Origin: a virus
Lineage: Duplodnaviria; Caudoviricetes
DNA length: 33,348 nt
Reading direction: 5' to 3' (one strand)
IMG/VR virus record: IMGVR_UViG_3300033565_000069
Coordinates: 1 to 33,348 of that record
Every line of letters starts with the position of its first letter. Position 1 is the first letter of the stretch. Of the stretch, positions 1 through 33,348 are shown piece after piece. The position numbers were made by a program, and so were the translations under genes. The notes under the pieces were generated by a model, which worked only from the letters and a program-made list of their open reading frames with translations, made no database searches and was not told the DNA's origin.

Positions 1-80
1 TGCGGCATAACTTGTTTAACAATATCCTCATGAATGACTGTACAATCACACCTATCATTGACGTGGATTATTTCTTTCAT
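1..80 (-). CDS. 5' part of an ArsR/SmtB (CadC-like) metal-sensing repressor, truncated by the window edge
   Basis: Translates MKEIIHVNDRCDCTVIHEDIVKQVMP..., resembling the CxCxxIHEDIV N-terminus of Firmicutes CadC/SmtB proteins. GGGAG RBS, consensus promoter and operator upstream. Confidence 0.6.
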   Translation of the reverse strand, partial: MKEIIHVNDRCDCTVIHEDIVKQVMP

Positions 81-106
81 ATGTCTCCCGTTCTCACTTG
101 AATATA

Positions 107-120
107 TGAACATCCTTTCA
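107..120. promoter_or_regulatory. ArsR/SmtB-type operator core
   Basis: TGAA-CATCCT-TTCA (TGAA-N6-TTCA) between promoter and start codon, inside a wider CACTTGAA...TTCAAGTG inverted repeat (95-124). Confidence 0.55.
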
Positions 121-132
121 AGTGTTGTCGTT

Positions 133-162
133 ATTATATAGCATTCCTATTTAAATTGTCAA
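133..162 (-). promoter_or_regulatory. Sigma70/SigA promoter of the ArsR gene
   Basis: TTGACA(162-157)-18 nt-TATAAT(138-133) on the minus strand. Confidence 0.7.
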
Positions 163-182
163 TAAACTCAATCGTCTAGACC

Positions 183-210
183 CGTAATATAACCCTAAGG
201 TAATATTACG
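183..210. repeat. 28-bp near-perfect inverted repeat (12-4-12)
   Basis: CGTAATATAACC-CTAA-GGTAATATTACG, 11/12 positions complementary. Confidence 0.85.
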
Positions 211-358
211 TACCGGAAAAGTATGTTAAAGCCTTTTAAAAGGGTGTATTAGTCTATAAAAAAGGGATCGATAGTTTACTGGAAAATCGACCCCTGTTTT
301 TGATCAAGGTTTTGAAATAATTCTAGGTATAAATTAGTGAGACTGATTGACTACACCA

Positions 359-796
359 TTAATCTGCTGGTAATAGTTTTATTTCAACTGTCGTTTTGGG
401 AATATACATATCATCAATTATCTTTATTTTTTCTGCATTTTCGGCATTTTCCATAAACCATCGATCTCCAACTCTGAATCCATCTTTATCATAAAAAACA
501 AAATAGAATGCTAAGTAATCACATTCTTTGTTTTCCGAATATGCTTCGAGTTGATAGTTGATCAAAATTAAATCACTTGAGTTACTCGAATTATAGTTTG
601 TGATTTCAAAGTTTTGAATAGTAATGGTACCATAGTATGATTCTTCTGACTTAATCTCAGCCGGAAATTGAGTTACTTTAATCGATGAAATCAATTCAGG
701 TCTATCCCTCGGCAAGTCTATCTCCTCAATAATTTCATCAGCAAAACTACACCCTACCAGAAAAAAGCACATTATTGCGATAACTAGTTTTTTCAT
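359..796 (-). CDS. Lipoprotein, moron-like, function unknown
   Basis: MKKLVIAIMCFFLVGC signal peptide with LVGC lipobox; ATG at 796 preferred over TTG at 811; AT-rich. Confidence 0.7.
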   Translation of the reverse strand: MKKLVIAIMCFFLVGCSFADEIIEEIDLPRDRPELISSIKVTQFPAEIKSEESYYGTITIQNFEITNYNSSNSSDLILINYQLEAYSENKECDYLAFYFVFYDKDGFRVGDRWFMENAENAEKIKIIDDMYIPKTTVEIKLLPAD

Positions 797-903
797 AAGT
801 TTCCCACTCAACTTTTCAGTTCCCCTTTTTTTCAGTTTATCACACTTTCATAAAGACATAATAATTATTGTGATTCATTTTGAAAACCTTGTCTAATAAA
901 AAC

Positions 904-951
904 AATAAAGAGGACATGCACTCTAATTTGGGGGAAGGGTTGCATGTCCTC
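904..951 (-). terminator. Probable intrinsic terminator ending the early/replication operon
   Basis: GAGGACATGCA(910-920)/TGCATGTCCTC(941-951) 11-bp stem followed by a T-rich tract on the minus strand; the loop is long (20 nt). Confidence 0.55.
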
Positions 952-994
952 AGGAACATTATATCGTTTTTTGCTGGTTTGAATAGAGGGTTGT

Positions 995-2314
995 TTACTC
1001 TTGATTTAGCTGTACGGATTTTGAACCAGTCAAGTCCTCCCATCGTTGAATGATCACATCCACATATCTTGGGTCAAGTTCCATGCAGTAACAAGTCCTG
1101 TCCAGTTGATCCGCCGCTATCAGTGTAGAACCGCTTCCTCCGAAGGGTTCGTAGACGAGTTGATCTCTTAAGCTACTGTTCTTTATCAAGCGTCCTATGA
1201 GCGGTACAGGCTTCATGGTGGGATGAATGTCGCTCTTCAATGGTTTATTTTCGTAGAGGATGGTCGTCTGAGTTTGATCCAGGAATTTGGAGAGAAGTTC
1301 GATGAGTTCCTCTTTCTTGAGTTTCTCGATGTTTTGGGTTTCATCAAAAATCGTTGACTGAGTTCGGTCATCCACGAAGAAGTGACCAGTTCCCTCTTTC
1401 CATCCATACAGGATCGGTTCATGACGCCAATGGTAGTCGTGTCGGCTGAGGTTGAAGGAGTTCTTAACCCAGATGAGGTTCTCGGAGAACTTGAACCCAG
1501 CGGTCCGGAATGCTGACTGGAAACTGATCCGTTCGACGTCGCTGTGGAATACATAGATCACACCACCGGGTTTGAGATGCTCATAAGCTAAGATATACAT
1601 CGCGAGAAGGAAATCATAGAACTTGTCGCTGTCCATATGGTCGTTCATGATCTCGTTGTTTTTGCGATGCTCATTCTTGAAGCTCTTGTGGTAGTCAATC
1701 TTGTTCTCGTAGTTAACGTTGTAAGGAGGATCCGTGACGATCAGGTCCGCTTGTTTTCCATGCATCAGGAAGAACACGTCATTGGCGTCCGTAGAATCGC
1801 CGCACATGAGCCGATGACGGCCGAGTTGGTAGATATCCCCCCGCTTGGCTTTCGGTTGCTCAATCGCTTCTAACGCTGCCTCAACATCAAAGTCATCTTC
1901 TTGTGCTGAAGTCGTATCCATCTTGGCCAGGAGCTCTTTGAATTCCTCATCATCAAATCCAGTGACACCCAAGTCGATCTGGTGCTCGAGTTCAAGTAAG
2001 AGGTCTTTCAACTTGTCCATCTGCCATTCGCCACTGATCTTGTTGAGAGCGATGTTCAGAGCTTTCTCTTTAGTCTTGTCGACATCCACCAAAACCACAT
2101 TCACTTCATCATACCCAAGATCCTTTAGAACGGTAGCACGTTGGTGGCCACCAATTATGGTCCGATCGGAGTTGATGATGATCGGATCGACATATCCAAA
2201 CTCTTGGATACTTCTCTTGATCTTCTCATATTCTGCATCCCCGGCTTTGAGTTCCTTTCGGGGATTGTAGTTGGCATACTTTAATTCACTTAACTTCAAG
2301 GTTTCAAATTGCAT
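995..2314 (-). CDS. ParB-like N-terminal domain fused to an N6-adenine/N4-cytosine DNA methyltransferase
   Basis: YNPR...GGHQR ParB-like motifs; VTDPPY (motif IV) precedes HPTMKP and EPFGGSGST (motif I), i.e. beta-class order. Confidence 0.9.
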   Translation of the reverse strand: MQFETLKLSELKYANYNPRKELKAGDAEYEKIKRSIQEFGYVDPIIINSDRTIIGGHQRATVLKDLGYDEVNVVLVDVDKTKEKALNIALNKISGEWQMDKLKDLLLELEHQIDLGVTGFDDEEFKELLAKMDTTSAQEDDFDVEAALEAIEQPKAKRGDIYQLGRHRLMCGDSTDANDVFFLMHGKQADLIVTDPPYNVNYENKIDYHKSFKNEHRKNNEIMNDHMDSDKFYDFLLAMYILAYEHLKPGGVIYVFHSDVERISFQSAFRTAGFKFSENLIWVKNSFNLSRHDYHWRHEPILYGWKEGTGHFFVDDRTQSTIFDETQNIEKLKKEELIELLSKFLDQTQTTILYENKPLKSDIHPTMKPVPLIGRLIKNSSLRDQLVYEPFGGSGSTLIAADQLDRTCYCMELDPRYVDVIIQRWEDLTGSKSVQLNQE

Positions 2315-2325
2315 TGTCCCTCTTT

Positions 2326-2619
2326 CTAAAACGGCTTGATAAGCCGCTGGTAGGCTGCCTGTAAGGTAATCTCATTGACCAGACGATTGCGCCAGACATA
2401 GTAGGTCGTCTTTTCGACATTGAGTCTCTCGAAGATTTGCTGCTCGGGGAGTCGCATTTCATACTTTAAGTGGATTAACTTCCCCATTTCAGTGCCTTCA
2501 TACTTGACGATGGTCTTTTCGATGATGGCAGACCATTGTTGTTCGATCGGATCTTTACTTGCTAGAAGTTCTCTTCGGTCATAGAGATAGACTTCGATAT
2601 TCTCTCGATATTTATTCAT
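2326..2619 (-). CDS. ArpU/RinA-like late transcriptional activator (tentative)
   Basis: C-terminal sigma-4-like HTH pattern (LIHLKY...IFERLNVEKTTYYVWRNR); position at the end of the early operon. Confidence 0.55.
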   Translation of the reverse strand: MNKYRENIEVYLYDRRELLASKDPIEQQWSAIIEKTIVKYEGTEMGKLIHLKYEMRLPEQQIFERLNVEKTTYYVWRNRLVNEITLQAAYQRLIKPF

Positions 2620-3424
2620 TCGCTTGTTTCCTTTCTCGCAGTCGCATATTCATTTTGGGATTCTTGTTGAGCTCGAGAATATAACTTCCAGACCTCTGAA
2701 AGATCCGGGAACCGATGGCTTCATCGATTCCCAGGATTTCCTTCAGGATCTTCTCTGAACTCAGGATGGTTATCAATTCCGGATTGTTGTAGCGGGCATT
2801 CAAGATTTCGAAGGCGATGTTGATGTCGGAGGTCGTGGGCTGCTTTCCTCGTTCCGATTTGAATAGATCATCGATGTACAATACCTTCTTGGTCTTGAAG
2901 GCGTGGATCGTCTGAGCGTATTCGCTCCCTTCCATGACATTGGCTTTGAGCCTCATGATCTCATCACGCCATAGCATGTACAGTGCTTCATGGCCTTGCT
3001 GCATAAGCTCATTGACGATCGCAGTGCAGATATGGGTTTTCCCAGCTCCGACTTGGCCTCCGATAAAGAACCAGTGGGAATCTGTATCTTGGACAAAGGC
3101 TAATGCTTTCTCCTTGATGACCCTTTGCCATGTCTCTTGGGCAATGAACTTCTCGAAGGTGTATTCCTGGATGAGCTGCTTGAGTCCACTTTTCTCAATG
3201 AGTTTCTTACTATTACGAGTCTCTAGACATTCGCATTTCTTGAGGGCGGTGTATTCCTCATCCAGGATCATGACATAACCCTTGTTTTTACAGATGGGAC
3301 AATCGTTTCCTTGAAGAGTTCCGACTTCATCGTTATAACGTTGGACTTTCGTTTGTAGGGATTGTTGTGAGTGATTGGTTGGATAAGTGTCTAGTGTGTC
3401 AGCCAAGTGTTTCGTGAAGATCAC
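2612..3424 (-). CDS. DnaC/IstB-like AAA+ helicase loader
   Basis: Zn motif CPICKNKG...KKCEC, Walker A GQVGAGKT, Walker B LYIDDLF; follows the replication initiator. Confidence 0.85.
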   Translation of the reverse strand: MIFTKHLADTLDTYPTNHSQQSLQTKVQRYNDEVGTLQGNDCPICKNKGYVMILDEEYTALKKCECLETRNSKKLIEKSGLKQLIQEYTFEKFIAQETWQRVIKEKALAFVQDTDSHWFFIGGQVGAGKTHICTAIVNELMQQGHEALYMLWRDEIMRLKANVMEGSEYAQTIHAFKTKKVLYIDDLFKSERGKQPTTSDINIAFEILNARYNNPELITILSSEKILKEILGIDEAIGSRIFQRSGSYILELNKNPKMNMRLRERKQANE

Positions 3425-3534
3425 CTCGACAATTCTCGCGCGCGAATTTACTGTTAACCTCTTTGTTTAATCTTTGTATTTTCTTTCTTCTCTTCTTTTC
3501 TTTTTCTACTTCTAAATCTACTTCTAAAGCTACT

Positions 3535-3978
3535 CTACTCTGTAGCTTGACATTTTGGACTTGTCTTTGACAAGTTTCGAAGGGTTATGCTTTCCTTTTG
3601 ACGAGCGCGTTGCTCACGTTTTTTCAACTTGTTATATTCACGAACATCCGCCATCTTTCCAATGTTCTGGTACTTCTCCCAATTCTTGATTGCCCAAACA
3701 TTTTCCTCAATCACGATCATTTCCCTTTTTTCAAAAAGAGCGATTGTGTCTCTGATGAAGTCTTCAGACAAGCGCATCTCTTCAGCAAGCAATTCGATCG
3801 AATACGGTTCTTTGGAGGAAAAGAAGAGAAGTCCATTGTCATTCGTGTTTCCTGCAATGCACAACAAGTTGATCCATACCGCGACTCTGACGTAACCACT
3901 CTCTGACTGCACAATTTTTCTGATTTTGCGATTTTGGTAAAACTCGGAATCGAGTTTGATCCAGAAGATGTCTTTCAT
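3535..3978 (-). CDS. Phage replisome organizer/initiator (N-terminal domain; possibly frameshifted)
   Basis: WIKL...KIRKI...W.NLLCIAG.TNDNG...KNWEKYQN pattern typical of the phage replisome organizer N-terminal family. Confidence 0.75.
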   Translation of the reverse strand: MKDIFWIKLDSEFYQNRKIRKIVQSESGYVRVAVWINLLCIAGNTNDNGLLFFSSKEPYSIELLAEEMRLSEDFIRDTIALFEKREMIVIEENVWAIKNWEKYQNIGKMADVREYNKLKKREQRARQKESITLRNLSKTSPKCQATE

Positions 3979-3998
3979 GATGTTGTCCCCTCTTCTCG

Positions 3999-4838
3999 CT
4001 ATTTATAGCGAGGCTTCATATTTTCGAGTTTTTTTCTCTTTTCGTCCAAGGAGGATCGAGTATAAATCCGGGTTGTCTCTAGCGAGCTATGACCCAATAT
4101 GTCGGCCAGGTCCAGGACGTTGTTGTATTGCTCCATAAACTCTTTGGCGAACAGATGTCGGAAGCTGTGCGGATGGACTTTCTCCAGTGCCACCTTTGCT
4201 TCGCTGGCTGTATTCTTCATCTGCCGCCAAATCGTCGGGATGCTTAAGGTAAAGATCTTTCCATCATTTATCTTCTGATCTCTACAGTATTTTCGTAATT
4301 CACGTGCGAGCTCCTGGGTGAGGATGATCTCGCGTTCTTTGCCTTTGTTGAAAGCTTTGAAGTGGTGTTTCTGGATATTCTCAACGGTGAAGTACTCCAA
4401 CTCGCTGATGCGTATCCCGGTAGTACTAATGATCTTCATAATCAAGTAGATGTCATCTCGTTTGCGCTTCTTGGCGTACCGGAGTAATCGTTTCGCATCC
4501 GAGCTGCTGACAACGTCCGAAATACTGGACTTTTGCTGCGTCTTGATTTCCTTTACGGATAGTCCGGGGACTTGTGCCCAGCGGTGGAAACGATTGAGGA
4601 TGACGAGATAAGTGTTAATGCTATTTGATTTGTATTCCCCCGAACAGAGCTTTTCCTTATAGGCAAGCACGTGTTCTTTTGTGATTTCCTCGTTATCAGG
4701 GATGAAGTTGATGAATTTCTGGACATCACAAACATACTTTGTAATGGTCCGTTGACTCTTCTCAGATAACCGCAACTCACGGGCGAATAGGGGTAAACAC
4801 TTCTGATACTCAGCTTTCTTCATCCAGGATCCCTTCAA
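3999..4838 (-). CDS. Second tyrosine recombinase (Xer-like, no arm domain)
   Basis: TGIRISE (R), KGKER (K), HPHSFRH, LGH, TTRIY (Y); SAM-like N-terminal core-binding domain. Confidence 0.9.
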   Translation of the reverse strand: MKGSWMKKAEYQKCLPLFARELRLSEKSQRTITKYVCDVQKFINFIPDNEEITKEHVLAYKEKLCSGEYKSNSINTYLVILNRFHRWAQVPGLSVKEIKTQQKSSISDVVSSSDAKRLLRYAKKRKRDDIYLIMKIISTTGIRISELEYFTVENIQKHHFKAFNKGKEREIILTQELARELRKYCRDQKINDGKIFTLSIPTIWRQMKNTASEAKVALEKVHPHSFRHLFAKEFMEQYNNVLDLADILGHSSLETTRIYTRSSLDEKRKKLENMKPRYK

Positions 4839-5136
4839 GTCGTCCCAGCATCCGCAGCAGTTTCAAGTCCTCCACATAGCGTTTCATGGGCAGCATGGTA
4901 TTGAAGTATTGCGTTTTGAAATGGCGTGCCTGGGCTTTCGCATAGCTCTCGATCTCACTTCGATGAGCATGATCGATTCGAACATAAACGCCTTTACCAA
5001 GGTTTGAAGGTATAAACAGAATTCCTTCCTTCCTGAGCTGACTCAAGATCGAACGCACAACTCGTTCTTGAGGATAGTCCGCGGTGTCGACAAGTAGTTT
5101 TTTTCTGATTTCATCTTTCAAGAGACGGGTGTCCAA
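4810..5136 (-). CDS. Hypothetical early phage protein
   Basis: 108-aa ORF overlapping both neighbours in the early operon. Confidence 0.6.
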   Translation of the reverse strand: MDTRLLKDEIRKKLLVDTADYPQERVVRSILSQLRKEGILFIPSNLGKGVYVRIDHAHRSEIESYAKAQARHFKTQYFNTMLPMKRYVEDLKLLRMLGRLEGILDEES

Positions 5137-5390
5137 TTTTCTACCCCTTCGACCTTCGGTTCTTCAAGGATCTCTAGACTCTCTTTATATTGCTTGAGGG
5201 CAAAGTTATAATTGATACCTAATACTTTGAATACGAGTTGACTGGGGACTTTCGTTGGCCGGATGTTCAAGGGATCGCTTTCCAGCTCTTTGCAGGCTCT
5301 AAACACCTTGGTTACTGCTCCCCATTCACTTCCACCCATCAATTCTCGAATATCGGACTTCGTTGCATACAGCTTAAACAAGATCTTCAT
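5118..5390 (-). CDS. Hypothetical early protein (possible excisionase by position only)
   Basis: 90 aa, GGAGAG RBS, directly after Cro. Confidence 0.55.
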   Translation of the reverse strand: MKILFKLYATKSDIRELMGGSEWGAVTKVFRACKELESDPLNIRPTKVPSQLVFKVLGINYNFALKQYKESLEILEEPKVEGVENWTPVS

Positions 5391-5437
5391 TCGCTACTCT
5401 CCTTCCTCACACCGATAAAACTTCACAAAGTGTGTTA

Positions 5438-5638
5438 TCAAGCCTCGTAGAAAAGATCTTCGATGCTTACGTCATAAAATTTCGCCAATCGCATCTTCAC
5501 ATCATCCCTGGGTAATCGAATTCCGGCTTCATAAGACTCCAATTGTCGGAACGTAATCTTGGCACCAACCGCCACTTCCTCCCGGGTCCGTGACCCTCGC
5601 AACTTCACTAACTTCTCGCCAATCTTCCTTCGATCCAT
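5438..5638 (-). CDS. Cro-like XRE HTH regulator
   Basis: IGEKLVKLRG...TREEVA...YEAGIRLP...LAKFYDVSIEDLF; GAGG RBS before the ATG at 5638; divergent from CI. Confidence 0.85.
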   Translation of the reverse strand: MDRRKIGEKLVKLRGSRTREEVAVGAKITFRQLESYEAGIRLPRDDVKMRLAKFYDVSIEDLFYEA

Positions 5639-5702
5639 CGTCATCCTCACTTTCTTCTCCCCGCTTGAGGGTTCGTGCATCTCCTTGGGGAGCGCAAAAC
5701 CA

Positions 5703-5731
5703 ATTCTAAAAGACTTCACCTGGATTGTCAA
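5703..5731 (-). promoter_or_regulatory. Lytic (Cro) promoter
   Basis: TTGACA(5731-5726)-17 nt-TAGAAT(5708-5703). Confidence 0.75.
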
Positions 5732-5750
5732 CGCATATTGCAAATTTCTC

Positions 5751-5780
5751 GTTGTGTGTTCACACAACGTGTGTTATACT
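5751..5780 (+). promoter_or_regulatory. CI promoter with overlapping palindromic operator
   Basis: Perfect palindrome GTTGTGTG-TT-CACACAAC (5751-5768) over the -35 position; extended -10 TGtTATACT (5772-5780). Confidence 0.6.
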
Positions 5781-5798
5781 GTCATAGAGGTGAGACCT

Positions 5799-6431
5799 AT
5801 GGCAACTTTTGGTGAACGTCTACGTCATCTACGACGCGTTTCGAAGATGACCCAGCGTGAATTGGCCCACGCGAATGGTTTAGGCGAGAGTACAGTTAGT
5901 ATGTATGAGCAAGGCAAACGCGAACCCGACTTCGAGATTCTGGAAAAGTTTGCTGAATACTTCAATGTGGATTTGAATTTTCTCTTGGGACGGATCGATA
6001 CGGCAGAGTTTAAACCGGTTGAGCGAAATCTCCCCAAGATACGGAATGTTCCCCTCTACGGTCACATCCCAGCTGGGATCCCCTTCGAGGCGATTCAGAA
6101 TGATCTGGGTGAAGTGGAAGTTCCAAGTTGGTTATTTGACAAGGAAGATCTATTCGGGTTGGTTGTTGTCGGGGACAGTATGAATCGTGTGATTCCGGAT
6201 GGATACATCGCGGTGTTACAAAAAACGGACAGCTTGGACAATGGAGACATTGGAGCATTCCTCATTAACGGTTCGGATGCTACACTGAAGAAGTTCTACA
6301 AGTTAACCGACTATGTGGTCCTAGAGCCGCTGAGCTTCAATCCGGATCACAGACCTTTAATGATCGGACGTGATGGTCCAGAGATAAACGTCATCGGAAA
6401 AATGCTGTGGTCTTGCGCAGCCAGGGGGTAA
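5799..6431 (+). CDS. CI-like repressor, XRE HTH + S24 (LexA-type) autopeptidase
   Basis: GAGGTG RBS before MATFGERL; HTH; Ala-Gly cleavage site (IPAG), catalytic Ser (GDSM) and Lys (TLKK). Confidence 0.92.
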   Translation: MATFGERLRHLRRVSKMTQRELAHANGLGESTVSMYEQGKREPDFEILEKFAEYFNVDLNFLLGRIDTAEFKPVERNLPKIRNVPLYGHIPAGIPFEAIQNDLGEVEVPSWLFDKEDLFGLVVVGDSMNRVIPDGYIAVLQKTDSLDNGDIGAFLINGSDATLKKFYKLTDYVVLEPLSFNPDHRPLMIGRDGPEINVIGKMLWSCAARG

Positions 6432-6432
6432 T

Positions 6433-7305
6433 ATGAAGAAAAGCCAAGCATCACAAAAAACATTGGAAGACATTTTCGTCTTAGTAGTTGCTTTCATAGG
6501 ATTTATTGTGGAATCACTAATTGTTATAAACTTACTTTTTTCAGGTTATATTTCATCTGGATTTATAATGATATTATTCTTCATTGGAGTCGATTTTGTT
6601 TTTTGGTTTATGTATGGAAAAATAACCATATACAAAACCATAGCATCAAGTGCAATTCTGCTACTTATTGTTGGGACTGGCGGTACATATTCAATTCTGT
6701 ATAACATCCGCACTTCATATGTTATTTCTGAGAATGCCAAGATTGGAACTATAAGTGACTGGATAGGATATTCTGGTTCAATAATTGGTGGTTCGATGAC
6801 AATGTTTGCATTAGTTTTTACGATACAAAATGAAGACTCAAAAAGAAGAAAAGACGAACAATTCAGAATTATGCCGATAATCGAATGTACAAAAATATCC
6901 AATCCAAATGATCTTACAATTGGCACACACATTAACCTAAAGTTCGAGAACCTTTCAGAATTTCCTATGAGAAGTTTAAGTATGGACCACAAGCGATCAT
7001 TCATAAGAAATGGTGAAAACAAGTCTTTGAAGTCAATAATGAAGTTCAGTCCAATTGACTTAATTGGTGGTAGAAAAACTAAAATCAGTGTATTGTTTTT
7101 TGATATAAGTGATAAATTGGAATCCCCTTATGAAGTTAATATTCATTTGGAATTATCATATTTTGATTTAAAAATGCTAAAGAAATACTACCTAACGCTA
7201 GATATTCAGACTGGTCTTGCACCACTTTCTGGTGATGGTAACTATATGCTCCAAAGTGATGAAGATAACATAATAGATTCAAGAATCATCTGGGATAGAG
7301 TATAG
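6433..7305 (+). CDS. Multi-pass membrane protein in the immunity operon
   Basis: About 4 N-terminal hydrophobic segments, DWIGYSGSIIGG motif, soluble C-terminal half; starts 1 nt after the CI stop; AT-rich. Confidence 0.75.
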   Translation: MKKSQASQKTLEDIFVLVVAFIGFIVESLIVINLLFSGYISSGFIMILFFIGVDFVFWFMYGKITIYKTIASSAILLLIVGTGGTYSILYNIRTSYVISENAKIGTISDWIGYSGSIIGGSMTMFALVFTIQNEDSKRRKDEQFRIMPIIECTKISNPNDLTIGTHINLKFENLSEFPMRSLSMDHKRSFIRNGENKSLKSIMKFSPIDLIGGRKTKISVLFFDISDKLESPYEVNIHLELSYFDLKMLKKYYLTLDIQTGLAPLSGDGNYMLQSDEDNIIDSRIIWDRV

Positions 7306-7308
7306 ACT

Positions 7309-7335
7309 AAAAACACTCCAGTTCGAGCTGGAGTG
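7309..7335. terminator. Hairpin upstream of the integrase
   Basis: CACTCCAG-TTCGAG-CTGGAGTG preceded by an A-run (U-tail on the minus strand). Confidence 0.5.
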
Positions 7336-7403
7336 CGGTACAACTAAACCTGGCTGGCTTTTGTTGTACCTTCATTGTAACAAAAACATGGAGGAATGCA
7401 AAT

Positions 7404-8471
7404 GTGGCAGTTTATCAAGATGTCAAAAACAAGACATGGTATGTCAGTTTTCCTTATCGCGATGATTCCGGTAAGGTAAAAGTCAAAACTAAACGTGGTT
7501 TTCAGCTTAAACGTGAAGCACAAACCTTCGAAGATGATCTGAAAAAGAAACCAGAAATCCAGACAGAAACGTACGATACATTTGAGGATATGTTGCAGTA
7601 CTTCCTGGACAGTAAACGAGGAAATGCGAACGAAGAATCCATCCACGAGTATGATCGGATCGCACGTCTCTTCTTCGGTTCAATCCTCAAAAAGAAAATG
7701 TCGCGCATCAAGCCTCGCGACATGGTTGAAGTCAAATCTCAAATTGCTGCCACTGACTATTCCAAGCGATACAAGAATACTGGATTACAACTGCTCAAAT
7801 CAATATCGAAGTTCGCGAACGTTTACTACGATTATCCTGATCATGCAAAGACAATCACCAAAGTAAAAGAGTCCAGTCTGGACTCCAAAGAGATGCAGAT
7901 CTGGACCCCACAACAATTCGAACTCTTTCTGAATGCTGTCGATGGTTATGTATTTAAGGCATACTTCCTTCTTCTCTTCCGGACTGGATTACGTCGGAGT
8001 GAAGGCAAAGCTTTGTTGAAATCTGACATTCGAGATGGGATCTTAACAGTCGACAAAAGTATGAAGCATTTCACCCAAGGTATTCAGCCGCTAAAGACGC
8101 TCTCTAGTCGTCGAAAGATTGCATTGGACCCATTTACACTTGAAGCCTTGAATCCCCTTCTGGAGCTGCCTGGTGAGTTCCTGTTTGGAAACAATGAACC
8201 ACTAGGGATCAGTACAATCCAGAGAGCCTTTACCAAAGGAATCGAGACATGTAACGAACGATTACGGACTGAAGGAAAACCGGAAATCCCAGTGATCCGG
8301 ATCCATGATCTTCGCCATTCTCATGCATCTTATCTGATCGGACAAGGTGCTAACATTGTCGCGGTCTCCAAGAGACTTGGCCACTCCGATGTCAACATGA
8401 CCTTGAAAGTATATACTCACCTGCTAAAGGAATCTGAGTCAAAGGTACTCCAGATTCTTTCGCAGATATGA
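7404..8471 (+). CDS. int: Phage integrase (tyrosine recombinase with N-terminal arm-binding domain)
   Basis: WYVSFPYRD...KRGF.LKREA arm domain; TGLRRSE, LKT, IHDLRH, LGH, KVYTH catalytic motifs; GGAGG RBS. Confidence 0.95.
   Translation: MAVYQDVKNKTWYVSFPYRDDSGKVKVKTKRGFQLKREAQTFEDDLKKKPEIQTETYDTFEDMLQYFLDSKRGNANEESIHEYDRIARLFFGSILKKKMSRIKPRDMVEVKSQIAATDYSKRYKNTGLQLLKSISKFANVYYDYPDHAKTITKVKESSLDSKEMQIWTPQQFELFLNAVDGYVFKAYFLLLFRTGLRRSEGKALLKSDIRDGILTVDKSMKHFTQGIQPLKTLSSRRKIALDPFTLEALNPLLELPGEFLFGNNEPLGISTIQRAFTKGIETCNERLRTEGKPEIPVIRIHDLRHSHASYLIGQGANIVAVSKRLGHSDVNMTLKVYTHLLKESESKVLQILSQI
8414..8471 (+). repeat. Copy 1 of 58-bp direct repeat (int 3' end)
   Basis: Encodes THLLKESESKVLQILSQI*; 49/58 identical to 9549-9606. 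Confidence 0.9.
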
Positions 8472-8581
8472 TTCTATAACTGCATTTTTAATCTCATCTC
8501 GACTTTGTTCGCATATTTTCACTATAACTCGATATTCTTTTTTGCTCAGACACTATAAATACTGAACATAGTTTAGGTAGA

Positions 8582-8610
8582 TTGCATTATTATGTCAACT
8601 AGATTATCAT
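8582..8610 (+). promoter_or_regulatory. Candidate promoter of the inserted gene
   Basis: TTGCAT-17 nt-TATCAT. Confidence 0.45.
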
Positions 8611-8632
8611 TAATGGTATACATTACACGAAT

Positions 8633-9433
8633 GTGAAAAGGGGGATCACAAATATCATGAAATCTAGAAAATCTGCATTTATTCTACTAGGAATATCTTT
8701 TATTTTTATATTTGGTATGTTGTTTTTTTCTGATTTGGATAAGGTAAATCATGAAGGAGAAGCAAGAACGCCTTCTGGCTCGATTATTCTGAAAGGCGAC
8801 AATTATCTGGAAGTAATTGATACATTCAAAGAGGCTGGTTTCATCAACATTAGAACCGAAGTCATTGAAGACTTAATCCTTGGTTGGCTGACTAAAGATG
8901 GAGAAGTCGAGTCTGTTTCTGTTGACGGTAACATAGATTATTCACCAGACGATTGGTACCCTCCCAATGTTGAAGTAGTTATTACATACCACACATTTTC
9001 GAAGCCTGATCCTGAAGTTGTCGTGGATTTTCCAAAAGAAAATGCTATGAGATCTGTGGCAGTAGCCTTTACGAATTATTACGCTGACGATGTGTTTCAA
9101 GAAGACGGTAACCACTATGACATTTCGAAATTTCATAGTTATGCAGATGTCTCTGGATTCTTCTTGAACATTATCGATGAAGGTGTTTGGAGTGAAAAAG
9201 ATGAAGAAACATGGCATGTTGAACACATAAAGCTGAAACATGACTTTTACTCTTCAATTTTTAACATATCGGTAGATGTGAGTTTTGATGGAAAGGTTTA
9301 TATTTTGTCAGACCTGAAGGGATCTGCACCGTCTTATGAGGATATTGGCGTCTTTGAAGATGAAGGAAATTTCTCCATGTTCTTTTATGTACCTATAAAA
9401 CTCATCGAGGAAGATAGAGTCGCGAAAAATTAA
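8633..9433 (+). CDS. Membrane-anchored acidic extracytoplasmic protein (PASTA-like/DUF4839-associated domain, tentative)
   Basis: Single N-terminal TM; AGFINI...GWLTKDGEVESVSVDG...VVITYHTF motif; start could be the ATG at 8657. Confidence 0.7.
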   Translation: MKRGITNIMKSRKSAFILLGISFIFIFGMLFFSDLDKVNHEGEARTPSGSIILKGDNYLEVIDTFKEAGFINIRTEVIEDLILGWLTKDGEVESVSVDGNIDYSPDDWYPPNVEVVITYHTFSKPDPEVVVDFPKENAMRSVAVAFTNYYADDVFQEDGNHYDISKFHSYADVSGFFLNIIDEGVWSEKDEETWHVEHIKLKHDFYSSIFNISVDVSFDGKVYILSDLKGSAPSYEDIGVFEDEGNFSMFFYVPIKLIEEDRVAKN

Positions 9434-9548
9434 CTTCGTATCATCATAATCACTTATTATTAGTATCGATAATTCAATCCTTTATGCGAAAGTATTCATG
9501 TAGTGCTAGATAAACTACTCAATCATGATCATTACCTCTTGATTCTAT

Positions 9549-9606
9549 TACTCACCTGTTGAAGGAATCAGAGTCAAAGGTACGCCAAATTCTTGCTCAA
9601 ATTTGA
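9549..9606 (+). repeat. Copy 2 of 58-bp direct repeat (orphaned int 3' end)
   Basis: Encodes THLLKESESKVRQILAQI*; ends 13 bp before the first arm site. Confidence 0.9.
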
Positions 9607-9658
9607 GCAGAAAAAAGTTTGTATAGTCAATGTATAGTCAGAGGCATATTAAAGCATC

Positions 9659-9683
9659 AAAAAAGCCCCAGAAATGGGGCTTT
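9659..9683 (-). terminator. Intrinsic terminator for the tRNA reconstituted on integration
   Basis: AAAGCCCCA-GAAA-TGGGGCTTT with 6 T on the minus strand, just downstream of the tRNA CCA end. Confidence 0.8.
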
Positions 9684-9692
9684 ACTCACCAC

Positions 9693-9711
9693 TGGAGCGG
9701 ATGATGGGAAT
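9693..9711 (-). other. att core = 3' 19 nt of a tRNA-Gly
   Basis: Minus strand ATTCCCATCATCCGCTCCA = T-loop end, T-stem, acceptor 3' strand CATCCGC, U73 discriminator and CCA. Confidence 0.85.
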
Positions 9712-9843
9712 GGTTTTTTATCTTCTTTTACTCTCCATTTCCCTTCAAATCCCCCGATTTCAGTGGTATTCCTTCCAATTAATTCAGATCTTTATGGTGT
9801 TGTATAGTCATTTGTATAGTCAATGAATTATCACAAAAACTAA

Positions 9844-10449
9844 TCAGCTATACTTCGCAAACACTTTTCGTTGTAGTGATAAGTAGTTCTTCAAGTCCAT
9901 CAAGCTATTTTCGAAATTCGGGTTCTCGCTTCTTTCAACAGCATGATCTCCAATATCGTTTCGTTCAATTAACTCTTGAGTTAGTTTACGAACTGAATCT
10001 ATCAATTTGTTAAGTCGTTCTATATTGATAGCTTCTTGGATATCCAGTTCAGCACCAGTACTAGAAAGCTCATCTACAAGAATTCCAACATTTTCATCAA
10101 GATTTAGTATCATAGAATTTTCTAATTTTCCATTCTTTGCAGCTAGAATGTACTTGGTAAAACTCTCATCGAATTTAATAATCGCTGTCGGCAAGGCTTT
10201 TCGATTTTTATGATTTTTCATAGCTATATAACCTGCATATGCAGCTAACGCTCCTACTGTTACGGCTACACCAATTGCCAGTTGTTTGTTCATAGGTGAA
10301 TTACCGACAACTTTTGTGACATTTTTTAGATGATAAACAATTCTCCCTTTTTGATCTCTAACTACTCCTCCAAATACTTTTAAAGTACCTTTTACAATCT
10401 CAGCATGAATGTCAGCTGGGATATCAAAGAAAACCTGGATTACTGCCAT
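9844..10449 (-). CDS. Hypothetical protein with one central TM helix
   Basis: GGVVRDQKGRIVYHL N-terminal motif; hydrophobic LAIGVAVTVGALAAYAGYIAM; helical C-terminus. Confidence 0.7.
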   Translation of the reverse strand: MAVIQVFFDIPADIHAEIVKGTLKVFGGVVRDQKGRIVYHLKNVTKVVGNSPMNKQLAIGVAVTVGALAAYAGYIAMKNHKNRKALPTAIIKFDESFTKYILAAKNGKLENSMILNLDENVGILVDELSSTGAELDIQEAINIERLNKLIDSVRKLTQELIERNDIGDHAVERSENPNFENSLMDLKNYLSLQRKVFAKYS

Positions 10450-10554
10450 TTTTCCACCCTTCTTGTAGCTAAACGCTAACGTTCTTTCTTCTTAATTGAC
10501 AACTAGAACTAAAGTTGCACATCTTGTTGATTCAATAAATTACTATACCGAGAA

Positions 10555-10779
10555 TCACAAATGATTCTTTACGAAATCGTCATCATAATCTGCATCGCCA
10601 TTCATCATATCAATTGCTTTACCAACATTCATATATGAATTCGCTTCTGATATTGCACAATTCGCACATACATCTCCATCATATTCTTCATCATATGAAA
10701 TACTTCCATCGAATTCAGAATTATATTCATCTCTCGCTTCATCAACATCAAATTCCGCCCCACATCTGGTACAAATCAT
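10555..10779 (-). CDS. Small acidic zinc-binding protein
   Basis: CTRC and CANC pairs; very D/E-rich; AGGAGG RBS. Confidence 0.75.
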   Translation of the reverse strand: MICTRCGAEFDVDEARDEYNSEFDGSISYDEEYDGDVCANCAISEANSYMNVGKAIDMMNGDADYDDDFVKNHL

Positions 10780-10961
10780 CCTACATCAACCTCCTTTCTT
10801 TTTACTGGGAATCCAGCCTAAATCAGCTCTTTCTTTCTAGGAAAGAAATAACTGTAAATTCCGCAAATCATCTCACTCTTCTTATTGAACTATTTGATCC
10901 GAGTTCTTAACACATGCTCATACACTGTTTATTAGGTATTAACTAATTCTGTTAACATAGT

Positions 10962-11384
10962 CTATAAATCATCATTAACTGTGTTAATGATCTTCAATGG
11001 GAATACCCAAGCATTACGCATCAAACCATCCCATCCCCTCTGCAATTCTTTAAAAGGCTCACCACTTAATACCGGGTTGCCAAGGAATAGATACTGGCCG
11101 GGTTTCCTTACTTCAAATAAATATAACTTCTTCTTACTATGACATGTATCTGCAAGCATTTTGTTCAAGTGGAGATCAATGTTTTGATCCCCATTTTTGC
11201 CATATCCAGTAAAAAGTAGTGTGTCACCGTTCCATCTATCTTTAGTGGGAGCCAAAGTGTAATTTGAAATCAAGACAAGCGAATCAAGATGCTTTGAATA
11301 GCAAATCGATCCGCTATTAACACATAAAAACTCTCTCCAAATTACCCCATCATATACTTTTCCTGGTTCGAAGTTTATTGACAT
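10962..11384 (-). CDS. Stand-alone SRA/YDG-like modified-base reader domain
   Basis: DRWNGDTLLFTGYGKNGDQ...NKMLA...LYLFEV...Y.F.G...EPFKE.Q...R.AWVFPLK matches the SRA half of SRA-HNH enzymes; no HNH follows. Confidence 0.7.
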   Translation of the reverse strand: MSINFEPGKVYDGVIWREFLCVNSGSICYSKHLDSLVLISNYTLAPTKDRWNGDTLLFTGYGKNGDQNIDLHLNKMLADTCHSKKKLYLFEVRKPGQYLFLGNPVLSGEPFKELQRGWDGLMRNAWVFPLKIINTVNDDL

Positions 11385-11440
11385 GATTATCCTCGCTTCA
11401 TCAATTCCACAGTCATATTCATTAGTTGACTTGATAAATT

Positions 11441-11764
11441 TTAGTAGTCTTCAAACTTCTCTAGATTTTCGATAACTTTCTCTTTCCTAATTTCATCGAG
11501 CGATTCAAGGTCTCTATACTTCTTCCTAACTAGTTTCAGAATCTCAAGATCAATGTCAATAAAATCATATAGATACATTGCTTGAAATATCTCGTATAGC
11601 GCTTCAGAGTAATCTGAAGGAGATGCTTGTCCTTTGTGATAGTGGTAATATTGATCAGTCCTATCTAAGTAATAGATTCCATGTGTCATCTGTGATTTAG
11701 ATGCCAACGTTCCATCATCCTTAATCCACTTAGCCAACATTCTCGCTTCATCTTTAAATGCCAT
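11441..11764 (-). CDS. Hypothetical protein
   Basis: 107-aa ORF with AGGGG RBS, co-oriented within the island. Confidence 0.65.
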   Translation of the reverse strand: MAFKDEARMLAKWIKDDGTLASKSQMTHGIYYLDRTDQYYHYHKGQASPSDYSEALYEIFQAMYLYDFIDIDLEILKLVRKKYRDLESLDEIRKEKVIENLEKFEDY

Positions 11765-11795
11765 GTTAAGCCCCTTTCATTTTTCGTTTCCCTAA

Positions 11796-12977
11796 TTACT
11801 TGATTGAACACAAGTAGACACTTGGTTCAAAATTCAGTAAATCTTGTATATGACTATGTAGAATATAATAACTCGCAGTCATTTGCTCAACATTCAACTC
11901 ATAAACTCGATATATGAAATACTTGCTATCATCCTGCCTTATTCGTTCAAGTTCATTAGCAGTGAGATAGAACGGTTCGTTTTTACTGCCTGTTGTTGAC
12001 TTAACTTCGATGTAAATTTCTTCACCATTTTGATCATACGATAGAATATCATAGCCAAGGCCATCTCCCTCGGTGACTGATCTCCAGATTGGTTCAAGAT
12101 TACTACCATTTATTCGATTGTAATCCGCTAATTTTTCCACCTCATTATTCAAGATAATCTCTTCAGCCAACTTCCCACGTAATGTTTTTTCCTCATTATC
12201 TTTAATATGATCGATAATTCTTCCCCTGAATTGAGAAACAGTAGCTTTCTTCTTTATTCCTTTGGGGACTGGTTCATTGACTAGGGTGAACTTCCTTGCA
12301 TCTACTTCCACTGGAATAGGTTTATTGTCAGGAGTGCTTAATATTTTCGATATCGAGTTTACTGCTGCTGTTTTGTTTATTTTCGATTTCAACTTATTGA
12401 AGACTTCAATTGTAGTCGAAAGATCCAACATCAGTTGCTTGTCTGTAGGTAAATCTTCGATCAGATATTTATATCCCCATACATGAGAAACTTGATATCC
12501 CAATGCATTTGTATCTTTACTGTTTGACGTTAGGTGGATTGAGTTTACGCCTCTCATATCCCTTAACTCATCTGAGATCAAATTCCTCCATTCATTAGCA
12601 ACTCGTCCTGCAGCTTCAAGCTTTAGAGCTGTTTTATGAAGATTTCTGTTTTCTGCATAGGGCGTCCAGGCCTGATTAATGCTTAAATACAAATACTTTC
12701 GCTGGTCATCAAAAAGATAGACAATATAGTAACCTTCACTTGCTTTTGAGGTTACATCTAAATCGAAAATGCAGATCCAAGGATTGAACGTCCACTGTCC
12801 TTGTCCGCATGAGCCTTTTACTTTTAGTCTCTTATCTGCAACAACATTATACTTTCTTATTTGCTCCGGTATCTCCTTAACTAGCAAAGTATAAGTGCTT
12901 GATGATGGATCACCAAAGCTCATGTTTCTTCTTTCATTGTCATAATTCTGCGAAAACTTAATGATTTCGTCCCTCAT
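11796..12977 (-). CDS. DUF3578 (McrB-N-like) + DUF3883 PD-(D/E)XK nuclease; putative type IV restriction enzyme
   Basis: KGSCGQGQWTFNPWICIFD...EGYYIVYLF...YLSINQ N-terminus; GDGLGYDILS...YIEVKST...FYLTANE...YFIYRV C-terminus. Confidence 0.85.
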   Translation of the reverse strand: MRDEIIKFSQNYDNERRNMSFGDPSSSTYTLLVKEIPEQIRKYNVVADKRLKVKGSCGQGQWTFNPWICIFDLDVTSKASEGYYIVYLFDDQRKYLYLSINQAWTPYAENRNLHKTALKLEAAGRVANEWRNLISDELRDMRGVNSIHLTSNSKDTNALGYQVSHVWGYKYLIEDLPTDKQLMLDLSTTIEVFNKLKSKINKTAAVNSISKILSTPDNKPIPVEVDARKFTLVNEPVPKGIKKKATVSQFRGRIIDHIKDNEEKTLRGKLAEEIILNNEVEKLADYNRINGSNLEPIWRSVTEGDGLGYDILSYDQNGEEIYIEVKSTTGSKNEPFYLTANELERIRQDDSKYFIYRVYELNVEQMTASYYILHSHIQDLLNFEPSVYLCSIK

Positions 12978-13060
12978 TATTTTCCCCTCCGCTTTACTTT
13001 TATATCATGTAATACAGACCATCAAATGATCAAGAATCAAGTATAACCAAGAAGTGATCC

Positions 13061-13633
13061 CTATCTTACACGATTAATAAGTTTCTCGAATAGTAGTGTA
13101 GTAGCAATTGCATCATGCAAAGCGCTATGTCTTTTCTCAACTTTGATATCGAGTAATTGAAACACTTTGGACGAACTTGCGATATCAACATCCATAATCC
13201 CGGAGATATTAAGGAATTGAACTATTGAATATGTATCTATGCTCCTATGAGAGAATAAGTTGCTAAATGATCTATCGTTTTGAATAAAGAATTGCTTAAG
13301 GAAGTTGATATCGAATTGCACGTTATGTCCTGCAATAATGATCTTGTAATCACTTGGAAAATTCTTTCTACAGAATTCGATGAACGATTTCAATGCTTGA
13401 CTGGGTTCTATAGCCTTTAAATCGTGTTGACTTTGTTCGAATTTGTTGATTCTTTGTGCCTCATTAGTGACCACATAGCTTTCGTGCTTAATGAACAACT
13501 CTTTTTGATCGATGATTCCTTTGTTAGCATCCCAAACCACGAGACCGATCTGTAACAAACTATGCTTAAAAGGATCCGTCCCACCGGTTTCAGTATCTAT
13601 AAATAATAGTCTATCGTTGAAACGATTTTTCAT
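13061..13633 (-). CDS. DEDDh 3'-5' exonuclease (DnaQ/RNase T-like)
   Basis: FIDTETGG (ExoI), GHNVQFD (ExoII), HSALHD (ExoIII). Confidence 0.9.
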   Translation of the reverse strand: MKNRFNDRLLFIDTETGGTDPFKHSLLQIGLVVWDANKGIIDQKELFIKHESYVVTNEAQRINKFEQSQHDLKAIEPSQALKSFIEFCRKNFPSDYKIIIAGHNVQFDINFLKQFFIQNDRSFSNLFSHRSIDTYSIVQFLNISGIMDVDIASSSKVFQLLDIKVEKRHSALHDAIATTLLFEKLINRVR

Positions 13634-14415
13634 TTTTGCTCCTTAACATATTTCGTTGATCGATCTTTGATAGCCGACAATTCGCCTAAAACATAATTAT
13701 ACATATCTCCATCTTTACCAAGGAGAATTGCTGGTACTGTACTTTGCTCTTTTTGATGGTTGAAAAATGAGATTAATGCAAGATCACCTATTTTGTAGTA
13801 GCTATTTTGAAGATTCCCTTCGAATAGGAATATCTCAGGATCAAATCTTTCAAAAAACGCTATCGATTCTACGATATGCTCAATTACCTTCTCAATAGGC
13901 ATATGAAATCGACGGGCATACATAGAGATTACTTCTTCATTATTAAAATCAGGGAAGATTATAGTTATTTTCCCGCCATTCTTATGAAACTTCTTGAGCT
14001 GATCCTCGACTCGGCGGTAAAACCAGTCTCCATATACTATGCATATTATGAACTCTTTTTGACCACTTAATAATACTCGCCAATCAATGTCTCTGAAGTT
14101 TTCGTAATAGTACTCAATTCCACTTGATACGAGATTGTTACTTAAGTTTGTTAGATTAATAACTTCTTTCATAAATGTTTTTTTCGCAGCAACCTCCCAA
14201 ATCAAGAATACAGCTGCTGTCGAAGCCAGTGTGTATAGGATAGACACAATAATGAACTTAAAGTGAATTTGATCTGACACATAAGTATCAATGGATAGAG
14301 CAAGTAAATGTAGCACAATGAACAAGACTAATGCGAAGAAGAAATACTTCCAGTTGGTCTTAACTCTATAATCAAAGAGAAATTGCGAGGTGCTGTTTTT
14401 AATTCTTGGTGCCAT
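13630..14415 (-). CDS. 2TM protein with a C-terminal alpha/beta (possibly PLD-like, HKD-less) domain
   Basis: TMs YFFFALVLFIVLHLLALSI and FIIVSILYTLASTAAVFLIW; SGIEYYY...IDWRVLL...KITIIFPDFN pattern; ATGA overlap with the exonuclease gene. Confidence 0.7.
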   Translation of the reverse strand: MAPRIKNSTSQFLFDYRVKTNWKYFFFALVLFIVLHLLALSIDTYVSDQIHFKFIIVSILYTLASTAAVFLIWEVAAKKTFMKEVINLTNLSNNLVSSGIEYYYENFRDIDWRVLLSGQKEFIICIVYGDWFYRRVEDQLKKFHKNGGKITIIFPDFNNEEVISMYARRFHMPIEKVIEHIVESIAFFERFDPEIFLFEGNLQNSYYKIGDLALISFFNHQKEQSTVPAILLGKDGDMYNYVLGELSAIKDRSTKYVKEQK

Positions 14416-15064
14416 ATAAATCCCCGTTCATTACGTTATGTTCTTCTGTTTCAGATATTAACTTACTTAATTCATCTTTGGTAATCCAAGGCCTCTTTCG
14501 GTGAATCATCTTATGGCAGTTCGAACATAGTAACACTATGTCATTGATCCTAGTCTTATAACCCTCTGGGATGTTTGACACTGGAATAATATGATGACCT
14601 TCAATATAGTCTGCCCCAATTTCCCCATATTTTTTCTCAAAGTCAAAATGACAAACCTCACAATCCAAAATACCATTCTCACTCTTTCTTTTTTCTTTGG
14701 CCAACTTAATTACTTTTGGATTTCGTTCATAGGTTAGATGAACTTGCATCTTCTCTTTACCTTCAGGAAATTCCTGAACAGCTTTTTCATTTTCAGAAAC
14801 TTCCTTAAATTCGCGCAAGCCCCATATACCTTTCCCCTTACCTTCAACAGCATAGAAAATATCACCGTGATGTGTAAAAATCTTGCAGTCACTCGAATTC
14901 ATATAAATTGTTTTTCTTGCACTGTCTTTCCATGAAGGATTAGCAGCAAAATCCATGATATTACGCTCGAATATCTTTGCATAAACTTGTCGTAATGTCG
15001 CCTTTCCACCAAGATCCTCGAATACATCAATTACTTCATCTAGCCAACGCTTTGGTTGTGGCAT
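14399..15064 (-). CDS. Winged-helix-like + McrA-type HNH endonuclease
   Basis: LGGKATLRQVY...SARKTIY...GKGIWGLR N-terminus; EGK...H..YERNP, CEVC.FDF..KYG...IEGHH, LCSNCHKMIH. Confidence 0.85.
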   Translation of the reverse strand: MPQPKRWLDEVIDVFEDLGGKATLRQVYAKIFERNIMDFAANPSWKDSARKTIYMNSSDCKIFTHHGDIFYAVEGKGKGIWGLREFKEVSENEKAVQEFPEGKEKMQVHLTYERNPKVIKLAKEKRKSENGILDCEVCHFDFEKKYGEIGADYIEGHHIIPVSNIPEGYKTRINDIVLLCSNCHKMIHRKRPWITKDELSKLISETEEHNVMNGDLYGTKN

Positions 15065-15083
15065 TTTCCCCCTACTTTCTTAC

Positions 15084-16457
15084 TTACTTATTCGTGAAGT
15101 ACATTTTTAATAATTCTTCGAGTGTTAACTTGACCCCAATCTTCTCAATTTCATCCTTACGTTTCAAATATAAGTCCTTTATCAGTTCCTCTGCATCAAA
15201 ACCATAATGAATCTTATTGTGACAGTGGCTGCAAAGCGATACTATATTAGCCTCAACATCTATGGAAGTATTAAGTATTCCTTGCATCGCCATTGGTATG
15301 AGGTGATGAGGTTCGGTGTAAGGAAGAGAACCTTTCTTTCTTTTAAACGTTATGTGACTTGGGTCGATCTCACATTTACCTTCTGCCAATAGTAATGCAT
15401 TCACTGCTACTGACTTATTACGTGGGTAAACCATTTTGTTACCGGATGGAACGGGCGTTGGTTTCGCAACTGGCTTTGCTATATATTCTTTTGGAGTTGG
15501 ATCTCGAGAAACAAGTTCATTTACATCTTCGTTCATCTCTTGATCAAGTTCAATCTCCATTGGACTTACTTCAGGTGTTTTTGTACAGAAGTACTTCAAA
15601 GTATCTTTCTTAATGTTTGAACTCATTTTGAGTAGAGTTTGATCAAGGATATAATCAAACAATCCTTTATTAGCAACAAAGAAGTAACCTTTTATACCAT
15701 CACCATTCTTATCAAATGGCGAGTATCTCTTTATTGGAAATTTTAAGTACTCATCTCTGTGGTTACCAGAATAGATCGGATTATCAACTTTGAAATACTC
15801 ACTATCTACTCTCCACCCTTCGATCGTCCCACCCTTACCATCAGGTTTTAGGTAGGTGTAGCAATCCTCCTTGACTCTGCTAAATGCGTAAATTCTTGCT
15901 TTATGGCTATGAATAATAAGGTCGCCCTTTTTTGCCTTCACTAAACTAGACCAGTGATGAATTAGGTTTCCTTTACTATTTCTCTTGGGAGCCCACAGAT
16001 ATTCACGAGTTGACTCATCTAGATAATTCTCGTTTTGATGCACAAAGAAGTAATTGATTTCATTCATTGAATATCGTTGAGATTCTAGATATCCTTTAAG
16101 TTGTTCTGTAACTAAAGAAGGACCCTGAACTTGATTTAGTCCGTTAACCACTAATTCATCATATCGATATACATTACTATACTTTTCAATCAATTTTACT
16201 CTCATGTATCTTCCAGTATTAGCATAATTCGTATCGTCGATCTCGTATTTTATGGAATCAATTTCCTTTTCTACAAGATCCACCCGAGTTACTTTACACT
16301 TAAATCGAATTTCTCGTATAGGATCAGAAACATAGAAATAAACACCATCCCCAACTTGGACATTTGTTGACTGTTTGAAATCAATTTCATCCAGCTCTTC
16401 GAAAGCACCAACTAAATCAAACATTTTAGGACTACATACAGTGATCCACTCTGACAT
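15084..16457 (-). CDS. Tandem EVE/PUA-like domains + McrA-type HNH endonuclease
   Basis: Domain 1 W...SPK.FD...KQSTNVQVGDGVYFYVS.P; domain 2 FFVHQ...YLWAP...W..L..AKKGDLIIH; HNH YTEPHHLIP...NIVSLCSHCHNKIHYG. Confidence 0.8.
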   Translation of the reverse strand: MSEWITVCSPKMFDLVGAFEELDEIDFKQSTNVQVGDGVYFYVSDPIREIRFKCKVTRVDLVEKEIDSIKYEIDDTNYANTGRYMRVKLIEKYSNVYRYDELVVNGLNQVQGPSLVTEQLKGYLESQRYSMNEINYFFVHQNENYLDESTREYLWAPKRNSKGNLIHHWSSLVKAKKGDLIIHSHKARIYAFSRVKEDCYTYLKPDGKGGTIEGWRVDSEYFKVDNPIYSGNHRDEYLKFPIKRYSPFDKNGDGIKGYFFVANKGLFDYILDQTLLKMSSNIKKDTLKYFCTKTPEVSPMEIELDQEMNEDVNELVSRDPTPKEYIAKPVAKPTPVPSGNKMVYPRNKSVAVNALLLAEGKCEIDPSHITFKRKKGSLPYTEPHHLIPMAMQGILNTSIDVEANIVSLCSHCHNKIHYGFDAEELIKDLYLKRKDEIEKIGVKLTLEELLKMYFTNK

Positions 16458-16537
16458 TTTACTCCCCCTTTCAAAAGTTACTAAATTGAGTAAATTGATT
16501 TGTTGGTCGCAAAACTTGACGTTTGTGTGTCTTTCTT

Positions 16538-19438
16538 TTAAAGCTCAATAATCTCAAGGTGACCTTGCTGAAATGCTTTTGGATATTGAAACCACTTCGA
16601 CCCATTATCAAAATTTACAAGCAACTTATCCTTGCTCATTGAAGATACAACACCTTTACCAAATTTATAATGAAGTACTATTGATCCAACTTTCAAACTT
16701 TGGTACCTTAATTTAGTTTTCGAAACTAAAGGCGCATTTGCATCAACAGAAAAACTTTGAACGCTAGAGTCGGGTGAATCATTACTGTTCTTCTCGACCT
16801 TTTCTCCTGAGATTTTCTTAGGATACTCAATGACGATTTGATCCGTATTACTACTTGCATCATTTTGTGATGAACCAAATTCAACAGTGTTTTTTTGCAG
16901 TTCTACTTTTGTGTTTGATAAATCGGGGCTGTTCTTCATAAATGAAAAATCATTTTGGTCAATAACTGTATCAAACAAACCAACTTTCTCACCTTCATGC
17001 TTATTTATACCAGAATAATTAAGACTTGCATCCTCATAACGTTTAAACTTATAAATTGCATCATTCATTAGTGGTGCATTGAATACTCCTAAGGACAAAA
17101 GTAATTCAAACTCTGGCACGTTCAATCCGGTAACTTTTTTGAACAATTCTGGTTCAAGCTGAATAATTACATCTTTTAACGACCTTTCTCTATAGTCTGT
17201 TAAGTACATAAATAATGGGATTCTTGTCGCAAATTTGATCAACTTATCTCTAATAATTTTTCTCTTTGACTTATATTCTTTCTCTTCATCGGACAACTTT
17301 TTCTTATCATCTTGATTGAGCTTTTCAGTTCCATCTTTTTTTGCTTTTTTGACATTTTCAGAACTATTTATTATTGCTTTAATCTCCGTATTTAGATTCT
17401 TAAAATCTTCAATCTTCATTAGTGCCTCTAGCGCTTTTTTACTAGTTAATAGTCTTTGTAATGTCTCATTATCAACATTAACGAGCAAAGGACTTTGCCA
17501 TCTTCGTGCAAGAAGTGTTGCAGATGTTCCCGCTAAAGAAATATCTAGTATTTCAGCTGCATTAACTTCCTTCATAGAACTACCATCATATGCTAATACT
17601 GGCAAAAAGCTGATGAATTCGCCGACTTTTTTTTCTGGATTCGACTCATTTATATTTAGCCGACAACTATAGTCTGCAATTTGCTTTAGTGCTCTATCAA
17701 GTGAAAAATCGAATATATAGCACTCCTTCTTTATTATTTCCCGCTTCCCATTCTCAAGTACTAAGTCCCAAGGACTTTGAACCCTAAAAGCCGCTTGAAA
17801 ATAAGTTTCTGGGCTTGATAAGTTTCTTAACATAAGAATCCCAGTCCAAGGCTTAACTGTTACTCCGGTTGTTAACTTACCGCAAGAGAGAGTAATAGTT
17901 TTAGTTTCAAGAGGATTATCCATTGTCTTTTGAACAGGGTATAGGGCATTTACTCCTATACCTGCTTTGCTACCAGCTGCCACAATTATTTTGTAATCTC
18001 TATAAAAGATGTTTTGTCGTTTTTTAAGCAAATTACTCATTGCATAACAAGACGATACGTTCGGCAAAAACCAGAAAGTGTGTGATAGAACATTAAGAAG
18101 TCTTACATCAGAAAATGGCATTGGTGGTTTTTGAGATCCATGTTTAAGTTCATCAATAGTTGTCTCGAAAAACGATCCTCTAATAAGGTCAAGCCACTTC
18201 TGCACATAAGTCTCATATATAAACTCAGAGTCCTCTGCTTTTCCCTTTGCAGAAAAAAACACATTGAGGTCAAACTCATTAAACTCCCCTTGAAGAGCAA
18301 TTCGCCTTATACTTTCAGGTACCTTGTAAGTCATAAGCACCATTCGAGGTAATGAAGCGTAAGGGTTGTTAGTTCCAGTCCAAGATTCCTTTGCTCGTTG
18401 CTCGTCGGAATAAGTCCAGTTAAAGATCTGATCTTCTATAAACTCTCCGGAATTAAGAGCTCTAAATGGTGTGCCGGATAGAAATAGATAGTGATTGGAA
18501 GTTATAGGTAAGAAGGATTCATTATATGCATTGTCAGCTTCAGTCTCTTTATATTTTTCAATGTCAAGTAAATCGAAATCGTCATCATTCTCATTAACAA
18601 ATAGATTCTTAGCATTATCTCTCCACGCGCCAAAATGATACTCATCGAAAATCACTAAGTCCCAATTGGTTGTGTGAACCCACTCATTTTTAGCTTTTAT
18701 ACCACCAGTTTCACGGTCGACACCTAAATAGTCTTGAAACGAACCAAAACAAACAATTGGCTTCTTTTTGTCAGCTTTTTGGTAAGTCAAGCCATGTGGC
18801 TTAATGAATTGCCAGCCTTCAAAATCAATATGAGTCATCAAATCTTCTTCCCAAGCAGCTTCTACTGCAGGTTTAAATGTTAAGACAAGAATTCTCTTAA
18901 ATTTCATACTCTGAGCAAGTTTATATGACGCGAAAGTCTTGCCAAAGCGCATTTTTGCGTTCCAAAGAAACTTTGGGCTTTGATTCGAGTCACTTTCTTT
19001 AGATTTCTTGAAGTATTCAATCGTTTTTTTAACAGCATCGGCTTGTTCAGGCCTAAGTGAAAAGTTGTTCGTCCGATTTTCGAAATTGTCAGATCGAGTT
19101 TTCACCGCTATTACTGCTGCCTTAACGTCATCAACTGTACACTTGAACCACTCTCCACCAACACGAGAGACATGCTTCAGTTTTAGAATTCGATGAACAT
19201 CATGATCAGTAAACGATGTACCATCACTATACATTGCCGATTCACGATAAACTATTTTATAAGGTGCTTTACCATCAGGTCTTTTTGTTGGATATTGTTG
19301 TGCAACTCTCTTCTCAACATCGACTAAAGTATAACCTATCTTTAAAAAACCCGCATACTCCGGATTAGAATCCTTATATGCATAAATCATTGGATTCACT
19401 TTAGGTCGAAGTGGGAAATAACTCTTACTTGCCATCAT
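16538..19438 (-). CDS. Restriction subunit: GIY-YIG/T5orf172 nuclease + SF2 (ResIII-like) helicase + C-terminal Tudor-like domain
   Basis: IYAY...LKIGYT...RVAQQ...GEWF; AKMRFGKT Walker A; FDEYH; LSGTP; YFQAAFRVQ. Confidence 0.88.
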   Translation of the reverse strand: MMASKSYFPLRPKVNPMIYAYKDSNPEYAGFLKIGYTLVDVEKRVAQQYPTKRPDGKAPYKIVYRESAMYSDGTSFTDHDVHRILKLKHVSRVGGEWFKCTVDDVKAAVIAVKTRSDNFENRTNNFSLRPEQADAVKKTIEYFKKSKESDSNQSPKFLWNAKMRFGKTFASYKLAQSMKFKRILVLTFKPAVEAAWEEDLMTHIDFEGWQFIKPHGLTYQKADKKKPIVCFGSFQDYLGVDRETGGIKAKNEWVHTTNWDLVIFDEYHFGAWRDNAKNLFVNENDDDFDLLDIEKYKETEADNAYNESFLPITSNHYLFLSGTPFRALNSGEFIEDQIFNWTYSDEQRAKESWTGTNNPYASLPRMVLMTYKVPESIRRIALQGEFNEFDLNVFFSAKGKAEDSEFIYETYVQKWLDLIRGSFFETTIDELKHGSQKPPMPFSDVRLLNVLSHTFWFLPNVSSCYAMSNLLKKRQNIFYRDYKIIVAAGSKAGIGVNALYPVQKTMDNPLETKTITLSCGKLTTGVTVKPWTGILMLRNLSSPETYFQAAFRVQSPWDLVLENGKREIIKKECYIFDFSLDRALKQIADYSCRLNINESNPEKKVGEFISFLPVLAYDGSSMKEVNAAEILDISLAGTSATLLARRWQSPLLVNVDNETLQRLLTSKKALEALMKIEDFKNLNTEIKAIINSSENVKKAKKDGTEKLNQDDKKKLSDEEKEYKSKRKIIRDKLIKFATRIPLFMYLTDYRERSLKDVIIQLEPELFKKVTGLNVPEFELLLSLGVFNAPLMNDAIYKFKRYEDASLNYSGINKHEGEKVGLFDTVIDQNDFSFMKNSPDLSNTKVELQKNTVEFGSSQNDASSNTDQIVIEYPKKISGEKVEKNSNDSPDSSVQSFSVDANAPLVSKTKLRYQSLKVGSIVLHYKFGKGVVSSMSKDKLLVNFDNGSKWFQYPKAFQQGHLEIIEL

Positions 19439-20960
19439 TTACTTCCCCAGACTCAATAGGCTTAATTATCTGCTCAATAAACAGAATTTCTTCATCCGAA
19501 AGATTATATTTTTTGTACAAGTCTGAATCTGTCCATGTTCTTGAGAAGTCAAGTTTTGGGACAAAGCAAAATTTATCTTTTGAAATGTGAATCGATGAAA
19601 TTGCTTGTAACAAAAGAAATCGTGCGAATTTTGACTGCAAGTAAACCGACAGGTTTGCTGCCTCTTTATGATCGCTAAAGTTACCTACTAATAAATAAGA
19701 GAAAGTGCATATTTCACCAGGTCCAAGAACCTTTGTGCGAGAAAGTACTTTAAATTGGCCATTCTTATCTGATTCATTTGCATGTTCAGACGTAACTTGG
19801 CTAATCATTAGTTTATATTTATCTATATAATCTAAACCTTGAGTAATTAGCCTTCTCGAAATGTATCCAACACCTTTGCTAGAATATAGCGTTAATGAAT
19901 TATTCGATTTTTTATCATCACCTCTAACTGAAGTATCTAAACCAAAGGGACTGATTGAGCTAACAATCTCGCCTAAGTTTGGCTCTTTCTTTTCTAAAAC
20001 CTTATGTATAATACTTATAGCTTCATTGTACCTAACGAGAACTGGAAATTCATTAAGTCTCCTTTTTTGAGTATTCACTTTCCCGTCATGTATATTTACA
20101 AACTCACAATCTCCATCGTAATTTCTATCCCACAAGAAGTAGCCTACTCCACCTCCTATGCTATTATCAGGGAAACAGTCTTTGGCATTAGTGAAATCCA
20201 CATATTTTCTTATGTGCGAATCATTAAGCATTGTTTTCCTAAATGAGTCTAGCCCCATACCTCCGGCAAACCAGCGAGATGGAATTATCATTGAAATATA
20301 TCTTGGTTTCAATTTCTTTGCTTGTTCTACAAATAAGTTATAAATAGGTTTAGCTTGTTTACCTGAACCACCAGTATCAAGTTGATAAGGGGGGTTACCT
20401 ATAATCACATCAAATTTCATTTTTAAATACTCCTCCATTTTTTCGATATGAATAAACTCGTATGCATGGGATTCAAGCTCGTTACTTCTACTATATTCTG
20501 ACTTTGGTGCACCACAGAATATACACTTTTCTTTTTCCCACTTATGGTTGATTCTAGAATAGCTAATGTTTCCAGATGGTGTTGAAAAAACTGAAACCGA
20601 GTATTTGCTATTTGGATATTTAGAGCAATAAAGACTTCTTCTACTTAAGAGTGAAGTCAATTCTGTTATCGCGTAGCCAAAAATCTGATTCTTGTAAATA
20701 TGCTCGATTCTATCTTGAAGTTCTGGTATTTCTTTTTGAAGTCCTACTAGCAATCTTTTGGCAATTTCGCGTAAAAATACTCCCGACTTACACGCAGGAT
20801 CAAGAAACCGAACATTTCTATCGCTCCATATTTCTGATGGCAACATATCGAGGATGTTATTAACTATTTCAGGTGTAGTAAATACTTCATCACTACTAAG
20901 ATTAGCAATGCAAGACAAGATGTCAGGATTGTATGTATTTGTGTAAAAATCATTAGTCAT
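19425..20960 (-). CDS. Eco57I-family N6-adenine methyltransferase with C-terminal target recognition region
   Basis: EVFTTP, FLDPACKSGVF (motif I), IIGNPPY (motif IV), IIPSRWF, DLYKKYNLS; overlaps the REase gene by 14 nt. Confidence 0.92.
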   Translation of the reverse strand: MTNDFYTNTYNPDILSCIANLSSDEVFTTPEIVNNILDMLPSEIWSDRNVRFLDPACKSGVFLREIAKRLLVGLQKEIPELQDRIEHIYKNQIFGYAITELTSLLSRRSLYCSKYPNSKYSVSVFSTPSGNISYSRINHKWEKEKCIFCGAPKSEYSRSNELESHAYEFIHIEKMEEYLKMKFDVIIGNPPYQLDTGGSGKQAKPIYNLFVEQAKKLKPRYISMIIPSRWFAGGMGLDSFRKTMLNDSHIRKYVDFTNAKDCFPDNSIGGGVGYFLWDRNYDGDCEFVNIHDGKVNTQKRRLNEFPVLVRYNEAISIIHKVLEKKEPNLGEIVSSISPFGLDTSVRGDDKKSNNSLTLYSSKGVGYISRRLITQGLDYIDKYKLMISQVTSEHANESDKNGQFKVLSRTKVLGPGEICTFSYLLVGNFSDHKEAANLSVYLQSKFARFLLLQAISSIHISKDKFCFVPKLDFSRTWTDSDLYKKYNLSDEEILFIEQIIKPIESGEVNDGK

Positions 20961-21627
20961 TGATGTGCACCTTCCTATAGTCTATAACCGGATATTCCCT
21001 AATAGGATTTGGGATAAATGCCTTCACCTCATTATCATATGACCAATCAGACATAAATATTGACATTTGTTCCTCATGTCCATCTAGCATTTCATCAAGG
21101 CGGTAATCTCGCCTTTTTACTAAAGAATCAGAAACGAAAGACCATTCAGAAAAAATAATAGGTGCACTTGAACTGGTCTTCAATGTTAAAGCATCCCCAC
21201 ATAGAATGTTTCGTTCTAGTATGTATTTTGCAGCATCTAGACAATCTAGTTCTGTATCAGTCTTGCAAATTTTAGAATAATAACTAGAAAATAATATATA
21301 TAGTCTTTCTCGGCACTCTATTACATTATCTTCTAGTAAATCTACACCATATATGCTAGTTAATGCATGAATGGCGTTCTTCTCAAAATCATACGAAATA
21401 GAACCATATCTTTCTTTCACTAAATTCAGTTTTCTTTTTAGAACTTCATATAGAAAATTTCCATTGCCACATGCAGGTTCAAGAAAACGACTATCAATTC
21501 GTCTTGTCTCTTGATCAACGAAATCAAGCATTGCATTTACCTCGCGTTCAGCCGTAAAGACTTCTCCATGATCAGAAACTCTCTTTTTGGACTTAGTTTG
21601 CTTTTCACTAAATGGTAAAGTTTTGAT
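20953..21627 (-). CDS. Short SAM-binding methyltransferase-like subunit (motif I, no NPPY); probable non-canonical start
   Basis: FLEPACGNGNF, IYGVDL, NILCGDAL; frame extends upstream of the ATG at 21531 with KSKKRVSDHGEVFTAEREVNA; AGGGGG RBS 7 nt before ATC at 21627. Confidence 0.75.
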   Translation of the reverse strand: MKTLPFSEKQTKSKKRVSDHGEVFTAEREVNAMLDFVDQETRRIDSRFLEPACGNGNFLYEVLKRKLNLVKERYGSISYDFEKNAIHALTSIYGVDLLEDNVIECRERLYILFSSYYSKICKTDTELDCLDAAKYILERNILCGDALTLKTSSSAPIIFSEWSFVSDSLVKRRDYRLDEMLDGHEEQMSIFMSDWSYDNEVKAFIPNPIREYPVIDYRKVHIND

Positions 21628-21685
21628 AATTATTCCCCCTTATCGAATAATTCATGAAATTTAGGTTTAAACTATTAACATTTTT

Positions 21686-21694
21686 ATTATATCA
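21686..21694 (-). promoter_or_regulatory. Extended -10 promoter of the defence operon
   Basis: TGaTATAAT on the minus strand, between the late terminator and the RBS. Confidence 0.55.
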
Positions 21695-21787
21695 TTCAAG
21701 TTCATACTGTTTCTTCAAGAATTTGTCAATTGTTAAGTCATATAAGTAATTTCAATACCGAAATAGTATTTGTACATTTTCCTGGAC

Positions 21788-21814
21788 AAAAAAACAGCTG
21801 CTTTCGCAACTGTT
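21788..21814 (-). terminator. Intrinsic terminator of the late operon
   Basis: AACAGTTGC-GAAA-GCAGCTGTT followed by a T run on the minus strand. Confidence 0.75.
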
Positions 21815-21923
21815 AACTAATATACAGAATTTCGATTTGCTCTTGATAGAGTTTCAAGCTTTCGCTTTTCACGATTTCTCTCTCGAGCTCACATAAACAA
21901 TGTATCCAGAATGACAGGACCAT
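21813..21923 (-). CDS. 36-aa small ORF (absent from the ORF track)
   Basis: AGGAGGTGA RBS; MVLSFWIHCLCELEREIVKSESLKLYQEQIEILYIS*; stop codon abuts the terminator. Confidence 0.55.
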   Translation of the reverse strand: MVLSFWIHCLCELEREIVKSESLKLYQEQIEILYIS

Positions 21924-21975
21924 TATCTCACCTCCTGTTACCTATCTATGCAACAAAAGATGGTTTCCCTAAACT

Positions 21976-22257
21976 TTATTTTACTTTTTGCTCGAGCGTA
22001 TCGATTCGACGATGTGCGGCTTTTGTTGACTCTTCGACGCGACCGATGCGCTCGGTGTTGCTGTTATGCTTTTCCTCGAGTTCGTCATGATCTTTGCGAA
22101 GACCGATGGCCATGTCAAGTTTCGCATTGACGTTTCCCTTCCATTCCGCGTCATTGCTGATCTTGGAGTCCCGGGCATGGATCCAACCGGCCAGCCCCAC
22201 AAAGCAACCTGCGATCGCAATAAGCACCGATAAGCTGAATGTGGTATCTGACGACAT
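21976..22257 (-). CDS. Lysis-module protein, 1 TM + coiled coil (XhlA/holin-accessory-like)
   Basis: N-terminal TM; C-terminal RIGRVEESTKAAHRRIDTLE. Confidence 0.7.
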   Translation of the reverse strand: MSSDTTFSLSVLIAIAGCFVGLAGWIHARDSKISNDAEWKGNVNAKLDMAIGLRKDHDELEEKHNSNTERIGRVEESTKAAHRRIDTLEQKVK

Positions 22258-22260
22258 GTC

Positions 22261-23040
22261 TTACCCCTTTCGTATCGAAGTTGGTTTGAAATAGGCAGTG
22301 ATATATTGTGATCCGGTTTCTCCAACCACTGCTTTGAGATTGATCGAACAACCGACCGAGTAAGGTGCTTTGGGGAGAATCTTGATAACCTTCATTCGAC
22401 GGTTCTTTAGATTTGCTGTGGAACCACCTGTTCCGAGACTAGTGCCCCTTCCGACCCCGGACACCAAGACAAGATCCCCGACTTTGATTTCGGACTGGAT
22501 CGATTCTTTTATGGGCTCGATGTACGTGATGTAGCTGTACTTTCCCCAGAATGCCCACTTGCGAATCTCATCGTTGGATTGGGTGACTCCCCATTTTTTC
22601 CATGCGGGTGTAGCTTCGATGTATTGGCGCTTTCCGGTGGCATCCTTGCCGATATAGACACCGACGTGCCCAAGGTTCTCCGTGAAGACAAGCAGCCCTA
22701 CAAGGTCTGGCATTCTGGCAAGGGGTCCTTTTTGTGGACAAGCGGAGTACATCATTTTAACATTCTGATCCGATCCCTTGGGGATGTTGTAAGGAACGAT
22801 CCCGGGCTTTTCTTCCCAGAGATACCCTTTGATCAAGCCTACGCAATCAAAGCAATATTTGCCGAGTCCAGCTTGGATCGTTTTGATGTTCTGGATCGTA
22901 TGCGGACAACGCAATTGATTCACTCTGCGATTGATGTTGGCTTGGGTGAGTAACCGACCAAACCCTCCCAACATATAGATCGTCGGGAGGGTGAGTTTGG
23001 TTTTACAGTAAGCGACTAGTCCTTCATTGGTTTTCGTCAT
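22261..23040 (-). CDS. Endolysin, NlpC/P60-CHAP-like cysteine peptidase + C-terminal binding domain
   Basis: FDCVGLIKGYLW (Cys), GHVGVYIG (His); IKVGDLVLV C-terminal domain; start at MTKTNEG. Confidence 0.85.
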   Translation of the reverse strand: MTKTNEGLVAYCKTKLTLPTIYMLGGFGRLLTQANINRRVNQLRCPHTIQNIKTIQAGLGKYCFDCVGLIKGYLWEEKPGIVPYNIPKGSDQNVKMMYSACPQKGPLARMPDLVGLLVFTENLGHVGVYIGKDATGKRQYIEATPAWKKWGVTQSNDEIRKWAFWGKYSYITYIEPIKESIQSEIKVGDLVLVSGVGRGTSLGTGGSTANLKNRRMKVIKILPKAPYSVGCSINLKAVVGETGSQYITAYFKPTSIRKG

Positions 23041-23395
23041 GAGGCGAATCCTCACTTTCATCTGCAGATAGGAATGCCAATTCATCCGGATCGATTTCTT
23101 GTAAATTCCAGATGTCTTTTTTGTCTGCGAAAGTCGTCATTTTCTCCCCCAGTAGACGGTAAATGGCTTCTGCCCCAATAAGAGAATAGAATCCGACCCA
23201 GACACAGGCAACCCAGTCATAACTGGCATAGTACCGGGACATGAGAATTCCCAATGCAACCGCTAGGATCGCGCTGAAGACTTCGACCCATGTACTATTG
23301 GGGAACCATCCTTTGACACGTTGAACGGTCGGGATGACGACGGCAGAGACCAGAATCGCGACGGTAATTTGTTGAAGCAAGAGTGTAGTATTCAT
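23024..23395 (-). CDS. Holin (3 TM, acidic C-terminal tail)
   Basis: Three hydrophobic segments; overlaps the endolysin start. Confidence 0.7.
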   Translation of the reverse strand: MNTTLLLQQITVAILVSAVVIPTVQRVKGWFPNSTWVEVFSAILAVALGILMSRYYASYDWVACVWVGFYSLIGAEAIYRLLGEKMTTFADKKDIWNLQEIDPDELAFLSADESEDSPHDENQ

Positions 23396-23412
23396 GTTTG
23401 TTCCTTTTCCTT

Positions 23413-24042
23413 TCACGAATTACTTTCTTTCCATTGAGACCCGTCCCAGATTTTGACCGGTTTTTCCAACCAGGAGGATCCATTGAAGACTTTGGCTGGT
23501 TTGGACTCAAAGACTGCTCCATTCCAGACTTTGACTTGGCTACCGGTCTTGTAGACGACCTCGACGTAGAGGGCTTCATTTGCCCAGGTATTGGTCACTG
23601 CAAAGGATCCGGGTGTCGAACGTGAGGCGTTGAGATAGTCTGTACTCTGTCCTGAAGCACCGGTTCTTGAGCCAAACCACAACGCTCGATTGGCATCCGC
23701 AGAGTTCCGTGCGAATCCGATCCAAAGTGGCGTACCGGCTACGATCTTGACGTTCTGCATCAGGAAGGTTACTTTGACCAGTTCGGAATACGTGTCCGTC
23801 GTGTTAGTTGGGGAGATCGAGTTTAGAGACTGAGCAATAATCGCTCCGGTGCTGCGATTCCAAATCTCTCCCCAGACAATCGGAATGGTCGCATCCGCAT
23901 ATCGACCTAAGTAGACCGAGAGTTGCAGAATGGTCCCATCCTCGGGCATGGTGGAGCGAAGTCCGACACAGGCGTAAGTGGATGATCCTCCCCAGCGTCC
24001 GTAGTTTGGAGCAGTTAGGTAGCCAAAGGTTTGGTTTGCCAT
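23413..24042 (-). CDS. Putative fibre-tip adhesin/receptor-binding protein
   Basis: Beta-rich, aromatic; three C-terminal K(V/I)(W/F)(N/D)G repeats; follows the fibre gene. Confidence 0.55.
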   Translation of the reverse strand: MANQTFGYLTAPNYGRWGGSSTYACVGLRSTMPEDGTILQLSVYLGRYADATIPIVWGEIWNRSTGAIIAQSLNSISPTNTTDTYSELVKVTFLMQNVKIVAGTPLWIGFARNSADANRALWFGSRTGASGQSTDYLNASRSTPGSFAVTNTWANEALYVEVVYKTGSQVKVWNGAVFESKPAKVFNGSSWLEKPVKIWDGSQWKESNS

Positions 24043-24059
24043 GTTACTGTCCCTTCCAC

Positions 24060-25145
24060 CTAGTTGGTGTCAATCCAGACATCTCCAGTGGCAGGCGATG
24101 TGGGTGCGACTGTCCCAACCGTGATCTTCTTTCCACCGACTTTGAGGGCATCCGCTGCTTGCGCTGAACTTGCCAACTTAGCATTTAACTGTGATTGAAT
24201 GCCAGAGGTCACTCCGGCCAACGTTCCCAACTCCACATTGGTGATATCACTGTTGGCGACTTTGCCATTTCCATCCGAAAGTAAGACTCGGTTTGCGGTT
24301 AGATTTCCCGAAGTAATGGTGGAAGCCGCTCCATTGATCGTCGCCTGCTTGGCGTTGAGCTGAGTTTGAATGGCAGAAGTCACCCCTGCAAGAGTCGCTA
24401 ATTCTGTAGTAATTACTGTGCTTATACCAACTTTGCCATTTCCATCCGAGATCAGGACTTTATTAGCGGAAAGATTGCTGACAGCAATGGTAGATGCTGC
24501 TCCATTGATCGTCGCTTGCTTGGCATTGAGCTGTGTTTGGATTGCGGAGGTGACCCCGCTCAACATCCCGAGTTCAACATTCGTCACAGGACTAACATCG
24601 AGTTCTCCGGACGCATCGGAGATCAGTGCACGATTGGGTGTCATGTAGGGGAGATTGGTGATCGTCGAAGACACAAATCCGCACACACTCGCGTCTGCAC
24701 GCGTATCGGTGATGTTTCCAGCTGAGATCGAACTTACCCCGGCGTTGACTTGAATCAGCGCTAAGGAAAGCTCGATACTTTCCGCATCCCGCGTAACACT
24801 GGGTGCGATGGGATTCGACGCTGCCACGCCTTCCTTGCGTACAATCGTCATACTCCGGGAGGCAAATTGCAACCGAATGACGTATCGATCAATGCGATTT
24901 AACACTGCATTCACCGGAATGATCTCGGTAGTGTCCGCGTCATTGATCAAGAAGTAACCATTGATCCAAGCTTTCCCAGCCTTGATTTTAAGCGTCAAGC
25001 CGGATGTTGCTTCGATCTTCAGACTTGTACTGGGTTCAGGGAAAACCCCACTCCCAATGAAGGCTGCGAAGTATTCCGCAAACTCTGCTGCAGAGTACAG
25101 TCGATCCCCAGCGACACTATTGAAGAATCCACTTCGTAGAGCCAT
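24060..25145 (-). CDS. Baseplate/tail fibre protein with three ~57-aa repeats
   Basis: SGFFNSVAGDRLYSA baseplate-anchor N-terminus; repeats L..N(R/K)VLISD..G...ELG.LAGVTSAIQTQLNAK with 171-nt spacing. Confidence 0.85.
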   Translation of the reverse strand: MALRSGFFNSVAGDRLYSAAEFAEYFAAFIGSGVFPEPSTSLKIEATSGLTLKIKAGKAWINGYFLINDADTTEIIPVNAVLNRIDRYVIRLQFASRSMTIVRKEGVAASNPIAPSVTRDAESIELSLALIQVNAGVSSISAGNITDTRADASVCGFVSSTITNLPYMTPNRALISDASGELDVSPVTNVELGMLSGVTSAIQTQLNAKQATINGAASTIAVSNLSANKVLISDGNGKVGISTVITTELATLAGVTSAIQTQLNAKQATINGAASTITSGNLTANRVLLSDGNGKVANSDITNVELGTLAGVTSGIQSQLNAKLASSAQAADALKVGGKKITVGTVAPTSPATGDVWIDTN

Positions 25146-25162
25146 GTTTCAACTCTCCTTCC

Positions 25163-27031
25163 TTAAGCAGTCCGTTTCCATACATAAACTGAGAGATAGA
25201 GAGGCAGATTCGACGTACTTCCAGTGGATCCCGGTGTTGTCGCATCCGTCGTCAACGCAATGGATCCCGTGTTTCCTGGAGTCGTTGAATCGGTCGTTAG
25301 GGCGGTGGAACCCGTATTCCCAGGGGTTGTTGAATCGGTCGATAGACTGGTATTGTCGGTAGACCCACCCAATTCAGTCGCGGCACCATTGGTTGCAGAG
25401 GATGCTGACCAGGCACCAGCGTTCTTATTTGTCTCTGTCCAGACTGGAGACACAGACTTTTGACGATTGTAGATGTACCCGGTGTTCCCACGAATCAAGG
25501 CGTAGCCGGATACCAGAGTATGGTTGTGAGCCGGAACGACATGGGTATGCGCGGCTGAACTGTGATTATGAGGTGCAACGCTATGACTGTGCGCGGCTGA
25601 ACTATGACTATGAGCTGCAAGTTCATGGGTATGTGAAGGCGAAGTATGCGTATGGGTTGCGGATCCACCACTGGATCCTGGACTATACGTCGATCCACCG
25701 GCCAACAAAAATTTGTCCGATATCTGCACCCACGTACCACCAAAGAGGATCCCTGGGCTTGTTGAAACTACACTTAGGTACAAAGCACCGATGGGATAGA
25801 TCAGATTCCAAAGGTTGTTGAGCTGCGTTTGAAGCGCTGAGGTTACTCCAGCAAGATACCCAACCTCCGTTGATGAAGGCGATCCGGCAACAAGGTTTCC
25901 GGATCCATCCGAAATCACGACTCGATTGGGAGTCAGTGAGAGTGACCCGCTTGATCCAGATTCTGAAGTATCAGATTCGTTCAATGAATGAACTCTCGTT
26001 GCTTTGCCAAAGATCGGGAGAATAGAACTTCCATTGGCATCTTCAACCTCGGTGATCTCCGTGATCCGGACATGGATCCGTTTCCCCCAGCGGCTATTTT
26101 CAATGGTCACGATGTCCCCTAAGTCATAGTCGACTTTATAGGTACCATTACCATTGGGTAGGACGGTCCCTTCAAAGGATCTCACTGTTGGTGTTAAGGC
26201 TTCAAATCCTTTTTGAGCAAGCTGCATCTCATATTCCTTTGTTCTCATTCCATCTTCGATGCGAATGTCTTTGGCATTAATGAAAACCTCGCGACGTCCT
26301 AAGCCGCTTTCGCTCCCGACGAGAATCAGTGTTCGATCCTCTTTAACCCCTTCCCCACCCACAAGGGCAAAGTTGGAAGTGGATTGCGCATTTTCCTGAT
26401 AGGTTGAGGTAAGTAGATTGTCATAATCATTACTGAAGATGACGCGAGGATTCTCACTCTGCAAGAAGGATCGGTCCAACGGTTTCATCACTTCAAAGCG
26501 GAATTTCTTGTCACTTGGAATGAATCGAATCCGGAAACCAAGACCACTGGTTTCGGACAAGCCTCTTAGGGTAGACAAGAGATTCTTATAGGTCGCTTGA
26601 AACTGGATCATCTCGGTGAATCCCATCAAGGGTCCGAGTTCAACTTCAGGCATGATCCGGTCCGATATCGTCGGGGTTATGCAGCATGCACTGACTAAGC
26701 TTCGCATGGCATCTTCAACGGTTGAATTGAAGGTATGTGTCTCAAAGAGGATCCGTCGATCGAGGATACTGGATCCAAATCGACCAGTAATCTTTAAGTT
26801 CTCCCCGGCTTCGTTTTGTTCCAGTGACAGGGTTTCGATGATTCCAAACTCGAGCGCATCCTTCTTGGTCACCAGATGATTCATCTTGAGCAACTCAATG
26901 GCTTCTAGGGTGGCCGGGACATGGATTTCAAAGTCCCCACAAGAATGAAAGACGCGATGCCAAATGACATCAGTCGCTGTATCGAGGATTCCAATCAAGT
27001 CAAGTTGTGTATCATAGATCCGTAGTTCCAT
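25163..27031 (-). CDS. ReqiPepy6 Gp37-like tail protein fused to an HxH-repeat fibre tip
   Basis: W.R.F...GDFEI, LVGGEG, RREVFINA, DYDLGDIVT motifs; IYPIGALYLS...GGTWVQI...LPLYLSVYVWKRTA collar; 7 HxH motifs. Confidence 0.85.
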   Translation of the reverse strand: MELRIYDTQLDLIGILDTATDVIWHRVFHSCGDFEIHVPATLEAIELLKMNHLVTKKDALEFGIIETLSLEQNEAGENLKITGRFGSSILDRRILFETHTFNSTVEDAMRSLVSACCITPTISDRIMPEVELGPLMGFTEMIQFQATYKNLLSTLRGLSETSGLGFRIRFIPSDKKFRFEVMKPLDRSFLQSENPRVIFSNDYDNLLTSTYQENAQSTSNFALVGGEGVKEDRTLILVGSESGLGRREVFINAKDIRIEDGMRTKEYEMQLAQKGFEALTPTVRSFEGTVLPNGNGTYKVDYDLGDIVTIENSRWGKRIHVRITEITEVEDANGSSILPIFGKATRVHSLNESDTSESGSSGSLSLTPNRVVISDGSGNLVAGSPSSTEVGYLAGVTSALQTQLNNLWNLIYPIGALYLSVVSTSPGILFGGTWVQISDKFLLAGGSTYSPGSSGGSATHTHTSPSHTHELAAHSHSSAAHSHSVAPHNHSSAAHTHVVPAHNHTLVSGYALIRGNTGYIYNRQKSVSPVWTETNKNAGAWSASSATNGAATELGGSTDNTSLSTDSTTPGNTGSTALTTDSTTPGNTGSIALTTDATTPGSTGSTSNLPLYLSVYVWKRTA

Positions 27032-27034
27032 TGG

Positions 27035-27883
27035 CTATACCCCGCTGTATTTAGGACGAAAGGTAATCTCTGTAAACAGCGAAGAAGAACCACTGCTGCT
27101 GGTAGCGTAAAGGACGTTGTCTCCTTCTTCCAACTGCAGAAAAGTAGATCCCAACGCTAAGGCATTGAAGAGGTTGGTAACTTCACCATTACGCAAGCGC
27201 TCGATGCGTTTCTTGCCAACATCCGTTGTGATCGTCAGTACATCCCCCGCCAACATCGTCGTTTGAAGTTCAATGAACGCCAGGGTTTGGGTATTGATGA
27301 GTTTGGGGTTCACGACTTCTCCATTGGCACTATAGCGAATCTTCATACCAACGGAAATGTCTCCAGGATTGAAGAGGTTAACCGCTTCAGAGGGAACCAC
27401 AATCCCCATTTCAACACCTAAGTCGGTGAGTTGAAGTGGAAAGGTAAAAGTGGATTCGATGAAGGAAATATCCATCAAGATGTCCTGTAGGGCTTCGAAG
27501 TAGGGTTGAGGACAAAGCAAGGAAATCATCGCTTTGACTGGCCAACTCATCGGAGGAATTTCCAATGCTTCGACGTAAGCTTCGATCTGTGCCTCGATCC
27601 GCTCCGAGGTATAAATCAACATCCCCTTCTGCTTGATTTTGAAGAGTTCGTAGAGTTTCTGACGGTTGGATTCGACCTCTCCTTGAAGTTGGAGTGTGAG
27701 GACCAGATTGCGTGGGTTCACCGACGCATTGACAAAGGTTGCGCCATCAAAGCCGGCGATGGCTTGAATTTGGATGTTGGCTTTAGGCGGCGTGATGCCG
27801 GTAAAATCGATCAATGCGAAGTCACTGCCTTCCCCGAGGTCGAGGGATTTTTGTTTCGCATTGATGTATTGAAGTTGGATCAT
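27035..27883 (-). CDS. Distal tail protein (Dit)
   Basis: Follows TMP; DGATF...PRNLVL, LLCPQPYF, NPGD, FLQLEEGDN motifs. Confidence 0.85.
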   Translation of the reverse strand: MIQLQYINAKQKSLDLGEGSDFALIDFTGITPPKANIQIQAIAGFDGATFVNASVNPRNLVLTLQLQGEVESNRQKLYELFKIKQKGMLIYTSERIEAQIEAYVEALEIPPMSWPVKAMISLLCPQPYFEALQDILMDISFIESTFTFPLQLTDLGVEMGIVVPSEAVNLFNPGDISVGMKIRYSANGEVVNPKLINTQTLAFIELQTTMLAGDVLTITTDVGKKRIERLRNGEVTNLFNALALGSTFLQLEEGDNVLYATSSSGSSSLFTEITFRPKYSGV

Positions 27884-27886
27884 GCC

Positions 27887-29836
27887 TTACCCTCCCTTGC
27901 TCAAAGCGACGGCCAACACTTGACTAGCGTTCTTCGTTTGGCGATAGACTTCGTAGGCCGAGAGGGCTTTTGGCGAAGTGATATGTTGCGTCAGTTGAAT
28001 CGACGGTCCGCTCGGACCGGATGCTGCAGAAGTGAAGTTGCTCGGTTGAACACTCGCATTGAAGGATGTCGGAATCGCTTTTTGAATGTCTGTATTGATC
28101 GACTTCATCTCACTGCTAAACCCAGAACCTAAGCCAAGAGCCATGTTCTCACCGATTCCCGCGAAGACTTTGGAGGGCGATCGGATCCCTAATAAATCCT
28201 TCGCCCCATCGATGATCCCGGAAAAGAAACCTCCGACTTTGTCACCGATCCACGAGGTCATGCCTTGAATACCATTCCATACTCCTTCGACAATGTTGGA
28301 ACCAATATCCTTGAACCAATCCCCAACCTTTGAAAGACTTTCGGGGATGGTTTTGGTAAAGAAGGTCACGATCTTCCCTACCACCTCGCTTATAATCGAT
28401 AGGATTCCCTCAAAGATTTTCTTCACGGCTTTACGGAAATCCTCATTGGTGTTCCAGAGGATGAGGATCCCCGCGACAAGGGCTGCCACAAGAGTGATGA
28501 GTATCCCAATCGGATTGGCGGCCATCACGATATTCAGTAGGGCTTGCGCGGCACTCATCCCTTCGGTGGCGACTTGCCAGCCTTTGACCATCGTGATTAA
28601 TCCCTGAATCATAGTCACCACATTCCATGCTGCAAGTCCGGCCGCAATTCCACCGATGACAGAAACAATCATTGGACCATTTTCAATCGTAAAGGTGATG
28701 AAGCTTTGAATGGCTTCGATGATCGCGGGCATGTTGTCTTTGAGTTGGGTAACTAAGTCATTGATCACCGGGGTAAGCTGTGCCAAGGCTTCGTTCATCA
28801 AGCCTTGCGTGGAAGCTTTCAAAGTCTCCATGTTGTCGTCAAAGGTCCCCAGGGCGCTTACACCTTCATTGCTAACAACCGCCCCAACCTGGTGCGCTTC
28901 TTGGGCTAAGCGGTTGAGCTCAGTCGATCCCGCTTTGATAAGTGGATTCAGCTCCGTCGCACTCTTCCCAAAGATTTGCATGGCTAAGGCGTCACGTTCG
29001 GTTTCGTTGGTGACTTTACCTAAGGCATCGATCACCTCGTAGAAGACGGCTTTGTTGTTGCGCAACGATCCATCCGCATTGGTAATCTGAACATCGAGTT
29101 CTTTGTACGCAGCCGCTTGATCGTTAAGTTTTCCAGTCGCAAGTGCATCGCGTGCATCATCCATTGTCCGGGTCATCTTATTCAAAGATCCGGTCATGGT
29201 TTCAACCGACACATCCACAAATCGCGCCGCATAGTCCAACTCTTGCAGTTGTTGGACGGAGATTCCGGTTTTATTGGAGAGTGTAATGAGATTATCTGCA
29301 AAGTGTCCAGCATCACTCATCAATTTCAGGATCGCTGCACCCGCAGCCGCCGCAGCCGCAGTTACGGCGACGAGAGCTTTCTTACCCAGCTCATTCATCG
29401 AGGACGTGAGCTCATCGGTTTTCTTCTTCAAGGTTTCTTTTTGTTTCGCGAGATTCTCCGAGCCATCTTTTAGCTTCGAGAGGGCAGTTTGGGTCTCATC
29501 GAGCTCGAGCTTGTTGCGATTCAGGGAAGCGGATTCGCGATTGATCGATACTTCAAGATCCTGGGCGGCTTTCGAATTAATACCATAGGCTTCGGAAACT
29601 TGTTGGTGTTGTTCTTTGAGAGCGCGCACCTTTTGTTCTTGAATGTCGACGATGGTCGAGAGGCTTTTGATTCGAGCACTGAGACCATCAGCATTTTCGC
29701 CCCAGGTACCCATACTTGCGGCAGCAGCTTTGAACTCGGAGTCTGCAATCCGGATTAGGCGATTGGCTTCGGTGAGTCCGGCTTTGAGATCGGTCGTATC
29801 GAGTGTCCACTTCCCACCTAAGATTTCATCGGCCAT
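27887..29836 (-). CDS. Tail tape measure protein
   Basis: N-terminal coiled coil, AMQIFGKSA.ELNPLI, AANPIG, LGIRSPSKVF. Confidence 0.92.
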   Translation of the reverse strand: MADEILGGKWTLDTTDLKAGLTEANRLIRIADSEFKAAAASMGTWGENADGLSARIKSLSTIVDIQEQKVRALKEQHQQVSEAYGINSKAAQDLEVSINRESASLNRNKLELDETQTALSKLKDGSENLAKQKETLKKKTDELTSSMNELGKKALVAVTAAAAAAGAAILKLMSDAGHFADNLITLSNKTGISVQQLQELDYAARFVDVSVETMTGSLNKMTRTMDDARDALATGKLNDQAAAYKELDVQITNADGSLRNNKAVFYEVIDALGKVTNETERDALAMQIFGKSATELNPLIKAGSTELNRLAQEAHQVGAVVSNEGVSALGTFDDNMETLKASTQGLMNEALAQLTPVINDLVTQLKDNMPAIIEAIQSFITFTIENGPMIVSVIGGIAAGLAAWNVVTMIQGLITMVKGWQVATEGMSAAQALLNIVMAANPIGILITLVAALVAGILILWNTNEDFRKAVKKIFEGILSIISEVVGKIVTFFTKTIPESLSKVGDWFKDIGSNIVEGVWNGIQGMTSWIGDKVGGFFSGIIDGAKDLLGIRSPSKVFAGIGENMALGLGSGFSSEMKSINTDIQKAIPTSFNASVQPSNFTSAASGPSGPSIQLTQHITSPKALSAYEVYRQTKNASQVLAVALSKGG

Positions 29837-29854
29837 TCGCAATCACCGTCCTTT

Positions 29855-30112
29855 CTAGAACCAGCTCACTTGATCTGCATAGACTTTCTTTCGTTGTTTC
29901 ATTCTCTCGGGTGAACTTGGTTTCTTGCGACCCTGGCGCGAGAGCTTGTTGATGAGGAGAATGACTTCATCCGCTTCTTTTCGTCTTAGACGGAAAGGAT
30001 CCAATGCGGGAAACGCTTTACAGAGGTTCAAGACAAGTTCAAAGATAATCTCGGAAAGTGGTGAAGCTTCCTCGCTTGTTACTAAGGAGTCTTCACCGTT
30101 TCCACGTTTTTT
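29855..30112 (-). CDS. gpT portion of the tail assembly chaperone (expressed by -1 frameshift)
   Basis: -1 frame opens across A_AAA_AAC and runs to just before TMP; no convincing start of its own. Confidence 0.75.
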   Translation of the reverse strand, partial: KKRGNGEDSLVTSEEASPLSEIIFELVLNLCKAFPALDPFRLRRKEADEVILLINKLSRQGRKKPSSPERMKQRKKVYADQVSWF

Positions 30113-30396
30113 TCGGTGTTTCCTTCGATGTTCTTGACGACATTCACGATTTGTTGGAAGCATCGTTTGATGTCATTCACATCCGCTTGACGCAAGAGCT
30201 CTTTTGTCAATTTGGGAAAGACCAATTGGATGAAGGTTCCCATTGCTTGGATGGCTTCCCGTTCGGACTTTCCTGTGAGCTTTTCTGAAAGATCCACTAC
30301 ATCTTCGATAATGCCCCAGCGGATTCGACTTTCAGTAAACTCCGCGAGGATTTCATCCGTTTCATCGTAAATCGTTAACGAGATGCTAGATTTCAT
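30082..30396 (-). CDS. Tail assembly chaperone (gpG-like)
   Basis: Between the major tail and TMP genes; GAGGTGA RBS; slippery site near the 3' end. Confidence 0.8.
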   Translation of the reverse strand: MKSSISLTIYDETDEILAEFTESRIRWGIIEDVVDLSEKLTGKSEREAIQAMGTFIQLVFPKLTKELLRQADVNDIKRCFQQIVNVVKNIEGNTEKNVETVKTP

Positions 30397-30408
30397 TCGC
30401 TCACCTCA

Positions 30409-31038
30409 CTAAGGAGTTGGTGTGATGACCGTCAAATTCTCCGGCGTTACTACTTGAGAGAACCATTCAGAAACATCCGCTTTCCCATCCCGGGCATCCA
30501 CGACGAGTTGCTTCCCGGGTTTTTTACTGGCATCCGGAAGTTCGAAGCGGAACTTCGTGGTGATCCCGGTAAAGATCAGTTTGTGATTGTTGGTGTCAGT
30601 CGAGCTGTCCTGTGCTTTCGCGCTCTCTTCATCGAGCCTAAAGGTCCCTTTATGCCGCCAGACGTAGCGATAGGTTCCATCGGTGAAACGTAAGCGATAT
30701 CCGATCGCGAAGTATTTCGTTTGCGTTTCTCCGGTATCGAGTAATGCTCCCGTCACAGTGTCGACGACTTTCCCAAGTAACCGTGCAACAAGGGCAATCG
30801 GAAGGACGGGGACCGTCAAGGTGGCTTCATCAAAGCCTTCAGCCGTAACGATCAGAAACGGTTGATTGTCGTAGTATTTTGGGTCCGAGGCGCGTTCCGT
30901 TTTGACTGAAATCTCCCCAGCTGGCGCTAAGACCTCCGGCGTTCCAGCCGTATAGGCGGTCGCATCGTCTTTCGTGATTTCAGCGAAGTATAGATTGTCG
31001 AAACCTTGATATTCTTCATATACATAGGGTTGAGACAT
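30409..31038 (-). CDS. Major tail (tube) protein, phi13-like
   Basis: GFDNLYFAEI..DD, YYDN, YFAIGYR...DGTYRYVW..KG.F, WFSQVVTP. Confidence 0.88.
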   Translation of the reverse strand: MSQPYVYEEYQGFDNLYFAEITKDDATAYTAGTPEVLAPAGEISVKTERASDPKYYDNQPFLIVTAEGFDEATLTVPVLPIALVARLLGKVVDTVTGALLDTGETQTKYFAIGYRLRFTDGTYRYVWRHKGTFRLDEESAKAQDSSTDTNNHKLIFTGITTKFRFELPDASKKPGKQLVVDARDGKADVSEWFSQVVTPENLTVITPTP

Positions 31039-31041
31039 GGT

Positions 31042-31392
31042 TTAGAAATTCCTTTCTGTGGTGATGAAGTTCATACTCCATCCATAATGATCACCTTCAA
31101 AGCCTAGATCGCGTCCACGACTATCCCGGATAAATCCAGCATTGCGACAGGCGAGAAAGATTTGTTGCGGTAGCGAATTCAAGAGACTCATCTTGGTTGA
31201 ATAGAGCACGACTTGAATGCGGATATAGGACACAAGGGGCCCATCCTCATAGCTGTTTCCATCAGGACTATCGATAATGAAGTAGGTCAAGAAACTCTCG
31301 GGAAGCGGTTCATTCTCTGCGATTGATCCCTGCAAGCGTACTTCCAATCCCATTGGTGTTAGTGCCGCAATTAATTTTTCTCGGACATTCAT
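31042..31392 (-). CDS. Tail terminator/completion protein
   Basis: Position; P.SFLTYF...IQVVLYS...AGF pattern. Confidence 0.65.
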   Translation of the reverse strand: MNVREKLIAALTPMGLEVRLQGSIAENEPLPESFLTYFIIDSPDGNSYEDGPLVSYIRIQVVLYSTKMSLLNSLPQQIFLACRNAGFIRDSRGRDLGFEGDHYGWSMNFITTERNF

Positions 31393-31796
31393 CGTTTCAA
31401 GTCCTCCAGAATTTGGGTAAGGATTGCCTGTTGTGTTTTTCGTGCTTTGGCTTGGTTACGTTGAATAGCCGGTCGAATGAAGGGTTCGGGTTTCATATGG
31501 GGTGTCCCGTGTTCGATAAACAGTGCCGGTAGACCCCCTTTCCATAAATCAAAGCCCACGTTTAACGTGAGCCGATTTCCTTCCCGTTCAATTTGGGTCG
31601 GATCATTGAGCGAAGCTTCGGTTAGTCCGGTTCGACGATGTTTCTTTATGCTTGCTTTGAGATCGCTCAAAAACGGTTTGGCGCTTTCGACGATGGCTTT
31701 CTCGGCTGCCGCATCAATGTTGCCTCCGGCTTTTTGTATGCGCTCCAGGAGTTCCTTGACGCCGCTCAAGTCGAGTTTCATGGCATTCTTAGCCAT
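31389..31796 (-). CDS. HK97 gp10-like tail component
   Basis: RTGLTEASL, FIEHGTPHMKPEPFIRPA; start MAKNAMK at a TAATG overlap. Confidence 0.8.
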   Translation of the reverse strand: MAKNAMKLDLSGVKELLERIQKAGGNIDAAAEKAIVESAKPFLSDLKASIKKHRRTGLTEASLNDPTQIEREGNRLTLNVGFDLWKGGLPALFIEHGTPHMKPEPFIRPAIQRNQAKARKTQQAILTQILEDLKR

Positions 31797-32146
31797 TAGG
31801 CACCACCAGAAATCTTGCGGACTTTCAAGATGAGATATTGGTTTCGCATGTCGAAGTTCTCCGGTTCGCCAATCACTTCCCAAAGACTTTGATCTTGAAG
31901 CAGGAGAATCCGGTCCGCCGCTTGGATGTCTTGACGATACCAAGTCACCAGTGTTGCGGTATTGAGTAGGACGAGACTTCCATTGACGACGTACTCAGTC
32001 CCCCCATAGGTTTTAAAGCTGCAGTTGAGGATCGGATCCGCCGCATCCTCAAAAGTGAACTCCAGTGCGCCACTGACTTTTGTCGCAATGCGCTTTTGAA
32101 GTTTCACCGCAGTAGTGAACGATCCGACGCCAGTGGGCTTAAACAC
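31796..32146 (-). CDS. Head closure / head-tail adaptor
   Basis: WYRQDIQAADRI...WEVIGEPENFDMRNQYL; position. Confidence 0.75.
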   Translation of the reverse strand: MFKPTGVGSFTTAVKLQKRIATKVSGALEFTFEDAADPILNCSFKTYGGTEYVVNGSLVLLNTATLVTWYRQDIQAADRILLLQDQSLWEVIGEPENFDMRNQYLILKVRKISGGA

Positions 32147-32423
32147 TGGCTACCACCGGATCTGGAAGAGTGTTAAGTTGGATCAGTCGTTGCATGAAGT
32201 AAGGACTAAATCGAACAGTGCCACTCTCCAGGTTCCAGAGATCAGCCACCCCACGAAGAATCACACCAACGGAAACTTCACTCTCAAGAATGTCGGATCG
32301 GACACCGGCGCTTGCCATAAAGGCTTTGACATCCTTCAGATGACGAAGGATCGTTCCATCTTGAGTTGGTCCGGTTACACCCAATCCTTTTTTCACTTCA
32401 ATGAGTAGTTCAGCTTCCGTCAT
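32139..32423 (-). CDS. Head-tail connector (gp6-like)
   Basis: LLIEVKKGLGV...D..I......VKAFMASAGV...LIQL; follows the capsid gene. Confidence 0.78.
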   Translation of the reverse strand: MTEAELLIEVKKGLGVTGPTQDGTILRHLKDVKAFMASAGVRSDILESEVSVGVILRGVADLWNLESGTVRFSPYFMQRLIQLNTLPDPVVASV

Positions 32424-32452
32424 GGATTCTCCTTTCTGAGGCGCTGCCTAAA

Positions 32453-33348
32453 CTAAGCGGCTTTCTTCTTGATGATCAGGAAGCCATTGGAAGCCACAAC
32501 GTTACCGCCCACAAAGACGCTTCCTTTAATTGCCAACATGCCCTTCTTAAACGCCGCATCTTCCGAGACTTTGATCTCGTAGGGACTAAACAAGGCGAGT
32601 TCGTAGGCTCCTGGATTGCCATAAATCATGCACGGGGTCGTGGCGACGGTCGCCGCATCACTGAGGGCTTTGAGGGCACTGTTGATGACATAGCGAACCG
32701 AGAGACCGCCATCCTTTAGGATCCCGGCATTGGGGTTGGAGGCATCCGGGGTGATTTCGTAGACGGATTTCTTATCCGCTCCACGTACATCCCCAAAGGC
32801 AATCAAATCGTTCTTGTTGACCAAGAGGACCGCATTCCCCAGGATGTTTTCATCACCACCATACGACATCGCAATCTTGCGCAAGGTTTTTTCATCAATC
32901 GCACTGAATTCCAAGGCCGCATCGGTGATCGCCGGGGCATTGAGAATCCCAGTGAACTCGGCCGGAGTTGCTGCCGGATTTCCTAAGGGAATCAAACGTG
33001 CGACTTTCTTACGCAATGCAATCAAGGCCGCTTGGCGAATCTTGGTCAGGTATTGGACCGGCGTCAGCTTGGAAACCTCCTCGGTGACTTCGGTGTAGAT
33101 CGTAATCTTGATCGGTTTGATCGAGACGTAGTCGAAGACCGGTTCGCCATCAGAGTAGTCTTGACCTTCGCCGGTGATGCCTCCTTCAGCATAGCTGATA
33201 ACATAAGGCACTTCGTATTCGGTCATCCCCTCCGCCGAAACCACATTGACCAATTCAACCACCGAAGAGACTTCATTGAACTTCTCGTTGATCGTGTTTT
33301 GGACCGGTTTTGGAGAGATCAGGTTTCCCGATCCGATGGTGACGGCGC
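32453..33348 (-). CDS. Major capsid protein (HK97 fold), 5' part outside the window
   Basis: Frame open to the window edge (AVTIGSGNLISPKPVQNTINE...); EGQDY, TGILN, YGNP..Y, F.KGMLAIKG..FVGGNVV. Confidence 0.88.
   Translation of the reverse strand, partial: AVTIGSGNLISPKPVQNTINEKFNEVSSVVELVNVVSAEGMTEYEVPYVISYAEGGITGEGQDYSDGEPVFDYVSIKPIKITIYTEVTEEVSKLTPVQYLTKIRQAALIALRKKVARLIPLGNPAATPAEFTGILNAPAITDAALEFSAIDEKTLRKIAMSYGGDENILGNAVLLVNKNDLIAFGDVRGADKKSVYEITPDASNPNAGILKDGGLSVRYVINSALKALSDAATVATTPCMIYGNPGAYELALFSPYEIKVSEDAAFKKGMLAIKGSVFVGGNVVASNGFLIIKKKAA

What the first reader, a model, noticed from the sequence alone, without database searches (positions are those of the whole stretch)
13061..15064. 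Unassigned 2TM-effector + DEDDh exonuclease module coupled behind an HNH nuclease: candidate new anti-phage system
Seen: wH-HNH overlaps the 2TM gene by 17 nt, and the 2TM gene overlaps an intact DEDDh exonuclease by ATGA, in the middle of a restriction island. Established: 2TM + ligand-binding effectors are the killing arm of CBASS, Pycsar and Hailong, normally beside a signal-making enzyme. No cyclase, NTase, TIR or RT is visible in this window; the partner is a 3'-5' exonuclease. Inference: the effector senses DNA breakdown products (oligo- or modified mononucleotides) that the exonuclease generates or clears, giving an abortive back-up to the neighbouring nucleases. I know no named system with this composition.
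Basis: partly seen in the sequence, partly recalled or inferred. Interest (0 to 1): 0.85.

Follow-up and report, generated by a model that had tools for sequence, protein, structure and literature searches.

The report
Membrane alarm for DNA breakdown fragments
A temperate phage carries a two-gene pair, a membrane protein with a predicted non-catalytic phospholipase-D-like domain and an intact 3'-5' exonuclease, that stays together across many bacterial phyla and likely acts as an anti-phage alarm, killing the cell when short DNA fragments pile up faster than the exonuclease would clear them.

Summary
Observation confirmed. The 2TM gene belongs to a large unnamed family (903 clusters): two TM helices, a stalk and a predicted PLD/TrmB-type domain without the HKD motif. 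In 45 of 56 GTDB loci the next gene is a 3'-5' exonuclease: a DEDDh like the window's in 11 (Bacillota), or an unrelated DEDDy deoxydinuclease (diDNase) in 34. The window's nearest relative fuses both genes. The HNH is not part of the module (1 of 85 loci). diDNases cleave only DNA dinucleotides; seven family members are listed beside diDNase in that paper's supplement, in the cluster it calls 'HTH protein'. Best reading: works like type II Metis (toxic membrane sensor plus scavenger of basal ligand), with DNA dinucleotides or short oligos as likely ligand, as for ApeA. No PADLOC, Pfam or NCBIfam model fits the effector. Defence, toxicity and ligand are untested; the DEDDh substrate is unknown; the window copy has lost the family's TWR..N motif.

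The parts
13630..14415 (-). Candidate effector, 261 aa: TM1 (residues 24-42), TM2 (54-72), helical stalk, PLD/TrmB-type domain (about 94-258) without HxKxxxxD; predicted homodimer
   Evidence: family of 903 clusters at E<=0.001; no Pfam/PADLOC hit, only a chance-level NCBIfam hit
13061..13633 (-). DEDDh 3'-5' exonuclease, 190 aa, intact D13/E15/D108/H169/D174; member of a dedicated subfamily; inferred scavenger of the effector's ligand
   Evidence: ATGA overlap with the 2TM stop
14399..15064 (-). HNH nuclease, 221 aa: co-oriented neighbour, not a conserved part of the module
   Evidence: Pfam HNH 1.4e-11; found in 1 of 85 family loci (L061, 83% identity)
8633..21531 (.). Low-GC cargo block between lysis genes and integrase of a temperate phage, with restriction-type genes on both sides of the pair (11796-12977 MrcB_N+NOV_C; 15084-16457 HNH; 16538-19438 helicase; 19425-20960 and 20953-21531 methylase pieces)

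Best explanation
The 2TM gene and the exonuclease form a conserved two-gene module that likely works as an abortive-infection alarm: the membrane protein's predicted non-catalytic PLD-type domain would bind short DNA breakdown products (likely DNA dinucleotides or short oligos) and would then damage the membrane, while the exonuclease would clear the basal level of that ligand. Shown: anatomy, loss of the HKD motif, conserved pairing with two unrelated exonuclease families, one fusion, independence from the HNH. Taken from papers: diDNases cleave only DNA dinucleotides; such dinucleotides activate ApeA; Metis uses an effector plus a scavenger. Inferred: that the domain binds a nucleotide ligand at its dimer interface, that binding opens a lesion, that the window's DEDDh does the same job as diDNase, and that phage (or the neighbouring restriction nucleases) swamp the scavenger by shredding DNA.
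For: Next gene downstream is a 3'-5' exonuclease in 45 of 56 true GTDB loci: 34 diDNase (33 whole, L038 cut by the contig end), 11 DEDDh (L017 split). The DEDDy partners match solved diDNases best (9qrf 8.8e-57, 9f7g 3.3e-48, above NrnC) and carry the diDNase residues named in PMC11706625: H81 in 30, F88 in 31, terminal Y in 27 of 33. The 2TM tree splits into a DEDDh-linked and a diDNase-linked clade, so the link survived a swap of enzyme fold, which points to a shared substrate and not to a protein contact (inference). Reverse search: 24 of the 25 best-scoring metagenome DEDDh loci have the 2TM gene directly upstream or fused, the 25th is cut at the contig start. Even sample of 400 Actinomycetes plus the centre genome: 3 of 3 new strong 2TM hits lie beside a diDNase. 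Fusion P0009 = L061. Fold: Nuc Z 12.0 (rmsd 3.2, 137 aligned), TrmB sugar-binding domain Z 12.0 (rmsd 2.9, 127 aligned); HxKxxxxD in 2 of 136. Residues not fixed by my search pattern are kept across both partner types: W132 31/34 and 34/34, R133 31/34 and 33/34, Y207 34/34 and 34/34, H220 34/34 and 32/34. Four-copy model: score 0.59, best control 0.00 (mark reached by 20 of 30 solved pairs and 1 of 23 single chains; runs agree in at least 72% of contacts; pLDDT at least 74); the confident part is a two-fold dimer through the PLD domain that includes 217-222, and it may pass by likeness to Nuc-type dimers. 22 of 55 GTDB loci have a neighbour with a PADLOC hit at E<=1e-8 (32 of 139 ORFs scanned, of 184 candidates; no control). 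Precedents: type II Metis, ApeA.
Against: No experiment shows defence, toxicity or ligand binding. The window's DEDDh is closest in fold to RNase T (TM 0.80), with Cap18 (0.72) and Orn/REXO2 (0.67-0.74) lower; nothing marks it as a dinuclease, and RNase T is solved with a dinucleotide as product (3va0), so it could make the ligand. 11 of 56 loci have no exonuclease next door. The window copy departs from the family motif: T131W, W132F, R133Y, N136V, so its pocket may differ or be decayed. The swap is one evolutionary event, not many. The same C-terminal domain occurs in XRE-HTH regulators (E 1e-9 to 1e-11), so it is not defence-specific. Sister DEDDh clades sit with thymidylate synthase and a NUDIX-like gene in 18 of 80 loci, which looks metabolic. 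33 of 55 loci had no PADLOC hit among scanned neighbours. The motif scan recovers 92 of 145 of my own proteins, so the sample is biased.
Confidence: 0.55

Rival explanations
1. The exonuclease makes the activating signal: it trims phage or nicked DNA down to di- or mononucleotides that switch the membrane protein on.
For: The DEDDh model is closest to RNase T, one of whose structures holds a dinucleotide product. A diDNase turns dinucleotides into dNMPs, which could be the ligand. The fusion would hold the enzyme next to the sensor.
Against: 11 of 56 loci lack the enzyme, as expected for a dispensable scavenger such as MisB and not for a signal source; two cyanobacterial genomes among five partner-less ones carry an NrnC-like gene elsewhere (E about 3e-53). 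Plain dNMPs are common metabolites and a poor alarm (established knowledge).
Confidence: 0.13
2. Guard or toxin-antitoxin logic as in Hailong and Panoptes: the enzyme or its product keeps the membrane protein shut, and a phage inhibitor or nuclease releases it.
For: Tight coupling and a fusion. Hailong and Panoptes effectors are TM proteins held off by a nucleotide (review passages).
Against: No synthase lies beside the effector in the window and the conserved neighbour is a hydrolase. Two unrelated folds serve as partner, which makes a direct contact unlikely; partner-less loci exist.
Confidence: 0.12
3. Not phage defence: a membrane-anchored sensor of DNA fragments for mobile-element or DNA-damage control, or nucleotide salvage.
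For: The domain is shared with XRE-HTH regulators; diDNases sit in integrative elements and prophages; sister DEDDh genes pair with thymidylate synthase; many diDNase-type loci lack PADLOC hits nearby.
Against: The protein has no DNA-binding or enzyme output, only two TM helices and a short N-terminus. 9 of 11 Bacillota GTDB loci have a PADLOC-hit neighbour; the window copy lies among restriction genes in phage cargo.
Confidence: 0.12
4. The family works as proposed, but this copy has a remodelled pocket and senses another ligand (for instance a modified dinucleotide) or is decaying.
For: T131W, W132F, R133Y, N136V against near-invariant family residues; P0004 and the fusion P0009 also depart here; long end branch 0.81.
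Against: Full-length ORF, intact coupling, Y128, R169, Y207, H220, P228 kept; the exonuclease is about 50% identical to relatives with all catalytic residues. Several close relatives share the departure, which fits a subfamily better than decay.
Confidence: 0.08

Closest known systems
Type II Metis, MisC-MisB (10.1101/2025.11.05.686725; parts 1-3 of 5 of the main text read, supplements not seen)
   Same: Two genes: membrane effector with a cytosolic ligand pocket plus an enzyme that removes basal ligand; trigger is host DNA breakdown; no signal synthase.
   Different: MisC has three TM helices, MisB is a HAD phosphatase and the ligand is m6dAMP; here two TM helices, a PLD-type domain and a DnaQ-fold exonuclease. 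Untested here.
diDNase operons (PMC11706625; abstract, sections 23, 27, 28 and supplement part 5 of 38 read)
   Same: The diDNase-linked members of this family are in that paper's neighbour cluster 1: WP_029289512.1, WP_203676526.1, WP_184443024.1, WP_029108575.1, WP_225503930.1, WP_150241402.1, WP_180903688.1.
   Different: The paper calls the neighbour an HTH-domain DNA-binding protein and proposes no membrane effector (no occurrence of 'transmembrane'). The window has a DEDDh in place of diDNase.
ApeA (10.64898/2026.01.26.701840; passages and Discussion read)
   Same: Activated by 5'-phosphorylated deoxydinucleotides; a diDNase relieves its background toxicity; the authors expect more such systems.
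   Different: Single-gene HEPN tRNase; no membrane part and no encoded scavenger.
CBASS Cap18-Cap19 (10.1101/2022.01.04.474952; passages read; PDB 7T2S)
   Same: A DEDDh exonuclease next to a membrane protein in a defence operon; 7T2S is the best PDB sequence hit of the window's exonuclease (8.1e-07).
   Different: Cap18 scores 44 bits on the subfamily profile against 244-313 and sits on a long outer branch; Cap19 is 151 aa and has no hit to the 2TM profile; gene order is reversed; a CD-NTase is present there.
Hailong HalA-HalB (seen only through review passages PMC13434031, PMC13276650; primary paper not held)
   Same: Membrane effector gated by short DNA.
   Different: HalB synthesises the oligo that keeps HalA shut; here the partner is a hydrolase.
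PLD-fold proteins: Nuc, TrmB effector-binding domain, XRE-DUF5919 regulators
   Same: Same fold and, for XRE-DUF5919, detectable sequence similarity.
   Different: No HKD motif; output is 2TM, not a nuclease site or an HTH.

Membership tests
Type II Metis | MisB HAD-family phosphatase partner | tested here: not met
   partner is DEDDh or DEDDy exonuclease
Type II Metis | MisC-type effector with three TM helices | tested here: not met
   two hydrophobic helices in 118 of 136 members, none with three; no direct comparison with a MisC sequence was made
Type II Metis | activation by m6dAMP, dependence on a host adenine methylase | not testable with these tools
   needs experiment
Hailong | adjacent HalB nucleotidyltransferase | tested here: not met
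   none among scanned window proteins; the conserved neighbour is an exonuclease
Hailong | HalA fold | tested here: inconclusive
   HalA is not among the listed matches; a missing row does not exclude it
CBASS with Cap18/Cap19 | CD-NTase in the operon | tested here: not met
   no conserved cyclase cluster among neighbours
CBASS with Cap18/Cap19 | membrane protein homologous to Cap19 | tested here: not met
   Cap19 locus L059 has no hit to either 2TM profile; 151 aa, weak 8xMP hit
diDNase (window exonuclease) | NrnC-like DEDDy with H81, F88, terminal Y | tested here: not met
   window enzyme is DEDDh (H169)
diDNase (partners in other loci) | NrnC-like DEDDy with H81, F88, terminal Y | tested here: met
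   H81 30, F88 31, terminal Y 27 of 33; best PDB hits are diDNases
Orn-type dinuclease (window exonuclease) | active site limited to two nucleotides | tested here: inconclusive
   fold hits RNase T above Orn/REXO2; substrate cannot be read from the fold
Active PLD nuclease | HxKxxxxD motif | tested here: not met
   pattern in 2 of 136 members; aligned region reads S/T-x-Y-x-x-D
ApeA | HEPN RNase domain | tested here: not met
   no HEPN hit or fold for the window protein

The most novel reading that the evidence does not exclude
The dead-PLD/DUF5919-like domain is a general sensor of DNA dinucleotides that is wired to several outputs (2TM pore here; XRE-HTH, TIR and DUF4062 in look-alikes), this pair is the missing effector system of diDNases, and the Bacillota DEDDh is a second, independently recruited DNA dinuclease, in part tuned to phosphorothioate-linked dinucleotides: sulfur-modification-type genes lie beside 11 of 18 DEDDh-type clusters and 0 of 29 diDNase-type clusters.
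Probability: 0.25. Interest if true: 0.9.

Novelty: new variant of a known kind. Interest (0 to 1): 0.74.

Why it matters
It gives a direct test for an open question in print: what diDNases are for, and which further systems read deoxydinucleotides (raised in PMC11706625 and the ApeA preprint). It re-reads the commonest diDNase neighbour as a membrane effector, names a new candidate nucleotide-sensing domain, and extends the Metis logic (sense genome breakdown, scavenge the background) to a family found in Actinomycetota, Bacillota, Planctomycetota, Chloroflexota, Myxococcota and one archaeal bin. A temperate phage carries it, presumably against lytic competitors that degrade host DNA (inference).

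Tried and rejected
HNH as a third component: rejected, 1 of 85 loci. Named-system match: none for the effector in Pfam, PADLOC 2023 or NCBIfam; across 136 members no family was hit by more than 2. PDB sequence search gave no significant hit. No match in the phage or plasmid collections, none by motif in IMG/VR, none among longer proteins of 542-2000 aa (weak evidence). None of 62 viral DEDDh loci (at most 38% identity) had the 2TM gene. Obligate link to phosphorothioate systems: not supported; only 1 of 5 genomes without such genes beside the pair had DndC over the cut-off, DUF4007 was found in 0 of 5 but its control never rang, genomes may be incomplete; the window has no such gene; the enrichment is confounded by lineage and by queries drawn from the same loci. 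Even sample of Clostridia: only the centre genome and one weak hit in 399 scored, 2 not scored, so it gave no new pairs. Promoter and terminator scan at chance level (13 against 14.7). No RNA holder listed; contigs laid were short low-depth pieces and told nothing. The four-copy model gave few confident contacts beyond the dimer, so a pore stoichiometry is not predicted. The careful DEDDh tree did not finish; the quick tree is cited. L203, L204, L044, L064, L068 and exact duplicates were left out of the 2TM tree by the motif, length and duplicate filters. L026 was a false motif hit and was dropped (1 of 57). Literature: no paper describing this pair as a defence system in searches (DUF5919: 0 papers; diDNase: 3 works); subscription papers and bioRxiv supplements (Metis, ApeA, DefensePredictor tables) were not visible and could list it. 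Earlier scan notes returned concern other families.

Full report
Observation. The three ORFs, the 17-nt and ATGA overlaps and the intact DEDDh site are as described. They lie in a low-GC cargo block (0.355; arms 0.494 and 0.454) between the lysis genes and the integrase of a 33-kb virus record, flanked by restriction-type genes.

The membrane protein. It has no hit in Pfam or PADLOC and only a chance-level one in NCBIfam. A profile of three sequences found 903 clusters at E<=0.001 among 1.84 billion representatives. On 136 of them, 118 have two hydrophobic helices and 2 match HxKxxxxD. The AlphaFold2 model (pLDDT 91.6) shows two TM helices, a stalk and an alpha/beta domain that matches PLD-fold proteins: TrmBL2, NucT and FAM83 by Foldseek; Nuc Z 12.0, rmsd 3.2 over 137 residues, and the TrmB sugar-binding domain Z 12.0, rmsd 2.9 over 127. 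The same domain is detectably similar to the C-terminus of XRE-HTH regulators (E 1e-9 to 1e-11), and the Atlas gives DUF5919, TIR-like and DUF4062 clusters as look-alikes (leads only). A four-copy model passed: score 0.59, best control 0.00, with 20 of 30 solved pairs and 1 of 23 single chains reaching the mark in a two-copy calibration, at least 72% contact agreement and pLDDT at least 74. Its confident part is a two-fold dimer through residues 94-105, 200-204, 217-222 and 237-252 plus TM2 and stalk; likeness to Nuc-type dimers may drive the pass, and no pore is predicted.

The partner. A motif scan of GTDB gave 57 loci, 56 true; the motif recovers 92 of 145 of my own proteins. The next gene on the same strand is a DEDDh of the window's subfamily in 11 Bacillota loci (47-52% identity for the 10 whole ones; L017 split), a 200-220 aa DEDDy in 34 loci from many phyla (L038 cut), and neither in 11. 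Neither exonuclease was found elsewhere in these loci. The DEDDy proteins are diDNases: best PDB hits are diDNase structures and they carry H81 (30 of 33), F88 (31) and the terminal Y (27); 5 end in H like NrnC. In an even sample of 400 Actinomycetes plus the centre genome, 6 new genomes had a diDNase: 3 beside the 2TM gene, 2 beside HipA-HIRAN, 1 fused to another domain; all 3 new strong 2TM hits were those same genes. In the reverse search with the DEDDh (80 best of 352 metagenome loci), 24 of the 25 top-scoring loci have the 2TM gene upstream or fused; the profile was built from such loci, but the tree also groups them (SH-aLRT 93, with one exception, L120, inside). The other 55 lack it: 19 sit behind another unnamed multi-TM protein, 18 before thymidylate synthase. 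The 2TM tree has one DEDDh clade (support 99) and one diDNase clade, so the swap happened once. P0009, encoded in L061, fuses both genes and is the window's nearest relative; it is also the only one of 85 loci with the window's HNH (83% identity).

What is in print. PMC11706625 (abstract, sections 23, 27, 28, supplement part 5 of 38 read) shows that diDNases cleave only DNA dinucleotides and reports that about two thirds lie beside an 'HTH domain-containing protein'. Seven accessions of this 2TM family are in that neighbour cluster, which is mostly 'hypothetical protein' with some XRE and DUF5919 entries; I infer that the shared C-terminal domain chained the two architectures. How many of the cluster are 2TM was not counted. 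The Metis preprint (parts 1-3 of 5) describes a membrane effector plus a scavenger that is not needed for defence but prevents toxicity. The ApeA preprint (passages, Discussion) shows activation by deoxydinucleotides and relief by a diDNase. Cap18-Cap19 (passages) is a DEDDh beside a TM gene, but neither protein is close. Hailong was seen through two reviews only. PMC13692257 (abstract) reports a 2TM-beta effector read by nuclease products of tRNA, a different domain. PMC13464484, PMC11662680, PMC13069673 and PMC13621843 were seen as passages and add nothing on this pair. No description of the pair as a defence system was found in searches.

Mechanism. Most likely (0.55): in a healthy cell the exonuclease would keep short DNA fragments low; a lytic phage, or the neighbouring nucleases, shred DNA; fragments would exceed the enzyme's capacity, bind the PLD-type dimer and switch the TM helices into a lesion that aborts infection. 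The pairing, fold and motif loss are shown; ligand, pore and defence are inferred. A shared substrate explains why two unrelated folds can serve as partner, and a dispensable scavenger explains the 11 partner-less loci; of five such genomes tested, the two cyanobacterial ones have an NrnC-like gene elsewhere, one has a weaker hit in a longer ORF and two have none.

Against. The DEDDh fold is nearest RNase T, not Orn, so its substrate and direction are open. The window copy has T131W, W132F, R133Y, N136V against near-invariant family residues. Only 22 of 55 GTDB loci had a PADLOC-hit neighbour (139 of 184 candidate ORFs scanned, single-protein hits, no control). Sister DEDDh genes occur in a metabolic-looking operon. 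Sulfur-modification-type genes (DndA/C/D, Pbe-like, cysteine desulfurase, PAPS reductase, DUF4007) lie beside 11 of 18 DEDDh-type clusters and 0 of 29 diDNase-type clusters (loci of 5 kb or more), but this is confounded by lineage, 4 of 5 tested genomes lacked DndC over the cut-off, and the window has none; it stays a lead.

Verdict. A real, conserved, undescribed two-gene candidate defence module; it works like type II Metis by inference and is not a member. The HNH is a passenger. New variant of a known kind; interest 0.74.

Noticed in passing
L087:324-1217, L085:68-964, L117:4127-5002 and 16 more metagenome loci: A second unnamed multi-TM protein (about 290-340 aa; no Pfam or NCBIfam hit in those scanned, Atlas hypothetical) sits directly upstream of sister DEDDh genes in 19 of 80 loci: a likely second effector type for the same exonuclease subfamily.
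   Followed up: partly
L074:4983-7663 and 17 more metagenome loci: Sister DEDDh is followed by thymidylate synthase (18 of 80 loci) and often a 199-aa gene that looks NUDIX-like by eye (no Pfam hit; 11 loci).
   Followed up: partly
L012, L014, L033, L041, L043, L060-L062, L067-L069, L083, L095: The 2TM-DEDDh pair often lies inside or beside DNA sulfur-modification-type clusters (Dnd, Pbe-like, cysteine desulfurase with DUF4007 and PAPS reductase).
   Followed up: partly
L014:1376-5811, L041, L063, L065, L066, L070, L073: A recurring three-gene cassette (helicase, GHKL-type ATPase, 302-aa protein with a weak DrmC/PLD hit) lies directly upstream of the pair; no full named-system match.
   Followed up: partly
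L266:418-2094: A diDNase domain fused behind a 360-aa helical-looking N-terminal part in an actinomycete genome.
   Followed up: no
L277-L281: XRE-HTH regulators whose C-terminal domain is homologous to the effector's PLD-type domain; their ligand is unknown.
   Followed up: partly
window 19425-21531: Eco57I-type methylase preceded by a separate 192-aa methylase-like ORF and followed by a GIY-YIG-like (T5orf172) ResIII helicase: a split type IIG-like restriction system.
   Followed up: no
window 995-2314: A phage gene that by eye joins a ParB-like N-terminus to a DNA methylase (DPPY motif); label recalled, not scanned.
   Followed up: no
L203:1-1371, L204:2562-3998: AT-rich viral contigs carry a divergent 2TM member (E about 1e-38) with a diDNase, so phage carriage of the module is not limited to the window; L202 carries a typical pair.
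   Followed up: partly
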